Source: Bdellovibrionales bacterium | GTDB lineage: Bacteria > Bdellovibrionota > Bdellovibrionia > Bdellovibrionales > DASUEL01 | Reading direction: 5' to 3' | Assembly: GCA_050250255.1 (NCBI GenBank) | Contig: JBFWOZ010000005.1 | Span: forward strand, 32,001-96,000 | DNA length: 64,000 nucleotides | In this document: piece after piece, positions 1 through 64,000 of the stretch | How the letters are laid out: each line of letters starts with the position of its first letter | How positions within the stretch are numbered: position 1 is the stretch's first letter | Translations under genes and position numbers: made by a program | The notes under the pieces: generated by a model | What the model saw: the letters and a program-made list of their open reading frames with translations, nothing else | Databases searched by the model: none | Told to the model about the DNA's origin: nothing

Positions 1-1
1 A

Positions 2-3000
2 GAGTTCAAATGGAATACTTTCGATGTTACCTTCAGTAACAGCCTCGCCTTTTTCTAAGAGCTTTTTAGAACCATCCTCATTGAGAAGAACACCGTTTGT
101 TTTCTTACCAACAAGGATGTTTTTTACGCGATCAAGAGCGTTGTTCTTAATCACGTTCTGCTCAACAGCGAGATCTTTTTCAAGTTTGTTTTTCTTTTGC
201 TCAATGATGCTTTGAAGACGTTCGTCTTTTTCAGCACCTTCACGGCTATAAACCTGAGCATCGATTACGGTACCAGAGACACCTGAAGGAACGCGAAGAG
301 ATGTATCACGTACATCGCCCGCTTTTTCCCCGAAGATAGCTCTTAAGAGTTTTTCTTCTGGAGAAAGCTGGACTTCACCTTTAGGAGTGACTTTACCGAC
401 AAGAATATCACCTGGTTTTACTTCCGCACCAATTCTGATAATACCACTGGAATCGAGATCTTTAAGAGCCTCTTCCCCAACGTTTGCGATATCACGCGTG
501 ATCTCTTCTTTTCCTAATTTCGTATCACGAGCTACGCATTCGAATTCTTCGATATGTACAGATGTGAAAACATCCTCAGCAATCAATCTCTCTGAAATAA
601 GAATGGAATCCTCAAAGTTGTAACCCATCCAAGGAGTAAACGCGATCAACACGTTCTGTCCAAGAGCGAGTTCGCCCATTTCAGTAGCCGGACCATCTGC
701 AATAATATCGCCCTTCTTCACTTGGTCACCCACGTGAACGATTGGCTTTTGGTTGAAACATGTATTTTGGTTTGTACGTTGATACTTCACAAGATTGTAA
801 ATATCGACGTTCGCGCCCATGCCACCAGCTTTCGCCATACGACGAACTACGATACGTGCCGCATCTACTTCCTCAACGATACCATCGTTCAGAGCGACGA
901 TACTTGTACCGGAATCTTTTGCCACCAAACGCTCAACACCAGTCCCAATAAGTGGAGCCTTAGCGCGAATAAGAGGCACAGCCTGACGTTGCATGTTCGA
1001 TCCCATGAGAGCACGGTTGGCGTCATCGTGTTCAAGGAACGGAATCAAAGAAGCCGCAATTGATACGAGCTGGCTTGGAGATACATCCATTAAGCTGACT
1101 TTATCTCGCTCAATAACCATGTACTCGCCATCTTTACGAACGTTTAAGTTCGCTTCTGAATCTTGAAATACTTCTTCTTGTTCCGTAGGAGCAATGAAGT
1201 GTCCACCCTCTTCAAGAGCTGACAAATACTTAATATCAGAAGAAACTTTTCCACCTTGCACTTCACGATAAGGAGTTTCAATAAATCCGTAATCATTAAT
1301 GCGTGCGTAGGTCGCAAGGGAGGCGATCAAACCAATGTTTGGACCTTCCGGCGTTTCAATCGGACAAATACGGCCGTAATGCGTAGGATGTACGTCACGA
1401 ACTTCAAAGCCCGCGCGATCTCTTGTCAAACCACCAGGCCCAAGAGCCGACAGCCTGCGCTTATGTGTAATTTCTGAAAGTGGATTTGTTTGATCCATGA
1501 ACTGTGATAACTGGCTGGATCCGAAAAATTCTTTCACCACAGCGTTCACAGGCTTTGCGTTCACAAGATCGTGAGGCATCATTGTCTCGATATCTTGCAA
1601 GCTCATTCTCTCACGAATTGCGCGTTCCATTCGAACCAAGCCCAAACGGTATTGATTTTCAAGAAGCTCACCTACTGAACGAACACGACGGTTTCCTAAG
1701 TGATCGATATCGTCCACTTGGCCACGGCCGTTTTTCAAATCAATAAGAGTCTTTACTGTAAGGAGAATGTCTTTTTGGCTGAGTGTTGTGTACGTGACAG
1801 GAAACTCATCCAAAGTGAAATTGAACGAATGATTGATCTTTAAACGACCCACTTCGCTCAAATCATATGTTTCTGGATCAAAAAAGAGTCTATGGAAGAA
1901 GTTCTGAGATGCTTCTTCCGTTGGCGGTTCGCCAGGACGTAAACGCTTGTAGATCTCGATGAGGCCTTCTTCTTTCGAATGAATTTTATCTACTAGGAGT
2001 GTGTTCCGGAGGAACGGGCCTACTACAAGACCATCAAAGAAAATCACATGGATTTGCTTTACTCCTGCATTTTTTGCTCTTTCCAAGCCATCACGAGTTA
2101 ATTCTGTATTCACGTCAGCAATAATCTCACCGGTATTTTCGTCGATAATTGGCTTAGCAACGACTTTACCTTCAAGATCTTCAATGCTGATTTCAATATC
2201 TTTAAGATTTAATTTTTGAATCTTTTTAACAGCAGCACGTGTAATACGTCGGCCTTTTTTCACAAGAGATTCGTCTGTTTTTGGATCAACGATATCCACA
2301 AGCGCCCGTTGGCCTGCCATTTTTTCAATGTTAAGTGTACGCCGGAACTTTCCATCTTTTGTGAAAGTCACAACGTCAAGGTCATAGAAATATTCAAGGA
2401 TCTGCTCTGTGCTGTAGCCCAAGGCTTTTAAAAGAACCGTTACAGGCATTTTTCTGCGACGATCAATACGAGCATAGATCAAATCTTTTTGGTCAAATTC
2501 AAAATCGAGCCAAGAACCGCGATACGGAATCACGCGTGCGGAATAAATCAATTTTCCACTCACATGATTTTTACCACCATCGTGGTCAAAGAAAACCCCA
2601 GGAGAACGGTGCAACTGACTCACAACAACGCGCTCAGTACCATTGATAATGAAAGAACCATTAGCCGTCATCAATGGGATTTCGCCCAAGTAGACCTCTT
2701 GTTCTTTTACGTCACGGATACTACGAGAATCATCAGCTTCATTTACTTCAAATACAATCAAACGCAAAGTGACTCGAATAGGGGCCGCATACGTCATTCC
2801 ACGTTGGCGACACTCATCCACATCATATTTTGCTGGCTCAAGAGTGTACCCTACAAATTCTAAACTCGACGTATCGTTAAAGTCTGAGATAGGAAATACA
2901 GACTTAAAAACACCGTTCAAACCAGTGATGGATCTTTTATCTGGATCAACATCTTTTTGTAGGAACTCTTCGTAGGATCTTTTTTGAAGCTCAATCAGGT

Positions 3001-3079
3001 TCGGGATTTCAATTACCTGTTCATTCTTCGCAAAACTTCTTCTTAATCGTAAATTAGAAGCCGTTAAGGTCGTAAGCAT
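2..3079 (-). CDS. rpoB: DNA-directed RNA polymerase subunit beta (5' part; runs off the left edge)
   Basis: Not in the ORF track (open-ended). Manual translation from ATG 3079 (SD GAGGAG): [18 protein letters not shown]...[30 protein letters not shown]...[27 protein letters not shown]; directly downstream of rplL. Confidence 0.98.
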
Positions 3080-3151
3080 TCGCACTCCTCAATCAAAATA
3101 ACCATTCAAACGAGTACTGATATTTTCGAGATGAGTACTCTACATCTCAAA

Positions 3152-3174
3152 CCAAGGGCTCAAAGAACCCTTGG
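3152..3174 (-). terminator. Hairpin (terminator/attenuator) between rplL and rpoB
   Basis: CCAAGGGTTC-TTT-GAGCCCTTGG followed by TTT on the minus strand just after the rplL stop. Confidence 0.5.
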
Positions 3175-3188
3175 CCGCATAACAACTA

Positions 3189-3563
3189 TTACTTCAATTC
3201 AACTTTAGCGCCAGCAGCCTCTAAAGTTTTCTTCATTTTCTCAGCTTCGTCTTTAGCTACGCTTTCTTTTACAGTCTTAGGCGCGCCTTCAACGAGATCT
3301 TTTGCTTCTTTCAAGCCAAGACCAGTCAATGTACGAACTTCTTTAATGACGTTGATTTTGTTAGATCCACTATCAGTTAATACAACTGTAAATTCAGTTT
3401 TAGCTTCAGCCGGAGCAGCACCAGCAGCTGGGCCAGCCATAACAGCGGCAGGAGCAGCAGCACTTACACCCCATTTGTCTTCCAAAGTTTTAATCAACTC
3501 AGAAAGTTCAATAACGGGCATTTGAGATAGAAAATCGACAACTTGTTCTTTGTTTAATGACAT
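3189..3563 (-). CDS. rplL: 50S ribosomal protein L7/L12
   Basis: Ala-rich hinge, [24 protein letters not shown] motif; canonical position. Confidence 0.98.
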
Positions 3564-3599
3564 AAAATATCCTCCAAAAATAAATTAAAAATAAAAAAA

Positions 3600-4118
3600 T
3601 TAACTCTGTTTTGCTTTTGCATCGAGCACTCTTACAAAACCACTTGGTACTGCGGCTAACGTTCTCACAAACTTGCTCATTGGAGCGGCGAGAACACCGA
3701 GTAACTGTGCACGTAGAACATCCTTCGAAGGCAACCTTGCGAGAGTCGTAATTTTGCCTTTATCAAGAGCTGTTCCTTCCATGACACCGACTTTGACTTC
3801 CAACTTATCGTTGTCTTTTGCAAAGTCGACGAGCAGCTTGGCTGATGCTGAAACATCCTCATAAGCAAACACAAAAGCGTTTGTACCTACTAGATAGTTC
3901 TTTAAAGCAGCATCTGTCTTCGCATCATCAACAATGGCTCTTTTTGCGAGAGTGTTTCTCACAACCTTAAGCTCAGAGCTGATTCCACGCAGTTTTTTCC
4001 TGAGCGATGTTACTTGCTCAACGTTCAAACCCTTAAAATCGACCAAAAAGGCAGCTTTTGAGCGGCCCAAATAATCTTTTACGGATTTGACGGCATTTTC
4101 TTTCTGCTGTCTGTCCAA
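3600..4118 (-). CDS. rplJ: 50S ribosomal protein L10
   Basis: KVVRNTLAKRA and LARLPSKDVL motifs; TTG start with GGAGG SD. Confidence 0.97.
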   Translation of the reverse strand: MDRQQKENAVKSVKDYLGRSKAAFLVDFKGLNVEQVTSLRKKLRGISSELKVVRNTLAKRAIVDDAKTDAALKNYLVGTNAFVFAYEDVSASAKLLVDFAKDNDKLEVKVGVMEGTALDKGKITTLARLPSKDVLRAQLLGVLAAPMSKFVRTLAAVPSGFVRVLDAKAKQS

Positions 4119-4149
4119 GAAGATACCTCCTTTCCTTTCTTTCGCTGCT

Positions 4150-4245
4150 AAATCTTTTCAAGACTCTGCAACTTTGGTTATGCGATTCAGCAGGAGGCTC
4201 ACTTCATCGCATTCGCGAGGCTTGCCTGTCTCGATAGGCCCCAAA
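4150..4245 (-). promoter_or_regulatory. Probable L10 leader (autoregulatory RNA) in the rplA-rplJ spacer
   Basis: Minus strand GAGACAGGCAAG...CCTCCTGCTGA resembles the GAAGAC.GYAGG...CCTRCNGA core of L10 leaders; correct location. Boundaries approximate. Confidence 0.5.
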
Positions 4246-4348
4246 GTTTTTTACAAACTCTTCGGACTTAAACTTTCGTACCTATTTTCTCTGACCGCGT
4301 TTTTTATAAACTCTATTTCAAAACTAACTTAACTAACTTCTCTACTGA

Positions 4349-5056
4349 TTACTTTTCAGCAGTCGCAGCTGATGAAACCTTATTTACATCGATGGCAACA
4401 CCAGGGCCCATAGTTGTGGACACTGTCAAACCACGTAAATAAATACCTTTGCTCGTTGCTGGCTTCGCCTTCATCACAGCTGTCATGAGTGTCATGAAAT
4501 TTTCCGTGATTTTCTCAGCGCCAAGAGATTTTCTTCCAACAACAGCGTGAATAATCCCCGCTTTATCAACACGGAAATCCAACTTCCCTTTTTTCTCTGC
4601 AGTTACGGCTTTACCGATATCAAATGTTACGGTTCCAATTTTTGGGTTTGGCATAAGACCACGAGGCCCAAGAATTTTAGCAACTTTGGAAACTGTCACC
4701 ATCATATCTGGAGTCGCAATTGCCTTATCAAAGTCTAACCATCCGCCTTGGATTTTTGTAACAAGATCATCAGCACCGATAAAGTCTGCGCCGGCAGCTT
4801 TGGCTTCATTCTCTTTGTCACCTTTAGCGAATACTAGTACGCGCACAGTTTTTCCAAGTCCGTGAGGAAGCGCAATCGCTCCACGCACTTGCTGATCTGA
4901 TTGCTTAGGATCAATTCCTAAGTTGATGGCCACATCAACCGATTCGTCAAAATTCGCAGTGCCTGTTTCAACGGCAAGAGCAATGGCCTCTTTCGCTCCG
5001 TAACGAACATCTGACTTCACTTTTTCTTGAGACTGTCTAAATCTTTTTCCTGACAT
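4349..5056 (-). CDS. rplA: 50S ribosomal protein L1
   Basis: FDESVD, DQQVRG.I.LPHGLGK, LGPRGLMPNPKIGTVT motifs. Confidence 0.98.
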   Translation of the reverse strand: MSGKRFRQSQEKVKSDVRYGAKEAIALAVETGTANFDESVDVAINLGIDPKQSDQQVRGAIALPHGLGKTVRVLVFAKGDKENEAKAAGADFIGADDLVTKIQGGWLDFDKAIATPDMMVTVSKVAKILGPRGLMPNPKIGTVTFDIGKAVTAEKKGKLDFRVDKAGIIHAVVGRKSLGAEKITENFMTLMTAVMKAKPATSKGIYLRGLTVSTTMGPGVAIDVNKVSSAATAEK

Positions 5057-5080
5057 AAAATCCTACCTTACTACTTCTAA

Positions 5081-5506
5081 TTACGCCTCTAATTCGAGAC
5101 CCATGCTTTTTGCTGTTCCTTCAACCTGACGAATAGCCGAATCAACTGTTGTACAGTTGAGGTCAGGAAGTTTTGTTTCAGCGATTTTTTTAACAATTGC
5201 TTTTGAAACCTTACCTACTTTGTCTTTCTGAGGCATTTTTGAGCCGCTTTGAAGTTTCAAAGCTTGCTTCAACAAAATGGATACTGGTGGTGTTTTTGTA
5301 ATAAATGTGAAGGAACGATCCTGATACACAGTGATGATCACAGGAATAACCGTGTCACCCGCACTTTGCGTTTTTGCATTAAACTGTTTACAAAACTCCA
5401 TAATGTTCACACCTTGTTGACCCAATGCCGGACCTACAGGGGGAGCTGGGTTTGCTTTACCAGCTGGAATCTGCAACTTGATCATACCCGTTACTTTTTT
5501 TGCCAT
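5081..5506 (-). CDS. rplK: 50S ribosomal protein L11
   Basis: [31 protein letters not shown]. Confidence 0.98.
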
Positions 5507-5571
5507 ATCAGAACTCCTTCAAAAATCTTTCAAACTTTAAAACTTAACTTCTTGCCTGCCAATTTTGGCGA

Positions 5572-6102
5572 CTAGCTTTTCTCAACCTGAATAAAATCCA
5601 ACTCAACTGGAGTTGGGCGTCCAAAAATGCTGACAAGAACTTTTACTTTTCCTTTTTCGGCATTGATCTCTTCAACAGTTCCATTGAAGTTGCTGAACGG
5701 ACCATCTACCACACGAACGCTTTCGCCTTCAGAGAACTTAATTTTTGGCTTCGGCTTCTCTGCGCCTGAAACCATTTGCTTATTGATACGCTCGACTTCT
5801 TCTTGAGGAACAGGAGGAGGGTTTGTTGTCCCACCTACGAAACCTGTTACTTTTGAAGTTTCCTTAACAAGGTGCCAAGTTCTCTCATTCAAAACCATCT
5901 GTACGAACATGTAGCCAGGGAAAATCTTACGAGAAGTGGTCTTCTTTTCACCCTTAACAAGTTCGACAACGTTTTCAGCTGGAATTAAAATTTCACCAAA
6001 AAGCTCGACCATTTTGTGAGTACGAATGCGCTCCTCAAGAGCCACTTTCGCCTTCGCTTCTTGGCCAGTCTGTGTATTTACGATGTACCACTTCTTTTCC
6101 AC
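5572..6102 (-). CDS. nusG: Transcription termination/antitermination factor NusG
   Basis: WYIV..., [12 protein letters not shown] motif [27 protein letters not shown]. Confidence 0.98.
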
Positions 6103-6129
6103 TTCAAACGTCCTTACTTAAACCGTTGA

Positions 6130-6516
6130 CTACCAATTCATCTCTAGAAGCTTTGTTACGAGGAAGCTCGAAAATGTATCGAAAACTCCTAACAAAACTC
6201 CCGAAACAAGCAACATCATGCAAACCACAATGGTCATCGCCACTGTATCTTTGCGGGAAGGCCAAACAATTTTTCGAATTTCCGTAACCACTTCTTCGCA
6301 GAACTGGACAACATTATTATTAAACTGGAGAGCCGCAAAAACACCGAATCCTACCAAAATTGGCAAACCATGCTTCACAACATCGTTTCCAGCGATTCTT
6401 GCAACAAAAGGAAAGAGAGTCGAAAACGTATCAATCAAAAGACTAATAACAAGAAAGCTCACAAGTCCTGCGAGGACAAAAGCCGTTGTTAATATTTTTT
6501 TGTTATCATTATCCAT
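6130..6516 (-). CDS. secE: Preprotein translocase subunit SecE (3-TM form)
   Basis: EIRKIVWPSRKDT motif before the C-terminal TM; between tRNA-Trp and nusG. ATG 6516 preferred (SD AAGGTG). Confidence 0.92.
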   Translation of the reverse strand: MDNDNKKILTTAFVLAGLVSFLVISLLIDTFSTLFPFVARIAGNDVVKHGLPILVGFGVFAALQFNNNVVQFCEEVVTEIRKIVWPSRKDTVAMTIVVCMMLLVSGVLLGVFDTFSSFLVTKLLEMNW

Positions 6517-6562
6517 TTTCAACACCTTTATTTAATCTCAGTTTCAACTCAAAAATCTGTAA

Positions 6563-6638
6563 TGGCAGGGCAGGAGGGATTCGAACCCACAACCTACGGA
6601 TTTGGAGTCCGCCGCTCTACCATTAGAGCTACTGCCCT
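6563..6638 (-). tRNA. tRNA-Trp (CCA)
   Basis: AGGGCAG acceptor stem, GCGGA-CT-CCA-AA-TCCGT anticodon arm, GGTTCGAATCC T arm, encoded CCA end. Confidence 0.97.
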
Positions 6639-6645
6639 ATTTCAA

Positions 6646-6795
6646 TTATTTTGTTTCCTTGTGCATAGTGTGAGCATTACATCGAGGACAAAACTTTTTC
6701 TTTGTAAGACGATCGGGCGTTTTTGTCTTATTTTTATTCGTGATATACGAACGTTCTTTACAAGTTTCACATGCTAACGTGACAGAAATTCTCAT
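6646..6795 (-). CDS. rpmG: 50S ribosomal protein L33 (zinc-binding C+ type)
   Basis: Below the ORF-track cutoff. Manual translation [49 protein letters not shown], with two CxxC motifs. Confidence 0.96.
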
Positions 6796-6905
6796 ACTTC
6801 AAACCTTTCAAACAACAACCAAACTCAAACTGTATAAACGCAAAAACCTTCTCTTACTTTTTTTTCGTTTTTTTTCGAAAAAAAAGCCGAGAAGGATCTT
6901 TATTT

Positions 6906-6934
6906 AATAGGGCCCTCTTCATCAGAGCCCTATT
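6906..6934 (-). terminator. Hairpin after tuf
   Basis: AATAGGGCTC...GGGCCCTATT inverted repeat ~14 nt after the tuf stop; no clear U tract. Confidence 0.4.
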
Positions 6935-6947
6935 CTATTTTTAACTA

Positions 6948-8138
6948 TTACTCTTTAATCTCTACAACTACGCCCGCACCTACAGTACGGCCACCTTCAC
7001 GGATGGCGAAGCGGAGTTCTTTTTCCATAGCGATCGGGGCGATCAACTCAACGTCGATCTCAGCACGGTCACCAGGCATCACCATTTCTGTTCCAGACTT
7101 CAAAGTTACAACACCGGTAACATCTGTAGTACGGAAGTAGAATTGAGGACGATATCCGTTAAAGAACGGAGTATGACGACCACCTTCTTCTTTTGTAAGA
7201 ATGTAGGCTTCAGCTCTGAATTTTTTGTGCGGGAATGTTGTTCCTGGCTTCGCAAGAACTTGACCACGCTCAACGTCCTCTTTTTTAGTACCACGAAGAA
7301 GAGCACCAATGTTCTCACCCGCTTGACCTTCATCAAGAAGCTTTCTGAACATTTCCACACCAGTTACAGTTGTTTTTGTTGTGGGCTTAATACCAACGAT
7401 TTCGATCTCTTCGTTCACCTTTACAATTCCACGCTCAATACGGCCAGTCACTACAGTACCGCGACCAGAAATTGAGAACACATCCTCGATTGGCATTAAG
7501 AACGGCTTATCAACCGCACGTGCTGGTTGAGGAATCGCTTCATCAACAGCAGCCATCAATTTTAGAATCGCTTTTTTTCCAATATCAGAATCTTCGCCTT
7601 CAAGAGCTTTTAAAGCAGATCCACGAACGATAGGGATTTTATCTCCAGGGAATTCGTATTTATTGAGAAGTTCACGAACTTCAAGTTCTACGAGGTCCAA
7701 AAGTTCTGGATCATCAACCATGTCGACTTTGTTCATGAATACAACGATCGCAGGAACACCCACTTGACGAGCAAGAAGGATGTGCTCACGAGTTTGTGGC
7801 ATTGGACCGTCAGCAGCAGAAACGACAAGAATAGCTCCGTCCATTTGAGCGGCACCGGTAATCATGTTCTTTACGTAATCGGCGTGTCCTGGGCAATCTA
7901 CGTGAGCGTAGTGACGCTTATCAGTTTCGTACTCAACGTGAGTTGTAGAAATTGTAATCCCGCGCTCTCGCTCTTCAGGAGCTTTATCAATCTGATCATA
8001 ATTTAAGGCCTGAGCTTTACCTGATTCAGCCAAAACTTTAGTGATGGCTGCCGTTAGAGACGTTTTACCATGATCCACGTGACCAATGGTGCCGATATTA
8101 CAATGGGGTTTATTCCTCACAAACTTCTCTTTAGACAT
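6948..8138 (-). CDS. tuf: Elongation factor Tu
   Basis: [28 protein letters not shown]-domain motifs; 396 aa. Confidence 0.99.
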
Positions 8139-8306
8139 TACTTCCTCCTGCTATTGGCCTTTTCTGACCTTATTGTTCTTTGTGTTTACGTTTCTGTTTT
8201 TCTAACTTTTTCGTTCTACTTTAATTTCAATTCAGTTCTACTTCTATTCTTCTCGAGAATTCTTGAATTCAAAAATTCCTGAATCCGCGAATTCATGCCT
8301 TTAACA

Positions 8307-8381
8307 TGGAGCCCACGGCGAGAGTCGAACCCGCGACCTCACCCTTACCAAGGGTGTGCTCTACCCCTGAGCTACGTGGGC
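8307..8381 (-). tRNA. tRNA-Thr (GGT)
   Basis: GCCCACG acceptor, CACCC-TT-GGT-AA-GGGTG anticodon arm, CCA end. Confidence 0.97.
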
Positions 8382-8405
8382 CTACTCGCTTACTCTTGAG
8401 AAATT

Positions 8406-8482
8406 TGGAGCGGGAAAAGGGACTCGAACCCTCGACCCTCAGCTTGGAAGGCTGATGCTCTAGCCAACTGAGCTACTCCCGC
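8406..8482 (-). tRNA. tRNA-Gly (TCC)
   Basis: GCGGGAG acceptor, TCAGC-CT-TCC-AA-GCTGA anticodon arm, CCA end. Confidence 0.97.
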
Positions 8483-8564
8483 CTAATCTCTCTTCTAAAT
8501 TTTAAAAAAACTTTTTCCTTTTCTAATTCAATTCGTTCAAACTTTTCCAGTGCCTAAACAAAAC

Positions 8565-8651
<87 letters not shown>

Positions 8652-8738
8652 TCACGCACCTCTCATACAGCGTTCAGCACTCACTTTCCTCTTGCCCGTT
8701 TTGATAAACAAAAAGTAATTACTTTCCGTCACAAAATT

Positions 8739-8814
8739 TGGAGCTGGTTATGGGACTTGAACCCGCAACCTGCTGATTACAAATCAGCTGCTCTACCAAT
8801 TGAGCTAAACCAGC
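8739..8814 (-). tRNA. tRNA-Thr (TGT)
   Basis: GCTGGTT acceptor, GCTGA-TT-TGT-AA-TCAGC anticodon arm, CCA end. Confidence 0.96.
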
Positions 8815-8869
8815 CCAGTTGAAAAGTGGTACTAAATATATATCTATCCGCTATTTAAAGCCGACACGT

Positions 8870-8907
8870 AGGCCGCAGTTTTACTTGATTCTAAAAGTGC
8901 TAGTCAA
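8870..8907 (-). promoter_or_regulatory. Putative sigma70 promoter of the tRNA-tuf operon
   Basis: TTGACT-N18-TAAAAC followed by a GC-rich discriminator-like TGCGGCC. Confidence 0.4.
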
Positions 8908-8923
8908 AGGTTATTATTGACTT

Positions 8924-9694
8924 TTATGTCTTCCATTGCCTGATGATTTCGGCCGTGGCAATTCCGGCTGCCACTGAAACATTCAAACTGTGGTTGGGGC
9001 TGACTTGATAAAGCCTCAACAGCTCATCACAAGCGCCTTTCGTTTGTTTTCTGATTCCATGGCCCTCTGCGCCAAGAACCCATACGACTTTATCTGGCGC
9101 CTTTAGTTGCCATATGTTGGACTTCGCTTCCGCATCGAGACCCAAAATCCAAAATCCCATCTCTTTCATCTGAAGAAGAGTAGGCCCCAAAGAACCTACT
9201 TTTTGGACAGGAACATGCTCTAAACCGCCGCTGGCCACCTTTGCAACCGTCGGACTTAAGGGAGCAATTCGAGATTCTGGAACCAAAATCCCTGAAACTC
9301 CCATCAACCAAGCTGTACGAATGATCGCCCCCATATTATGTGGGTCTTCAATTCCATCGAGCGCCAAAACCATGCTTTTTTTCTGATCTTTTAACTTATG
9401 GAGATCCAGCGTGGGGGTTTCAGACACTTCAACGAGCACACCTTGATGAACGCGGGACAACTTTTCTAATACACCCTCTTGTATATTTTCCACTCTCACC
9501 CCCTGCCTTTGCGCTAATTCTGCAATTTGCAGGAGCTCCTTGGACTCTTTCCAGTTGGCTTTGAGAAAAACTTTTTCTACGGCGTGTGGACGTACTTTAA
9601 AAACTTCCATCACGGAATGCAGTCCGACAACCTGTCTATGGCGCGACGTGGGTTGAGAGTTTTGATTTTTCGATTTTTTTTGTGAAGGTCTCAT
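8924..9694 (-). CDS. rlmB: 23S rRNA (guanosine-2'-O)-methyltransferase RlmB (TrmH/SpoU family)
   Basis: HQGV, LDGIEDPHNMGAIIRTA, GAEGHGI, SLNVSVA SPOUT motifs. Confidence 0.9.
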   Translation of the reverse strand: MRPSQKKSKNQNSQPTSRHRQVVGLHSVMEVFKVRPHAVEKVFLKANWKESKELLQIAELAQRQGVRVENIQEGVLEKLSRVHQGVLVEVSETPTLDLHKLKDQKKSMVLALDGIEDPHNMGAIIRTAWLMGVSGILVPESRIAPLSPTVAKVASGGLEHVPVQKVGSLGPTLLQMKEMGFWILGLDAEAKSNIWQLKAPDKVVWVLGAEGHGIRKQTKGACDELLRLYQVSPNHSLNVSVAAGIATAEIIRQWKT

Positions 9695-10392
9695 GCTGTT
9701 GCCTCTTGTACAAACATTCGGAGAGCCGCTCGAGGATCTGATGCTTGAAGAATCGGACGACCTATCACTAAATAGTCAGATCCCAATTTCATTGCCTGGG
9801 CCACCTTCATTACCCTCGCCTGATCTTCTCCTTCAATAGCTTCACCCGAGCGAACCCCTGGAGTGACCAATGTAACACCAGGAAGAACTTCGCGGATTTT
9901 TTGAATCTCATGAGGAGAGCAAACAAATCCCCTCAGCCCTGACTGAGAAGCCAGCTTTGCTAATTGGACCACTTGGTCTTGAATGGGTGCAGAGTAAAAA
10001 GAGGGTTGCTCCTCAGGTTTAAAACTTGTCAGCACAGTGACAGCGAGAATTTGAAAGGGTCTTTGTTGATTAAGTTCTTTTTCTATTCGAGCCATCAGAG
10101 AAAGAGCTGTACTTCCACTACTTGCATGAACAGTGATGAGGCTAGCGCCCATATCAAACCCTGAGCGAATCGCCCCCTCCATTGTTGAAGGGATGTCATA
10201 ATATTTGTGATCTAAAAAAATGGGAGCCCACTGGCTGAGCTCACGAACCAGCTTGGCGCCATATCGGTTTGTTAAGCGTGGCCCTACTTTTAAAGCGCCT
10301 GTTTCTGGTCCCAACTCTTTTCCTAGACGCAAAGCCTCAGAATCATCATCCACATCGAGAGCTACAATGATGGGATTTTTGAGCTTTAGCAT
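9691..10392 (-). CDS. pyrF: Orotidine 5'-phosphate decarboxylase
   Basis: IIVALD, FLDHKYYDIPST (DxKxxD), VTPGVR, LVIGRPI. Confidence 0.96.
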   Translation of the reverse strand: MLKLKNPIIVALDVDDDSEALRLGKELGPETGALKVGPRLTNRYGAKLVRELSQWAPIFLDHKYYDIPSTMEGAIRSGFDMGASLITVHASSGSTALSLMARIEKELNQQRPFQILAVTVLTSFKPEEQPSFYSAPIQDQVVQLAKLASQSGLRGFVCSPHEIQKIREVLPGVTLVTPGVRSGEAIEGEDQARVMKVAQAMKLGSDYLVIGRPILQASDPRAALRMFVQEATA

Positions 10393-12104
10393 GGAGGCAT
10401 GTTCTGTCGAATATGGTTTTGCACAAAACTCACCACTTGATCTGGAGCTAATGCGGTGGATTCTTTCGTCTTACGAATTATCACGTCAATCTGGTTGTTA
10501 TCAACTCCGCGCTTACCAATATTTAAACGAAGAGGAACACCTAAGAGATCAGCATCTTTAAATTTGATTCCAGGACGCTCTTCACGATCGTCGACAAAAA
10601 CTTCAATGCCCGAATCCCACAATTGTTTATAAATTTGCTCTGAGATTTCTGAACATTTGTTATCGCTTGGATCCAATAGACAAATATGAACATGATAAGG
10701 AGCAATAGGAAGTGGCCAAACGATGCCATCCTTATCGTGATTTTGTTCGACTCCTGCCTGTAAAGTGCGGGTCACACCAATGCCATAACATCCCATTTCG
10801 ATAGGCATCGCCTTACCTTGGACGTTTAAATAGTTGGCTTTCATGGCCTTAGAATATTTTGTACCTAAATAAAAGATATGACCGACTTCAATACCACGAG
10901 TAATGCGGTAGGAGCCCTTGTCACACTTTAAGCAACGATCGCCCTCTTGGGCCATGCGAAGATCTACAAGCGCCGTTTCTTTAAAATCTCTTCCGCGATT
11001 CACATTACGAAGATGTTTGTCGTCCACATTTGCGCCTACGACAAAGTTCACATAATCTTTGAGGGCCAGATCCATATAGATCGGAATTTTTAAACCCACA
11101 GGGCCGCAACTTCCTGGATGCGCGCCGCCTGTTGCCTTCACAATTTCTTCTTCCGTGAGGAAAAGAGGATCAGAGTCTAAACCAAGAGCCTTCTTCACTT
11201 TTACCGGATTTGCCTCATCATCTCCACGAAGAAGAAGCGCCACAGGTCCTTTTACACCTTGATAAAAAAGCGTCTTCACAAGATTTTTAGCAGGAACCTT
11301 AAGGCTTTGACTCAAATCTTCGATGGTACGAAGGTTTGGAGTATCAAAAGTTTCAAGGGCTTGAGGGGCACCACTTGTAGGAGCTGGCTCTTCTCCACAA
11401 TGAGCCACCTCAATGTTCGCCGCAAAATCACAAGCATTACAGAAAACAATCTTATCTTCACCGGATTCGGCAAGAACTTGAAACTCGTGAGTCATATTCC
11501 CGCCAATATTGCCGGCATCAGCCTCCACAATCCGATAATCAAGGCCTAAGCGTGCGAAAATCGCAATGTAAGCCTCTCTCATGATTTCATAACTTTTATG
11601 CGCCGATGGCACATCAGCATCAAAGCTGTAAGCATCCTTCATAATAAATTCGCGACCACGCATGAGCCCGAAACGAGGACGAATTTCATCTCGATACTTT
11701 GTCTGAATTTGATAGAGATTTTTCGGGAGATCACGGTAGCTTCGAACGTCACTTCTTACGATATCCGTAACCACTTCTTCATGAGTTGCACCCAAACAGA
11801 AAAGATGGCCGTTACGATTTTTGAATTTCAAAAGGACATCGATATTGAGGCGATTGGTTTCGGCCCATAATTCTTGGGGCTGAACCATAGGCATCAAAAT
11901 TTCGGTACAATTGCGTTTATCTAGCTCTTCACGAATAATTTTTTCGATTTTTCGCAAAACACGAAGTCCCAAATTTTGAAGTGTGAAAATGCCAGGAGCC
12001 AATTTTTTAATATAGCCAGCACGAACAAGAAGCTGGTGGCTGATGATTTCAGCATCAGCTGGTGCTTCGCGAGTAGTAAAAACAAAATTCTTTGTCCACT
12101 TCAT
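10386..12104 (-). CDS. proS: Proline--tRNA ligase (bacterial type with INS editing domain)
   Basis: RDEIRPRFGLMRGREFIMKDAYSF, GIEVGHIFYLGTKYS, MGCYGIGV. Confidence 0.98.
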   Translation of the reverse strand: MKWTKNFVFTTREAPADAEIISHQLLVRAGYIKKLAPGIFTLQNLGLRVLRKIEKIIREELDKRNCTEILMPMVQPQELWAETNRLNIDVLLKFKNRNGHLFCLGATHEEVVTDIVRSDVRSYRDLPKNLYQIQTKYRDEIRPRFGLMRGREFIMKDAYSFDADVPSAHKSYEIMREAYIAIFARLGLDYRIVEADAGNIGGNMTHEFQVLAESGEDKIVFCNACDFAANIEVAHCGEEPAPTSGAPQALETFDTPNLRTIEDLSQSLKVPAKNLVKTLFYQGVKGPVALLLRGDDEANPVKVKKALGLDSDPLFLTEEEIVKATGGAHPGSCGPVGLKIPIYMDLALKDYVNFVVGANVDDKHLRNVNRGRDFKETALVDLRMAQEGDRCLKCDKGSYRITRGIEVGHIFYLGTKYSKAMKANYLNVQGKAMPIEMGCYGIGVTRTLQAGVEQNHDKDGIVWPLPIAPYHVHICLLDPSDNKCSEISEQIYKQLWDSGIEVFVDDREERPGIKFKDADLLGVPLRLNIGKRGVDNNQIDVIIRKTKESTALAPDQVVSFVQNHIRQNMPPC

Positions 12105-13468
12105 ACAACATCAATTCCGTAAGATTTAATTTTGCGATGGAGATGACTTCTTTCAAGTCCAATCACTTCGGCCGTCTTACTTACGTTTCCGTTATTTTCT
12201 GCCAATTTCTTTAAAATATACTCTTTTTCGAATTGAGCTCGAGCCATTTTAAAATTTGAGATTTGGCTCACAGAATCTTCACCCAATTCATCACCCACGT
12301 TAAGTCCCGCAAACTTCAAATCATGAACGTTCACTTCTTCGCTAGGAGTAAGAATGTAAATACGCTCTACAAAATTACGAAGTTCACGAACATTGCCCGA
12401 CCACTGGTATTGTTTGAGATGGTCCATGGCTTCTGCAGAAAAAACCTTAGGCTTACTAGCTCCTTCTTTTGCAAAGTATTCGCTGAAGTGCAGAATGAGG
12501 GCCGGAATATCTTCTTTACGATCTTTTAGTGGCGGAATTTTTATATAATCAGATTGGAGCATCTGCAGAAGAGGGGCGTGAAACTTTGCTTCTTTTGCCA
12601 AGATGGAGAGGTCTCGCGTCGAAGCGACAATAATACGTACGTCGCCTTCGATTTTCTGCTCTCCACCAACTCTTGTGAACTTTCCTGAAGATAAATATTC
12701 CGAAAGTTTTTGCTGTGACGACAAGGTCAGATCAGAAATTTCGTCTATATAAAGAGTGCCACCATTCGCATGGTCTAACTTGCCTTTAGTTGCCTGCTGA
12801 GCACCGGCAAAAGCCCCTTTTTCATATCCAAAAAGCTCCATCTCCATCAGATCAGGAGACAAAGTGGAACAACTGACTTCTACAAAAGGGGAGCTGGCTC
12901 GAGCGCTGAGATAATGAAGATTTAAAGCCGAAAGTTCTTTACCACTTCCCTTCTCACCATAGATGAGCACTGGGGCGGGAGAACTCGCAACACGAGAAAG
13001 TGTCTGTTTTAATGCCATCATCGCGGCATGCTCACCGATGATGGCGATATTTTTTCTCAGGCGATTAAGGAGAGAACGTTTTTCGCCCTTCTCTCTTTGA
13101 TAAAGAATAATATTCGTCAAAAGAATAAAAATTTTCTCCATCGATAGCGGTTTCTCAACAAAATCCCAAGCGCCCAGCTTGGTTGCCCTCACTGCGGTTT
13201 CAATGTTTCCGTGTCCAGACATGACAATGTATTCCACATTAGGAAACTTAGGTTTTGCGATTCGTAAAACATCAATGCCGTCGTAAGTGCCCGGCATCCA
13301 GATATCGAGAAGAACAACATGTGGTTGAAACTCACCAATCATTTTAATGGCTTCTTCGCCCTGACTCGCTAACCGAACGTCGTAGTTTTCGTCTTGCAAA
13401 GAAGCACAAAGCACCTCGCGGATAGGAGCTTCATCATCTACAATGAGTACTCTAGATTTTTGGCTCAT
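12101..13468 (-). CDS. ntrX: NtrX-like response regulator (receiver + AAA+ + Fis HTH)
   Basis: LLDIWMP receiver, SGHGNIETAV, GEKGSGKE, GAFAGA, IGLERSHLHRKIK HTH; coupled to an NtrY-like kinase. Confidence 0.8.
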   Translation of the reverse strand: MSQKSRVLIVDDEAPIREVLCASLQDENYDVRLASQGEEAIKMIGEFQPHVVLLDIWMPGTYDGIDVLRIAKPKFPNVEYIVMSGHGNIETAVRATKLGAWDFVEKPLSMEKIFILLTNIILYQREKGEKRSLLNRLRKNIAIIGEHAAMMALKQTLSRVASSPAPVLIYGEKGSGKELSALNLHYLSARASSPFVEVSCSTLSPDLMEMELFGYEKGAFAGAQQATKGKLDHANGGTLYIDEISDLTLSSQQKLSEYLSSGKFTRVGGEQKIEGDVRIIVASTRDLSILAKEAKFHAPLLQMLQSDYIKIPPLKDRKEDIPALILHFSEYFAKEGASKPKVFSAEAMDHLKQYQWSGNVRELRNFVERIYILTPSEEVNVHDLKFAGLNVGDELGEDSVSQISNFKMARAQFEKEYILKKLAENNGNVSKTAEVIGLERSHLHRKIKSYGIDVV

Positions 13469-15744
13469 GAAATATCACCCATATCTGAAAAGTCTTTATT
13501 ATTCTTAAATACCGCCGTTTGTACGACTGGTAATTCAAATATCATTTTTGTTCCCGCAGGGGAATTGGCATACGTGCGAATAAAACCATTATGATCTTCA
13601 ATAATACGTTTTACGATCGCTAACCCTAAGCCTGTACCTTGCTTTTTTGTACTAAAATAAGGCTCAAAAATACGATTACGATCTGCTTCCGCAATGCCAG
13701 GTCCGTTGTCGATCACTTCAACCTTCGCAATTTTAAGCACCTTATCATAATGCGTCCTGATATCAATAGTGCCATTGGGGATCTGCTCTAACGCAGCAAC
13801 CGAATTATCCAATAGATTCGTTAACACACGCTTAATCTGCTCAGGGTCAAAAGCAAATTCTGGAAGATCAGGATCGCTGTGGAATCGAAATTGAATTTCT
13901 TTATGTCCCGTTTGGAATAAGACGAGCGCTTCATCAATGATTTTGTTCAAATAACCAAAAACCGGCTTTGCCTGCGGAAGGCGCGCAAAGTTACTAAATT
14001 CATTCACGAGATTTTTAAGTTCATCCACCTGTTTAATAATTGTTTCAGTACAACTTGAAAATGCGGGATCCTGAATCGCCCCACCAAATTTCTTTTCTAA
14101 ACGTTGGGCTGAAAGCCGAATAGGTGTAAGGGGGTTCTTAATTTCATGGGCGATACGACGAGCTACCTCTCTCCAAGCCGCCGCTCTTTGCGCATTCACC
14201 ATGACAGAGAGGTCATCAAATACAAAAACAATACCTAGTTCTTCTCCCCCCTCATCCTTCAAAAGGGAAACTGTGAATTGCGTCAGCAAAACATCCTGGC
14301 CCACTTTGAGTTGCACTTCTTTCGTCTGACTTTGGGCACGACGAGTTTTCAGTTGAGTGATCATTTCCTCAATCACGGTGACCATCTCAGGCTTCAAAAG
14401 CTGCTGATAAGGTTTCCCGATATAATCCTCACGCCGAACGTGGAGTAAATGTTCTGCATGACTATTGATTGTCGTAATGTAGCCACGCGGATTTGCTGAC
14501 ACCACGCCCGTCGTAATATTTGCGAGCACGACCTCAATATAGCGATTGTGATCATCTAGCCGGTTGAGTGTTTCTTTTAACTCTAAGTTCGCTTTATTGA
14601 CCTGCTTTTCCGTTTGATCAAGGTTGAAGGTCATCTGGTTAAAGCTATTAATAAGTTGGGTGATCTCTTGGCTTCCCGAAGTAATTCCCACAGGTTGATA
14701 ATTCCCCGCGGAGATTCTTCTGGTCGCAATTCCTAGTAATTCCAAAGGGGTCGATAAGGTTTTGGCAAGGTGAAACCCAAACCAAGTCGCTGCTAACAAA
14801 ATGACTAATGTCATAAGAATCAAAATAATAAGGTAGATGGATTTAATCGGATATTCGAGCGGGTTAATATCTCGAAAATCATCGTAGGCCGCCGCAATAT
14901 CATCCATTTTCGAAATCAGGGACATCGGCACAAAGGAGGAAACCACCACGGCTCCTACCTGTTTTTTGTTCCACTCTAAAGGTACGATAACACGTACCAA
15001 GTTACCTTCTCCAAAATGGTGAATCATCGAAGCTTCGACCTTTTGTCCAATTCCTTTTTGGAGGAACTCCATGCTGACACGAGGAATTTCAGGAATGGCC
15101 TCGTCTTTTGAAATCACGACCGCTCTCTGACCGAAAATTCCTGGATAATATTCAACGGCATCAATTCGGTATCGATCTAGAAGTTGTTTGAGACTTTGAT
15201 TGATGTTTCGTGCCTTCGTTTCTTTGAGATTGCGCGCAATCTGGTGAGCGAAGTGATAGTTCTTTTTCTTCGCCGTTGTGTAGTAGGCGTTTGTGACTTC
15301 CAAGGAATCTTTTAAAACTCCGGCCATTTTCGCACTAAACCATTTATCGAAATTTGAATTAATATAAAATACCGAAATCAAGAACATGAGAACGGTAGGT
15401 ACAAAGCTAAACGCGACGAAAGCAGCAACGAGCTTTCCCTTAAGAGAACTTCCAATTAGCTTACTTTGTCTTTCAACGAAAATTTTAACGACGTTTCGAA
15501 AGATGAGAAATAAGAGAAATAGCAGAAGGGCAATGTTGAGGTTCACAAGCCCGAAAAAGAAAATCGAGTGAATGAACGGGAGCTTCTGACTCACGGAAGT
15601 CATGAAGTATCCCACCCACGTAAGGACTAAAAATAGAAGACCCAAGACCACGACGAGAACAAGTTCTCGTCGACGCTTTTTAGCCTCTTGCTGCTCAGCC
15701 TTGAGCCTTCCTTCATTGGAGATATCCATATTAGAGCTACCCAC
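13465..15744 (-). CDS. ntrY: NtrY-like sensor histidine kinase (TM, HAMP, PAS, HisKA, HATPase)
   Basis: AAWREVARRIAHEIKNPLTPIRLSAQRL (NtrY signature), GTGLGLAIV. Start may be ATG 15729. Confidence 0.88.
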   Translation of the reverse strand: MGSSNMDISNEGRLKAEQQEAKKRRRELVLVVVLGLLFLVLTWVGYFMTSVSQKLPFIHSIFFFGLVNLNIALLLFLLFLIFRNVVKIFVERQSKLIGSSLKGKLVAAFVAFSFVPTVLMFLISVFYINSNFDKWFSAKMAGVLKDSLEVTNAYYTTAKKKNYHFAHQIARNLKETKARNINQSLKQLLDRYRIDAVEYYPGIFGQRAVVISKDEAIPEIPRVSMEFLQKGIGQKVEASMIHHFGEGNLVRVIVPLEWNKKQVGAVVVSSFVPMSLISKMDDIAAAYDDFRDINPLEYPIKSIYLIILILMTLVILLAATWFGFHLAKTLSTPLELLGIATRRISAGNYQPVGITSGSQEITQLINSFNQMTFNLDQTEKQVNKANLELKETLNRLDDHNRYIEVVLANITTGVVSANPRGYITTINSHAEHLLHVRREDYIGKPYQQLLKPEMVTVIEEMITQLKTRRAQSQTKEVQLKVGQDVLLTQFTVSLLKDEGGEELGIVFVFDDLSVMVNAQRAAAWREVARRIAHEIKNPLTPIRLSAQRLEKKFGGAIQDPAFSSCTETIIKQVDELKNLVNEFSNFARLPQAKPVFGYLNKIIDEALVLFQTGHKEIQFRFHSDPDLPEFAFDPEQIKRVLTNLLDNSVAALEQIPNGTIDIRTHYDKVLKIAKVEVIDNGPGIAEADRNRIFEPYFSTKKQGTGLGLAIVKRIIEDHNGFIRTYANSPAGTKMIFELPVVQTAVFKNNKDFSDMGDIS

Positions 15745-15757
15745 AGGCTTCTATGCT

Positions 15758-15808
15758 AGAGCTCATCTTAAAAATAGGCAAGGCTTGCCTATTTTTAAGA
15801 TGAGCTCT
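15758..15808. repeat. Perfect 51-bp palindrome (25-bp arms, 1-nt centre)
   Basis: AGAGCTCATCTTAAAAATAGGCAAG-G-CTTGCCTATTTTTAAGATGAGCTCT. Confidence 0.95.
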
Positions 15809-15836
15809 GTTTTATCCTAAGGGGAGGAAAGAAAAC

Positions 15837-16061
15837 TTATTGCGGAATTTCGCGGTAGATCGAACTGCCAACCTGAAACGCAGGTCCGCCTTTTTTGATC
15901 AACTCGAGGCAAAGATTTTTTGCTTCTTCGCTATTTAATGCATCTGCTTGATAGGGAATGCCTGTTGTAACAACGGCTGAGTCCAAGATGAGCTTTGCAT
16001 CATATGCACTCACTCTCTGCTGCAAGCTTTTTAGAAAGTGATTCAACGTGATCTGTTCCAT
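15837..16061 (-). CDS. Hypothetical protein (74 aa)
   Basis: ATG with GAGGAG SD directly after ribH; no recognisable motif. Confidence 0.7.
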   Translation of the reverse strand: MEQITLNHFLKSLQQRVSAYDAKLILDSAVVTTGIPYQADALNSEEAKNLCLELIKKGGPAFQVGSSIYREIPQ

Positions 16062-16071
16062 TACATACTCC

Positions 16072-16548
16072 TCAGTTTGAAGGGGGATTGATTGACTTGA
16101 CTAACTTAATCATTTCCAAAGCGACCTGAGCCGCCTCGTAACCTTTATTTCCATGTTTGCCCCCCGCGCGATCCAATGCCTGCTGTAAGTTTTCTGTTGT
16201 GATCACACCAAACGCGACCGGCTTTGTGAACTTCAATTGAAGTTCCGTACAACCGCGTTCAACCGCTTCACAGATAGACTCATAGTGAGTGGTTTCTCCG
16301 CGAATGACCGCCCCTAAGGCCACCACTGCATCAACCCCCGATTGCAATAGCGCTTGTGCGGCTAACGGAATTTCAAATGCGCCAGGAACGCGAACCACTT
16401 GTGTTTGGGTAACTCCTGCTTCTGAAAGATATTGAAGGGCACCCGTTTCTAAAATTTCGGTAATTTGAGAGTTCCATCGCGCGGTTACAACACCCACACG
16501 CACATGAGGCATTTGAATTTTGGAAAATTCAGGGCGCAAATCGCTCAT
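16072..16548 (-). CDS. ribH: 6,7-dimethyl-8-ribityllumazine synthase
   Basis: VPGAFEIP, LGAVIRGETTHYE, RAGGKHGNKG. Confidence 0.97.
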   Translation of the reverse strand: MSDLRPEFSKIQMPHVRVGVVTARWNSQITEILETGALQYLSEAGVTQTQVVRVPGAFEIPLAAQALLQSGVDAVVALGAVIRGETTHYESICEAVERGCTELQLKFTKPVAFGVITTENLQQALDRAGGKHGNKGYEAAQVALEMIKLVKSINPPSN

Positions 16549-17786
16549 AGCTGCCCTTCAGGCGTCGGAGTCTCTTTCCAGGTATCAAGTCCGAGAAGAT
16601 GACCTAATTTTTCTTTTTTTGCTGAGAGATAAGATTTGTTTTGGCTGTTCCAGCCTGCTTCCAGAGGAACACGCTCAACGATTTCTAATCCGTAACCTTT
16701 GAGACCGATGCGTTTCGCGGGATTGTTCGTCATCAAACGAATTTTTTGAAGACCCAATGAGCGTAAAATTTGAGCGCCAATTCCGTAATCACGACGATCC
16801 GCAGGGAATCCTAAATGAATGTTGGCCTCTACTGTGTCGAGACCAGAATCTTGTAGTTTGTAAGCTTTAATTTTATTTGCAAGTCCGATTCCACGACCTT
16901 CTTGTCGCAAATATAGAATAAGACCTGAGCCTTCTTTTTCAATAAATTGAATGGCTCGCTGAAGTTGAGGACCACAATCGCAGCGCAAACTTCCAAACAC
17001 ATCACCGGTCATACATTCTGAATGAACTCGTACTAGAAACGGTTTATCAGCTTCAACTTCACCCTTTTGCAGTACAATATGCTCTGAATCATCAAGGAGA
17101 TTTTTAAATACTCGAACCTGAAACCCTTCTCCCCATTGTGTAGGTAGACGAGCCTCGGCAACCTCAGTCACCAGACTTTCATTTTGTACTCGATAACGAA
17201 TCAAATCGACGATCGTTCCAATTTTAATATTAAATTTCGTAGCGAAAGCTTTGAGATCTGGCAAACGAGCCATTGTTCCATCTTCATTCATGATTTCACA
17301 AATGACGGCAGCAGGGTTTAGTCCAGCAAGACGAACCACATCCACACTCGCTTCCGTATGCCCGGCTCTTTTTAAAACACCACCAGATTGAGCACGAATA
17401 GGAAAAATATGTCCTGGAGTAATAATGTCCGAAGGAACAGCATCAGGATTTGCAGCCACACGAATCGTATGCGCACGGTCAGCCGCAGAAATACCAGTTG
17501 TTACGCCTTTTGATGCTTCAATGCTGACGGTAAAAGCAGTGCGATTAGGTGAGAAGTTCAGTTCTTCACGTACCATCAAGGGAAGATTTAATTTTTTGGC
17601 ATGGTCTGCAGTGACACTGAGACAAATAAGCCCGCGAGCTTCTTTGGACATAAAGTTGATAAATGCAGGTGTGATGGCATCGGCAGCAATAACCAGATCA
17701 CCCTCGTTCTCTCGATCTTCGTCATCAACTAAAATGACCATGCGGCCATTTTTAATGTCTTCAATGATTTCTGTAACGCTATTCAA
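16545..17786 (-). CDS. ribBA: Bifunctional DHBP synthase / GTP cyclohydrolase II
   Basis: [45 protein letters not shown]. Confidence 0.97.
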
Positions 17787-18402
17787 AATCTACTCCGTCC
17801 AACCCGCCAGGACTTTGTCGCTTAAAATTAATCAGCGCGCGCGCCATGCAATCTACTTCAATGTTCACATAATCGCCCGTTTGCAAAGTGGGGAGGTTGG
17901 TTCGGCGAAGGGTCTCAGGAATAAGGCAAACTTCAATTTGATCGCCTTCGATTTTGTTCACCGTGAGGCTTACCCCATTGAGAGTCACACTTCCTTTTTT
18001 CCAAATGTACGGAACAGTCTCAGTAGGTGCTTGAACTTTTAAAATCAGTGATTCTCCCTGACGGAGAGATTCTTTTACCTGAGCAACACCATCCACGTGA
18101 CCGAGCACCATATGACCGTGCATACGATCACCTAAACGAAGAGATCGCTCGACATTCACTGGCTTTTTGCTTTGTAAGTCGTTGCCCCAAGTGGTGAGAT
18201 GCAAAGTTTCAGGGCCAATTGTAAATTCAATTTGTTCAGGTGAAATAGATTCGACGGTCAGACAAGTACCGTTAACAGAAATGCTATCCCCTAAAGAAAC
18301 ATCATCAAAAATAAAGGGACGTTCGATGATGAGTTTACTGACATTCTCTTGGGTTTCGAGCGATAAGATGCGCGTTTGACCTTCAACTATACCTGAAAAC
18401 AT
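17779..18402 (-). CDS. ribE: Riboflavin synthase (alpha chain)
   Basis: Canonical MFSGIV N-terminus at ATG 18402; [25 protein letters not shown]. Confidence 0.96.
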
Positions 18403-18408
18403 TTCGAG

Positions 18409-18442
18409 ACTATAACTCCATTGACATATCACGTCAATGGAG
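18409..18442 (-). promoter_or_regulatory. Leaderless sigma70 promoter of the rib operon with an overlapping 27-bp palindrome
   Basis: TTGACG(18437-18432)-N17-TATAGT(18414-18409)-N6-ATG; CTCCATTGAC-N7-GTCAATGGAG at 18416-18442. Confidence 0.7.
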
Positions 18443-18461
18443 CAATCGAAATTCTTAGGGT

Positions 18462-20372
18462 TTAATCAACGAAAGTAATGAGGCGCAGGGTGGTTTCTAA
18501 CATATTGTTAGTGTTGATGTTTTCGCCAGGTACGGGCAAAATTTCAATCTGCATAGGATAGTTTGGATTAGGAGAAGTCGCCTCTTCAAGAAGCCAGGTC
18601 GCTTCCATCACAACTTCACCCCCTGCTGGGACCTCAGATGTGCGTGTTGAAGAGATTGCAGCAAGGTTCTTCCATTTTTCATCCAAAAGATTGTCTGGGG
18701 TTAAATCTATGCGAATTTTTGCCTGAGGAATTTCTGCCGGTACCAAGCCAGAATTATGAACGCGAAATTTCACTCGAACGTCATTACCGCCCTCTTCAAC
18801 CCACACAAATTCAGGTAGAATTGCCAAATCCGGCTGTAAGGAGCGCACGGACCCTTTCCATTTCACTGTCTCTCTTGTAATGGGTGAGCGAGATTTCAAC
18901 TTATTTGCAACCACACGCCAGGCTTCATATCCCGTGTCGTTCCATACTTTGGGTCCGATCGGAACTCCCATTTCGCGAAGTCGCAAAAAGAAATCCAAAA
19001 TACCTCTCGTGCTCGAAATAGAATAATTTTGAATCAAAGAAAGTGGTTGTCCGCCCACCTTGATGGAGACAATTGGATCCGTTTTATTGTGATCAATGAC
19101 CATTTCAAGATTGCTCATTTTAAGAGGGAGTTTCGCTTTAGCAAAAACACTCATGAGTGCTCGCAAAACATACCCGCGCACATTATAAGTGAGAATGGTC
19201 CACGCTTTTTTGTTTTCGTTTTGATAAACATGTGGAAATAAATTGAAAAGATCAGCCGTGTGATTCCAACCTTTCAAAAGGTCAGAGCTGGAAAACATCG
19301 GCGTATCAAATGCAACGTCTGTCTGGCCGACTTCACGAAGAGCATCAACGCTTAGTTGACCTAACCAATCATTTGTAAAAAGATCGTTCGCAATCGCCAA
19401 TTCCACTTCACTAAAAACAACATTATCACTAAAAATCGGGCCGCCAAATTGCTGTTCTATTTTTTTCTCTGCGAGGCCTACCAGCTGCATCACTTGTGGA
19501 TTAGCTGGTACGGAGCTGTCGATATGATGAAGGGTGTGTCGTGTTACCGAAATCGCACCGCTGTCAGCGATATTGAACTCGTACTCACCTAAGAACTCTC
19601 CCCATTTTCCGACATGAAAAATAGGTACATGATTTTGGTAGAATGGTTCTTTAAGAAGAAGATGTGAGTGCCCACCAATAATCACATCGATGCCAGGAAT
19701 ACGCGCCAGCATTTTATCTTGCCCATACCCTAAGTGAGTCAACGCAATGACTACATCACATCGTTCCACCGCACGAAGATGTTGTACGTAATTTGATGCC
19801 GTTGTGAACGGATCTACAATTTTCACCGGCGCAAAAAAATGATCAAAGATCACTTGAAAGGTTGAAAGACCTAAAATTCCAATCTTTTTTCCGCCCACAT
19901 ATTTGATCGTGTAGGGTTTAATCACCTGCTCTAACGGAACCTGAGGGGAAAGACCTTGAAAATTGAGGTTCGCACTAATCACGGGAGTTTTCATGTTGGC
20001 TTTTAAAAATGCATCGTAAAGCTCATTAGGACCAACAAGCCAATCATGATTTCCTAAGACCAGAGCATCGTAGTTAAACGTCTGAAGAAGAGTCTGTGTC
20101 TGCGCACCTGAATCAAGAGTAAAGAAAATATTGCCTTCGCTCCAATCACCCGCATCAAGCAAAAGCGTATTGGGAGTCGTCTGGCGAAGTTGATCGATTT
20201 TAGTTTTCAATCTCGCAAAACCGCCAAGTCCTCTGACAGATTGTCGGCTTGTAAAATGACTATGAAGATCACTGGTATGGAGAATAGTGAATTTTGTGTC
20301 AGCGAATGCGGTAGAGCTTGCGACCAGGATACAAAACACTAGGATGTCGTACAGTCGGCAAAAGCGTATCAT
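18462..20372 (-). CDS. Exported bifunctional metallophosphatase / 5'-nucleotidase with C-terminal CARDB/Ig-like domain
   Basis: Signal peptide ...STAFA|D; HTSDLH, LDAGD, LGNHD, THLG, GGHSH calcineurin-like motifs; C-terminal PDL...VHNSG...ENINTNN. Confidence 0.85.
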   Translation of the reverse strand: MIRFCRLYDILVFCILVASSTAFADTKFTILHTSDLHSHFTSRQSVRGLGGFARLKTKIDQLRQTTPNTLLLDAGDWSEGNIFFTLDSGAQTQTLLQTFNYDALVLGNHDWLVGPNELYDAFLKANMKTPVISANLNFQGLSPQVPLEQVIKPYTIKYVGGKKIGILGLSTFQVIFDHFFAPVKIVDPFTTASNYVQHLRAVERCDVVIALTHLGYGQDKMLARIPGIDVIIGGHSHLLLKEPFYQNHVPIFHVGKWGEFLGEYEFNIADSGAISVTRHTLHHIDSSVPANPQVMQLVGLAEKKIEQQFGGPIFSDNVVFSEVELAIANDLFTNDWLGQLSVDALREVGQTDVAFDTPMFSSSDLLKGWNHTADLFNLFPHVYQNENKKAWTILTYNVRGYVLRALMSVFAKAKLPLKMSNLEMVIDHNKTDPIVSIKVGGQPLSLIQNYSISSTRGILDFFLRLREMGVPIGPKVWNDTGYEAWRVVANKLKSRSPITRETVKWKGSVRSLQPDLAILPEFVWVEEGGNDVRVKFRVHNSGLVPAEIPQAKIRIDLTPDNLLDEKWKNLAAISSTRTSEVPAGGEVVMEATWLLEEATSPNPNYPMQIEILPVPGENINTNNMLETTLRLITFVD

Positions 20373-20447
20373 GTTCCCCCTAAGCCCTCTAAGATCCCGA
20401 GGGCTATCGATGCTTATTTCTTTCAATAGTTTAGAAAGGTCAATCCT

Positions 20448-21455
20448 TTACTTTTGAGTCGATTGTGGCTCGGGTTTAAATTGCTTTAAACGTACAGCAG
20501 CACCAGACATAACGCGTTCAAAAGTCGGTCGTTCAATCTGGGCGGTGCTTACAGAATAATCATCGTAAACTTCACCAAGAGTGATTACGGCTGTCGGTAC
20601 ACCAGGTCGTTGATCGATGCGGTAAGAAAGTGGTGATTCGCAAGGCTGATTATTATCTTCCCACTCGTAAATTTGGTTGTGCACGGTCAACACGTCCCCA
20701 ACTTGAAGACCTGCATTTTTACCTGCGTTGATAATAATGGCGATGTCTTTGTCTTTGATCACTTGTGATTCCCAAGTCACTTCCGCAAGTTTTGTAGATA
20801 GCTTTGCGAGAGCTTTTTCGACCGCCGAACGACCCACTTTTTCTAATGGAGTTTGGAAGTAAAATTCAGGACCAGCTTGGAATCCCTTAAAGTTGATATT
20901 CGCGTTGATTCTCGTCTTTGTTTCGTTGGATGTCGAAGAGGAAATCGCTTTGTAATACAGAGTGAGAGGGTCATATGCACGAAGAGTTAATCCCATCTGT
21001 GCTGTATCCACCTTTACGGTGCCATCCACTGAAATTCCGCCTAGATCACCATCTGGTGAGTAACCAAATCGCATTCCGAAGGAAGAAAGAAACTCGAAGT
21101 GAGTGACATCTCCATTGATATTAAACAATGGGGCATTTCGCACGCAAGTAGGTGCGTCTTCGTCTGTTGCCTCCATAATATCCATCTCGTTCATTTTCGG
21201 TACACGGCCAGCTAAGTAAAAATCAGCATGATTTTGGACAACTTCTTCGAGCTGCGTACTTACGGGTACAGAAAAGTCCACAACTACGCCACCAGGTGCT
21301 TGAAATTTTTGAGATTTCACACCTACTACTCCTACACCCATTTGCAGTTTGCGAACGGCACCTGCAAGGGGTTGTTCGCAACTTTGGTTTGCCATAAGAG
21401 GGAGCGCGAGGGCGACAACACCAACTGCTCTTGTAAATGGATTCAATTTTTTCAT
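20448..21455 (-). CDS. Putative lipoprotein with CsgG-like and FlgT C-terminal-like regions
   Basis: ATG 21455 with AGGAG SD; signal ending LMANQS-C; IIINAGKNAGLQVGDVLTV resembles FlgT_C. Confidence 0.6.
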   Translation of the reverse strand: MKKLNPFTRAVGVVALALPLMANQSCEQPLAGAVRKLQMGVGVVGVKSQKFQAPGGVVVDFSVPVSTQLEEVVQNHADFYLAGRVPKMNEMDIMEATDEDAPTCVRNAPLFNINGDVTHFEFLSSFGMRFGYSPDGDLGGISVDGTVKVDTAQMGLTLRAYDPLTLYYKAISSSTSNETKTRINANINFKGFQAGPEFYFQTPLEKVGRSAVEKALAKLSTKLAEVTWESQVIKDKDIAIIINAGKNAGLQVGDVLTVHNQIYEWEDNNQPCESPLSYRIDQRPGVPTAVITLGEVYDDYSVSTAQIERPTFERVMSGAAVRLKQFKPEPQSTQK

Positions 21456-21475
21456 AAAAACTCCTTTAGATTGTC

Positions 21476-23512
21476 TCATTTTTTTGATGCTTTTAAATTT
21501 GTCTGGTTTAATTGTTTAATAAATTCTTCCACCACTCCACGACCGGCTTTCGCAAGTCGCACTTTCGAACCAAGGCCACCAACTTTATAATCATCTTTTG
21601 ATTCTGCAGCTTCGATTACACCTTCCACACCCGATTGACTGGCAACGAAAACTTTTTTACCTGCACGCACACAGAGTTCGAGTCCCATTTTATAGGCTTC
21701 GCTCTCAATTGCTGGTTGAAAAGGCACAACGACGTACTGGATATCTTCGCGCTTCGAAGCATATTCTAGAGCCTGATAAAGAGTGGCACTATGAGTATCT
21801 CCTCTTGGGCCAAAAACTTTTAAAGGCACGAGAGTGAATGGCACCTTGATTTGCTTTTCCATCAAGAGAGCCGCGGCCGTTCCCATTCCTAAATCATCCG
21901 ATGGACGCTTATCCCAGGAAATAAAATCAAAACCACTGTTTTCAAGATGCGATTTTAATTTCTCTTCTTTTGGTGACACGCCCGAGGCAATAAGAGCGAT
22001 TTTAGGTGCCGCACTTAACGCCGCTAATTTTTGCGTAGACAGTTTTTGATCTAAAGAGTCAAAAGGTTGATCCAAAACTGTTTTGTAACGGATGTAACCA
22101 TACACCCACAAAATGTTCATCAGCCAACGCTCAATCATACCGGGCTGTTTTCCTGCACAAAGGTTCGCGATAGGAGCCACGTCTTCTGGCAATGAAATTT
22201 GACCAAGATCTTTTGTACCTAAAGAAATGCTTTGAGTCGAAGAGTCCCCAACCGCCGCAAGAGTTCTAAAAGAAGCTTCTGGTTCTCCCCAAACGTTAAC
22301 ACCTAACACATGGAAACGGAGAGGCTCGCCAACAAAAGGTTTATAAACATTTGTCGATTCAGGACGAATGAGAGAGGCTTGTGCAAAACTTTTTGTGATT
22401 GTATAGACAGAACCTAACCCTGAAATAAGCTGCATCCCTTCGGTAAGGCCCTCATCAAAGCCACCCGGAATGATCCACTGAGCTTCATCAAACTTTGCTG
22501 TAATGTCTGTTTGCCAAAGCACTGTTGGGAGTTCTTTTTCAAAATTTTCTACAATGGTAGGTAGAAGTTGCGCGAGAGATTGTCGTAGCGTTTTACGCTT
22601 TTGAATTTCCACTCCCACTAAAATTCCTGAATATTGAGCGCCAATATAGAGATCTCGTCCAGAACCTTTGAGCTCAAAACGATACTCCCTTTTGTAGTTC
22701 AACTCAGGAGCCTCGACTTCAAACACAATTTCGGATTTCACTTCAAAAGTTTTTTTACGAAAACCAAATCCGTATCCAAGGATAGAGAATGTTACGCCCT
22801 CATCTGCATCAAAACCAAAGTTTGAACGGCCGGGGCCAAAACCTTCGGGCTCCATTTGGCCCGAAAAGAAATCCACCACTGAACAAAGTTTTCCACTGCT
22901 TTCCTCAGGAATAGCCGAAAGCTGAGGCTTTTTAATGAACTCATTATCCTTTGCGCCTTCGCGCCCTTCGTTAAAAGGATTGATGCGATCTGGAGCAAAT
23001 CCGTAAACAGCTCTATTACTTCTCTCGCCAGAAGCATAGAGCAAAGTTTCTACACGAGGTCGGATGAAAAGTTGGGCTTCACGACGTGATACAGCTTGCA
23101 TCAGCACCGAAGCCTCCTTTTGAGAGAACACACTCATATCTCCTGAGGAGGAACTTAAAGGAGAAATTTCTGAACGAGCTTGAGTATCGCGTAGATAAGT
23201 GAATTCCATCCCAGGAAGTCGCTCGGCTAACTCTTGAAGAACCTGATCGACACGTTCTTCTGCTTGAAAGGTTTGTGTCGAAAAAAGCGAAGCTCCACCA
23301 GAGCCAGTTAAAATCAAATAACGATCTGTTAAATAAAGCGTCTCTGAGACTAAGTGAGAAACCTCGACACCATGACGAAGTCGCTCACCATCCATAAATG
23401 TAAGCCAACGGTCTTCTGTAGGCTCCACACGCACACGTACCTTTGGCTTCGCCTCTTGTGCGAAAGACCAGGTACTGACTAAAATGAGAGCGCTAAAAAT
23501 AATCGTCTTCAT
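21476..23512 (-). CDS. Exported protein with a FlgT_C-like segment and a C-terminal catalytically dead subtilisin-like (S8) domain
   Basis: Signal peptide ...WSFA|Q; WIIPGGFDEGLTEGMQL; IALIASGV / GFDFISWDKRPSDDLGMGTAAA / LVPLKVFG. Confidence 0.7.
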   Translation of the reverse strand: MKTIIFSALILVSTWSFAQEAKPKVRVRVEPTEDRWLTFMDGERLRHGVEVSHLVSETLYLTDRYLILTGSGGASLFSTQTFQAEERVDQVLQELAERLPGMEFTYLRDTQARSEISPLSSSSGDMSVFSQKEASVLMQAVSRREAQLFIRPRVETLLYASGERSNRAVYGFAPDRINPFNEGREGAKDNEFIKKPQLSAIPEESSGKLCSVVDFFSGQMEPEGFGPGRSNFGFDADEGVTFSILGYGFGFRKKTFEVKSEIVFEVEAPELNYKREYRFELKGSGRDLYIGAQYSGILVGVEIQKRKTLRQSLAQLLPTIVENFEKELPTVLWQTDITAKFDEAQWIIPGGFDEGLTEGMQLISGLGSVYTITKSFAQASLIRPESTNVYKPFVGEPLRFHVLGVNVWGEPEASFRTLAAVGDSSTQSISLGTKDLGQISLPEDVAPIANLCAGKQPGMIERWLMNILWVYGYIRYKTVLDQPFDSLDQKLSTQKLAALSAAPKIALIASGVSPKEEKLKSHLENSGFDFISWDKRPSDDLGMGTAAALLMEKQIKVPFTLVPLKVFGPRGDTHSATLYQALEYASKREDIQYVVVPFQPAIESEAYKMGLELCVRAGKKVFVASQSGVEGVIEAAESKDDYKVGGLGSKVRLAKAGRGVVEEFIKQLNQTNLKASKK

Positions 23513-23969
23513 ACTTCTCCAAAAGGACCGTCCAGAGATCTTTGTCTTAAGACGTAGATACCAGTCGGAGTGCGGATTTCAGGACTGAAGTGGGCAATTT
23601 GACCCTCTAAAGTCTCGTCGAAGATAAGCACTCGCCACCAAAGTCCGACAAAAAATCTGGACCTTCAACGAGAGCATTACGCTGTGTGCTTTGTTTCAAA
23701 AGGACCTAGACTAGCCCAATTGTTTAACCCGAACTCCTCCATGAGATTCCATCAAGTATAGAACTGTTCGATGATCTCTTCACGAAGAGGGCAAATATTG
23801 AAAATGCTAGACGAATTCGAAATTAATCTCAGAGCGAGACAAGCCAAGTCTGCAGAAAATTTAACTATTTTTTAAAACGTAATTTGAAAAAAAATATTCT
23901 CACTAGAACATCAACACTCTGAAGAACAATTCCTCTCAACGCGATTTCAATCAGTTTAATGTTGAATCC

Positions 23970-24827
23970 TTACGGCGTTTGCAGAAAACGTGCAACCTCA
24001 CGATTGTCACGATCACAATGTTTGCCCGTACGGCGCACCCAAGTCATAGAGGGCACGCGAGCCTCTTGAGCAAGACGCGCAAAGCTTTCGCTCCCTTCAA
24101 AAAAGCCAAATTCATCGGTGTCGCCACAGGTAATATAAAGAGGAGGAGTTTGGGCTCCTAACTTCGTCTTCGCTAGTAACAAAGGGTTGGACTGATCCCA
24201 ATCCTCTTTATCCTTGTGAAAAATTCTCTGCATAAACATACCCCACCAAATATTCGATTTTTTTGCGCCACTTCTCGTGAGGAATTCTTGCACTTCCTCT
24301 TTTTTAGCAAATGGTGAGAGAGGCAAAATCGCTGGACATGCTAGCACTACTTTGTCGAAAAGCTCTGGCTTCTTCATCACAAGTTGAGTCGCGTTGAAAC
24401 CACCCATAGACATTGAGAGAATTAATCTTCGCCCAGTCACTCCACCCATTTTCGTTTCTAAAAATGGCATTATGCCGTCTATAAAATAGTCGAAGAGACT
24501 ACTCGTAGATTTTTTATTTTTCTCAGCCAAAATCCAAATGGGGCCAAAATTGATCGACACCACTCGGGGCATTGGAATCCCCATAGCTCTCCACTCGGCG
24601 CGAAACTCTTTCCACTTTTTCAAGTATTCTTTTTCGTTCCCACCGGCGCCGTGAAAATAATAAATCACATCAGGATTGTTACTGGTGATTTGGGAGTGAA
24701 TACAATAAGCAAACTTCTTATTAAGACTAAACCATTCACACGTTGAATGAATATCTGAATCTTCACCAGCAAAAACAAATGAATTTAAGAAGAATATGGC
24801 AAGAAAAAGTCCCCATTTCACACGCAC
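23970..24827 (-). CDS. Exported alpha/beta-hydrolase (putative esterase family)
   Basis: Signal peptide; YYFHGAGG, SMSMGG nucleophile elbow, GDTDEFGF, GKH. Confidence 0.8.
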   Translation of the reverse strand: MRVKWGLFLAIFFLNSFVFAGEDSDIHSTCEWFSLNKKFAYCIHSQITSNNPDVIYYFHGAGGNEKEYLKKWKEFRAEWRAMGIPMPRVVSINFGPIWILAEKNKKSTSSLFDYFIDGIMPFLETKMGGVTGRRLILSMSMGGFNATQLVMKKPELFDKVVLACPAILPLSPFAKKEEVQEFLTRSGAKKSNIWWGMFMQRIFHKDKEDWDQSNPLLLAKTKLGAQTPPLYITCGDTDEFGFFEGSESFARLAQEARVPSMTWVRRTGKHCDRDNREVARFLQTP

Positions 24828-24895
24828 CTCATATCTCTATTTTAAAAAGAGGTGAGGTGCATCACAAGGACAGTTTTGAGAAAGCCGACTCGGCT

Positions 24896-27487
24896 TTAAT
24901 CTACATCCTCTATATGGATTTCATTGTTTTTGATGACGAAATGGACTTTATCCCCAGCAATGGTTTCGTGAGAAATCACCTTCTTTGCGAGATGGTTCAG
25001 TATGTGTGTTTGAATCGCTCGCTTGAGGGGACGGGCTCCATAAACAGGATCAAAGCCCACGTTCGCGAGGTAGTTATATACTTCCTCATCAAAGAAGAGG
25101 TGAATATTTTTTTCTGCCAACCGTTCAGTGGCCTTTTGTACCTGAATCTTCACGATGTCTTTAATAATCTCTTTTTCTAGAGGGTGGAAAATCACGGTCT
25201 CATCAATACGGTTGAGAAACTCTGGCCGGAAATGAGTTTTCACGGCCTCAAGCACAGCACTTTCTTTTTGCTTCGCTGTAAGCGCTTCGTTTACGAGACT
25301 TTGTGATCCGAGATTAGAAGTCATAATCAAAACGGTGTTTCGGAAATCAACCGTGCGCCCCTGCCCGTCTGTCAAACGGCCATCATCTAAAACCTGCAAG
25401 AGAACATTGAATACGTCGGGATGTGCTTTTTCAATTTCATCAAAAAGAACAACGGCGTAAGGGCGGCGGCGTACCACTTCTGTGAGCTGCCCACCTTCAT
25501 CGTAACCTACGTATCCCGGAGGTGCACCGATCAAACGAGAAACCGAGTGTTTCTCCATATATTCGCTCATATCAATTCGCACGAGAGCTTGTTCGGTATC
25601 AAAAAGGAATTCTGCTAAACCTTTTGCCGTCTCAGTTTTCCCTACACCCGTAGGTCCTAAAAATAAAAAGCTACCAATAGGCCGGTTCGGGTCTGATATT
25701 TCCGCGCGTGATCTGCGAACGGCATCGGCTACCAAGCGAAGAGCGTGGTCTTGACCTACAACTCTTTTGCTCAAAGCTTTTTCCATTTCTAAAAGTTTTT
25801 GAGCTTCGGCTTCTAACATTTTACTGACAGGGATACCCGTCCATTTCGAAACCACTTCCGCGATTTCTTCAGGCCCTACTTCTTCTTTCAACATCGATTT
25901 TTTGTCGGCACCCTGACGTACCACTAAGCGCTGGTTTGATTCGGCTAATTTTTTTTCTAAAGCGGGGAGCTTTCCGTACTTGAGCTCTGCAGCTTTTTCC
26001 AGCTCACCGTGACGCTCGGCTTTTTCAATTTCTCCACGTAAAGTTTCAATTTGTTGTTTATATTCTTTTAAGCCAACAATATCTGCTCGTTCAGCTTCCC
26101 ACTGAGCGCGCAACTGATGCGCTTCTTCTTGAAGGTCGGCAATTCGCTGTTCAAGGTGCGTCAGTTTGTCTTTAGAGCCGTGGTCACTTTCGCGCTTCAA
26201 GGCTTCCCGCTCAATTTGCAAATGAATGAGCTTGCGTTCAATTTCATCAATTGCAACCGGAATGCTCCCAATCTCGATACGGAGTTTGCTGGCGGCTTCA
26301 TCCACAAGATCAATCGCTTTGTCTGGTAAAAAACGCGAAGTGATGTAGCGATTCGATAAAGCGGCCGCCGATACAAGAGCTGAATCGGTAATTCGAACGC
26401 CATGATGAACTTCATATTTTTCTTTAAGCCCGCGCAGAATGGTAACGGTATCTTCCACACTTGGTTCTTTGACAATCACGGGCTGGAACCGACGCTCCAG
26501 TGCCGCATCTTTTTCGATATATTTTCTATATTCATCTAAAGTCGTCGCGCCGATACAACGCAAGTCGCCACGTGCAAGCGCTGGTTTTAAGAGCTGGCCC
26601 GCATCCATAGCTCCATCGGCTTTACCGGCTCCCACAAGCGTGTGAAGCTCATCGATAAAGAGAATCATCTCCCCTTCACTGGAGGTCACTTCTTTAATAA
26701 CCGCCTTTAAACGATCTTCAAATTCTCCGCGATATTTTGCGCCTGCGATCAAGGCACCCATATCAAGAGACAAAAGTTTTTTATTTAAAAGAGTGTCAGG
26801 TACATCGTTTTTTATAATTCTTAAAGCCAGGCCCTCCGCAATGGCCGTTTTTCCCACACCAGGTTCACCAATTAAGACAGGATTGTTTTTTGTTCTTCGT
26901 GACAAGACCTGTACGACACGACGAATTTCTTCATCGCGACCAATCACGGGATCTAATTTATTGTTAGCCGCAAGCTCAGTTAAGTCGCGCGCATATTTTT
27001 TGAGGACTTCATATTTAGCTTCAGGGTGATCGTCAGTGACCTTTTGATTACCTCGCATCGTCTTGAGGACAGGTTCTACTTTTTCCCGCGAGAGCCCTAC
27101 TTCCTGCAACATTTTTTTACCATCAGCAGTAGGGGCATGAAGAAAAGCTAAGAGAATATGTTCAGTGGAAATGTAGGAATCCCCCATCAGCTTGGCTTCT
27201 TCCTCCGCCCGGCGCAAAATTTTAGCGGCTTGTGAACTTAAACCCACTTTCGAAGACTCACCCGAAGCTCGAGGGAGGCGATCTAGTTGTTTCTGGAGGG
27301 TTTGTTTTAATGTTGAAAGCTGCCCACCCGATCTTTCAATCAAGCTCGGCACAATGCCCTCAGACTGCTCTAATAAAGCGAGGAAAAGATGCTCCGGTTC
27401 AACCACAGGATTCTGCAAAGATTCCGCAGTTTGCACAGCCGTATTGATGACTTCTTGGCTCTTTTGCGTCAACTTGTCTAGATTCAT
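24896..27487 (-). CDS. clpB: ATP-dependent chaperone ClpB
   Basis: Two AAA+ modules ([16 protein letters not shown]), coiled-coil M domain with ELKYG, 863 aa. Confidence 0.98.
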
Positions 27488-27527
27488 GACAGCCTCTTAC
27501 TCCAAATGCTTTGAGTTCTTTCGTCAA

Positions 27528-27567
27528 TGACCATAATTCATGTGGTCAAATACTAGTTGAATTTAAG
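27528..27567 (-). promoter_or_regulatory. Possible sigma32-type promoter of clpB with an overlapping inverted repeat
   Basis: CTTAAA-N16-CCACAT on the minus strand; TGACCATA-N5-TGTGGTCA at 27528-27548. Confidence 0.35.
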
Positions 27568-27591
27568 ATGGGTTCTCATTAATAAAAGTCA

Positions 27592-27807
27592 ATGGCCAAA
27601 CAGGGTATATATCTTGATCCTATTCATCCCACTGATTTTCTTAAATTAAACATCACTTTTTATTGTGAACAGTGCTCTCACTACGATCCCGTAAACGATA
27701 AATGTACAATGGGATATAATCCCCAAAATCACAAAAAAGAAGTACAGATGAAAACTTATGAAATCAGCGGTCGCGTCGCTTTTTGCCGGCATATGGAAAT
27801 TGATTAA
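27592..27807 (+). CDS. Small 4-Cys hypothetical protein
   Basis: CEQC-x9-C...C spacing; next gene starts 3 nt after its stop. Confidence 0.65.
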   Translation: MAKQGIYLDPIHPTDFLKLNITFYCEQCSHYDPVNDKCTMGYNPQNHKKEVQMKTYEISGRVAFCRHMEID

Positions 27808-27809
27808 AA

Positions 27810-28721
27810 ATGTTGGAGTGGGTTCTTCCTTTTTCTTTGTTGATTTTTCTTCTTCTTGTTGTGGGTTTTTATACGCAAAAGAAAACATTAGCACCAAGCT
27901 CCTCAACACCCCAACAGCCTACCGACACTACAAGTTTTTTAGAAATTAAAGATTTTAAAGTTTTCTATCAGCAAGCAGGAAGTGGCCCAGATGTTCTCCT
28001 TCTTCATGGAATTGGTGCCTCCTCCTATACGTGGAGACTCCTGCTCCCGCTCTTAAGCCGTCACTACCGTGTGACCGCCGTAGATTTGCCAGGCTTTGGT
28101 AAATCCACAAAGAATGTGTCGGTCTCTTATGGTTTAGACGCTCAAGTCGAACGGTTGATTGAAATCATGGATCGCTTAAGGATCTCTCAAGCTCACCTTG
28201 TTGGAAGCTCTATGGGCGGAGCCATTGCTCTCTGGCTCGCGAGAAAGTATCCTGAGCGCGTCCTTCATCTTGCCCTGATTTCGCCTGCCGCCTCTCAGGG
28301 ACTTGTGCATTATGATTTTTTTAAGCACGCTCGCATCGGGACCTGGGTCACACCTTTCGTCGGCCCTCGAATTGGTCGGCGTATTCTCAATTACGTTTAC
28401 CATGACCGAAATCTCATTACCGCCGAGACTGTCGAAAAGTATATGGAACCATATATGACAGATCCCGCGAGTGTTGTGACTTTCATCAAGGCGGTCGAAG
28501 CGCTTCGTGACGCAAGACTCCCCATCGATCTTTCACAAATTCAATGCAAAGTGGCCCTGTTGTATGGAGAACAAGATCTTGTGATTCGAAAAAAACACAT
28601 GGAAAAAGTTCGCTCCTCTTTTGTAGCAGCTCCACAATATTTTTCGCACCCAACCCTTGGACATCACCCCATGGAAGAAGATCCACAGTGGGTTTTTGAG
28701 TGTCTGCGCACATTTTTTTAG
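27810..28721 (+). CDS. Membrane-anchored alpha/beta-fold hydrolase
   Basis: N-terminal TM; LLHGIG, DLPGFGKS, GSSMGG, GEQD, GHHP catalytic-triad motifs. Confidence 0.9.
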   Translation: MLEWVLPFSLLIFLLLVVGFYTQKKTLAPSSSTPQQPTDTTSFLEIKDFKVFYQQAGSGPDVLLLHGIGASSYTWRLLLPLLSRHYRVTAVDLPGFGKSTKNVSVSYGLDAQVERLIEIMDRLRISQAHLVGSSMGGAIALWLARKYPERVLHLALISPAASQGLVHYDFFKHARIGTWVTPFVGPRIGRRILNYVYHDRNLITAETVEKYMEPYMTDPASVVTFIKAVEALRDARLPIDLSQIQCKVALLYGEQDLVIRKKHMEKVRSSFVAAPQYFSHPTLGHHPMEEDPQWVFECLRTFF

Positions 28722-28895
28722 TCTTTTCTCTCCCAGTCCCTTGGCGAGTTCGTCAAAAAAAATGAATGATCGTCCAGTTTCTCTCCTCGTTCATCGTCGA
28801 GGAAAACAGGGTTTTTCGTCGAGAAATAATCACTAAGGTCTGACAGACTCGACGAGGCCTTCGACTAAATCGTACAGACCTGGGCCTTTATACCG

Positions 28896-28922
28896 TCAAG
28901 AATCCAACTCTCGTCCCGAGAA
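28896..28922 (+). promoter_or_regulatory. Putative sigma28 (FliA) promoter of flagellin
   Basis: TCAA-N15-CCCGAGAA versus consensus TAAA-N15-GCCGATAA. Confidence 0.6.
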
Positions 28923-28995
28923 GTTTGTTGTAGGTTGAATTGCTCGAGACAAGTTTTCTCTCAAGCACTTCACAAAAGAAAAATCTCATCGTTGA

Positions 28996-29177
28996 AAGGA
29001 GGATCATCAAGGATGACGAGAACAAAGTAGTAGAACGTTGACTGAATGTTTACCGCAAGAATGCGGATGTACTCAAACTAAGGCTAGGATGCCGACCCAA
29101 TAAAGGGTTTTTTCAAGGAAGGGACTTTTATATGAAATTAACTAACTAATTTAACGTTTTTTAAAACGGAGGATAAA
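28996..29177 (+). promoter_or_regulatory. Flagellin 5' leader with repeated GGA-hexaloop hairpins (CsrA-type sites)
   Basis: c-AAGGAT-g (29009), CCGC-AAGAAT-GCGG (29053), GGC-TAGGAT-GCC (29082), TTTC-AAGGAA-GGGA (29111), ACGGAGG at the SD. Confidence 0.55.
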
Positions 29178-30011
29178 ATGGGAATGCGAGTAACAACAAA
29201 CGTAAGTGCGATCAATGCACAACGTAATTTGGTGAATAGCCAAAATCAAATCCAGAACTCTTTCGCTCAATTGTCGAGCGGAAGTCGTATCAATAAGTCT
29301 GCAGATGATGCTGCAGGTTTAGCAATCTCTGATGGCCTACAAGCTCAAATCAGATCAGCTAGACAAGCTAACAGAAACGCTAACGACGGTATCTCTATGA
29401 TTCAAGTCGCAGAGGGCGGTCTTTCTGAAATCAGCAACATCGTTACACGATTAAGAGAACTTGGTATCCAAGCTTCTTCTGATACAGTGGGCGATCGTGA
29501 ACGTTCTTTCATCGATAAAGAGGTTCAAGCGTTGAAGTCAGAAGTTCAGCGTATCGCAAGCGTAACAACATGGGGCACAACAAAGCTTTTGGATGGAACT
29601 ACTCCAAACTTTGATTTCCAAGTTGGTATCTTTAACAACGATTTCGAAGATAGAATCACATTTGCTGCTAGCGAAAACGTTGCTACAGTTGACTCTCTAG
29701 GTATCTCAGGACTCGATTACAACAATAAAGAGGGCGCTCAAATGGCACTTCAATCTCTTGATGAATCGATCCTAAAAGTGAACCAGATGCGCTCTAACTT
29801 CGGTGCTTTACAAAACCGATTGCAGTCTACATCTGCTAACTTAGGAGTTGCTGAAGAGAATTTATCAGCTGCTAACAGCCGTATCCGTGATACAGACGTA
29901 GCTCGCGCTTCTTCTGAACTCACTCGTAACAACATCTTGTTACAAGCTGGTACTGCAACTCTTGCTCAAGCCAACCAAGTTCCAAGCCTAGCTTTGAAAT
30001 TGATTGGTTAA
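29178..30011 (+). CDS. fliC: Flagellin (short, 277 aa)
   Basis: LSSGSRINKSADDAAGLAIS, NANDGISMIQVAEGGL, RSNFGALQNRL, SRIRDTD; almost no variable domain. Confidence 0.97.
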   Translation: MGMRVTTNVSAINAQRNLVNSQNQIQNSFAQLSSGSRINKSADDAAGLAISDGLQAQIRSARQANRNANDGISMIQVAEGGLSEISNIVTRLRELGIQASSDTVGDRERSFIDKEVQALKSEVQRIASVTTWGTTKLLDGTTPNFDFQVGIFNNDFEDRITFAASENVATVDSLGISGLDYNNKEGAQMALQSLDESILKVNQMRSNFGALQNRLQSTSANLGVAEENLSAANSRIRDTDVARASSELTRNNILLQAGTATLAQANQVPSLALKLIG

Positions 30012-30032
30012 TTAATAAATAGTCAAAGATTG

Positions 30033-30063
30033 TGGCGTAAGTGGAAACACTTACGCCATTTTT
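30033..30063 (+). terminator. Intrinsic terminator of flagellin
   Basis: TGGCGTAAGTG-GAAA-CACTTACGCCA-TTTTT. Confidence 0.9.
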
Positions 30064-30118
30064 GTCCCGTCCTTCCGTTTTACTCGAATACCTCCAGTTG
30101 ATCGGAGGTATTCACTTC
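30060..30118 (+). repeat. 59-bp direct repeat, copy 1
   Basis: 56/59 identical to 31084-31142; internal hairpin GAATACCTCC-N8-GGAGGTATTC. Confidence 0.95.
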
Positions 30119-30372
30119 TTGAGATATGAGCTGCTCAAACTCGCAACAATTTTTTCGTCAAAAACTTCGACAGCCCCAACCGTGCCCCTTCCAGTCACCT
30201 AAAAATACTTAAAATTGAGGTCTGCGGCACTCCTTTACCCTCAGTGCCTATAAAATCATTAGAGATCTGTGGAATACTTCTTGTAGTTAGAATCACCATA
30301 TCAGTTCGATATTGCCTGGAAATAGTTTCCAACAAATTTTCGAACGGAATCGGATCAACCACGGGATCACTT

Positions 30373-31047
30373 ATGCAAACTATTGGGCTAAAAATAATGA
30401 GTATTATAGCGATGATTTTACTTCTTGAAGATTCTGGGTGGGCTCAGTATACACCGCAGACCTACGCTACCGCGGCCCACACCCGAGGACGATTAATCAC
30501 CGCATCCGCACATGACCACCAAATTCTTTTACTGGAACATAGTACCGCAGAACTCTCTAAGTTTAAGCAGTATGCTTTTTTTGGAATACGAGATATCGAG
30601 AACGGTCTGCGAAGACAAGTCTTCGGCTTTAGAAAAGTAGGCGCTAATCTAGTTGAATCTGAATTGATGACAGAGCTCACTCGCGCATCTCCTCATGAAT
30701 CTAGTTTTGATGGCTACTTTTTTTCTGAAGGCGGAAAAAAAGGTGAACCCGTTCTTATGAAGTCTCTGGGAGACCCTGACTTTAGCGGAAGCTATTCCAT
30801 CTTTTTCTCCAATCGCAAAATCGCACGCAACGAAACCGGAGATGCTCGTCGGTACGAATCTCTAGATCTTCTCCTTGCAGAAGGACGTGACGGCAGACAC
30901 CATCCTATCTACTTGGATCCCAAATCACTTACACCTATCAATTCAGACTCAAACATTGAAAAACAGAGCTTTTACTCATGGCTGAGAAGGCAAAAACTCT
31001 CAGGACCTAAAGCCACTAAAGGTAAATGTGCTATTCTTCATTACTGA
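30373..31047 (+). CDS. Exported hypothetical protein
   Basis: Likely ATG 30373 (track starts at 30244); hydrophobic N-terminus ending SGWA|Q; ends GKCAILHY. Confidence 0.6.
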   Translation: MQTIGLKIMSIIAMILLLEDSGWAQYTPQTYATAAHTRGRLITASAHDHQILLLEHSTAELSKFKQYAFFGIRDIENGLRRQVFGFRKVGANLVESELMTELTRASPHESSFDGYFFSEGGKKGEPVLMKSLGDPDFSGSYSIFFSNRKIARNETGDARRYESLDLLLAEGRDGRHHPIYLDPKSLTPINSDSNIEKQSFYSWLRRQKLSGPKATKGKCAILHY

Positions 31048-31083
31048 CTCAGCTAAAAAATGTTTTGCGTAACAACAAACGTA

Positions 31084-31142
31084 TTTTGTCCTGTCCTTCC
31101 GTTTTACTCGAATGCCTCCAGATGATCGGAGGTATTCACTTC
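31084..31142 (+). repeat. 59-bp direct repeat, copy 2
   Basis: See copy 1; the single stem substitution (A>G) keeps a G-U pair. Confidence 0.95.
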
Positions 31143-31172
31143 AACGATGCCTCTCTAGCCTCCACTATTGTT

Positions 31173-31188
31173 TGGCTCACATTTTGCA
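31173..31188 (+). promoter_or_regulatory. Putative sigma54 (-24/-12) promoter
   Basis: TGGCTCACATTTTGCA: GG-N10-GC with TTGCA; places the start site at about ATG 31201. Confidence 0.5.
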
Positions 31189-31200
31189 ATTTCTAACAGA

Positions 31201-32037
31201 ATGCGCTGGCTCTTACTTACTTTTTTATATTTATCAATAGCTCAAGCTCATGCAACTCCACTCTCTTGTGGTGGCCTAAGCGGAGAAGACTATAGTCGTT
31301 TTTTTCGTAACAGTTCTACATTAGCTACAAAAAAAACTTATATTCCCAATATGTTAGAAGTTGAAGCCTATTTTAAGGAATGGCTTCTCAGCGAAAATAC
31401 AAGCCAAACCTTTAAAGAGATGTTTTTTCAACTCCATCACCTGGCTGCAAATGGAAGCTCCGGCCGTTCCACCTACCGCCCACCTAAATCCCCTCCCAAT
31501 ATGAGGATAGGAGAAAAAAGGCAAGTCGCTCCTGTTCATTTAATTTTTGATCAAACGGTCATTAAAGAAATTCTTAAGTTAACAAGTCTAGAATGGAGAA
31601 CTGATAGAGACGCCATCTATAGAATAAAATTGAGAGAGCCCCCTCCTGTCCTCCCCACTTTTTTTGCTCGTGGCGAAAAGCCCAATCGTGTCGGCCAAAT
31701 TGAAATGGTTCATGCGATGGATCATGAATTAGAAGCCATTCACTCCAAAATGTCACATTTGCTTTCGGAAATTCGTTTAGATCTACAGCAGAAAAAACCA
31801 ACGCGCACTGTGCTTGAAAAACTCGCTTACTACTACCAACTTGGTTGTTTCGCACACACCTTTGAACGTATTAATAATTCTATATTAATGGCTCAGGTGA
31901 ATGTTGTGCTCTCCTTACTTAGTATAACGCCGATCCCCCATGGTAATATGGATATGATTATGCGGTCAGTAGATACCGATAAGGCGACGGAATATTTTTT
32001 TCAGCAAATAGAGCATGTCAACGGACCCATAAAATAA
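31201..32037 (+). CDS. Exported protein with a divergent Fic/Fido domain
   Basis: Signal peptide ...AQAHA|T; LHHLAANG...GEKR, then LAYYYQLGCFAHTFERINNSILMAQVN aligning to HPFxxGNGR. Confidence 0.6.
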   Translation: MRWLLLTFLYLSIAQAHATPLSCGGLSGEDYSRFFRNSSTLATKKTYIPNMLEVEAYFKEWLLSENTSQTFKEMFFQLHHLAANGSSGRSTYRPPKSPPNMRIGEKRQVAPVHLIFDQTVIKEILKLTSLEWRTDRDAIYRIKLREPPPVLPTFFARGEKPNRVGQIEMVHAMDHELEAIHSKMSHLLSEIRLDLQQKKPTRTVLEKLAYYYQLGCFAHTFERINNSILMAQVNVVLSLLSITPIPHGNMDMIMRSVDTDKATEYFFQQIEHVNGPIK

Positions 32038-32340
32038 AAAAGCCTACTGTTTCCAATCCACTCTTTCAATAAATTACTTCATACAAGAAAAACATAAATA
32101 AATTCTCAAAATGATTGACGTGAAATTTTTGTCTTTATTATGTCGGAAGCTTGAGCAATGGCACAATAAATTTTAAATTTATGTTTTAGGAAAATAAATT
32201 CAGCACAGGCGAATAGCGCCCTCAATATTAAACTTTAAAAGCTGGTTCTCCTCCCGTATTTTCATCACCAAAAAAACTCATGCTACAACTTCTTCAGCGA
32301 AGCTGAATCGTTTTTAGTTTCCAAATTTAAAGGAGCGTAG

Positions 32341-33345
32341 ATGAAAAATATGAAAGATGCAGAACTTTTAGTTCTAATTAAATCTAAAGTCCAAGCAGAG
32401 AGAAACCTGACGCTAGAAATCATTGATATTTTGCAGGAGATTCAAAGTCGTAGGCTTCATTTGCAGCGAGGCTATTCTTCTCTTCATGAGTTTTGCGTAA
32501 AAGAACTAAAATATTCTGATGGAGCAGCTTACCGAAGAATTAAGGCAATGAAACTTGTGGAAGAAATGCCTGAGGCTATTAAGTCTATTGAGAGCGGAAG
32601 TCTTACTTTGACAACTGCAAGCCAACTACAAAATGTTTTTGAATCAAAAGCGAAAACCGCTAGACCGCTTACTCAAAATGAAAAAGCTAAACTCTTCCGC
32701 CAGATACAAAACCAATCCCGCCAAGAGGTAGAACGAACGATTGCAAAGGTCTGCCCTGAAATCATTAAGCGCGATGAGAAAGTGAGGATGCTTAATAATA
32801 TGCAAGTGAAAGTGGAACTCATTCTCGATGAGAAGCTTTACGCGAAGCTCGAAAGACTTAAAAATCTCACATCCCATAGAAACAAAAACTTCGTTGAGTT
32901 AATTGAGCATTTAGCAGACCAAGAATTAAAACGCATTGATCCTGAAGAAAAGGCGAAAATAAAAACCTCAAGCTCAAAGAAATCTTCTAATGCTGCAGCT
33001 CATAAAAATAGCGGCAATGGTTCATTCAAAACAGCTTCTCCAACGAAGCTTGATTTAACCCACGTGAAGACGAAAAACTCACGCTACATTCCTTCAGCAA
33101 TCAGACATGCTGCTTGGATGAATAGTAAAGGTCGCTGCACATTTATCGATCCACTTACGAAAAGAAGATGTGATTCGAACCATCGACTTCAATTGGAGCA
33201 TATTAAGCCCTATGCAATTGGTGGAGAAAACTCCGTCGACAACTTAAGAATACTTTGTGCGAATCACAACGAACTTACTGCGATTCGATTTTATGGGAAA
33301 AATAAAATTGAAAGTTATCAGCACCAAGGATCTGGTTGCTTCTAA
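32341..33345 (+). CDS. HNH endonuclease with DUF222-like N-terminus
   Basis: GYSSLHEFCVKELKYSDGAAYRRI N-terminal block; SRYIP...RC...C...LEHIKPYAIGGENSVDNLRILCANHN HNH/zinc motif; AAGGAG SD. Confidence 0.9.
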   Translation: MKNMKDAELLVLIKSKVQAERNLTLEIIDILQEIQSRRLHLQRGYSSLHEFCVKELKYSDGAAYRRIKAMKLVEEMPEAIKSIESGSLTLTTASQLQNVFESKAKTARPLTQNEKAKLFRQIQNQSRQEVERTIAKVCPEIIKRDEKVRMLNNMQVKVELILDEKLYAKLERLKNLTSHRNKNFVELIEHLADQELKRIDPEEKAKIKTSSSKKSSNAAAHKNSGNGSFKTASPTKLDLTHVKTKNSRYIPSAIRHAAWMNSKGRCTFIDPLTKRRCDSNHRLQLEHIKPYAIGGENSVDNLRILCANHNELTAIRFYGKNKIESYQHQGSGCF

Positions 33346-33410
33346 ACTCGATCCTTACATTGGCACCTCCAAAGAAGCTTAATTTTCGAAATTTCAAAGA
33401 AGTCTAATGA

Positions 33411-33490
33411 AACTGCCAAACTTTAGCCCGCGAAGCGGGTGAGGGCCGGAAGCCCGAATTTGGCAGTTGACCAACCATGGATGGGCGGCC
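33411..33490. repeat. Y-shaped palindromic (REP-like) element
   Basis: AACTGCCAAA/TTTGGCAGTT stem enclosing GCCCGC-GAA-GCGGGT and GGGC-CGGAA-GCCC, then CC-ATGGAT-GG. Confidence 0.7.
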
Positions 33491-33563
33491 TCTCACAAGA
33501 TAACTTGCCAATAAAAAAGCCCACTGTTTCCAGCAGGCTTCTTCATTTTCAATAAGAAATATC

Positions 33564-35345
33564 TTAATGAGTTGCGAGCTGAGAAACCGCTACACCGCTA
33601 TTCATCCAGTCTTGAACCAGCTTATAGTTTGCAGAGATCGCTTTTTGCTCGTAACGAAGAGGAACCTCAAACGGATTCACTCTTTGAGATGCGAACGTGC
33701 TCTTCAGCTTCATCAGTTCATCATCCATATATCCAGGAACCTTCTTCCATGTGCCACGAACCGCTTCATTCAGCTTCATGTAAGTCATGCCTTCGTAACC
33801 CAATTCTGTGAATGATCTTCCGCGGAAAACCATGTCCCAAAATAGAGATGGTAGATAAATGGAAATTCCGATATTGAACGCGCTTCCTAACCACTTACCA
33901 AAATTCAAGTTTTGTGGCATCACGATACGTACCGCATCGGTGAATACTTCAAGAACCACACGGTTAAAGTGTTTATACCAACCTACGTTTTCGTAATGAA
34001 GCCAAGAAGGTTGCTTTGTGAGCCAATTTCTTGGAATCGCTAAAGAGACAATCCCCTTCTTCTTTTCATCTTTGAAGACCGTTGCGTGACGGTTGTCTGA
34101 CCAAACCATAGCTGTGTATTTCTTCTTTTGAAGCCATTCTAAGTTTTGGTTACGTGCCTTTTCTTCTTTTTCCGTGACGATTCTTCGCTTTTCCACGCCG
34201 TCTGTCACGTCATCCGTTTCGATCATTTTATTGAGATAAAGCATCGTGATGGAAGTGTCGACGAAACTTCCTGGATCTTCCCACGGAATATTGATCGGAT
34301 ATTCTTCTCTCACGTAAGCTTCAAGAAGTTCTTGAAGAGCGTTCTCATGAGCATTCTGACGATTTTTTAAGCCGTTCGCAATACGAGATACGAAAAGAGA
34401 AATAAAAGAACCATATTTACCGAGAATAGATTCAAGGATCGCGGCGTTACGCTCCAAGTTACTGAGTCCATACTTATACGCTAAGATGTCGTACGGATTA
34501 TAGTAGTTGAGCACCCAACCCGGAAGTTGAGGAGCTTGCTCCCCTAGCACGTTCATTGGCGCCCATTCTAAATTAAATTCTTGAGCGTCTTCGCTCCAAT
34601 TCATTTTGAATTGAGCAATGAAATCCTGCAAACCTTCGCGCTTCAGATCCTTCTTTAAAACCAATTTCGAAAACTCCGCCATAATGGGATAAAGCTTGTT
34701 TTCTTTTTCGGAAGATATATAAAGATCGGCCATTGTAAAAGAAGTGGGCTTAAATCCCGAACGTCCTTTTCCGCCAGCAAGACGAGCTCCAACGTTTTTA
34801 GCGAGCCATTCGTCACGGAACTCTAATTTCGCAAATTCTTTTTTGCCACGAGCGATATCGCTTTCTGCAGAAGGAGTAAGCCATTTCGCTTCTTCCTTCG
34901 CAAAATCCGTATAGAACTGTTGATAAGTGGCGTCGGTTTCGTCACTTGGATCAAAATACATTCCATGACGAAGCACGTTTTCATTTTTCAACACGTCTTC
35001 TGGTGTCTCGTTCATTTTACGGTACTTATTCCAAAGACTTCTCAGAGACCATCCTCCGATTCCTATAGAACCAAGAAGCATGCTCTTCCACGTAAGAGGG
35101 TCCATCGTGTAATCAAACGCGACGACTGGGTAACCATCTGGATCAAATAAAAATCCAAAACGATCCGCCACCTTGTAAAGCTTGAACTCCCCAGAAGGAG
35201 CAACAGCTTTTTTCTGCATTTCCTGCAGCGTAGGCGTTTTTTTGTATTTCGGGTTCTCCATAATTTCCTTCCAACTTCGTGGAAGGCCGGCATTGGCTGT
35301 AGATACCAGCGCAATACCAATAAAAAAGGCAAGAAAGCGACTCAT
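33564..35345 (-). CDS. Exported hypothetical protein (593 aa)
   Basis: Signal peptide ...TANA|G, AAGGAGG SD, long ORF; no recognised domain. Confidence 0.85.
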   Translation of the reverse strand: MSRFLAFFIGIALVSTANAGLPRSWKEIMENPKYKKTPTLQEMQKKAVAPSGEFKLYKVADRFGFLFDPDGYPVVAFDYTMDPLTWKSMLLGSIGIGGWSLRSLWNKYRKMNETPEDVLKNENVLRHGMYFDPSDETDATYQQFYTDFAKEEAKWLTPSAESDIARGKKEFAKLEFRDEWLAKNVGARLAGGKGRSGFKPTSFTMADLYISSEKENKLYPIMAEFSKLVLKKDLKREGLQDFIAQFKMNWSEDAQEFNLEWAPMNVLGEQAPQLPGWVLNYYNPYDILAYKYGLSNLERNAAILESILGKYGSFISLFVSRIANGLKNRQNAHENALQELLEAYVREEYPINIPWEDPGSFVDTSITMLYLNKMIETDDVTDGVEKRRIVTEKEEKARNQNLEWLQKKKYTAMVWSDNRHATVFKDEKKKGIVSLAIPRNWLTKQPSWLHYENVGWYKHFNRVVLEVFTDAVRIVMPQNLNFGKWLGSAFNIGISIYLPSLFWDMVFRGRSFTELGYEGMTYMKLNEAVRGTWKKVPGYMDDELMKLKSTFASQRVNPFEVPLRYEQKAISANYKLVQDWMNSGVAVSQLATH

Positions 35346-35590
35346 TGTTCCTCCTTGAATGATGAGCGTTCAATTTCTAATCTAATCCTTTTTTATTGAT
35401 GCCACTATGCCATACCTGTCGATTTAGAAATTCTGAACCTACGTCGCAAGACTTTAAACACGTACAGTCGTGTGCGATTTTCTCTCGATAAAATGTCTAT
35501 TTCCTCTCGTAAAAAATCTGATTCTTTTTTTGAGACGCAAAGATCTTCTTTTTTGATTATTTTTTATTCAATGTTTTCAAATACTTAGCC

Positions 35591-35618
35591 TAAAGGTGCG
35601 GAGACCTTAGTCCGAAAA
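35591..35618 (+). promoter_or_regulatory. Putative sigma28-type promoter
   Basis: TAAA-N16-TCCGAAAA upstream of the 35656 lipoprotein gene. Confidence 0.45.
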
Positions 35619-35655
35619 GTATTTATCTCTAGATGAAAAGAGAAAAGGAGTTCCA

Positions 35656-36435
35656 ATGAAAACGCTCAACTTACATGGATTGTTATTGTTTTGCATCCTA
35701 AGCGTCGCGTGTTCACCGAAGAGTTTTACACCGGTGAGTACTTTGGCCTGTGAAGGTTGCCAAGGCTCTAACGATTCGAACAAAGAAGAAACCCCACCCA
35801 TCACTTTCGCCGAGCAAGACTTAGAGGGAGCCGCAGACGGTGGTGCCAACGACAAAGCCATTCTTATTCACTTCAACAAAACCACAAAGATGTTCCAGAT
35901 TAAAATTCCTATCGCGGGGCTGAACCTCAGCATCGATACGACCATTCCTCAGATTCCCGATAGCCATGTGGAAGTGGTGATGGAAGACATCAGTGGAAAC
36001 GGTGTGTTTATTCCCGTACTTCTTGTGGAAATTCCAGGCGTGTATGTTCTTGGTAAACTCGGTTTCGACCCGGGCCAATTAGGCCTCGATCCCACTCGCC
36101 TTCCTAACGGAGACCTCATCCCTCCTATGCCAGGCGGCGAAGGGCCTGCCATTTCCTTTTTGATACCGAACATCAATCACGTGGTTCGCCTCTATCTTGG
36201 GATCAATGTGATTGGGGTATTTATAGAAGCAGGCTTTGTTCCAACGCTCCCCGTGGTGACCCAGATCACCTTCCCGATCAAGAACAAGTCCCGTAATGAA
36301 GTGATAGGTTATACCTCTTTGATTTCTAAGAAAGTCCCTTTTAACGGCGGATTCTTCGTCTCCCTCGTTATGCCTCGACAAATTGCCGGTGATCTCGACG
36401 ATTTCTTAGCGAAATTTATCACGACCGCAAATTGA
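35656..36435 (+). CDS. Hypothetical lipoprotein
   Basis: Lipobox LSVA-C, AAGGAG SD; LPNGDLIPPMPGGEGP segment. Confidence 0.8.
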   Translation: MKTLNLHGLLLFCILSVACSPKSFTPVSTLACEGCQGSNDSNKEETPPITFAEQDLEGAADGGANDKAILIHFNKTTKMFQIKIPIAGLNLSIDTTIPQIPDSHVEVVMEDISGNGVFIPVLLVEIPGVYVLGKLGFDPGQLGLDPTRLPNGDLIPPMPGGEGPAISFLIPNINHVVRLYLGINVIGVFIEAGFVPTLPVVTQITFPIKNKSRNEVIGYTSLISKKVPFNGGFFVSLVMPRQIAGDLDDFLAKFITTAN

Positions 36436-36593
36436 CGCTACCCTTCAGAAGCCTCGAAGGGGCCTAAGGCCCCTTCCGAGATCTTGAAAACCTCTGAGTT
36501 CTGACTTTTTTTGTTGATTAAAGAGGCATTCCTTTGATTAATCATAATGGTGAGATTTCACTAACTTCATAGACAACGGACTGAGGAGCTATC

Positions 36594-37010
36594 ATGGCAA
36601 AGAAAAAGAAGACTAAAAAAGTAGCGAAAAAAACAACTAAGAAAGCCGCTAAAAAAACGACTAAAAAAGTGGCAAAGAAAACGACTAAAAAAGCCGCTCC
36701 AAAAAAAGCAGCGAAAAAGGCAACTAAGAAGGCGACCGCTAAAAAAGCAGCCCCTAAAAAAGCGGCTGCTCCTAAGAAAAAGGCGAAGTCTTCAGTAATG
36801 CCAGCCGCTGCCAGCGGATTCGCATCAGGATTTAATTCAGGCGAAGAATCCATTGAGTCTGTTGAGACCATGGATGATGCTGCTACTGATGAGTTGTCAG
36901 GAGAGCCTACTGCTGAGACTGAAAACTACGAAAATCTTAATGACGACGATGCGTTTGATGATGATGATGAAGCTGAAGAAGAAGCTGACGACGACGAAGG
37001 TTACTTCTAA
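36594..37010 (+). CDS. Histone H1-like Lys/Ala-rich protein with acidic C-terminal tail
   Basis: KKxAKKTT / PKKAA repeats over ~65 aa, then a D/E-rich tail; GAGGAG SD and a downstream terminator. Confidence 0.8.
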   Translation: MAKKKKTKKVAKKTTKKAAKKTTKKVAKKTTKKAAPKKAAKKATKKATAKKAAPKKAAAPKKKAKSSVMPAAASGFASGFNSGEESIESVETMDDAATDELSGEPTAETENYENLNDDDAFDDDDEAEEEADDDEGYF

Positions 37011-37039
37011 TTTTTAAATGAACTTCTCGTGTGATTTTT

Positions 37040-37067
37040 AAAAAAAGGGAGCTCGGCTCCCTTTTTT
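37040..37067. terminator. Bidirectional intrinsic terminator
   Basis: A7-GGGAGC-TCG-GCTCCC-T6 between convergent genes. Confidence 0.85.
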
Positions 37068-37084
37068 ATTTCAACATTACTTAC

Positions 37085-37804
37085 TTATTTGAATAAACGA
37101 CCTTTATCGATTGTTACAGAGACAACGCCATAGTAGCCCCACTTACGTTCCTTACTACCATCTTCGTGGGTATTCTTCGTCACACCACGACCACCTTCAA
37201 CGGTGAGATTCTTTGGCAAACGAATTCCAACACCAAAGCCGCCAAAAACTTGAGTTTTGACTTGGTTGTCATGTTCTGTGTCAGAAACATCCATGTATCT
37301 CATCGCATAAAGCTTAGAGCTCACATAGACATATTTCCAACCAAGAGCCGCAAGAGGAGTCACCTTTGCTGAGAGTCCACCACCGAGTGCTGGCATCAAA
37401 GGAACGGTTACATCAGCTTGTACAGTAAAAGTATCTGCTAACACGCTGACACCTGCGCCCACTGTTAAGAGACCAACTGAACCCATAGTATCATCGCCAG
37501 ATTTGACGGTAGCTCCCGCACCAACATCCACATTATAGTTGATATTTTTCCAACTTTTCACATAAACAACTCGTGATTTTTCATCAAGTTCATTGTTTTT
37601 GCCTACGGGAATTAACAAAAAATCCTTATCAAGTGCATGTTCACTCACAATCACTTTTCCGGCTTCAATCGTCTCCATGGTTTCAGCAGGATTTGATCCA
37701 AATAGATTTTGGTAAAGGTGAGGATTCATTGGCTCTGCAGAAACGTCTTGCGCCAAAAAATTGAGAGCAAGCAATAGTGCCGCAGCAAATGCTGTTTTAT
37801 TCAT
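37085..37804 (-). CDS. Exported protein, probable small outer-membrane beta-barrel
   Basis: Signal peptide ...DVSA|E; alternating Gly/hydrophobic strands (GGFGVGIRL, WGYYGVVSVTI). Confidence 0.6.
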   Translation of the reverse strand: MNKTAFAAALLLALNFLAQDVSAEPMNPHLYQNLFGSNPAETMETIEAGKVIVSEHALDKDFLLIPVGKNNELDEKSRVVYVKSWKNINYNVDVGAGATVKSGDDTMGSVGLLTVGAGVSVLADTFTVQADVTVPLMPALGGGLSAKVTPLAALGWKYVYVSSKLYAMRYMDVSDTEHDNQVKTQVFGGFGVGIRLPKNLTVEGGRGVTKNTHEDGSKERKWGYYGVVSVTIDKGRLFK

Positions 37805-37830
37805 CAGTACTCCTTGTAAGGGTTAAAAGA

Positions 37831-37862
37831 TAAAGGGGGGAGCCTTATTGCTCCCCCCTTTA
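37831..37862 (-). terminator. Intrinsic terminator of the sigma54 activator gene
   Basis: TAAAGGGGGGAGC-N6-GCTCCCCCCTTTA. Confidence 0.8.
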
Positions 37863-37886
37863 TTAAATTCGTAAATGAAAAATGAA

Positions 37887-38936
37887 TTAAAGTTTAACTT
37901 TTGAGTGAATGGCAAAGTTCTCAAACTCACCGTACTCATGAAGCTTATTATAAAGCGTCTTGATCGTGATTCCGAGAGCGTTGGCCGCTTGGGTCTTATT
38001 CCCTTTGAAGTGACTCAAAGCTTTTAAGATATAGCGTTTTTCCAATTCATGAATCGTCATGGTTGGATCGTAATCGTCCATCATGATTTTAACGTCAGGG
38101 TTCTTGATATTTTCAGGAAGATCTCCTGGCATAATCGTATGACCTTCAGCCAAAATCTGCATGCGTTCGCAAATGTTTTGCAACTCACGAATATTTCCTG
38201 GCCAGTCGTACTTCATCAAAAACGTCATCGCTTCCTCACTCACGCTCGTCTTTTGAGCGGGATTTGAGGGATGCGAACTCAAAAAGTATTCTACAAGAAG
38301 AGAAATATCTTCTTTTCTTTGGCGAAGAGGAGGCATTTGAGCCGTAATCGTATTTACGCGATAAAACAAATCTTCACGGAATCGACCTTTAGTGACTTCG
38401 ACTTCAAGATCTTTATTCGTAGCACTGACTAAACGAATATCCACTTTAATGGGGTCTTTACCACCAACGCGGAAAATTTCTCCCTCTTGAATGAAGCGAA
38501 GAAGCTTCGCTTGGATACCTGGACTCAGTTCACCGATTTCATCAAGGAAAAGAGTTCCACCGTTTGCTACTTCCGCAAGACCGATCTTACGTGTGTAGGC
38601 ACCCGTAAAGGCTCCCTTTTCGTGACCAAATAATTCACTCTCGAGAAGAGTTTCACGAAGAGCACCACAGTTAATAGCTACAAACGGCTTAAACTTACGG
38701 GGGCTTCTTTCATGGATGGCGCGGGCGATAAGTTCTTTACCCGTACCGCTTTCTCCCAATACAAGAACGGTAGCTTGAGAAGGGGCTACACGCTCCACAA
38801 GCTTGATCATGCGATTCATCGCTTCGGATCTATAGATGATCTTGCTTGTTTCTGGTCCAGTCGTCTTGCGGTTATAGTTCCCCGACATCATACTGGAAGG
38901 GAGAATAGGATTATTCGCTTCTGACATACGTACCAC
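37887..38936 (-). CDS. Sigma54-dependent Fis-family activator without an N-terminal sensor domain
   Basis: GESGTGKE, ESELFGHEKGAFTGA, FLDEIGE, WPGNIRELQN, GNKTQAANALGI; only ~30 aa precede the AAA+ domain. Confidence 0.92.
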   Translation of the reverse strand: MVRMSEANNPILPSSMMSGNYNRKTTGPETSKIIYRSEAMNRMIKLVERVAPSQATVLVLGESGTGKELIARAIHERSPRKFKPFVAINCGALRETLLESELFGHEKGAFTGAYTRKIGLAEVANGGTLFLDEIGELSPGIQAKLLRFIQEGEIFRVGGKDPIKVDIRLVSATNKDLEVEVTKGRFREDLFYRVNTITAQMPPLRQRKEDISLLVEYFLSSHPSNPAQKTSVSEEAMTFLMKYDWPGNIRELQNICERMQILAEGHTIMPGDLPENIKNPDVKIMMDDYDPTMTIHELEKRYILKALSHFKGNKTQAANALGITIKTLYNKLHEYGEFENFAIHSKVKL

Positions 38937-39160
38937 CTTTACAACATTGGGAGTTTCACTCCCTATTAATATGGCGCGTCATGATCTGTTAAAATGAGAT
39001 GAAGGAGGATCCGAGGTTCTCATTTTGAGACTTTAACGCAGAGGCACAATTTACCATTGCATTGAAATAACTGCAAGATAAATTATGCTTCGCGTAATAA
39101 TCAAATAACATAGTAAATACATGTATTTATAAATATTGATGGTTTGCGTTAAAATAATTT

Positions 39161-40051
39161 ATGGCACAGAATGTAATAAATCACCTGATTGGGGAGTTTT
39201 TGGAGGAGCAACAGCTCATCTCCCAAGCTTCTCCACATACTTTAAGAAGTTATACTTCAGACCTTTTACAAGCTTTTAGCCTTAAAACGCTTCCCCCACG
39301 CAGCCGTCCGAAAACCCCTGCCCTGACAGCAGAAGCACAAAAGATTCTTTTAGAGACTTGTTATAAAGCACAAAAGAGGTGGTCATCTCTTGCTTTCGCA
39401 AGTCGCAACCGGAAGTCCGCCACTCTCAAAAGCTTTTTGAAGTGGATGTACCATAAGGGCTATACGAATCAAAATATCGCTCATCGAATTCATGCACCCA
39501 AAGTCCCCAAAAAAATACCTCATTACATTTCTGTCGACGAGGTCGTCGCGCTTTTACACACTCTCAGCAAAAATAAAGAAGCTACGCACACTGAAAAAAC
39601 GCTCGTACTTCTGCTTTATGGTGGGGGCTTACGAATTTCTGAAGCCTGTAACCTCAAATGGAATCAAGTGGATCTTTCGGCGGGGGTTTTACGCGTAAAA
39701 GGAAAGGGCTCAAAGGAAAGACTGATTGCGCTCCCGCAATTGGCTCTTCAGGCGCTTAAAAAAATGCCACATGCAAGTCATTACGTATTTGGTGAGGAGC
39801 CTCTCTCGACACGAAAAGGTTATGAAATCATTCGTCAATGCGGACGTCGAGCGGGGTTGCTCAAACCGCTTCATCCGCACGCTCTTCGTCATAGTTATGC
39901 CACGCATCTCCTTACCAGCGGTGCGGATCTGCGAACGCTCCAAGAACTCTTGGGCCACGCAAACCTTCAGGCAACGGAACGTTACCTCCATTTGTCTATC
40001 GATCATCTTTCACGTGTCATGAATAAACATCATCCTTTGGGTGAGGATTGA
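39161..40051 (+). CDS. xerC: Tyrosine recombinase XerC/XerD family
   Basis: LLYGGGLRISE, KGKGSKER, HPHALRHSYATHLL, LLGHANLQATERY; XerC versus XerD not certain. Confidence 0.75.
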   Translation: MAQNVINHLIGEFLEEQQLISQASPHTLRSYTSDLLQAFSLKTLPPRSRPKTPALTAEAQKILLETCYKAQKRWSSLAFASRNRKSATLKSFLKWMYHKGYTNQNIAHRIHAPKVPKKIPHYISVDEVVALLHTLSKNKEATHTEKTLVLLLYGGGLRISEACNLKWNQVDLSAGVLRVKGKGSKERLIALPQLALQALKKMPHASHYVFGEEPLSTRKGYEIIRQCGRRAGLLKPLHPHALRHSYATHLLTSGADLRTLQELLGHANLQATERYLHLSIDHLSRVMNKHHPLGED

Positions 40052-40076
40052 CTCTCAACCGTGCTCGACTTACCTT
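40048..40076 (+). promoter_or_regulatory. Putative leaderless sigma70 promoter of gmhB
   Basis: TTGACT-N17-TACCTT-N6-GTG(40083). Confidence 0.5.
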
Positions 40077-40082
40077 CACGGA

Positions 40083-40604
40083 GTGAAAAAAAAGGCCGTA
40101 TTTTTAGATCGCGATGGAACTATTATCATTGATAAAATCTATCTCAATGATGTGAACGGCGTAGAGTATATCCCGTATGCTTTGGATTCCCTTTTAAAGT
40201 TACAACAAGCAGGTTTTCTTCTTCTTGTGGCGACCAATCAATCCGGTGTCGCACGTGGAATTGTTCAACTAGAAAACCTTCATGCGATTCATGAAAAAAT
40301 ACAGCGCGACTGTGTCGCTTTGGGAGTCCAGATCGATGGATTTTATTACGCTCCCTACTCTGTGGAGAGTCATCATGAAATGAGAAAACCAAATCCGGGT
40401 ATGCTTCTTCAGGGAGCAAAAGAGCATCAGGTGGATCTCAGCAAAAGCTACATGATAGGAGACCGTGAATCTGACGTCGAAGCTGGCCTCAATGCCGGCA
40501 CAAAAAGTATTCTTCTTTCTCCAAAGCAGGTTCCCTCTAAAGCGCATTTCATCTGCGAAGATTTACGTTTAGCGACCGACTTTATCCTCCGCGCTAGTCA
40601 ATAA
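40083..40604 (+). CDS. gmhB: D,D-heptose 1,7-bisphosphate phosphatase (HAD IIIA)
   Basis: AVFLDRDGT, TNQSGVARG, RKPNPGM, MIGDRESD; GTG 40083 preferred to 40041. Confidence 0.85.
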   Translation: MKKKAVFLDRDGTIIIDKIYLNDVNGVEYIPYALDSLLKLQQAGFLLLVATNQSGVARGIVQLENLHAIHEKIQRDCVALGVQIDGFYYAPYSVESHHEMRKPNPGMLLQGAKEHQVDLSKSYMIGDRESDVEAGLNAGTKSILLSPKQVPSKAHFICEDLRLATDFILRASQ

Positions 40605-40677
40605 ATAGCGCTTATTATCACGCCCGTATCTCAATCTCAGACTGAGATGTCCCGCTTTGATTAAATCAAATTACGCT

Positions 40678-40704
40678 TCAGAGTCCCCTCGTTAATACCG
40701 AAAA
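40678..40704 (+). promoter_or_regulatory. Putative sigma28-type promoter
   Basis: TCAG-N15-ACCGAAAA upstream of the FecR-domain gene. Confidence 0.4.
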
Positions 40705-40721
40705 TACTATGAGGGATTATT

Positions 40722-42083
40722 ATGCTTCGAATAGATATGAGACACGTTATTTTGGTTTTAATTACTTTCTTTCTTCTCAGCGCTTCTGTGAGTCGCGGGG
40801 CGGATGGCGTTTTCATGGTCGTCAAGGGCGACGTGAAAGTCCAGAGCAAAGGAAAACTTGCGCCCGCAAAAGTGGGTTCAAAAGTTTTTCCTGCGGACAA
40901 AATCATCGCGGGTAAAGATTCTCGCGCAAAAGTTGTGATGTCCGATAAAAACATTCTTAACATCTCTCCTGACACTCAACTTGTCGTAGAGAAATACGTT
41001 TACGACCAAGCAAAAGATAAAAAGGAAGTTTCTCTCAATGTTCTCTATGGAAAAGTAAGAGCAACCGTAAATCAGAAATACGATGGGGATAAAAATAAGT
41101 TCCAAGTCAAAACTCCATCGGCTGTTGCCGGAGTTCGCGGAACCGACTTCTTGACATCCTATAGTCAATCAACAGGTGCATCCAAAATCGTAACCTTTGA
41201 AGGTAGCGTGCAGATGGGTTCCGGCGTAGATGCAAATGGAAACATTTCTAATCCTGTGATGGTGAACCCTGGGCAATTTAGTGTGGCTTCAACAAACGGT
41301 ACCTCACCCACACCACCAGCCGCAGTTCCTCCTGCCGAATTAAAAGCCATGAATCAAGAGACCAAAGCGGAAACAGCTTCAGGTGAGCGCGCAGTTGCGG
41401 GCGAATCTCAAAGCGGTGAAAACAAAAAAGATAATAAGGAAAACAAAGATAACAAATCTGAGAAATCAGAAGGTAAAGCCGACAAAGAAAAGTCAGAGGG
41501 AAAGTCTGATAAAGAGAAGTCAGAAAAATCTGACGGTAAATCAGATACAAAATCTACCAAGACAGAGGGCAAAGGCGATGCAAAGGGTGAAGCGAAAAAC
41601 GATGCCAAGCCTGGTGGTAAACCTGTAGTAAAAGCAGAGGGTAAAGGTGAAGCGAAGGCCGAACCTAAAGCTGAGCCCAAAGCCGAAGCTAAATCCGAAA
41701 CGAAATCAGATACGAAATCGACCGATGCGCGCGGTCCTGAACCAAAAGGCGGTGGAGATAAAACCGCAGGCTCAGATCCTAAAGCAAATCCTGAGGGCGG
41801 TCGCGCACCTGCGGCGACAGGACCTGGACCCGGTCCTGGTGGTCCTGCCCCAGCACCGGGCGGTGGACCGGCTCCTATGGGTCCTGGAATGAATGGGCCA
41901 CCTATGCCCCCTCCTTCTATGCTTGGGGATATGTCTAAGGAGCTTCCTCCAGAAATGCCACCTATGATTATGCCTCCTGAACCTCCGCCAACTCTTGGTG
42001 AAATCTACAAACCACCGGAGTTGTCACCAGATTTGATTCAACAAAAGACAAATCTGATCATCAATATCAACGTTCCTCAGTAA
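40722..42083 (+). CDS. Exported FecR-domain protein with long charged linker and Pro-rich tail
   Basis: Signal peptide; FQVKTPSAVAGVRGTDF FecR signature; K/E/D/S/G low-complexity region; P/G/M-rich tail. Confidence 0.85.
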   Translation: MLRIDMRHVILVLITFFLLSASVSRGADGVFMVVKGDVKVQSKGKLAPAKVGSKVFPADKIIAGKDSRAKVVMSDKNILNISPDTQLVVEKYVYDQAKDKKEVSLNVLYGKVRATVNQKYDGDKNKFQVKTPSAVAGVRGTDFLTSYSQSTGASKIVTFEGSVQMGSGVDANGNISNPVMVNPGQFSVASTNGTSPTPPAAVPPAELKAMNQETKAETASGERAVAGESQSGENKKDNKENKDNKSEKSEGKADKEKSEGKSDKEKSEKSDGKSDTKSTKTEGKGDAKGEAKNDAKPGGKPVVKAEGKGEAKAEPKAEPKAEAKSETKSDTKSTDARGPEPKGGGDKTAGSDPKANPEGGRAPAATGPGPGPGGPAPAPGGGPAPMGPGMNGPPMPPPSMLGDMSKELPPEMPPMIMPPEPPPTLGEIYKPPELSPDLIQQKTNLIININVPQ

Positions 42084-42103
42084 GCTCATCATCAAAACTC
42101 TAC

Positions 42104-42141
42104 CAAAGGTCTGGCTAAGATAGTCAGACCTTTGTGTTTTT
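42104..42141 (+). terminator. Intrinsic terminator
   Basis: CAAAGGTCTGGCTA-AGA-TAGTCAGACCTTTG-TGTTTTT. Confidence 0.75.
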
Positions 42142-42223
42142 GATTTACCCACGGTTTGCGGGATACAGCCTGATACGTTATCCTAGAAAGACTTCTCTAG
42201 ATTTTACAACAAGGAGTAAAGGC

Positions 42224-44335
42224 TTGCTTACACCGTGGCTTCTTCGCATGGGTTTCATCGTGGTTCTCATGAGTCCCCTTTTTTCGTTTTCTTCACATGC
42301 TCAAACAGTCAGAGTGCTTTACTCGCGCAGTGAATGGAACAAGTCTCCGCTTCGCATTGATTCCATTGCGATTCTGATTCGAGATCAAAAAAATGGTAAA
42401 ATCGTACAGATGCTTCTTAACGAAAGCACCATCGATTCTGGCCACTTCACCGGCACTTACCGTGTGCAGTGGGATGAAAAAAACTTAGAACCCGAAGTCT
42501 ACATACCAAAGAATAATACCGGCCAACTCGATAAACCCCAAGGCTCGCTCACTGCAGATCATTCAGCCGAAGCGCTCATTCGCTCTCAGAAAGTGGCGCG
42601 CACACCTTACGTTATGAGAAAAGATGAGAATGGCGAGCGCGTTCTTGAAATTTTCAATACACGTGAGGAAGCCTCGCAAGCTCTGCAAAATTACAAAGCC
42701 GCCCTTAAAGCAAAACCAAAAGCCGACGAGACGGTGACCGAATCTCTTCTCGAGACCGCCGAGAAAGCGAAACAATCCGAAGAACTCGTGAAAAACACCA
42801 AGGAAGCCATGGTCCGAGAGAGTGAGCGAAAAAAACTTCTCGATGAGCAGAAAAAACGACGTCAAGAAATGGTGCTCGCAATGGGAAAAATGCCTGCCGC
42901 CGAACAAGCGCGAAGAAAAAAAGTGAGCGCGGGATTACTCAATCAAGGGATGGAGTCTTATCATGCCAATGTCTACGATAAAGCTAATACTTTACTTAAA
43001 CAATCCTACGATCTAGATCCCACCAACACTGACGTTATTTTTACTCACGGCGTAGTCCAATATAAGTTGGATAAAAACAATGAGTCTCTTGTATCCTTAG
43101 ATCTCGCTAATGACGGAAAAGGAAAGTTTAATAAGAACGAAAGAGATTTTTATAAAGCTCTCAACTACTACAAGTTAAACGAAAATGCTCACGCTTTAAA
43201 AACATTAAAAAATTTAAAGTCCTTAAAAGATCCTGCTATTTCTCCCACATCCGCCTTTTACGAAGGTCTCGTTCTTTTTAAAGAAGCGAAATACGATGAG
43301 GCGAAAAATTCGTTTCAAGAAGTCCTCGATACTTCCTCCGATCCGGCCCTTGACCAGAAGGCTGAGGAGTATATGGAACAAATTGATAAAGCAAAGGCTT
43401 ATGCTAAAAACAGCGAGAAGAAATGGTTTCTAGGGATGACGGCAGGAATGCAGTATGATTCCAACGTCTTGCTTGTAAACTCTTCTTCGCCAAGCTCTTC
43501 AGATCCTAGCCAAGTTGCAGATTATCGTTACCTTACAGGTTTCAGTGCTGAGCACCGTGCGCTCTACTCAAAGGAGTATGAACTAAGCATCAAAGGACGA
43601 GCGGATTTAATGTATTCGACGAAAGCCGAAAACGTTGCCGCCGATCCCCTCGCCTACTCTTTAAAGGTCCCTTACAAATACAAAGGCATGCTCTTTCAAA
43701 AAGGTTTTACAGTTACCGCAACACCTGGATATGAAGTTCTCAACTTGGATGAAAACAGATCAGGAGCCAATAAAGATTATATCTCTACGATTCCCGAAAA
43801 AGATTTATACCTCACCTCTTATACCGGTGATTTAGCTACTATGTTTGTGATGACACAAGATTGGTTTACAGGCCTCACTCTCAAGTTACGCAGTGATTAC
43901 TCGAGCTCTAAAGCCGCAACCGGCGATAATGATCCAACAGCTTTTAAGTACACGCTCACTTATAACAACATGCTTTTTCTCAATACAAAAAAGAATCAAG
44001 CCGTGTTGGCAGATATTGGTTTTACCGACAACCGATCGTTAGGAAAAAACCTGACCTACAACAAGTATGATTTAGCCGCGACCTACATGCATCCGCTCTT
44101 CTACGATATACAGGGTATTTTTCAGTTAGCGATGTACCAGTCAAATTATCCAGATAAAAGTGGCGGACGCACAGATACGAACACGACGATGCTCTTAAAT
44201 TTTTCAAAACCGCTTTTGGAATGGTTATCGCTCTCGTTTGGCGGGAACTATATCAACAATCAATCCACGCTGACCGCAAACACTTACAACAAGTATACGA
44301 TCACAACGACGCTCTCGGCGAACTATTCGTTTTAG
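42224..44335 (+). CDS. Exported TPR protein with C-terminal outer-membrane beta-barrel
   Basis: TTG 42224 with AAGGAG SD; signal ...SSHA|Q; TPR-like helices; GMQYDSNV barrel start; ends ...LSANYSF (BAM-type signal). Confidence 0.75.
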   Translation: MLTPWLLRMGFIVVLMSPLFSFSSHAQTVRVLYSRSEWNKSPLRIDSIAILIRDQKNGKIVQMLLNESTIDSGHFTGTYRVQWDEKNLEPEVYIPKNNTGQLDKPQGSLTADHSAEALIRSQKVARTPYVMRKDENGERVLEIFNTREEASQALQNYKAALKAKPKADETVTESLLETAEKAKQSEELVKNTKEAMVRESERKKLLDEQKKRRQEMVLAMGKMPAAEQARRKKVSAGLLNQGMESYHANVYDKANTLLKQSYDLDPTNTDVIFTHGVVQYKLDKNNESLVSLDLANDGKGKFNKNERDFYKALNYYKLNENAHALKTLKNLKSLKDPAISPTSAFYEGLVLFKEAKYDEAKNSFQEVLDTSSDPALDQKAEEYMEQIDKAKAYAKNSEKKWFLGMTAGMQYDSNVLLVNSSSPSSSDPSQVADYRYLTGFSAEHRALYSKEYELSIKGRADLMYSTKAENVAADPLAYSLKVPYKYKGMLFQKGFTVTATPGYEVLNLDENRSGANKDYISTIPEKDLYLTSYTGDLATMFVMTQDWFTGLTLKLRSDYSSSKAATGDNDPTAFKYTLTYNNMLFLNTKKNQAVLADIGFTDNRSLGKNLTYNKYDLAATYMHPLFYDIQGIFQLAMYQSNYPDKSGGRTDTNTTMLLNFSKPLLEWLSLSFGGNYINNQSTLTANTYNKYTITTTLSANYSF

Positions 44336-45372
44336 ACGTCAGACTGTGGCTGGTTTATATAAGTGTAGTAAAATTGATGATAAGCCACCCGCATAACGGC
44401 GAAGATGGGTGGTGCAATAAAAATTCCGAGCAAACCCATCCAGCTTCCAAAAATAAGCATAAAAATCAAAAGCGGAACTTCTGGAAGATCCGCTTGCCCT
44501 CTCATTACGAGTGGAAGCACAAGGTTTCCTTCGATCTGCTGAGTAAGAAAAAAGACACCGACCACCCAAGGAATACGACTCGGGTCAGAAGCGAGCATGA
44601 TAAGCACCGCCACAACCACCATCACCAAGACACCAATATAAGGAATGATTCCAAAAATGGCGGTTAAAATTCCAAAGAGAACCCAGTACGGAGCGCCCAC
44701 GGCCCACAATCCAAGGGCCGTAATGCTTCCAACAATAACCATGTCAATGAGTTGAGCACGAAACCAAATACGAAGAACACTTGCACTTTCTTCAAAAAAC
44801 TTTTGGGCCTTATGCCTATGACGGATCGGAAAAACTTCGACCATCGAAGCGTAGTAAGACTTTGCACCTACCGCTGTGTAAAGGCCGATAAAAATAGCAA
44901 ATAGGGCTCCAGACACGGCTCCAATTCCAGAATATAAACCTACAGAAATTTGGCTGAGAGTTGTTTGAACGATAGCCCCCAACTGGATTTCTTCGATTTG
45001 AGAACCAAGCCAAGGAAAACGTCGAAGGGCTCGAGTCGCGAGCTCAGAAAGTCTTTTCCCAATCTCTGGTGCTTGTTCTGCAAGTGCGATGGCTTGATCC
45101 GCAGCAACCAAATAAATGCCATACCCAAGTCCCACTAAGAATAAAGTAAAGAGAATGAAAAGAAAAAAAGCACTTAAGGCGCGCGGAATATTATAACGAA
45201 CTCGCAGCAGCCTTAAAATCGGAGAAATCAATACGCCAATTCCTACGCCAATCAAACACGTTAAGACAACGGTGCGTGCAAAATAAAGAAGGGCTACAAA
45301 GCACACAAGAAAAACGGCATACGTGATAAGCATGACTTGTCGCTTGAAGGATTCGTTGTTTAATAGACCCAT
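44332..45372 (-). CDS. AI-2E family transporter
   Basis: Multiple TMs; IIPYIG, QQIEGNLVLPLV, GLLGIFIAPP motifs. Confidence 0.9.
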   Translation of the reverse strand: MGLLNNESFKRQVMLITYAVFLVCFVALLYFARTVVLTCLIGVGIGVLISPILRLLRVRYNIPRALSAFFLFILFTLFLVGLGYGIYLVAADQAIALAEQAPEIGKRLSELATRALRRFPWLGSQIEEIQLGAIVQTTLSQISVGLYSGIGAVSGALFAIFIGLYTAVGAKSYYASMVEVFPIRHRHKAQKFFEESASVLRIWFRAQLIDMVIVGSITALGLWAVGAPYWVLFGILTAIFGIIPYIGVLVMVVVAVLIMLASDPSRIPWVVGVFFLTQQIEGNLVLPLVMRGQADLPEVPLLIFMLIFGSWMGLLGIFIAPPIFAVMRVAYHQFYYTYINQPQSDV

Positions 45373-45452
45373 CTCTGTTCGATCTCATGGGGTAAAGAAA
45401 GTGTCAATTCTACGATCACCGGTGGGGCAAAATTCATCGTGAGTCGCATGAT

Positions 45453-46034
45453 TTAAGATAAAAGTTTTTCCAACGACTTCTCGACCTGGATGCGAGAAGT
45501 CTTGGAAGGTAAGGATGCATACAAAGCTTCATGGTCTCGAACAGAGGAAACCAAAAGGGTTTCAATTCCTTCTATTTGAGGCAGAACGCCTTGGAGAGAG
45601 AGGAGCTTCGTTTGAAATTGTAACTTCAAAATTTCTAGCTGGCGGCTTTTTTGAGCCGCCTCTAAAGAATGCCCTAACAAATCAAAGAGCGGCGAGAAAT
45701 CAATAATACCCTCATGACTTAATCGTTCAACAACCGCTACAAAGTAGAGCGCCGTCTCAATACGTTCATAATTTTCGCGAAGACCATCAAATGTTTTTAT
45801 GAGCTGAGCTTCCGTCAGTCGGTGAAGGCCCCCTTCACGCGTAGATCTTTGAAATTGAATATGAACGTAATGTGTAGGCTCAAGTGTCCCACCACCAAAA
45901 CGTTTGCGGCTTTGGACCGCGGACTTTGCGAAAAAACTCATTTTGGCGCCTTGACGAGTGAGCCCATGCACAATGAGGTCGCCCTCTCCATGACGGATGG
46001 TGCGCAAAATAATAATCTTTTCTTCTTCTTTCAT
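45453..46034 (-). CDS. recO: DNA repair protein RecO
   Basis: IILRTIRHGEGDLIV..LT..G, SRKRFGG.LEP N-terminal OB-fold pattern. Confidence 0.85.
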   Translation of the reverse strand: MKEEEKIIILRTIRHGEGDLIVHGLTRQGAKMSFFAKSAVQSRKRFGGGTLEPTHYVHIQFQRSTREGGLHRLTEAQLIKTFDGLRENYERIETALYFVAVVERLSHEGIIDFSPLFDLLGHSLEAAQKSRQLEILKLQFQTKLLSLQGVLPQIEGIETLLVSSVRDHEALYASLPSKTSRIQVEKSLEKLLS

Positions 46035-46043
46035 GGCGTCCTA

Positions 46044-47396
46044 TTAAGTCGCAAGCGAACTATAATAATAAAGACCAAAAAGCACCGAGATCGCGCTGAT
46101 ATCCGCAAGAATAGTAAACAAAGGAACCGATACAAACGCAGGATCAAGTTTTAATTTTTGTAAGAGCACGGGAATAAGACTTCCGGTGATGACGGTAAGA
46201 ATAATTTGGAGGCCTAAACTACAACCCAAGAGGACTGAGAGGTTCGCCTGTCCAACGAGCCAACGGCACCAAATAAATAAAAATCCCCCGAAGAGCACGC
46301 TAAAGATCGAACCGAGTTGCACTTCTTTGAGAAGATGAGCCGTAACTCCACTAAAAGAGAATTCTCCGTGTTTGGCCGCACCGACCGCCACCGTTGCGGA
46401 TTGGTTTCCTGCTGTAGAGCCCAAAGAAAGAAATAGGGGAATAAATCCAGCTAAGGCCCACCAGGTTTCACGTTTATCGTCAGGAACAATCAATTCAAAA
46501 ATAAAAAAGCACAAGATACCGCCACCAAAAGTGAGAAGAAGCCACGGAAAACGTGCCTTAAAGTGCCCAGCAATCGTCTCCTCTCCACCCCAGCCGGCAC
46601 GCCCCATGGCGAGGAGATCTTCATGAGCTTCCTCACGAATAATATCGATGACGTCATCTACCGTGATAATTCCCACAAGTTTTCCGCTGTCTACCACCGG
46701 AAGCGCAAGGAAGTCATAGCGCTCGACAACCTTGGCTACATCTTGCGGAGGAAGATCAATCGCCACACTGATGATATCGGGATCCATAATATCTTTTAAA
46801 GCCACGTTCGGGCGAGAAAGAATCAAGTCCTTCACGCTTAATACGCCGACAAGATTATTTGTTTCATCAATGACGTAAATATAAATTGCCGTATAGGAGT
46901 CTTCTTCTCGGCTTTGAATTTCTTTAATGGCATCAGAGACACTCAAGTTACAATTGAGCGCAAGGTAATCGGAGCTCATGATTGCACCCGCTGAATCCTC
47001 AGGGTAGCTCATGAGATCAGCAACGTCTTCGGATTCCTCTTTCACCATGCTAGCGAGAATGTCTTCTGACATGTTTTCAGGAAGTCGACCTAACAGATCG
47101 GCCGCATCGTCAGAATCCATTCGCTGAACAATCTGATTCGCTTCTTTAGGTTCAAGACTCTGAAGAAGCTCTACCTGCGTATTGGGCTTGAGATAACTGA
47201 TCACATCGGATCGTTTATCCATCGAAGCAATCATTTTGAAAATCGTGAGACGTTCGTCGGCTTCTAGTTCCTCAATGAGAGTTGCGATATCGGGTGTATG
47301 CGCTTTTTTCAGAATTTTCTGGACGTTCTGTAAAGCTCCCCGTCTGGAGAGCTTTCGAATGCTCGAAATGAGGATGGAAGCGCGGCGATCGATCAT
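46044..47396 (-). CDS. mgtE: Magnesium transporter MgtE
   Basis: MDSDDAAD, YPEDSAGAIM, CBS pair, GIITVDD, RFPWL, GNQS, KLDPA. Confidence 0.95.
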   Translation of the reverse strand: MIDRRASILISSIRKLSRRGALQNVQKILKKAHTPDIATLIEELEADERLTIFKMIASMDKRSDVISYLKPNTQVELLQSLEPKEANQIVQRMDSDDAADLLGRLPENMSEDILASMVKEESEDVADLMSYPEDSAGAIMSSDYLALNCNLSVSDAIKEIQSREEDSYTAIYIYVIDETNNLVGVLSVKDLILSRPNVALKDIMDPDIISVAIDLPPQDVAKVVERYDFLALPVVDSGKLVGIITVDDVIDIIREEAHEDLLAMGRAGWGGEETIAGHFKARFPWLLLTFGGGILCFFIFELIVPDDKRETWWALAGFIPLFLSLGSTAGNQSATVAVGAAKHGEFSFSGVTAHLLKEVQLGSIFSVLFGGFLFIWCRWLVGQANLSVLLGCSLGLQIILTVITGSLIPVLLQKLKLDPAFVSVPLFTILADISAISVLFGLYYYSSLAT

Positions 47397-48382
47397 GAAG
47401 CCAGCTTATCAAAGTCAGGACGTTTGCGTCTAAAATAAAAAATAGAACCAAAAACACCCCAAGACAGCATCACGATTTGATTCGCCGTAATGGCAGTTGG
47501 CCCGATAGTGCTTTGATATCCTAAATACATCGTGAAGAGAGCTAAGAAAGCCGCTTGCCCAACTCCAATTCCTGCCGGAGCAATAGGCGCTGCCATCGCA
47601 ATAAGCCCCACGGGAACGATGAAAAAATAAGCCTGCCAAGGAATCGCGGCACCCATAGCCTCACCGACGAGAATAAAAAATATCACGGCAATCGATTGCG
47701 AAATAACACTCAAAATAAGGGCTAGAAAAAGAGTGCCCGTGTGGCTCCGGTATTCATAAAAAACTTCGTGAAGACGCTGGAGAATTTTTCCGCCAGGGAG
47801 ACGTGCAAAAATACTTTGAAACGCGTTTTTCGAACGGCCTGAAAAGGAGAGAGCTAAGATGAGACCAAAAATAAGAAATAATGCGAAAGCTCCTATCGCG
47901 AGAGTGCGTAAATCCTCTTTCCCATCCATCAAATGGTAATTTGCCGCGAGTGCCACAAGGGAAACCACCACCATAGAGAAAAAACCAATAAGACGATCGA
48001 TAAAAATACTTGCCGCTGAAGCGAGTTTTCTCTCGGGATAATCTTGAGTGGTATAATAACCTTTTACTAGATCGCCCCCAACTCCACCTGGCATCGCAAG
48101 GTTAAAGAAAAGACCGATAAAACTCAGTTTCAACGTGGACCAGTATGTGACCGCAAAACCCTGACATCGTAAAAGGATGTACCAGCGAAAGTTATTGATG
48201 CAGATATTGACCAAAGTAACTAGATATCCCAAGAGTAAAAAAGTCGGAGTGAATATGGTCATCAGTTGGTTAAAATCTAAATGTCCACTCTTCACAAGCC
48301 AGGCGATCAAGCCAGCGGCAACGAGGACTTTTACGAGGGTGATTATGTTGTTTTTCATCTTCTTAGAATCCATAGACCTCAT
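47393..48382 (-). CDS. Lysylphosphatidylglycerol synthase TM-region (flippase-like) membrane protein
   Basis: RWYILL, GLFFNLAMPGGVGGDLVK, DRLIG, PIAPAGIGVG. Confidence 0.85.
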   Translation of the reverse strand: MRSMDSKKMKNNIITLVKVLVAAGLIAWLVKSGHLDFNQLMTIFTPTFLLLGYLVTLVNICINNFRWYILLRCQGFAVTYWSTLKLSFIGLFFNLAMPGGVGGDLVKGYYTTQDYPERKLASAASIFIDRLIGFFSMVVVSLVALAANYHLMDGKEDLRTLAIGAFALFLIFGLILALSFSGRSKNAFQSIFARLPGGKILQRLHEVFYEYRSHTGTLFLALILSVISQSIAVIFFILVGEAMGAAIPWQAYFFIVPVGLIAMAAPIAPAGIGVGQAAFLALFTMYLGYQSTIGPTAITANQIVMLSWGVFGSIFYFRRKRPDFDKLAS

Positions 48383-48411
48383 TGACGTTTCGCTCTAAAA
48401 ACACCTAAAAT
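48382..48411 (+). promoter_or_regulatory. Putative sigma70 promoter of ugd-uxs
   Basis: TTGACG-N18-TAAAAT. Confidence 0.45.
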
Positions 48412-48461
48412 GTCGACTTCTTTGGACATACGATTTAAGTCTTTCGCATGAGGGAAGTAAA

Positions 48462-49769
48462 ATGAAAATTACAGTCATTGGCACTGGCTATGTAGGACTT
48501 GTTGCGGGAGTCTGCTTTGCAGATGCTGGGCATAGCGTCATTTGCGTTGATAAGGATCCTTCCAAAGTTTCCTCCCTTCGTGAGGGCCAGATTCCTATTT
48601 ATGAACCGGGACTTGAAGAGATTATGGAAGGTGCGATTAAACGAAAACGCATTCAATTCACTACCGATTTAGCGCAAGGAGTGAGTGAGAGTTCCGTTAT
48701 TTTTATTGCTGTAGGAACTCCCGAAGGACCTAATGGAGATGCCGAAATGGGTCCCCTCATGGGTGTGGTTGAGCAAATCAGCCAATCTGCACGAGATAAA
48801 AAGTATGTTGTTTTAAAGAGCACCGTTCCGGTAGGCACCGCTAAATTAGTTCAAACTCTTTTCGACCAAAAATCAAAGTTTTCTGTGGAAGTGATCAATA
48901 ATCCCGAGTTTTTAAAAGAAGGCGCCGCCATCGATGACTTCTTAAAACCTGATCGCGTTGTCATCGGCTGTCGTACAGAAGAAGCTAAGCAAATTATGCA
49001 GGAGCTCTACGACCCGTTTTTAAAAAATGGAAACCCCATCTTCTTTATGGATAACGCTTCTGCAGAACTCACAAAATATGCGGCAAATGCATTTTTGTCG
49101 GTCAAAATTAGCTTCATTAATGAACTCGCACAACTGGCAGACAAAGTAGGAGCCGATATCAATCAAGTTCGCAAAGGTTTCACCTCTGATTCTCGTATCA
49201 ACCCTGCTTTCTTTTACCCAGGTATCGGTTACGGCGGAAGTTGCTTTCCGAAAGATGTAAAAGCTCTCGTACGTACAGGCCAAAAAAATGATGTGGCAAT
49301 GAAAATTGTTGCTTCCGCCGACGAAGTCAATTTTGAACAGCGTGAAGTATTGTTTCAAAAAATTAAAAAACATTTTGGTGATCTCAAAGGCAAACAAATC
49401 GCCCTCTGGGGTTTAAGCTTTAAACCACGTACCGATGATGTTCGCGAAGCCCCGGCTCTGGATCTCATCAGCAAACTCTCTCAAGCGGGCGCACAGATTT
49501 GCGCCTTCGATCCCGTAGCGTCGGAGAATGCGCAAAAAGCTTCTGACGTGAAATTTCAGGTCGCTTCTTCCGCGATGGAAGCTGTGGAAAATGCCGATGC
49601 ACTTGTGGTTGTGACTGAATGGAATGAATTCCGTAATCCTAATTTAGAAGATTTGAAAAAGAAGCTGAAACAAGCGGTCATATTTGATGGTCGCAACATT
49701 TTTGAACCTGCGCGCATGAAACAAGCGGGTTTTAAATATTACTGTTTTGGTCGAGAAAGTTTGAGTTAA
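48462..49769 (+). CDS. ugd: UDP-glucose 6-dehydrogenase
   Basis: GTGYVG, KSTVPVGT, NPEFLKEG, GYGGSCFPKD, FKPRTDDVRE. Confidence 0.95.
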   Translation: MKITVIGTGYVGLVAGVCFADAGHSVICVDKDPSKVSSLREGQIPIYEPGLEEIMEGAIKRKRIQFTTDLAQGVSESSVIFIAVGTPEGPNGDAEMGPLMGVVEQISQSARDKKYVVLKSTVPVGTAKLVQTLFDQKSKFSVEVINNPEFLKEGAAIDDFLKPDRVVIGCRTEEAKQIMQELYDPFLKNGNPIFFMDNASAELTKYAANAFLSVKISFINELAQLADKVGADINQVRKGFTSDSRINPAFFYPGIGYGGSCFPKDVKALVRTGQKNDVAMKIVASADEVNFEQREVLFQKIKKHFGDLKGKQIALWGLSFKPRTDDVREAPALDLISKLSQAGAQICAFDPVASENAQKASDVKFQVASSAMEAVENADALVVVTEWNEFRNPNLEDLKKKLKQAVIFDGRNIFEPARMKQAGFKYYCFGRESLS

Positions 49770-49771
49770 CT

Positions 49772-50704
49772 ATGTCGAAAAAAAAAGCTCTCGTTGCCGG
49801 CGGTGCCGGATTCATCGGCAGCCATCTCTGTGAATACCTTCTTTCAAAAAATTATGACGTACATGCACTCGATAATTTGGTCACCGGCCGAAAAGAGAAC
49901 ATTCAGCATTTAATTGTAAAGGGATTGCAATTTCATCAGCTGAATTTGATTGAGCCTTTTGATTTAAATGTCACCTTTGACGAAATTTATAATTTAGCCT
50001 CCCCCGCAAGCCCCGTGGATTTTGCAAAAATGCCTCTCTTTATTTTGCAGACTTCTAGTGTAGGTCATTTGCGTCTACTTGATCTTGCAAAAAAAATGAA
50101 TGCACGGATTTTGATCGCCAGCACGAGCGAAGTTTATGGCGATCCCATCGAACATCCGCAAACTGAGGAATACTGGGGAAATGTGAATCCCATTGGTCCA
50201 CGTAGCTGCTATGATGAGGCGAAACGTTTTGCTGAAGCTTTGAGCATGGCCCACTTCCGTACAGAAAAAACGCAAATACGTATTATCCGTATCTTCAACA
50301 CCTACGGGCCACGTATGCGTCCTGATGATGGCCGCATTATCCCGAACTTCTTCATGCAAGCTTTGAAAAAGCAACCACTCACTATTTACGGAGATGGGAC
50401 GCAAACGAGAAGTTTCTGCTACGTTTCGGATATGGTGGAAGGCATGTACGCACTCATGCAGAGCATGGTCACCACGCCCGTCAACATTGGTAATCCTTCG
50501 GAGAAAAGTGTTGCGGAGATTGCAGATGAGATCAATCGACTCACCGGCAACACTCAAGAACATATTTTCTTGCCATTACCAGAGGATGATCCACGAAGAC
50601 GTTGGCCCCAAATCGATAAAGCAAAAAAACTTTTGAAATGGGAGCCGCGTGTGGATTTAGCCGAAGGCCTCGAAAAGACCCTCGCATTTTTCAAAACAAT
50701 CTAA
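49772..50704 (+). CDS. UDP-glucuronate decarboxylase (UDP-xylose synthase family SDR)
   Basis: GGAGFIGSHL, LASPASP, STSEVYGDP, YWGNVNPIGPRSCYDEAKR, RIFNTYGP. Confidence 0.9.
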   Translation: MSKKKALVAGGAGFIGSHLCEYLLSKNYDVHALDNLVTGRKENIQHLIVKGLQFHQLNLIEPFDLNVTFDEIYNLASPASPVDFAKMPLFILQTSSVGHLRLLDLAKKMNARILIASTSEVYGDPIEHPQTEEYWGNVNPIGPRSCYDEAKRFAEALSMAHFRTEKTQIRIIRIFNTYGPRMRPDDGRIIPNFFMQALKKQPLTIYGDGTQTRSFCYVSDMVEGMYALMQSMVTTPVNIGNPSEKSVAEIADEINRLTGNTQEHIFLPLPEDDPRRRWPQIDKAKKLLKWEPRVDLAEGLEKTLAFFKTI

Positions 50705-50713
50705 AGTCGCTGA

Positions 50714-50830
50714 GTCGTTCGAAAATAGGTTAGATGCTAGGCGCGAGGGAGTGAGCGCGGAGACATACTTCCTGTATGTCGCACAAGCGAATGACTGAGC
50801 AACGACGCAGATAGCCTATTTGCGGACGAC
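50714..50830. mobile_element. 117-bp palindromic MITE/RPE-like element
   Basis: 24-nt imperfect terminal inverted repeats and a central GACATAC-TTCCT-GTATGTC hairpin, between convergent genes. Confidence 0.65.
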
Positions 50831-50831
50831 G

Positions 50832-52238
50832 TCAGTAAGCGTGAGGCGACACGAAACCTTTAAAGATCGTCAAGAATAAGATTTTGATATCAAGCCACAA
50901 TGACCAATGTGTGATGTAGTAAAGATCGTGTTCGATGCGTGCTTGGAGACTCGTATTCCCGCGAAGGCCATTGATCTGAGCCCATCCGGTCATACCTGCC
51001 TTCACCTTGTGACGAAGCATGTAGCCTGGAATTTCTTTTTTAAATTTTTCGACGAAAACAGGACGTTCTGGCCGCGGCCCCACGCAACTCATTTCGCCTT
51101 TTAAAACGTTGAAAAGCTGCGGAAGTTCATCAAGTGATGTTTTACGAGTGAGCTTTCCAATCCAGGTCACTCGATCATCATTTTGCGCGGCCCATACGGC
51201 TCCACTTTTAGATTCCGCATCGATTCGCATACTACGAAACTTGATCATGAAGAAAGTTTGTCCATCAAGCCCCATGCGTTCTTGATAATAAAAAATCGGT
51301 CCACGAGAACTTAATTTAATTGCCAGAGTGATAAAAAGCATGACCGGCGAAAAGAGAGTCAGTGCGAGAGATCCAAAAACAATATCACTAATACGTTTTA
51401 AAACAGCATTCCAACCTAAGATAGGACTTTGATTCAAACTTAAAAGCGGAAGACCGTCAAACTCCTCGACTTCAAAGCCAAGGATGGAATACTGACTGAT
51501 ATCGGGAACAATTTTGATATCGATATTGAGGTTCATGAGAGAATTAAGGATGGAATCCATTCGACTGGCATCTTCGTTTCTCAAACAAATGGAAACGTAA
51601 TTCGCTCCCAACTTTTGAGCGATAGACTCTAATTCCTCGGTCGTTCCCAGCACTTCATTTTTTTGCCAACCAGCTAAATTGGAGTTAGAACCTACCGGAA
51701 CAATTCCCAATACTTGAATGCCAAGTTCATGGTTCTCGATCATGCGTTTTTTCATCGCGAGCGCCAGCTGCGGATCACCCACTAACAATAAATAGCGTTG
51801 ATTCAACCCACGCCGACGAAGAAACTTTAGCCCTCCACGAAGCAAAGAGCGGCTCGCACAAAGACCAAAAATCGCAAAGACGAAAAAGAGAAACATGACC
51901 CAGCGGGAGAGTTCCTCACGGGCAGTAAAGTGGGAGTAAGTGACAAATACGAGAAATCCAATAGCCGAAGCCTTGATCAGGGTAAAAAGCTCGGCTCCGA
52001 AGGTCTCCATACGCCAACTTTTATAGGCGCCAGAAAGTTGTAAACCCAAATACCAGACAAACATGATGAGTAAAGTGGCATTGAGATAGCTATCAAAAGG
52101 TGCAATCTCAACTTGCGGGATTCCGTCGATAGGTTGGTAAAAGCGCACATAGTAGGCCAAAAGCCAGCAGAGACCCACCACAAGGGCATCGCTCAACTGA
52201 AATAAAAGCCGAAAAAATCGGTGATGGGTTCTGAGCAT
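50832..52238 (-). CDS. wcaJ: Undecaprenyl-phosphate glucose phosphotransferase (WcaJ family)
   Basis: N-terminal TMs; KFRSM, DDRVT, KTSLDELPQLFNVLKGEMSCVGPRP, GMTGWAQING. Confidence 0.88.
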   Translation of the reverse strand: MLRTHHRFFRLLFQLSDALVVGLCWLLAYYVRFYQPIDGIPQVEIAPFDSYLNATLLIMFVWYLGLQLSGAYKSWRMETFGAELFTLIKASAIGFLVFVTYSHFTAREELSRWVMFLFFVFAIFGLCASRSLLRGGLKFLRRRGLNQRYLLLVGDPQLALAMKKRMIENHELGIQVLGIVPVGSNSNLAGWQKNEVLGTTEELESIAQKLGANYVSICLRNEDASRMDSILNSLMNLNIDIKIVPDISQYSILGFEVEEFDGLPLLSLNQSPILGWNAVLKRISDIVFGSLALTLFSPVMLFITLAIKLSSRGPIFYYQERMGLDGQTFFMIKFRSMRIDAESKSGAVWAAQNDDRVTWIGKLTRKTSLDELPQLFNVLKGEMSCVGPRPERPVFVEKFKKEIPGYMLRHKVKAGMTGWAQINGLRGNTSLQARIEHDLYYITHWSLWLDIKILFLTIFKGFVSPHAY

Positions 52239-52318
52239 GAATCTCCTGTGTATGCTTGAGGTCTTGTTTTACCTCTTTCCTTTATTGAGAGCAACAGACC
52301 TTTAAGGTATGTAAAGGT

Positions 52319-53455
52319 ATGGAAACGCTGTTAAAAGGTAAAAAAGTGGCCATTGTCCACGACTGGATGACGGGCTATCGCGGAGGAGAAAAAGTGCTCT
52401 CCGAAATCGCCGCCCTGTTCCCCGATGCCCCTATTTATACCCTCGTGCACAAAAAAAACTCCACAAGTCGTGATCTCGAAGCCCGAAACATCCGTACGGG
52501 CCTCATTAACAAACTTCCTTTTGGTCAAAAATACTATCGCCACTATTTGCCGTTCTTCCCACTCGCCGCCGAAACTCTTTTACCTCGAGGATTTGACGTG
52601 GTGATTTCTACCTCACACGCGGTTGCAAAATCTATCAATACTCGAGGAGCCGCTCACTGGTGCTATATTCACTCGCCCATGAGATATGTTTGGGATCGCT
52701 TTGATGATTATTTTGGAGCGGATATTGTAGGCGCGCTCCCCTCGAAATTATTTTTTAAACCTATCGCCCATGCTCTTAGCTTTTACGATCGTAAAACGGC
52801 CAATCGTGTAGATCAATTCGTCGCCAATTCACGGTTTGTCGCCACACGTGTGCGAGATTACTATTCCAGAGATTCTGAAGTCATTCATCCACCAGTGAAT
52901 GTCGAACGCTATCGTTCTTTAGAAAGGAAGCCTGAAGATTTTTATCTGTTCTTCTCGGCCCTTGTCCCCTACAAAAAAGCAGATCACGCGATTCTTGCCT
53001 GCCAAAAACTTGGGAGAAAACTTGTGATTCTTGGCGATGGACCCGAGAAAGAAAAACTTCAGAAATTAGCGGCGGGAGCTCAGGTCGAGTTCATGGATGC
53101 GAGCTCCGACCAAGTCATCGAAGATTTGATGAGTCGAGCAAAGGCGTTTCTCTTTCCCGCAATTGAAGATTTTGGAATTGCGCCCGTGGAAGCTACGGCG
53201 GCGGGCCTTCCCATCATAGGACTCGCTCAAGGTGGACTCCTCGATAGCCAAAGTGATGAAACTTGCGTGTTTTACGCAGAACAGACCGTCGATGCTTTAG
53301 CGGATGCCATTTTGAAATTTGAAAAAGAAGCAAACCGGTTTGATCGTGAGAAAATGTGGAAACAATGTCAGAAATTTGCCCCAGAACGTTTTCGTCAGAA
53401 AGTAACTGATTCACTACGCAGCTTTGAAAAGAATCATTTTAAAAATTTAAGATAG
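52319..53455 (+). CDS. Glycosyltransferase family 4
   Basis: HDWMTGYRGGEKV, HSPMRYVWD, EDFGIAPVEA. Confidence 0.9.
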   Translation: METLLKGKKVAIVHDWMTGYRGGEKVLSEIAALFPDAPIYTLVHKKNSTSRDLEARNIRTGLINKLPFGQKYYRHYLPFFPLAAETLLPRGFDVVISTSHAVAKSINTRGAAHWCYIHSPMRYVWDRFDDYFGADIVGALPSKLFFKPIAHALSFYDRKTANRVDQFVANSRFVATRVRDYYSRDSEVIHPPVNVERYRSLERKPEDFYLFFSALVPYKKADHAILACQKLGRKLVILGDGPEKEKLQKLAAGAQVEFMDASSDQVIEDLMSRAKAFLFPAIEDFGIAPVEATAAGLPIIGLAQGGLLDSQSDETCVFYAEQTVDALADAILKFEKEANRFDREKMWKQCQKFAPERFRQKVTDSLRSFEKNHFKNLR

Positions 53456-53523
53456 TTGAAAGAACCTCGTAAGAATCTTTCGTATCCACAGAGAGCCTAA
53501 CGAAAGCTCAAACTGGGGTGAAA

Positions 53524-53880
53524 CTATCGGGTGCTTGGCCCTGGAGGAGTGACATCGTGGTCTGCGCTTTGGACACAAACGATAAGATCTTTTTTCTCAG
53601 CATCAAACCATCTGGAAACTGTACCCAAAGGGCATTCTAATTTCGGGTGAATGAATGTGCAGTTCTCCGTATTGATAGCAACCTTCTTGGCTTCAGAAAC
53701 ATTTTTCAAGCCTTTGCATCCTATTTTTTCTAACGTTTTAGTAGCCTCCGCCTGTTTCTGCTGTGCTTGTTTCGTGGTCGTCGCGGATGGCAACTCTAAA
53801 ACCAATGTCTCACTAGAACGTGCGCTCACTACGAGAGACCCCAGAAAAATCATCGTGAAAATAAAAAATTTGGTCATCAT
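53524..53880 (-). CDS. Small exported Cys-containing hypothetical protein
   Basis: Signal peptide ...VVSA|R; 4 Cys; AAGGGG SD. Confidence 0.7.
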   Translation of the reverse strand: MMTKFFIFTMIFLGSLVVSARSSETLVLELPSATTTKQAQQKQAEATKTLEKIGCKGLKNVSEAKKVAINTENCTFIHPKLECPLGTVSRWFDAEKKDLIVCVQSADHDVTPPGPSTR

Positions 53881-53973
53881 TCACCCCTTTTACTCATTCT
53901 AGTTTAACGCAAATCCCTGAAGAATCCTAAAAAGTTATCACGTAAGGCCTGCTCTAAAGGAGCGGCGTACCTT

Positions 53974-54969
53974 TTACTCCCCGTTTTGCAGCTTAAGAAG
54001 CTGAGCATGGGCCGTCAGTAAATGTTTTTCGAGATCTGGATTGAGAAGCTCGAGCGAGATCAGCACGAGTCCTCGAAGGGTTTCTGGAGGAAGGCCTTGG
54101 GATTCGTAGTATTTGAAGAATTCAAATCCGCCCCATCGGCATCCACTGGTAGTTTCTAATCGTTTTTCTTGGCCGGGAGGTAAGAGTTTTATTTTTAAGT
54201 GTTGAGCGAGTTCTTGTATGAACGCTTCGCCGTCGACGTCTTCAAATACAATCGCCGCCCGATCAAACAATCGCGATTTCCCCGAGGTAAAAAAGGGCTT
54301 AGAACCAGCAAGTTTTTTAGATTCGAAATCTTCCACTAATTTTTTGTTCTCTGTCACTTTTGAATATAGCTCCAGCTTCTCTAGATCGAGAGCGCGAACC
54401 CACTCTGACAGGCCTGCAATCATGGGCGGGAGCCTAGAGCACTTAGCTCCAAGTCTTGCCACCGAAATACGATCCGATACATTCATAAAGTAAGCTGCAA
54501 ACTGATGAATCGGCGGAACCTCTCTGCACAAATGAATTCCATGAAATACGGAGAGAGTAAAAATCTTCTTATTCGCAAGTTCGGCTCTTAACTTCTCAAG
54601 CCCAAAAATTTCTCCCGTCATCGGATCGTCAATCACATCCAGAAATAGAAGACAATCTTTGCTCAACTTTGAGAGCCAATCATCCATATTCCCAATATCT
54701 TTTACGTCGAGTGGCTCACCCTGCACGCCTTCAATCGAAAGACTCTGCACGATGGGATCAAAGTTCAATCCTGCACCTCTTAAATAAGCGAATTTTCTTT
54801 TGTGGGGATACATGCGTATGAGTCCGCGTGCGATCTCGTTCAAACCGGTGGAAAGATCAGGGTAGGCGCGGAGGGTTTCGACCGAGGTGCCCGGCTGAAT
54901 CCCTAAAGAGGATACGAGTTTTTTTTCAAACTCCTGAAGACGCTCCTCAGGGGGAAAGGGGAACTTCAT
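53974..54969 (-). CDS. Hypothetical protein, degenerate cysteine-desulfurase (IscS/NifS)-like fold
   Basis: IVFEDVDGEAFIQEL, TTSGC and GLPPETLRGLVLISL resemble the IscS C-terminal domain; no SxHK PLP motif. Confidence 0.5.
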   Translation of the reverse strand: MKFPFPPEERLQEFEKKLVSSLGIQPGTSVETLRAYPDLSTGLNEIARGLIRMYPHKRKFAYLRGAGLNFDPIVQSLSIEGVQGEPLDVKDIGNMDDWLSKLSKDCLLFLDVIDDPMTGEIFGLEKLRAELANKKIFTLSVFHGIHLCREVPPIHQFAAYFMNVSDRISVARLGAKCSRLPPMIAGLSEWVRALDLEKLELYSKVTENKKLVEDFESKKLAGSKPFFTSGKSRLFDRAAIVFEDVDGEAFIQELAQHLKIKLLPPGQEKRLETTSGCRWGGFEFFKYYESQGLPPETLRGLVLISLELLNPDLEKHLLTAHAQLLKLQNGE

Positions 54970-55417
54970 GAGTCACTCCCGCTCGCATAGATCTTGGTAC
55001 ATGCACGAGATCTATAACGAGATTTTTTGTTTGGAATTCGGGGTACACAAAGTTTTTAGCAAAACCTAAAGATTCCGTAGGACAATTGGTCACGCAAATT
55101 CCACACATCACACAGCTATTGTAATCCACTTTAAAGCTTTCAATCTCTCGCTCAAACGGAACACCCTTCGATGTGCTCGGACGACGAATGCTCGAAGAAT
55201 ACTCAAAACCTTGAATTTGGATCGCATTCATTGGGCAGATCGCTTCGCACTTAAGACATCCCGTACATTCTTTGAAATTATTTTTGATACTCGCACGGGC
55301 CGCGCCAGGAAGAGACTTCACCACAAAAGGGTACTCCACCGTAAATGGCGGAATTAAAAAAGTTCGGTAAATATGGCCGAACAAAAATCTGAGATGGTTA
55401 ATTAATAACTTCCACAT
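54947..55417 (-). CDS. NuoI-like 2x[4Fe-4S] ferredoxin (second copy)
   Basis: FTVEYP, CTGCLKCEAICP, FKVDYNSCVMCGICVTNCP. Confidence 0.85.
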   Translation of the reverse strand: MWKLLINHLRFLFGHIYRTFLIPPFTVEYPFVVKSLPGAARASIKNNFKECTGCLKCEAICPMNAIQIQGFEYSSSIRRPSTSKGVPFEREIESFKVDYNSCVMCGICVTNCPTESLGFAKNFVYPEFQTKNLVIDLVHVPRSMRAGVTHEVPLSP

Positions 55418-56481
55418 AGGTCCGACTGTCCAAACTCGATGCCAAGGCTTGCAACGGCAAGCTCATAATCATCGACGTAAAGGTCTACACACAGTTTTTC
55501 AACGATTCCTACCATTCTCATCGAATGGCTTGTGAGCCGCAATTGATTTTCGCAAGAAGTCCCATACAGAGGTCCAGATCCTGACTCCACACCCACATTC
55601 CAATAACCTGCGGGAGCAACAAGCTTTGGATCTACATCTACGCGTACAGGGCCCTCAACAATTTTATCTAAGCAGAATTCTAGAATTTCCAGAGATTGGC
55701 GAATTTGAAAAAAGACGGAACGTACCCGAGTCACACCGTCCCCTTGAACTTCACGAAACATTTTAGCTTCAAACCAATCGGTCGTACTTTGATAATCAAA
55801 ATAATGAAGATCACATTTATCATAAACGCCGTAGGGAGCATGAATACGCAAATCATGCTTCAATCCTGAAGCTTGCCCCAGTGGACCTAAAAAGGCGTAA
55901 GCAACCGCTTGTTCTTGCGTTAAAGGAAGTAGACCTACAAGTCTTTGTAAAACAAGCTGGTCTCTGGAGAGATCTTTAAAATAAAGTCTCAATTCGTATT
56001 CTAGGTTACGAATTAGGCTCTTCATCTTTTTTCTTTCTCCAATAGAAAGATCACGATCAATTCCGCCAATACAAAAAGTTTGGGGAAGAATGCGTGAGCC
56101 AGTGAGAAACTCTTGTCCTTCAAAAATTTGCTCACGCAGTCGATAAAGTTGCTGCGTACGAATAGGGTCATCAATCGCTTTAAAGATACGGATCAGATAT
56201 TGAAAACACCATGCGAGTCTTTGAACTTCCGCATAAATCGTTCGGAGATACTCTGCTCGTTCAGGGACTTGGATTTTGTGAGCTTTTTCAAGGGCCGCCG
56301 CAAGCACCCACTCAGAGGAAATCGCTTCAAAAGGTGAAAACCGATCCGCCCACTTGACAGACATCGCAATAGGCATGCGGTCCAATGTTTTCCATAGCGG
56401 TCTGTTCTCTGATCCCCAGGAAATTTCTACGCTCTTAATACGATCACCATTGTAGGTGATTTCTGAACGTTCGTTTAACAT
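55402..56481 (-). CDS. Divergent NuoD-like (49 kDa subunit family) protein
   Basis: IQVPERAEYLRTIYAEVQRL, TGSRI...IGGIDRDL, GPLGQASG...DLR...PY, GD...R, VESGSG. Confidence 0.75.
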   Translation of the reverse strand: MLNERSEITYNGDRIKSVEISWGSENRPLWKTLDRMPIAMSVKWADRFSPFEAISSEWVLAAALEKAHKIQVPERAEYLRTIYAEVQRLAWCFQYLIRIFKAIDDPIRTQQLYRLREQIFEGQEFLTGSRILPQTFCIGGIDRDLSIGERKKMKSLIRNLEYELRLYFKDLSRDQLVLQRLVGLLPLTQEQAVAYAFLGPLGQASGLKHDLRIHAPYGVYDKCDLHYFDYQSTTDWFEAKMFREVQGDGVTRVRSVFFQIRQSLEILEFCLDKIVEGPVRVDVDPKLVAPAGYWNVGVESGSGPLYGTSCENQLRLTSHSMRMVGIVEKLCVDLYVDDYELAVASLGIEFGQSDLCGSY

Positions 56482-56774
56482 GTGAGCAAGTTCTCCTGAA
56501 GTCTCTTTAAAATATGGCGCTGATTATTTGTGGAGATAAAAAAAGAAAACTCTTCATCTACGCTTGCAAAATAAAAGCGAACATAGAGTCCTTTTTGCGA
56601 GAAGAAATAAGAAAGCGGAAGACTTAAGCCCTGCTCTTTGAGTTTGTCGAGCTGAGAAAAAAGACGCTCTTCTTTAATTTCATAGGCCTCGTTCCCTCTT
56701 TCCTTTTGCACGGTGAGCGCCGGATTGGGAGAAAGAACCTTGTTAATTTCTGTTAGGTCCTTTGAGGGCTTCAT
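56475..56774 (-). CDS. Small hypothetical protein, possibly a reduced NuoC-like subunit
   Basis: Sits between the NuoB-like and NuoD-like genes with overlapping ends; only weak resemblance to the NuoC N-terminal half. Confidence 0.4.
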   Translation of the reverse strand: MKPSKDLTEINKVLSPNPALTVQKERGNEAYEIKEERLFSQLDKLKEQGLSLPLSYFFSQKGLYVRFYFASVDEEFSFFISTNNQRHILKRLQENLLTC

Positions 56775-57231
56775 AAATGACTTTCTTTTGATCCATTTGT
56801 GGCTTCTGTTTATTTCTTAAGGCTTGAATGGCTTCTAAAACTGCTTCCGGCCTTGGTGGGCATCCAGGTACAAAAACATCGACGGGCAAAACGTCAGAAA
56901 TTTTTAAAATCTTTTCACCCGACGCAGCATACGGAGCGCCCGAAAGAGCGCAAGCCCCAACGGCAATCACCGCACGAATCCCTGAGAGTTGAAAGTAAGC
57001 ACTTTTGAGTTCTTCTACGAATTGAGCATCCACCCACCCACCGACAATCATGACGTCGGCTTCTGATGGATGTTGAGCGACATTCTCTACGCCTAATCGA
57101 GTCCAATCATAGGTCGCCGTCGAAGCGTTTTCAACTTCAAGGTTACAGCAACCCTTTACCATGACCCATGGCACATGGACTTTTCTCTCAACCGCATCAA
57201 CAAGATTTTTGAGAGAAGAAAAAGTTGCCAT
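56743..57231 (-). CDS. Divergent NuoB-like Fe-S protein (second copy)
   Basis: GCCNLE, ADVMIVGG, IAVGACALSG, VDVFVPGCPPRPE. Confidence 0.85.
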   Translation of the reverse strand: MATFSSLKNLVDAVERKVHVPWVMVKGCCNLEVENASTATYDWTRLGVENVAQHPSEADVMIVGGWVDAQFVEELKSAYFQLSGIRAVIAVGACALSGAPYAASGEKILKISDVLPVDVFVPGCPPRPEAVLEAIQALRNKQKPQMDQKKVIYEALKGPNRN

Positions 57232-57755
57232 TAGATCCCCGCACGATGGCGTTCGTCTTCATCAAGAACTGAAACAATTCCACCTTGAAGAGCTGGTCTG
57301 TGAGCTAAATAATCAATGCCTTTTACAAAGTTTGTTCCTGATAATCCTGGTACTTGCCATTCAGGCCCCATACGAACTGCATCCACTGGGCATGCTTCTT
57401 CGCAGAAACCACAAAACACACAGCGGAGCATGTCGATTTCGTAAGCGATCGGAAATTTTTCAACGCTCGGGTCATTGTGCTCGCTCGCGATGATCGTAAT
57501 ACATTGAGCGGGACAGTTCGTCGCACATAACATACAAGCGGTACAACGAATCGATCCGTCTTTTTTCACTGTCAAAACATGCGTGCCCTTAAAACGAGGA
57601 GAGTATTCATACTTTTCCTCTGGATAATTCAAAGTCGGCATTCCTTTTTTGTAGAAAAGGTTCACGATCAAATTTTTAAAAGTAATCACAAGCCCAACGA
57701 GAATACCGGGAATATACCATTTCGCTAAGGGACTAGGTCGCTGTACGACACTCAT
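57231..57755 (-). CDS. nuoI: NADH-quinone oxidoreductase subunit I
   Basis: TLNYPEEK..SPRFKG, CTACMLCATNCP, RCVFCGFCEEACP. Confidence 0.95.
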   Translation of the reverse strand: MSVVQRPSPLAKWYIPGILVGLVITFKNLIVNLFYKKGMPTLNYPEEKYEYSPRFKGTHVLTVKKDGSIRCTACMLCATNCPAQCITIIASEHNDPSVEKFPIAYEIDMLRCVFCGFCEEACPVDAVRMGPEWQVPGLSGTNFVKGIDYLAHRPALQGGIVSVLDEDERHRAGI

Positions 57756-59227
57756 GCGTTCACCTCCGCGATAGTTGTTGCTGGAACACCCTTCATGTAG
57801 TGAACGGCTTCCGACAAGCTGACAGCCTCAGGAACAAAATTCACTCCACGCTTTACTTTGCGAATTTCGCCCGCATAATTCGTAAAAGTTCCATCTTTTT
57901 CCGCGAAAGACTTCATTGGAATTTGGTAAGAGAAGCCTGCAAACCCAGGAGATTTACAAGAGCTCAGCCAAATTACATCGGAAACTTTTGTGAGCGATTT
58001 TGCGACTGAATCAAGCTCTGGATAAACCGCGAGGTTTTCAGGACCTGCTACAACAACAGCTTTAATCGTTCCCGCCTCTACAAGCTTCATTAAATCTTTT
58101 AAAGATCCTTGAGCTCCAGAGTCTTTCATGACTTTTTGTAGACCCGCCGTATTTGGATTTTTATCTCCTCGGATCAATAAGCCGTCAAAAGTATCGAAAG
58201 TCGCTTCGTTGTTTTTCCAATGGAAAATATTCTTCGATTTCAGTTCTGTCGTAAAATACTTCGTAATATCGCTCAATTCCTCATTGGTGTACTGAGCCGT
58301 TAAAAGAAGTGCGATAGCTTGTGGTCCATGTTTTTTCAAAGTTTGCGCGGCTTGCTCAAGAGCTTCACGAGTGCTCAATTGACCATTTTTGCCTTGAGCA
58401 TGTCTTAATCGAGCTTCTAGGTTCACAAACTTATAAACATCGCGACCTTCATCGCACATCCAGTGACCGTTTACCTTTTCGTCGTAAACGGGCTTCACGC
58501 GGAAAAGACCATTCTGGTTGTGAGAGATTTTTACCGCACAACCGGTAGCACAGCCATTACAGGTCGTTTCAAAGTCTTTGAGATACCAAACGCGCTGACG
58601 AAAACGGAAATCTTTTGAAGTGAGAGCTCCCACCGGGCAAATATCCACCGTGTTCACGGAATATTTGTTATCGAGAGGACGATTCTCAAACGTACCGATT
58701 TCGCTGTGATCACCACGATTAAAAATTCCAAGTTCGTTTGTCTTTGTCACTTCTTCTGTAAAACGAACGCAACGAGAACAAAGAATACAGCGTTCGCTAT
58801 CAAGAACTACCGTTGGGCCAAGATCGACCACCTTGTGTTTTTTCTCTTTTTTCTCGCCCATTTCAGGATCGTATTTTCCGTAGGTCATGTAGAACTCTTG
58901 AAGCCCACATTCACCCGCTTGATCACAGATAGGACAATCAAGAGGGTGATTGATCAAATGGAAATCGAGAGTCCACTTTACACTCTCTTTTACTTTTTCT
59001 GTTTTGTTGGTGACCTTCATTCCCTCGACAACGGGAGTGTTACAGGCGATTTGAAGTTTGGGATTCCCCTCAACTTCCACCATACACATACGACAAACGC
59101 CCGCGACGGAAAGTCCAGGATGCCAACAGTAATAGGCAATATCCTCTTTCAGCTGACTGAAAGCTTCCATAATGGTGGCGCCATCTTTAACAACAACTTC
59201 TTTGCCGTTAATGGTGCATTTGGGCAT
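57752..59227 (-). CDS. nuoG: NADH-quinone oxidoreductase subunit G (short form, 491 aa)
   Basis: ATG 59227 (MPKCTING); CWHPGLSVAGVCRMC, HPLDCPICDQAGEC, CILCSRC, CNGCATGC. Confidence 0.93.
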   Translation of the reverse strand: MPKCTINGKEVVVKDGATIMEAFSQLKEDIAYYCWHPGLSVAGVCRMCMVEVEGNPKLQIACNTPVVEGMKVTNKTEKVKESVKWTLDFHLINHPLDCPICDQAGECGLQEFYMTYGKYDPEMGEKKEKKHKVVDLGPTVVLDSERCILCSRCVRFTEEVTKTNELGIFNRGDHSEIGTFENRPLDNKYSVNTVDICPVGALTSKDFRFRQRVWYLKDFETTCNGCATGCAVKISHNQNGLFRVKPVYDEKVNGHWMCDEGRDVYKFVNLEARLRHAQGKNGQLSTREALEQAAQTLKKHGPQAIALLLTAQYTNEELSDITKYFTTELKSKNIFHWKNNEATFDTFDGLLIRGDKNPNTAGLQKVMKDSGAQGSLKDLMKLVEAGTIKAVVVAGPENLAVYPELDSVAKSLTKVSDVIWLSSCKSPGFAGFSYQIPMKSFAEKDGTFTNYAGEIRKVKRGVNFVPEAVSLSEAVHYMKGVPATTIAEVNA

Positions 59228-60479
59228 AGCTCTTTCCTTCTCTGATGAACGTTTCAAATTCGTCACGAAATTTTGATACAAAACTAATAGCTGGTAATGC
59301 AGCGGCATCAGAAAGCGCGCAGATCGTTCGGCCCATCATGTTTTTAGAAACATTAAGTACGAGATCTAAATCTTGAGGTTTTCCTTGGCCTGCAACAATT
59401 TTACGAAGCATTTTATCAAGCCATCCAGTTCCTTCACGACAAGGAGTGCACTGACCGCAGGATTCATGATGATAGAAATTCATGATGACCGAGAGAAGAT
59501 CCACCATATCGCGCGAATCATCGATGATAATCACAGCCCCTGAACCAAGCATGGAACCCATTTGCGCAAGACATTCATAATCCATCGTCGCCATTTTACA
59601 TTCTTCAGCCGTTAACACCGGAGCGGAAGATCCACCTGGAATCACCGCTTTGAGTTTACGACCCGGTCGAAGGCCCCCACACTCATTATTTATGAGATCC
59701 ATTAATGGATATCCGAGAGCCACTTCGTAAGTTCCAGGCTTGAGCACATCTCCACTCACGGAGAAAAGCTTAGTGCCCGCAGATTTTTCAGTTCCAAATT
59801 TTCGGTAAGCGGCCGCACCATCGCGAATGATCGGGATCACTGCCGCTAAAGTTTCTACATTGTTCACGACGGTTGGTTTTCTTAAGTAACCTTTAACCGC
59901 TGGAAAAGGCGGCTTCAGCTTCGGCTGACCTTTCAATCCCTCAAGAGAAGATATCATTCCTGTCTCTTCTCCACAGATATAAGCACCTGCCCCGCGATAG
60001 ACATCCATGTCATGGTCAAAACCAGAACCTAAGATGTTTTTCCCGAGCATGCCTTCGTCGTAAGCTTCTTGAATCGCTTTTTCGAGGACTTTGTAAGCGT
60101 AATTATATTCACCACGAATGTAGATGTAACTTTTCTTCGATTGAATCGCGAAACTGGAAATGATCATGCCCTCAATCAATTGGTGAGGAGCACGCTCCAT
60201 CATCAAACGATCCTTGAAGGTTCCGGGCTCCCCTTCATCCGCATTGCAGAGAAGGTAACGTTCTTCATTGTTCTTGGGCAGAAAGCTCCACTTGGTTCCC
60301 GTAGGAAAGCCTGCGCCTCCACGACCACGAAGACCTGATTCTTTCACGGTGCCGATGAGCTCTTCAGGCTTCATTTTCAAAGCCTTTTTGAGAATGCTGT
60401 ATCCATCGTGCTTGATGTAGCCCTTAATGCCTCGGTACTCGTCTTTATCGTAATGTAATGTGAGGAGTTTTGATTCCAT
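59208..60479 (-). CDS. nuoF: NADH-quinone oxidoreductase subunit F
   Basis: GRGGAGFPTG, NADEGEPG, GAGAYICGEET, ESCGQCTPCREG. Confidence 0.97.
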   Translation of the reverse strand: MESKLLTLHYDKDEYRGIKGYIKHDGYSILKKALKMKPEELIGTVKESGLRGRGGAGFPTGTKWSFLPKNNEERYLLCNADEGEPGTFKDRLMMERAPHQLIEGMIISSFAIQSKKSYIYIRGEYNYAYKVLEKAIQEAYDEGMLGKNILGSGFDHDMDVYRGAGAYICGEETGMISSLEGLKGQPKLKPPFPAVKGYLRKPTVVNNVETLAAVIPIIRDGAAAYRKFGTEKSAGTKLFSVSGDVLKPGTYEVALGYPLMDLINNECGGLRPGRKLKAVIPGGSSAPVLTAEECKMATMDYECLAQMGSMLGSGAVIIIDDSRDMVDLLSVIMNFYHHESCGQCTPCREGTGWLDKMLRKIVAGQGKPQDLDLVLNVSKNMMGRTICALSDAAALPAISFVSKFRDEFETFIREGKSYAQMHH

Positions 60480-60486
60480 CTTCTAC

Positions 60487-60993
60487 CTACTTGAATTCCG
60501 CAATCAGTTTATCGATTTTTTCTTGAGTGAGATTTTCATAGTATTCGTCGTTCACTTGCATCATGGGAGCAGTTCCGCAAGAACCCAAGCACTCCACTTT
60601 CGTGACCGTGAATTTTCCATCTTTTGTCATCTCATCAAGGCCCACTTGAAATTTATTGAGAAGCTTCTGCGTGATTTCACGCCCTCCAGCCATACAGCAA
60701 GAGATGTTACAGCAAACTTGAATATGATATTTGCCCACGGGTTTTTTGTTAAACATCGTGTAGAACATCGCCACTTCTTGAATACGAGCCGGTGGAATAT
60801 CCATCTCTTTTGAAAGAGTGTCGATGACCTCAGGGCTGATCCAGCCATTTTCCTTTTGCGCTTGATAGAGGCAAGGAATGATCGCCGACATTTTATCTTC
60901 ATAGCGATCCAATTCTTTTTTCACTAAGTCTTGGCCTTCTTTTGAAAGCTTAAAGGGAGCAGAATGTAGTTTTTCTTGTTGTGCCATCATCAA
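60487..60993 (-). CDS. nuoE: NADH-quinone oxidoreductase subunit E
   Basis: FYTMF, VCCNISC, VECLGSCGTAP. Confidence 0.95.
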   Translation of the reverse strand: MMMAQQEKLHSAPFKLSKEGQDLVKKELDRYEDKMSAIIPCLYQAQKENGWISPEVIDTLSKEMDIPPARIQEVAMFYTMFNKKPVGKYHIQVCCNISCCMAGGREITQKLLNKFQVGLDEMTKDGKFTVTKVECLGSCGTAPMMQVNDEYYENLTQEKIDKLIAEFK

Positions 60994-60996
60994 CTC

Positions 60997-62676
60997 CTAT
61001 CGATCCAATTCGCCAGCAATTAAATTGAGGCTTCCCAAAATCGAAATCACATCCGCCACAGGACCGCCCGTAATCATTTTTGGAAATGACTGATAAATCG
61101 CAAAACAAGGTGGTCGTGCTCTTAATCGGTAAGGTGCAGGGCCACCGTCACTCACCACAAAAAATCCAAGCTCCCCGTTTGCAGCTTCGGTTGCATCATA
61201 GATCTCGCCAGCCGGAGGTCTGAGACCCTTAATCACAAGCATGAAGTGGTTCATGAGGCCTTCAATGTTTCCGTAAACTTCTTTTTTCTCTGGAAGAACG
61301 ATGTTTTTGTCGCGAATGGTGTAATCCCCACCCGGAGCGTTCTTGGCCACTTGTTCAACAATCGAAAGAGATTCTTTCATCTCTGCCAAACGCACGAGGT
61401 AACGATCGTAAACATCGCCCGTTGTTCCTACTGGAACATCAAAATCAAGCGTTTCGTATCCGTAATAAGGATCTGCTTTACGAAGATCTAGACTCATGCC
61501 CGTAGCTCTTAAGCAAGGACCAGTAAATCCATACTGAATCGCTTCTTCCACTGAGATACCACCCACACCGCGGGTTCGCGAGATCCAGATTTTGTTATTG
61601 GTAAGAAGAGCATCGATTTCGTCGACACCTTTACGAATGTCTTTCACGGCCTCAAGCACATCGTTGAACCAACCTGGAGGAGCATCGTAAGACATTCCAC
61701 CAATACGAGTGAGAGAAACGGTCAAACGTGCACCACAAAGTTTTTCAAAAAGAGAGTAAACACGTTCACGATGCGTGAAGAGATAAAAGAAACCTGTAAG
61801 GGCTCCTAAATCCACCGCGTTCGCGCCGATACAGACGATATGATCAATCACGCGAGAGAGCTCTGCCAAAATAATCCGCATGGCTTTTGCTTTTGGCGGA
61901 ATATCAATGCCGTACATTTTTTCAATCGCCTTACAGTAACCCACATTATTCATAGGCGCCGAACAATAATTGAGACGATCTGTGTACGGAATGACTTGAT
62001 TATAAAAGTGAGTTTCGCCCATCTTTTCAAAACAGCGATGAAGAAATCCTAACTCCACTCCCGCGCGCGCTACGGTCTCACCATCAAGTTGCGCCATCAC
62101 CCGAAGAGTTCCGTGAGTCGCTGGGTGAGAAGGACCGATATTGAGAGGCATTAATTTTTTATCGGGATCTGGTTTATAAGTATCATCGTCTTCAAAGTGA
62201 AGAGGCATCACATCAGGACAATGTTGCTGGTAATCCGCTGGATAATCTTTACGAAGCGGGTGTCCCTTAAAGTGATGGTGAGTGAGAATTTTTTTAAGAT
62301 TGTGGTGACCACGAAACTTCACACCGAACATGTCAAAGGCTTCGCGCTCAAACCAATCGGCACCTTTCCAAACGGTGGTCGCCGTATCGATACTTTCGTT
62401 TTCCCCTACTTGAGCTTTAATACGAAGACGTTTTACCGTTTTCGAGGAGAACAGCTGATAGATCACTTCGAAACGCTTTTCGCGTATCGGGTAATCCACC
62501 GCCGTGACGTCCATCAAAAAATCAAACTGACCTGTTTGTTTTAAGTGGCGAAGAACCGGAATGACCTGTTCTTTTTTGAGTTCTAAAATATCGTTGCCGA
62601 AAGCCGTAGAAAATTTCATTTCTGAAGCCGGAACAAGATGACTTAAATCTGATTTTAAATTTTCGATATTGCTCAT
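60997..62676 (-). CDS. nuoCD: NADH-quinone oxidoreductase fused subunit C/D
   Basis: WFEREAFDMFG, GHPLRKDYP, NIGPSHPATHG, DRLNY, GELDR C-terminus. Confidence 0.96.
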   Translation of the reverse strand: MSNIENLKSDLSHLVPASEMKFSTAFGNDILELKKEQVIPVLRHLKQTGQFDFLMDVTAVDYPIREKRFEVIYQLFSSKTVKRLRIKAQVGENESIDTATTVWKGADWFEREAFDMFGVKFRGHHNLKKILTHHHFKGHPLRKDYPADYQQHCPDVMPLHFEDDDTYKPDPDKKLMPLNIGPSHPATHGTLRVMAQLDGETVARAGVELGFLHRCFEKMGETHFYNQVIPYTDRLNYCSAPMNNVGYCKAIEKMYGIDIPPKAKAMRIILAELSRVIDHIVCIGANAVDLGALTGFFYLFTHRERVYSLFEKLCGARLTVSLTRIGGMSYDAPPGWFNDVLEAVKDIRKGVDEIDALLTNNKIWISRTRGVGGISVEEAIQYGFTGPCLRATGMSLDLRKADPYYGYETLDFDVPVGTTGDVYDRYLVRLAEMKESLSIVEQVAKNAPGGDYTIRDKNIVLPEKKEVYGNIEGLMNHFMLVIKGLRPPAGEIYDATEAANGELGFFVVSDGGPAPYRLRARPPCFAIYQSFPKMITGGPVADVISILGSLNLIAGELDR

Positions 62677-62677
62677 G

Positions 62678-63235
62678 TTATTTCATCCACTCAGGTGGTT
62701 TCCAGTTGTCTTTCCAAGGTCGCGGAGCATAGGTCTCAATCATTTTCTGAATCGCCATCACTCCATCAAGCACAGCTTCAGGTGAGGGAGGGCAACCCGG
62801 AACATACACATCCACAGGAATCACTTTGTCGATTCCTTGAAGCACGTGATAGGCGCGGTAAAATCCACCAGAACTTGCACAAGCTCCCATAGAAAGAACA
62901 AATTTTGGTTCCAACATCTGTCGGTAAATATGCACAAGAACCGGCGCCATTTTTTCAGTAATCGTACCAGCTACAAGAAGAAGATCTGCTTGTCTTGGAG
63001 AGAATCGCACCACCTCTGCTCCGAATCGAGCTAAGTCATATTTTGGACCCATCACCGACATAAGCTCGATTCCGCAACAAGCAGTCCCGTAAGGAAGCGG
63101 CCACAGAGAATTTTTTTGTCCCCAAGCTACTAAATCTTGAAGTCGTGTTGTGAACACCGAGCTTTTTAAAAACTCATCCACTTCGTGGGAAGCTGGTGTC
63201 GCCGCATCAGTATTCGACGTCGCAGATACATTCAT
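62678..63235 (-). CDS. nuoB: NADH-quinone oxidoreductase subunit B
   Basis: [38 protein letters not shown]. Confidence 0.97.
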
Positions 63236-63442
63236 TGGTAGTCCCCCGACTATTGCGCTTAAATAGAGTCCAGATTTTCACATGACCAATTCGCTGATTC
63301 CAGCAAAATCTCGAGGGATTTCCTATTTGTAATGCCTCGCAAAAACTTCGCTTTTGCGAAGTGAGAGCGCCTCTCATCAACAGGAATTTTGATTGTTTTC
63401 TGAAGCCTCTTCGAAATAGGATTTTCATGAGGGGATGTGTAA

Positions 63443-64000
63443 ATGAGAACAGTGTTCAATAGAAGTTTGACGATTCTTTTTTTGGGTCTTACCGGCTGCG
63501 TGAGCCTTCACTCTTACATTCCAGCCATGCAAATGGAGTCTCCCGAAACAAACGGCAAGTGGCTGAAAGCACGGCTTCACTTTGCCGCCGCGTCGACGGC
63601 AGACATCACCGTTGTCGATGACGCCTCCTATCGCCCCCTCACCTTCCATTCGCCCACGCCAACCACACAAAGAGTGGAGTATTATCTTTCAGGCTCCATG
63701 GGTGTCATCGAGCGGCTCGATATCGGGCTGAAAGCGGGACTTCTTCACTCCCCGAACGTTCTTTTTATGAAGTACCAATTTTTAGGTGCGCCACTTCGCG
63801 AAGCAAAAGAGGGAAATCAGTCTCTCACAGTAATGGTCGGCGGAGGAACTTACTATTCTATTAAAGATGGAGACCAAAATGGAGTTTTTGGTCGTGGTGG
63901 TTACAAATGGAACGGAAAACTCCTCACCCATTCACGAGAGGGACAACTGATCTATGGTTACCGCGGGTCTGACACAACTTTATTTTACGGTGGACCTTTT
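63443..64000 (+). CDS. Hypothetical lipoprotein (runs off the right edge)
   Basis: Not in the ORF track. Manual translation MRTVFNRSLTILFLGLTG-C..., open for 186 codons to the window end; GAGGGG SD; beta-strand-rich. Confidence 0.75.
   Translation, partial: MRTVFNRSLTILFLGLTGCVSLHSYIPAMQMESPETNGKWLKARLHFAAASTADITVVDDASYRPLTFHSPTPTTQRVEYYLSGSMGVIERLDIGLKAGLLHSPNVLFMKYQFLGAPLREAKEGNQSLTVMVGGGTYYSIKDGDQNGVFGRGGYKWNGKLLTHSREGQLIYGYRGSDTTLFYGGPF

What the first reader, a model, noticed from the sequence alone, without database searches (positions are those of the whole stretch)
30060..32037. Two unrelated exported genes each preceded by the same 59-bp hairpin element: a cassette-like array behind the flagellin terminator
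Seen: 30060-30118 and 31084-31142 are 56/59 identical. Each carries a 10-bp stem (GAATRCCTCC/GGAGGTATTC) and begins right at the T-tract of a terminator or terminator-like hairpin. Each is followed by a different signal-peptide gene with no mutual similarity, so this is not a gene duplication. Inference: the repeat is either a recombination/insertion site through which variable secreted (predation effector-like) genes accumulate, or a small structured RNA/REP-like unit that travels with such genes. It lacks attC core sites, so it would not be a classical integron.
Basis: partly seen in the sequence, partly recalled or inferred. Interest (0 to 1): 0.7.

Follow-up and report, generated by a model that had tools for sequence, protein, structure and literature searches.

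The report
Collapsed flagellin duplicate, possible regulatory RNA
The 59-base repeat is real but occurs only twice in this predatory bacterium's genome; it is the stretch just behind the flagellin gene, likely copied once by a partial gene duplication that then collapsed, and it is predicted to pair with the flagellin's ribosome-binding site, so it may be a small regulatory RNA rather than a gene-cassette site.

Summary
The repeat (30060-30118 / 31084-31142, 56 of 59 identical) is real. It has exactly two copies in a 99%-complete Bdellovibrionales-type genome and was not found in relatives, phages, plasmids or metagenomes. There is no integron integrase and no attC core, so a cassette array is unsupported. 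First, the 15 bases just before copy 2 are identical to flagellin codons 5-9, occur nowhere else in the genome, and end inside the only 8-base word shared by the flagellin gene and its terminator. That points to a partial flagellin-locus duplicate that collapsed by microhomology deletion; 3 of 49 other syntenic loci carry tandem flagellins. Second, the repeat's + strand linker is complementary (12 of 13) to the flagellin ribosome-binding site. The same seed word is enriched behind flagellin genes across the order (11 of 139 versus 6 of 349 controls), as expected of a FlaX-like 3'-end RNA; broader pairing tests were weak or null. Gene B has an AvrB/Fido-like fold; gene A is an orphan. No RNA data or close strains exist. 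Verdict: likely a private duplication scar, with a testable lead to flagellin riboregulation.

The parts
29178..30011 (+). Flagellin gene (277 aa), one of six in the genome; the orthologue that sits behind clpB in the order
   Evidence: Pfam Flagellin_N/C; paralogues; synteny
29162..29173 (+). Flagellin ribosome-binding region; predicted pairing target of the repeat's linker
   Evidence: 12 of 13 complementarity with one bulge
29190..29204 (+). Flagellin codons 5-9, source of the 15-nt echo
   Evidence: The exact 15-mer occurs only here and at 31069 in the genome
29201..29208 (+). 8-bp word repeated at 30036-30043; inferred deletion microhomology
   Evidence: Only shared word of 7 nt or more between gene plus leader (1112 nt) and the 48 nt behind the stop
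30032..30059 (+). Terminator-like hairpin behind flagellin (hairpin 1)
   Evidence: 12-bp stem plus T-run
30060..30118 (+). Repeat copy 1: T-run, pyrimidine linker with anti-RBS seed (30070-30082), 10-bp hairpin 2 (30086-30113)
30373..31047 (+). Gene A, orphan 224-aa protein (databases start it at 30412), possible signal peptide
   Evidence: No homologue or family; model without alignment pLDDT 33; codon use coding-like
31069..31083 (+). 15-nt echo identical to flagellin codons 5-9, directly abutting repeat copy 2
   Evidence: longest such echo among 127 flagellin copies, next longest 12
31084..31142 (+). Repeat copy 2 (56 of 59 identical); the stem change keeps a G-U pair on the + strand only
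31172..31188 (+). Sigma-54-like promoter just before gene B (leaderless start inferred)
   Evidence: 11 of 14 match to a recalled consensus
31201..32037 (+). Gene B, 278-aa AvrB/Fido-fold protein with a signal-peptide-like N-terminus
   Evidence: 166 remote homologues; invariant H-x-F-x-R-x-N-x-S; model pLDDT 84; top Foldseek hits AvrB, TM 0.55-0.61
32033..32055 (.). 23-nt copy of half of the gene D terminator, left of the HNH gene
   Evidence: 22 of 23 identical to 33510-33532
32341..33345 (+). HNH endonuclease gene of a family with 21 matching places in the genome
   Evidence: Pfam HNH; tblastn
33510..33532 (.). Gene D terminator half (original copy)
33564..35345 (-). Gene D, 593 aa, found only here and in the one same-family genome; right border of the variable interval
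   Evidence: 2 of 301 genomes; G001 order is flagellin, short gap, D

Best explanation
The repeat is the stretch directly behind the flagellin terminator, present a second time 1 kb downstream fused to 15 bases of the flagellin's own start, and it is likely the remnant of a partial duplication of the flagellin locus that collapsed by deletion. Inferred order of events: (1) the segment from the flagellin 5' end to 30118 was copied behind gene A, giving flagellin - gene - flagellin copy; (2) the copy lost about 835 bp by slippage between the 8-bp words at 29201 and 30036; (3) the leftover 20-nt hairpin and the sequence upstream of codon 5 were lost, or the latter was never copied. What survives is hairpin-bounded and carries a seed predicted to block the flagellin ribosome-binding site, so copy 1 may be a FlaX-like 3'-end regulatory RNA made by read-through of hairpin 1, and copy 2 a spare. 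The sequence relations are shown; the events and the RNA function are inferred.
For: The echo is exact, unique in the genome and abuts copy 2; expected matches of a fixed 15-mer within the flagellin gene: 2.6e-6. It ends inside the single longest word shared by gene and terminator zone; an 8-mer as such is ordinary, but landing in it has roughly 1-2% chance (my estimate, 8-20 of 1112 positions). 3 of 49 other syntenic loci carry tandem flagellins, two with an intervening gene. Among 110 flagellin copies with 1.2 kb or more downstream, the only other 3'-flank repeats over 30 nt outside lysine-rich genes (38 and 40 nt) belong to tandem flagellin pairs. Only two copies, no IntI, no attC, no reverse transcriptase. 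Seed: the regions of copy 2 and copy 1 rank 4 and 9 of 335 3' regions for predicted binding to the flagellin start; TCCGTT lies behind 11 of 139 kin-thinned flagellin 3' regions (reverse complement 1) versus 6 of 349 controls (reverse complement 10), p 0.0017.
Against: At least three events are needed and no intermediate or close strain is available. The similarity left of the echo is not significant (372 of 1200 random flanks score as well). The HNH gene next door is also flanked by a direct repeat, and these two are the only such cases among 714 genes tested, which fits an insertion-with-duplication process at terminators. Seed tests were chosen after seeing the sequence (8 words tested). 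The linker alone ranks the flagellin only 37 of 2884 start regions. Order-wide exact-complement and own-versus-other tests were null (7.5 vs 7.3 vs 7.2 nt; mean z -0.16). Most syntenic orthologues have no such seed (mean percentile 0.47; 7 of 48 in the top 5%). The seed lies behind a strong hairpin with a 5-T run, so it needs read-through.
Confidence: 0.55

Rival explanations
1. Gene A arrived as a small circle or linear piece that recombined into the 59-nt stretch, duplicating it like attL/attR. The HNH gene did the same in the gene D terminator, so terminators here are insertion targets. The echo came along from a donor's flagellin locus or from repair synthesis.
For: Both direct-repeat-flanked genes found among 714 lie in this 3.5-kb interval, and both repeats contain a terminator T/A-run. 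The interval differs in the same-family genome.
Against: No integrase or transposase lies between the repeats, and no RNA gene was found at the site. None of 15 other HNH copies has a flanking repeat over 13 nt. It does not explain why the echo ends in the shared 8-mer. No joint skipping gene A was seen in three runs, with patchy cover in two.
Confidence: 0.17
2. Both copies are kept by selection as functional + strand anti-flagellin small RNAs (U-rich 5' end, seed, 3' hairpin). Copy 2 is made from the gene A transcript and ties flagellin translation to expression of the accessory gene.
For: The conserved block matches small-RNA anatomy at both ends. All three differences are compatible with the + strand fold and predicted pairing. 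Net binding is -23.9 and -20.2 kcal/mol, better than all 400 random start regions and within the top 0.5% and 3% of 200 GGAGG-containing ones. A hairpin-seed-hairpin layout with a covarying seed exists behind another flagellin class.
Against: 95% identity is also what a recent neutral copy gives, and half of all transitions are wobble-compatible by chance. There is no conservation outside this genome. Pyrimidine-rich linkers pair with many ribosome-binding sites.
Confidence: 0.12
3. A minus-strand RNA over copy 2 is an antisense regulator of flagellin: it carries three GGA motifs for CsrA and then the perfect complement of codons 5-9.
For: The flagellin is the best of 2880 start regions for this strand (-27.9 kcal/mol; true by construction of the 15-mer). 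CsrA and FliW genes are present. A T6 run follows on the minus strand.
Against: The stem change in copy 2 breaks the minus-strand hairpin (-12.5 vs -18.3 kcal/mol). No promoter was called for it. The minus strand of copy 1 shows no binding (-4.1). The echo is unique among 127 flagellin copies.
Confidence: 0.06
4. A cassette array: the repeat is the recombination site of a non-integron system that accumulates secreted effector-like genes.
For: Two unrelated accessory genes each follow a copy, and gene B is AvrB/Fido-like and patchy (13 of 351 genomes).
Against: Only two sites exist; there is no IntI over cut-off and no attC core. No repeat flanks gene B relatives (0 of 9 loci). The element is absent from all other collections searched.
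Confidence: 0.05
5. The repeat is a shared upstream control element (enhancer for a sigma-54 promoter, or a Shine-Dalgarno-hiding leader hairpin) copied from gene B to gene A.
For: A sigma-54-like site lies 30 nt behind copy 2. The hairpin's 3' arm is a GGAGG ribosome-binding word, and a 19-of-20 look-alike hides the start of another secreted gene on contig C10.
Against: No sigma-54 site scoring 10 or more precedes gene A. No in-register start codon follows the GGAGG in either copy. The genome has 264 hairpins of this geometry, so the C10 match may be chance. It does not explain the echo.
Confidence: 0.05

Closest known systems
FlaX of Vibrio cholerae (PMC11879080; passages read)
   Same: Sits at the 3' end of a flagellin gene and pairs with flagellin ribosome-binding regions (there shown by experiment, here only predicted).
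   Different: FlaX is about 265 nt, conserved in vibrios, released by RNase E, bound by ProQ and mainly represses a paralogue. This element is 59 nt, private to one genome, lies behind a terminator-like hairpin, fits its own flagellin best, is duplicated, and has no transcript evidence.
Duplication followed by loss (SNAP model; PMC7055797 and PMC9016547, search listing and start of abstract only) and deletion at short direct repeats (recalled)
   Same: A duplicated segment decays by deletions and leaves short direct repeats and new gene neighbours.
   Different: Here the unit is about 1 kb, no intermediate is available, and no selection is shown.
Integron attC arrays and CALINs (features recalled)
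   Same: Short hairpin-forming repeats alternating with unrelated accessory genes.
   Different: No R''/R' cores, the palindrome covers under half of the repeat, two copies only, no IntI.
REP and MITE palindromes (recalled; other such families exist in this genome)
   Same: Intergenic hairpin behind a gene's 3' end.
   Different: Two adjacent copies only, not dispersed, no terminal inverted repeats.
AvrB / Fido (Fic) superfamily, for gene B
   Same: Fold matches AvrB (TM 0.55-0.61), then FICD and AnkX; Atlas neighbours carry Pfam AvrB_AvrC or Fic.
   Different: 10-11% identity; motif H-x-F-x-R-x-N-x-S instead of the recalled Fic motif; Sec-type N-terminus; activity unknown.

Membership tests
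Integron cassette array | Integron integrase IntI in the genome | tested here: not met
   TIGR02249 best 65 bits against a cut-off of 265
Integron cassette array | attC core sites RYYYAAC and GTTRRRY | tested here: not met
   None on either strand in 30000-30200 or 31040-31230
Integron cassette array | Several sites alternating with variable cassettes | tested here: not met
   Two copies only
REP/MITE repeat | Many dispersed copies | tested here: not met
   Next-best ungapped match 34 of 59; blastn nothing else under E 0.1
Site-specific integrated element (attL/attR) | Recombinase gene in the element | tested here: not met
   Only gene A lies between the repeats and it has no family match
Site-specific integrated element (attL/attR) | Repeat is the end of a tRNA, tmRNA or other known RNA | tested here: not met
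   Rfam: three chance-level hits in 28000-36000, all far below gathering score
Site-specific integrated element (attL/attR) | Empty site with a single repeat in a relative | tested here: inconclusive
   No close relative; G001 lacks the repeat altogether; no joint in three runs
Flagellin 3'-end sRNA (FlaX-like) | Encoded at the 3' end of a flagellin gene, same strand | tested here: met
   Copy 1 starts 48 nt after the stop, but behind hairpin 1
Flagellin 3'-end sRNA (FlaX-like) | Single-stranded seed complementary to a flagellin ribosome-binding site | tested here: met
   Predicted only: linker unpaired, 12 of 13 complement, rank 9 and 4 of 335
Flagellin 3'-end sRNA (FlaX-like) | Conserved in relatives | tested here: inconclusive
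   The element is not conserved; the seed word is enriched; broader tests weak or null
Flagellin 3'-end sRNA (FlaX-like) | Discrete processed RNA that represses its target | not testable with these tools
   No RNA holder listed
CsrB/RsmZ-type CsrA sponge | Many GGA motifs in hairpin loops | tested here: not met
   Three GGA in the minus-strand linker, none in the loop of the stable hairpin
Type I toxin-antitoxin locus | Hidden Shine-Dalgarno followed by a shared small hydrophobic toxin ORF | tested here: not met
   Hairpin hides GGAGG, but identity ends 5 nt later and no common ORF follows
AvrB/Fido superfamily (gene B) | Fido helical core | tested here: met
   Foldseek E 1e-4, probability 1.00, TM 0.55-0.61 to AvrB
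AvrB/Fido superfamily (gene B) | Canonical Fic catalytic motif (recalled) | tested here: not met
   His and Phe kept, the rest differs; Pfam Fic in 3 of 16 members, not in gene B itself

The most novel reading that the evidence does not exclude
Bdellovibrionales control their several flagellins with undescribed 3'-end RNAs built as hairpin - seed - hairpin, whose seeds block flagellin start regions. The repeat is this lineage's version, and a collapsed flagellin duplicate has moved a second working copy into the transcript of an accessory secreted gene, so that a gene duplication left behind only its regulatory RNA.
Probability: 0.22. Interest if true: 0.65.

Novelty: new variant of a known kind. 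Interest (0 to 1): 0.38.

Why it matters
As a scar it is a local curiosity that shows how accessory genes come to sit behind a flagellin. The lead with wider value is the seed. Predatory Bdellovibrio build one filament from six flagellins laid down in blocks (PMC2791853, passages). My searches (open-access library only) found no paper on flagellin 3'-end RNAs in this group. The seed word also lies behind flagellin genes of named Bdellovibrio genomes (L028, L029, L031), so the idea can be tested in cultured strains.

Tried and rejected
DNA searches for more copies: own genome; 60 relatives, best outside hit E 0.008 on the terminator part only; 400 phylum genomes, three short hits at E 0.004-0.013, not examined further; phages none; plasmids two 21-nt chance hits; exact 20-nt linker in JGI metagenomes none; hairpin pattern in viral contigs one locus, not examined. 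Gene D found no relative in JGI metagenomes. Sequencing runs: three DNA runs of one study, no RNA holder listed; laying them showed no joint that skips gene A, with 21 and 11 of 30 bins covered in the two non-source runs; a closer look at the interval is missing. Gene A: no homologue, no Atlas hit, unusable model. Rfam nothing. A PDB sequence search with the gene B profile found nothing. Extension of the echo to the flagellin start codon looked good by eye but is not significant. General pairing of flagellin 3' regions with their own start: null; the enrichment (8 of 48 syntenic, 9 of 14 in the 45-55% class) shrank under the reciprocal control (7 of 48 and 0 of 14), so I do not claim an order-wide rule. 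Reverse-transcriptase-templated origin: no RT gene. HNH family as a general maker of target duplications: 1 of 16 copies. A shared minus-strand reading frame across the repeat: not supported. Earlier-findings look-ups by place, words and sequence gave nothing on this locus. No paper joined AvrB, Fido and Bdellovibrio, and none described cassette arrays in the group.

Full report
Setting. The window is contig C5 of a 3.09-Mb genome, 99% complete. Its closest flagellins are from Bdellovibrionales genomes. It has six flagellin genes and CsrA and FliW genes. Across the order the gene order clpB - small Cys-rich gene - (hydrolase) - flagellin - variable interval - lipoprotein / NtrC-like / Xer is conserved. 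Here the interval holds genes A, B, an HNH gene and gene D. Of 50 distinct syntenic loci including this one, A, B and HNH were seen only here and D only in the one same-family genome G001; many of those loci reach only 1.5 kb or less downstream, so this is a lower bound. In G001 the flagellin terminator is followed by about 570 nt of unrelated sequence and then D, with no repeat.

Observation. Confirmed: 56 of 59 identical, 1024 bp apart, 10-bp stem. Copy 1 starts in the T-run of a 12-bp hairpin; copy 2 follows only a weak one. The locus is reproduced without differences by an independent assembly of a run that may be its source.

Copy number. There are two copies in the genome and none in 60 relatives, 400 phylum genomes, phages, plasmids or JGI metagenomes. 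There is no IntI over cut-off, no attC core, no Rfam family and no reverse transcriptase. I gave 9 of the 13 other loci of gene B relatives to the repeat finder (those of about 3 kb or more); none has a comparable repeat. A cassette array or dispersed REP is therefore unsupported.

The genes. B is a real protein with 166 remote homologues, a confident model (pLDDT 84) and an AvrB/Fido fold. It is patchy in the order (13 of 351 genomes) and has a sigma-54-like site just upstream. A is an orphan with coding-like codon use. Signal peptides were judged by eye.

First new fact: the flagellin echo. The 15 nt directly before copy 2 (31069-31083) equal flagellin codons 5-9 (29190-29204), and this word occurs at only these two places. 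The expected number of matches in the flagellin gene is 2.6e-6; empirically 179 of 25,345 intergenic 15-mers have a copy within 2.5 kb, a count that includes true repeats. It is the longest such echo among 127 flagellin copies, so it is private. The echo ends four bases into an 8-bp word (29201-29208) that recurs in the terminator arm (30036-30043), the only shared word of 7 nt or more. Having such a word is ordinary (median 7-8 nt over 122 copies); ending in it is the informative part. Slippage between these words in a duplicate would join codons 5-9 to the terminator, and loss of the remaining 20-nt hairpin gives the observed junction. Deletion at short direct repeats is recalled knowledge. 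Precedent: 3 of 49 other syntenic loci have tandem flagellins, two with a gene in between, and shared 38-40 nt 3' flanks elsewhere belong to tandem pairs. Against: several events are needed, the left extension is not significant, and the neighbouring HNH gene is also bounded by a 23-nt duplicate of a terminator half. These are the only 2 of 714 genes with such flanks, which keeps insertion-with-duplication alive.

Second new fact: the seed. On the + strand the unpaired linker (30070-30082) is complementary, 12 of 13 with one bulge, to the flagellin ribosome-binding region (29162-29173). It fits this flagellin best of the six but ranks only 37 of 2884 start regions. With flanks, predicted net binding is -23.9 (copy 1 from 30044), -17.1 (copy 1 with hairpin 1 intact) and -20.2 kcal/mol (copy 2): better than 400 of 400, 99.2% and 400 of 400 random start regions, and in the top 0.5-3% of 200 GGAGG-containing ones. 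Reciprocally the two regions rank 9 and 4 of 335 3' regions. Across the order the seed word TCCGTT lies within 90 nt behind 11 of 139 kin-thinned flagellin genes (this one included; reverse complement 1) against 6 of 349 control genes (reverse complement 10), p 0.0017, one of 8 words tested after the fact. In a different flagellin class, 8 of 28 genes carry a seed complementary to their own start codon region, usually between two hairpins. It covaries with codon 2 in all 8 (6 C-G, 2 T-A) and is absent from 143 other rows; these genes include kin. Against: exact-complement and own-versus-other tests were null, and only 7 of 48 syntenic and 6 of 32 other close flagellins fall in the top 5%, with mean percentiles 0.47 and 0.41. 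The one informative difference between the copies keeps the hairpin on the + strand and breaks it on the minus strand, which is weak support for the + strand.

Mechanism. Shown: two copies, echo, microhomology, complementarity, variable interval. Inferred: duplication and collapse (0.55). Predicted, untested: read-through of hairpin 1 yields an RNA whose seed covers the flagellin Shine-Dalgarno and damps translation, as FlaX does in Vibrio (PMC11879080, passages). I put function of copy 1 at about 0.3 and of copy 2 at about 0.15. B. bacteriovorus CsrA can repress a flagellin leader (PMC13443453, passages), so control at this site is plausible. It works like a flagellin 3'-end sRNA in layout and predicted pairing, but membership is unproven because no transcript could be tested.

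Verdict. A real but private feature, not a cassette system. Interest 0.38: ordinary as a scar, with a concrete lead to flagellin riboregulation in predatory bacteria that can be tested in cultured strains. No supplements were consulted.

Noticed in passing
window 32033-33532: The HNH gene and its flanks sit between two 23-nt copies of half of the gene D terminator; the left copy supplies gene B's stop codon. None of 15 other HNH copies has such a repeat.
   Followed up: partly
window 32341-33345 and 20 other places in G000: A multi-copy HNH family (21 tblastn places). Most copies have an AT-rich upstream region with a TTGAC word about 200-260 nt before the start, and many are followed by GGATG-containing palindromes. 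Looks like a selfish element; unexplained.
   Followed up: partly
L059, L072, L083, L084, L094, L097, L204, L207 (flagellin 3' regions): A seed complementary to the gene's own start codon region, usually between two hairpins, covaries with codon 2 in 8 of 8 carriers (8 of 28 genes of that class; 0 of 143 other rows). Best evidence for flagellin 3'-end riboregulation in the order.
   Followed up: partly
G000 contig C1, behind the flagellin at 6986-7819: A hairpin loop in the 3' region is a perfect 9-nt complement of the Shine-Dalgarno of this window's flagellin and its own, and 7-8 nt of two more paralogues.
   Followed up: no
L131:2540-2551 (G001): The 12 nt right after the orthologous flagellin's stop are the exact complement of its own start region.
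   Followed up: partly
window 28897-29177: About 250-nt flagellin leader with a sigma-28-like TCAAG-N15-CCGA site shared with G001 and several GGA hairpins resembling CsrA sites (motif labels recalled).
   Followed up: no
G000 contig C10:25756-25783: A hairpin with 19 of 20 arm positions matching the repeat's stem hides the Shine-Dalgarno of a small secreted-looking gene; may be chance.
   Followed up: partly
G000 contig C45:13162-13227 and 15532-15597: Another private direct repeat (66 nt, 86%) brackets a secreted-looking gene and a gene pair in an island with nucleotidyltransferase-like genes (labels recalled).
   Followed up: no
window 27592-27807: A 71-aa Cys-rich gene with no named family is kept between clpB and this flagellin in most syntenic loci.
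   Followed up: no
window 33564-35345: Gene D (593 aa, no family) is found only in this genome and the one same-family genome, 2 of 301.
   Followed up: partly

Follow-up and report, generated by a model that had tools for sequence, protein, structure and literature searches.

Complex I-like enzymes of 11 subunits that lack NuoEFG form a known family (PMC3144371, PMC11238625, PMC4453560), and two complex I isozymes occur in about 3% of genomes (PMC4453560). The quinone residues of NuoD are H38, Y87 and D139 in Thermus numbering, and the deltaproteobacterial nuo clusters are tabulated in Fig. S2 of the same work (PMC4758237). A tandem CC is the complex I/NDH type of ligation, unlike the proximal ligation of hydrogenases or MBS (PMC8165549).

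In the 64,000-nucleotide stretch of Bdellovibrionales DNA analysed here (the window), the canonical nuoB-CD-E-F-G-I head of an active 14-subunit complex I (57231..63235, minus strand; its NuoG is short, 491 aa) is directly followed on the same strand by the four-gene head of what we call the stripped complex. This head consists of the NuoB-like B2 (56743..57231, 162 aa; Pfam Oxidored_q6, E 1e-21), C2, a shortened NuoC-like alpha/beta domain (56475..56774, 99 aa; no Pfam match), the NuoD-like D2 (55402..56481, 359 aa; Pfam Complex1_49kDa, E 3e-28) and I2, a NuoI-like 2[4Fe-4S] subunit (54947..55417, 156 aa; two Pfam Fer4 matches). The stop and start of nuoI and B2 share a TAATG, and the remaining head junctions also overlap; all four head ORFs lie where the first-pass annotation had placed them. 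A scan for promoters and terminators gave numbers in line with chance (7 against an expected 5.9, and 9 against 5.6). The NuoC-like call for C2, which had carried a question mark, was supported by structure and not by profile comparison (E 0.25 against NuoC). With the AlphaFold model of C2 (pLDDT 87), Foldseek gave no match at E<=0.001, and the top 12 rows of VIA-align were all NuoC/Nqo5/NDUFS3 homologues, with 84–97 of 99 residues aligned and a modest Z of 4.3–5.6; on this modelled structure C2 is assigned a NuoC-like fold. The gene is missing in two related loci and, judging from an N-terminal extension, apparently fused to D2 in two others.

All 12 Fe-S cysteines of B2 and I2 are kept. The N2-cluster ligands of B2 are intact (tandem CC, GxC and PGCPP; four cysteines invariant in 16/16 orthologues), as are both CxxCxxCxxxC motifs of I2 (eight cysteines invariant in 15/15). 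Of all cofactor sites, the NuoI motifs persist best: they are retained in 15/15 I2, in 8/8 contiguous-operon copies and in all 10 full-length copies of the mirror type described below. The quinone site of D2, in contrast, is gone: the His loop, the Tyr and the Asp are each found in 0 of 13 rows, and the same alignment contains neither Ni-CxxC motifs nor any Cys at the Ni positions. Conserved residues peculiar to D2 are W44, E52, W91, P133 and Q134; they are lineage-specific and absent from active enzymes. Thus, what had been read from a single copy, namely retained Fe-S ligands, a lost His loop and Tyr and no Ni-binding motif, extends to the orthologues, with the Asp lost as well. The resulting view of an Fe-S scaffold that would be neither a quinone reductase nor a hydrogenase is supported.

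The stripped head has a matching membrane arm. On contig C2 (a contig label, not the gene C2), outside the window, seven hydrophobic ORFs in nuo order (55520-61089) lie before nuoA of the canonical nuoA-N arm (near 48.2–55.5 kb of that contig, likewise outside the window), giving a set of 11 genes in total. In profile comparisons, H2 matches NuoH (93.5%, E 2e-7, 215 columns), the N2 subunit matches NuoN (98.5%, E 2e-15, 413 columns) and J2 matches NuoJ (45% probability, E 2e-4); these matches were obtained after less-eroded copies were added, and against the canonical subunits of Bdellovibrionales alone only the N2 subunit matched (E 1e-3). A structure model of the N2 subunit, for which only stripped orthologues were used, resembles NuoN/Nad2/MrpD (TM 0.64–0.71 for the best rows of NuoN type). 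A2, K2, L2 and M2 are assigned by order, size and hydrophobicity only: none had a profile match to Nuo subunits, M2 with extra homologues included, the ESM Atlas gave no usable match for L2, and Pfam gave no significant Nuo family for any of the seven ORFs. L2 and M2 are shortened (428 and 350 aa). The pump-residue check covers H2, J2 and N2, as the other four do not align. The N2 subunit lacks E133, K217, K247 and K395 (E. coli numbering, letters from the E. coli record), H2 lacks most of the acidic residues and J2 lacks Y59 (E. coli numbering); we take these charged NuoN and NuoH residues and the NuoJ Tyr to be proton-channel positions. The arm was found at the site before nuoA in 10 of the 14 D2-positive genomes (once as a contig-end fragment; three lack it and one could not be scored) and in 0 of 13 D2-negative ones. 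Three genomes of family f8 keep the head without an arm at the usual site, and the N2-subunit profile, for which there was no positive control, gave no match in four f8 genomes and in genome G381.

An IscS/NifS-like ORF of 331 aa (53974..54969, minus strand) overlaps I2 in the same operon. It is homologous to 1ecx (E 2.8e-4) and appears to be a pseudo-desulfurase: among 151 rows no conserved catalytic Cys was found (Cys below 70% conserved), and Lys-rich columns occur only at 57, 58, 104 and 134, none of which is the PLP lysine position of IscS/NifS. Its family is present in 23 of 41 genomes of the order, many of them without D2, and it was therefore dropped as part of the stripped module.

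Like the 11-subunit enzymes, the stripped complex has the A B C D H I J K L M N set (A, K, L and M by position), separate C and D and no N-module; homology to complex I subunits was found for B, C, D, I, H, J and N (for C, from its structure with a modest Z; for J, with the 45% given above). Unlike them, it has lost the quinone His/Tyr/Asp and the pump residues of H2, J2 and N2, and its L2 and M2 are shortened; on this basis it is predicted to be incapable of that family's reaction. With the canonical 14-subunit complex I (E. coli Nuo and the host nuo) it shares folds, the tandem-CC N2 site, the two NuoI clusters and gene order, whereas identity to the canonical copies is only 24–35% (B2 35%, D2 24%, I2 30%), it forms a separate branch and the catalytic residues are missing. 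The B/C/D/I core and a membrane anchor are also common to group 4 [NiFe]-hydrogenases (Hyc, MBH) and MBS, but D2 has neither the four Ni cysteines nor the two-Cys vestige. In Ehr-type complexes the proximal cluster is ligated without a tandem CC, and the large subunit keeps some cysteines at the Ni site; no such MBS/Ehr-type features were found, B2 having the tandem CC and D2 no Cys at the Ni positions. As in two-isozyme genomes, two phylogenetically distinct complexes are present in one genome; the available text of PMC4453560, however, treats both isozymes as enzymes and describes neither a stripped copy under selection nor one that has outlived an active partner. A literature search, with most subscription journals outside its coverage, returned no description of a stripped complex I.

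The AU test rejected the grouping of the stripped head with the canonical B/D/I of the class (p=1.2e-6; 24 of 41 rows, in a quick-search tree with long branches and without Ehr sequences), which rules out a recent duplicate of the host nuo operon. Intact versions lie at the arm position before nuoA in five genomes from other classes of the phylum, and the nearest intact relatives of D2 are NuoD with a quinone site. The head belongs with a second complex I lacking NuoEFG, of which those classes have intact copies. The first-pass annotation's description of a second Q-module attached to the nuo operon needs amending, as the head is real but has its own seven-ORF arm on another contig and a separate ancestry. 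A D2 search of 384 genomes of the order gave 29 matches, 13 of which were taken as D2; the other 16, whose E values reached no better than 1e-31 to 1e-34, were counted as ordinary NuoD, and G007 and G028 among them were inspected. The module was accordingly not found in 371/384 genomes, and among the relatives the intact, stripped and absent states form a graded series.

The stripped complex is, on the evidence of its sequences, under purifying selection. Where dS was measurable, dN/dS was 0.008–0.30 (0.02–0.24 for B2 in four pairs), and none of the 13 D2 matches contains an internal stop. I2 is 98% identical between G034 and G025 at a dS of about 2.3, and in one pair with dS from 0.6 to saturated, identity was 98% for B2, 98% for I2, 94% for D2 and 93% for H2. 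Constraint is strongest on these four subunits and weakest on L2; between the most divergent orthologues, identity is about 22% for D2 and below 20% for subunits of the arm. Genes absent or frameshifted in close relatives, with dN/dS near 1, had been named as a refutation: the module was not found in most of the order, the D2 frames are unbroken, and dN/dS is at most 0.30 where measurable.

In one family the case is mirrored, and the 14-subunit copy is the stripped one. The quinone triad is lost in 14/14 inspected fused CD genes of mirror copies, and the N2-cluster cysteines are gone in seven copies. Four mirror genomes of f22 have further eroded heads (I without a full motif in one, no I-like ORF listed in three), and 26 of 36 NuoF-less f22 genomes retain both heads. 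Five genomes, 96–99% complete, have a stripped head only, with NuoH, NuoB and NuoF not detected; all five carry an NqrB-type gene, and the seven-ORF cassette is present in 4/4 of those examined, with no significant profile match of these lone-copy cassettes to their Nuo subunit. In G381 (85% complete), both copies are eroded. The lone-copy evidence comes from mirror, 14-subunit-derived copies and from G381, and so applies to the window's genome by analogy.

Taken together, these data indicate that the locus very probably encodes a complex I that has been stripped of catalysis, is kept by selection and serves a separate function. What this function is can be proposed only tentatively. The head would assemble with its own seven-ORF arm into a non-catalytic membrane scaffold, with clusters bound in B2 and I2; the NuoI-type 4Fe-4S clusters, held at the cytoplasmic face of the membrane, would be a docking point for soluble redox partners (in sensing or buffering) with no respiratory pumping. 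We give this explanation as a whole slightly less than an even chance; redox docking at the membrane, its least supported step, is possible at a somewhat lower level still.

A purely structural role, with a dead complex as an organiser of the membrane or of other complexes, or as a twin or placeholder of the active complex I, is rather unlikely, and it has several points in its favour. All 11 genes are retained in both directions of erosion, dimers are known for the related complexes Mrp and MBS (PMC7419157, PMC8165549), and both heads coexist in the majority of NuoF-less f22 genomes. The clusters would then only stabilise the fold, in keeping with the seven mirror copies devoid of N2-cluster cysteines, and cysteine retention may merely reflect the need of the fold for clusters. 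However, conservation is lowest in the distal arm, the part that one would expect to touch other complexes. The twin or placeholder form is not general: lone stripped heads persist where NuoH, NuoB and NuoF have no match, and G381 has both copies eroded; the idea that the active complex needs such a twin was abandoned.

The same lone heads argue, as a general matter, against decay and against an exit arm fed by NuoEFG. Slow decay, checked only by a weak constraint such as operon context or the need to avoid misfolded membrane protein, would fit the graded series, the low identities of D2 and the arm, the patchy distribution and the further-eroded f22 heads; it is nevertheless improbable in view of the 13 unbroken D2 frames, the near-identity of B2, I2, D2 and H2 at high dS, a lone-copy CD pair with dN 0.26 at dS about 3 and the lineage-specific residues of D2. 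The argument against simple decay from intact frames and retained cysteines is upheld, and dN/dS is low as well. Slightly less probable again is that B2-C2-D2-I2 takes electrons from the canonical NuoEFG via N6a-N6b-N2 to a non-quinone acceptor. The head is co-operonic with nuoEFG in the window and most relatives, its three cluster sites are invariant in the window's lineage and the f8 head is kept without an arm at the usual site, yet mirror copies persist without NuoF and often without the N2 cluster, the head lies far from nuoEFG in G037 and G275, and no acceptor gene, nor any other partner gene, co-occurs specifically with the stripped module. The alternative electron-exit arm and the assembly or placeholder module, both offered in the first-pass annotation, consequently fail as general explanations, a judgement that does not extend to the window's genome itself. 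The third function proposed there, a regulatory paralogue, is a possible reading. An active Ehr-, MBS- or hydrogenase-like enzyme with another substrate is very improbable: the top PDB match of the D2 profile is narrowly the MBH large subunit (125.7 vs. 122.9 bits for NuoCD) and the 11 closest D2 share, almost without exception, a C-terminal Cys, but this Cys is absent from distant D2, there is no Ni-CxxC, the tandem CC of B2 is of complex I/NDH type (PMC8165549), the arm has NuoA/J/K order without pump residues and the nearest intact relatives have a quinone site.

Under the preferred reading of a non-catalytic, cluster-presenting scaffold, the ancestor of the phylum would have had 11-subunit and 14-subunit complexes in tandem, either of which could shed its chemistry and then be kept for a second job. 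Relatives in which no working complex I is detectable still carry stripped copies, so a respiratory machine as a whole has likely been put to a non-respiratory use. That an entire complex I became a non-respiratory pseudo-enzyme machine in Bdellovibrionota at least twice, from either ancestral copy, and outlived complex I respiration has, in our view, slightly better than an even chance. Pseudo-enzymes are usually single proteins; here, about ten kilobases of membrane-machine genes keep frames, folds and Fe-S sites after the loss of chemistry. Annotation pipelines call these proteins NuoD, hydrogenase or hypothetical, and with such labels the metabolism of these genomes is misread. The series from intact to stripped copies is a natural map of pumping and quinone residues versus assembly residues. 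If the proposal is true, the complex I architecture has a second, hidden role and, if confirmed, this separable non-catalytic role would be open to study alone.

On the minus strand of the window, nuoB, a fused nuoCD, nuoE, nuoF, a short nuoG, nuoI, the second head genes B2, C2, D2 and I2 (54947-57231) and a 331-aa ORF abut or overlap throughout. The first-pass annotation had read B2, D2 and I2 as NuoB-, NuoD- and NuoI-like genes with their Fe-S ligands kept and the quinone site lost, and the family search and identity comparison bore out these families, identities and residue patterns. The cysteines ligating cluster N2 are invariant in 16/16 B2 orthologues and both 4Fe-4S motifs in 15/15 I2 orthologues, and 13/13 D2 rows are without the His, Tyr and Asp of the quinone site, whose roles are described in PMC4758237. 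Neither profile comparison of C2 with NuoC nor a Foldseek search with its model gave a significant match; the best 12 VIA-align rows for the model were all NuoC-family chains. NuoG (57752-59227, minus strand) has only about 490 aa, and about 470-560 aa across the loci of the order; the E. coli protein, at 908 aa, is much longer. The nuoI/B2 junction carries a 1.9-kb insertion in G001, a genome of the same family (L035 5100-6950), and a 4-kb insertion with three genes in genome G003 (L040).

The single Pfam NuoH match and the three antiporter matches in the window genome are all canonical. Contig C2 (not the gene) carries, immediately upstream of nuoA, seven co-oriented hydrophobic ORFs in the pattern A2-H2-J2-K2-L2-M2-N2, of about 106, 289, 131, 100, 428, 350 and 482 aa, respectively. 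Pfam recognised none of them; profile comparison identified H2 (93.5%), the ORF N2 (98.5%) and, weakly, J2 (45%). In a 7x7 profile matrix these three each matched their own subunit best, and A2, K2, L2 and M2 matched no Nuo subunit. A model of N2 built from 17 stripped orthologues (pLDDT 73, pTM 0.75) matches NuoN/Nad2/MrpD structures. Its residues at E. coli E133, K217, K247 and K395 are P, F, P and F, most acidic channel residues are gone from H2, and J2 has Leu at the E. coli Y59 position; we take these NuoN, NuoH and NuoJ positions to be proton-channel residues by function. The charged axis of the membrane arm is also described in PMC8165549. From its residues, the stripped complex is predicted neither to reduce quinone nor to pump protons.

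D2 orthologues occur in 13/384 genomes of the order, in four small families, with one more in a sister order (G568). Nine of the 13 had contributed to the search profile; a further 16 genomes matched less strongly and were counted as having ordinary NuoD. Of the 14 D2-positive genomes, 10 carry the arm cassette at the nuoA site, counting G001 (fragment only) and G034 (cut by a contig end), and 0/13 D2-negative genomes do; the cassette is not at that site in three D2-positive genomes of family f8, and G381 is not scorable. By a simple NG86 count, dN/dS for G034/G025 was 0.022 (B2), 0.008 (I2), 0.042 (D2), 0.066 (K2) and 0.12 (L2); ten canonical genes gave 0.009-0.024. Values from other pairs were 0.018-0.30, and dS was saturated in 13/27 stripped-gene comparisons (pS 0.75-0.82 versus pN 0.05-0.30). 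Constraint is strongest on the head and H2 and weakest on the distal arm, and D2, B2 and I2 have 15, 7 and 9 conserved positions unlike those of active enzymes. The stripped complex is real and under selection.

In other classes of the phylum, a second system occupies the same site, next to a divergent gene of ~1,170 aa confirmed as mfd in five genomes. Five genomes of these classes have two tandem arms and a stand-alone B-C-D-I; pump residues are retained in the first arms and the quinone triad in 9/9 stand-alone D. Ten loci carry a contiguous stripped operon that has lost the His (10/10), Asp (10/10), Tyr (7/10) and nearly all pump residues, and Pro replaces the quinone Tyr in 6/10 of these operons and 8/13 D2. 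A quick tree search on combined B, D and I (39 of 41 rows, with SH-aLRT as the only support measure) groups the window module with the contiguous stripped operons (99) and sets both, together with the heads of intact 11-subunit complexes and a single unrelated extra operon, apart from the 14-subunit heads (98, 100). Grouping of the module with the canonical heads of its class was rejected (p-AU 1.2e-6, 24 rows). Its exact placement is unsure because of long branches, and orthology rests on synteny. The stripped complex derives from the 11-subunit complex I-like family without sharing its catalytic features, and the diagnostic features of hydrogenases and of MBS are missing as well.

G007, a genome of the order, has an extra NuoEFG-less operon (L043 266-10027) with intact quinone motifs that branches apart from the others, adjoins genes that look like 2-oxoacid oxidoreductases and was perhaps acquired. 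G384 has an oddly ordered operon, L-L-N-J-K-A-B-C-D-H-I, whose B is without the tandem CC, and a second, heavily eroded contiguous copy (L125 10536-19000 and L126 3086-8697). In families f32 and f37, the contiguous operons that are stripped have four large membrane ORFs, not three (L092 4461-7549, L096 3988-7240), the fourth resembling an extra antiporter subunit.

The mirror image was found in family f22, presumably the Bacteriovoracaceae. NuoF had no match in 36/61 f22 genomes, which comprise 26 with stand-alone D and fused CD, five with stand-alone D only and five with fused CD only; an intact 11-subunit complex I seems to be in use in many of the 36. Full examination of three f22 genomes showed an intact 11-subunit complex, a stripped 14-subunit copy and, following the intact arm, seven eroded ORFs; the two of these stripped heads that are in the tree branch with the canonical head of the family (99). 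The quinone triad is missing in 14/14 inspected fused CD. In the five fused-CD-only genomes (96-99% complete), neither NuoH nor NuoB had a match at E<=1, and each of the five has an NqrB-type gene. Their B-CD-I frames are open, with both cluster motifs of I kept and the N2 cysteines absent; at the mfd site, the sole remnant (4/4 fetched) is a cassette of seven membrane ORFs whose sizes follow the same pattern, its homology to the Nuo arm being positional only.

G381 (85% complete) has both copies eroded and an NqrB-type gene. Its 14-subunit complex is eroded in open frames (L079 1-3542, L127 6013-7617): between CD and F there is no ORF for NuoE, NuoF scores under the family threshold, CD has no His38, and the NuoG and NuoI cysteines are retained; a stripped 11-subunit head comes after these genes. 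NqrB had no match in the window's own genome, which relies on its canonical complex I. The 0.9-Mb genome G584 has the 11-subunit complex only. Upstream of the 14-subunit-type nuoB, nearly every f22 locus seen encodes a protein of ~500 aa that has 9-13 cysteines and starts like a lipoprotein (L116 12475-13995, L134-L144). A ~1,050-aa protein, with what we take to be a GYF-like start, follows the membrane arm (L116, L134-L144).

The 331-aa ORF beside I2 (53974-54969, minus strand) is an IscS/NifS-like pseudo-desulfurase, present in 23/41 genomes of the order, some without the stripped module, and in many near the canonical nuo head. It has 457 clusters in the representative library and conserves D114, E216, R233, D236, R237 and W279, with no well-conserved Cys. 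It may serve complex I as an accessory factor.

Kin versions of the stripped complex persist without NuoEFG, without an active partner and in some cases without N2, and the longest-lasting part is the ferredoxin-type domain of NuoI. This domain would be carried by a B/D pedestal that H anchors to the membrane, and the whole may be a membrane-tethered Fe-S docking platform serving redox sensing or buffering; we infer head-arm assembly, cluster binding and partners alike. We tentatively favour the docking platform, because the NuoI domain on its membrane-tied pedestal outlasts the other parts. A pure scaffold or twin is possible, if unlikely, and as a twin it would have to accommodate the kin versions that do without an active partner. 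Slow decay is improbable. An exit arm fed by NuoEFG is about as improbable, given the kin versions that do without NuoEFG, and a novel catalyst is less probable still.

Two-isozyme genomes and NuoEFG-less operons are already known from PMC4453560, the main text of which does not mention Bdellovibrio, and the available text of a Peredibacter genome paper reports split nuo clusters and notes no degenerate copy (PMC13147790). We met no account of a stripped complex I in the literature searched. The stripped complex counts as a novel form of complex I, and its function is probably non-respiratory.
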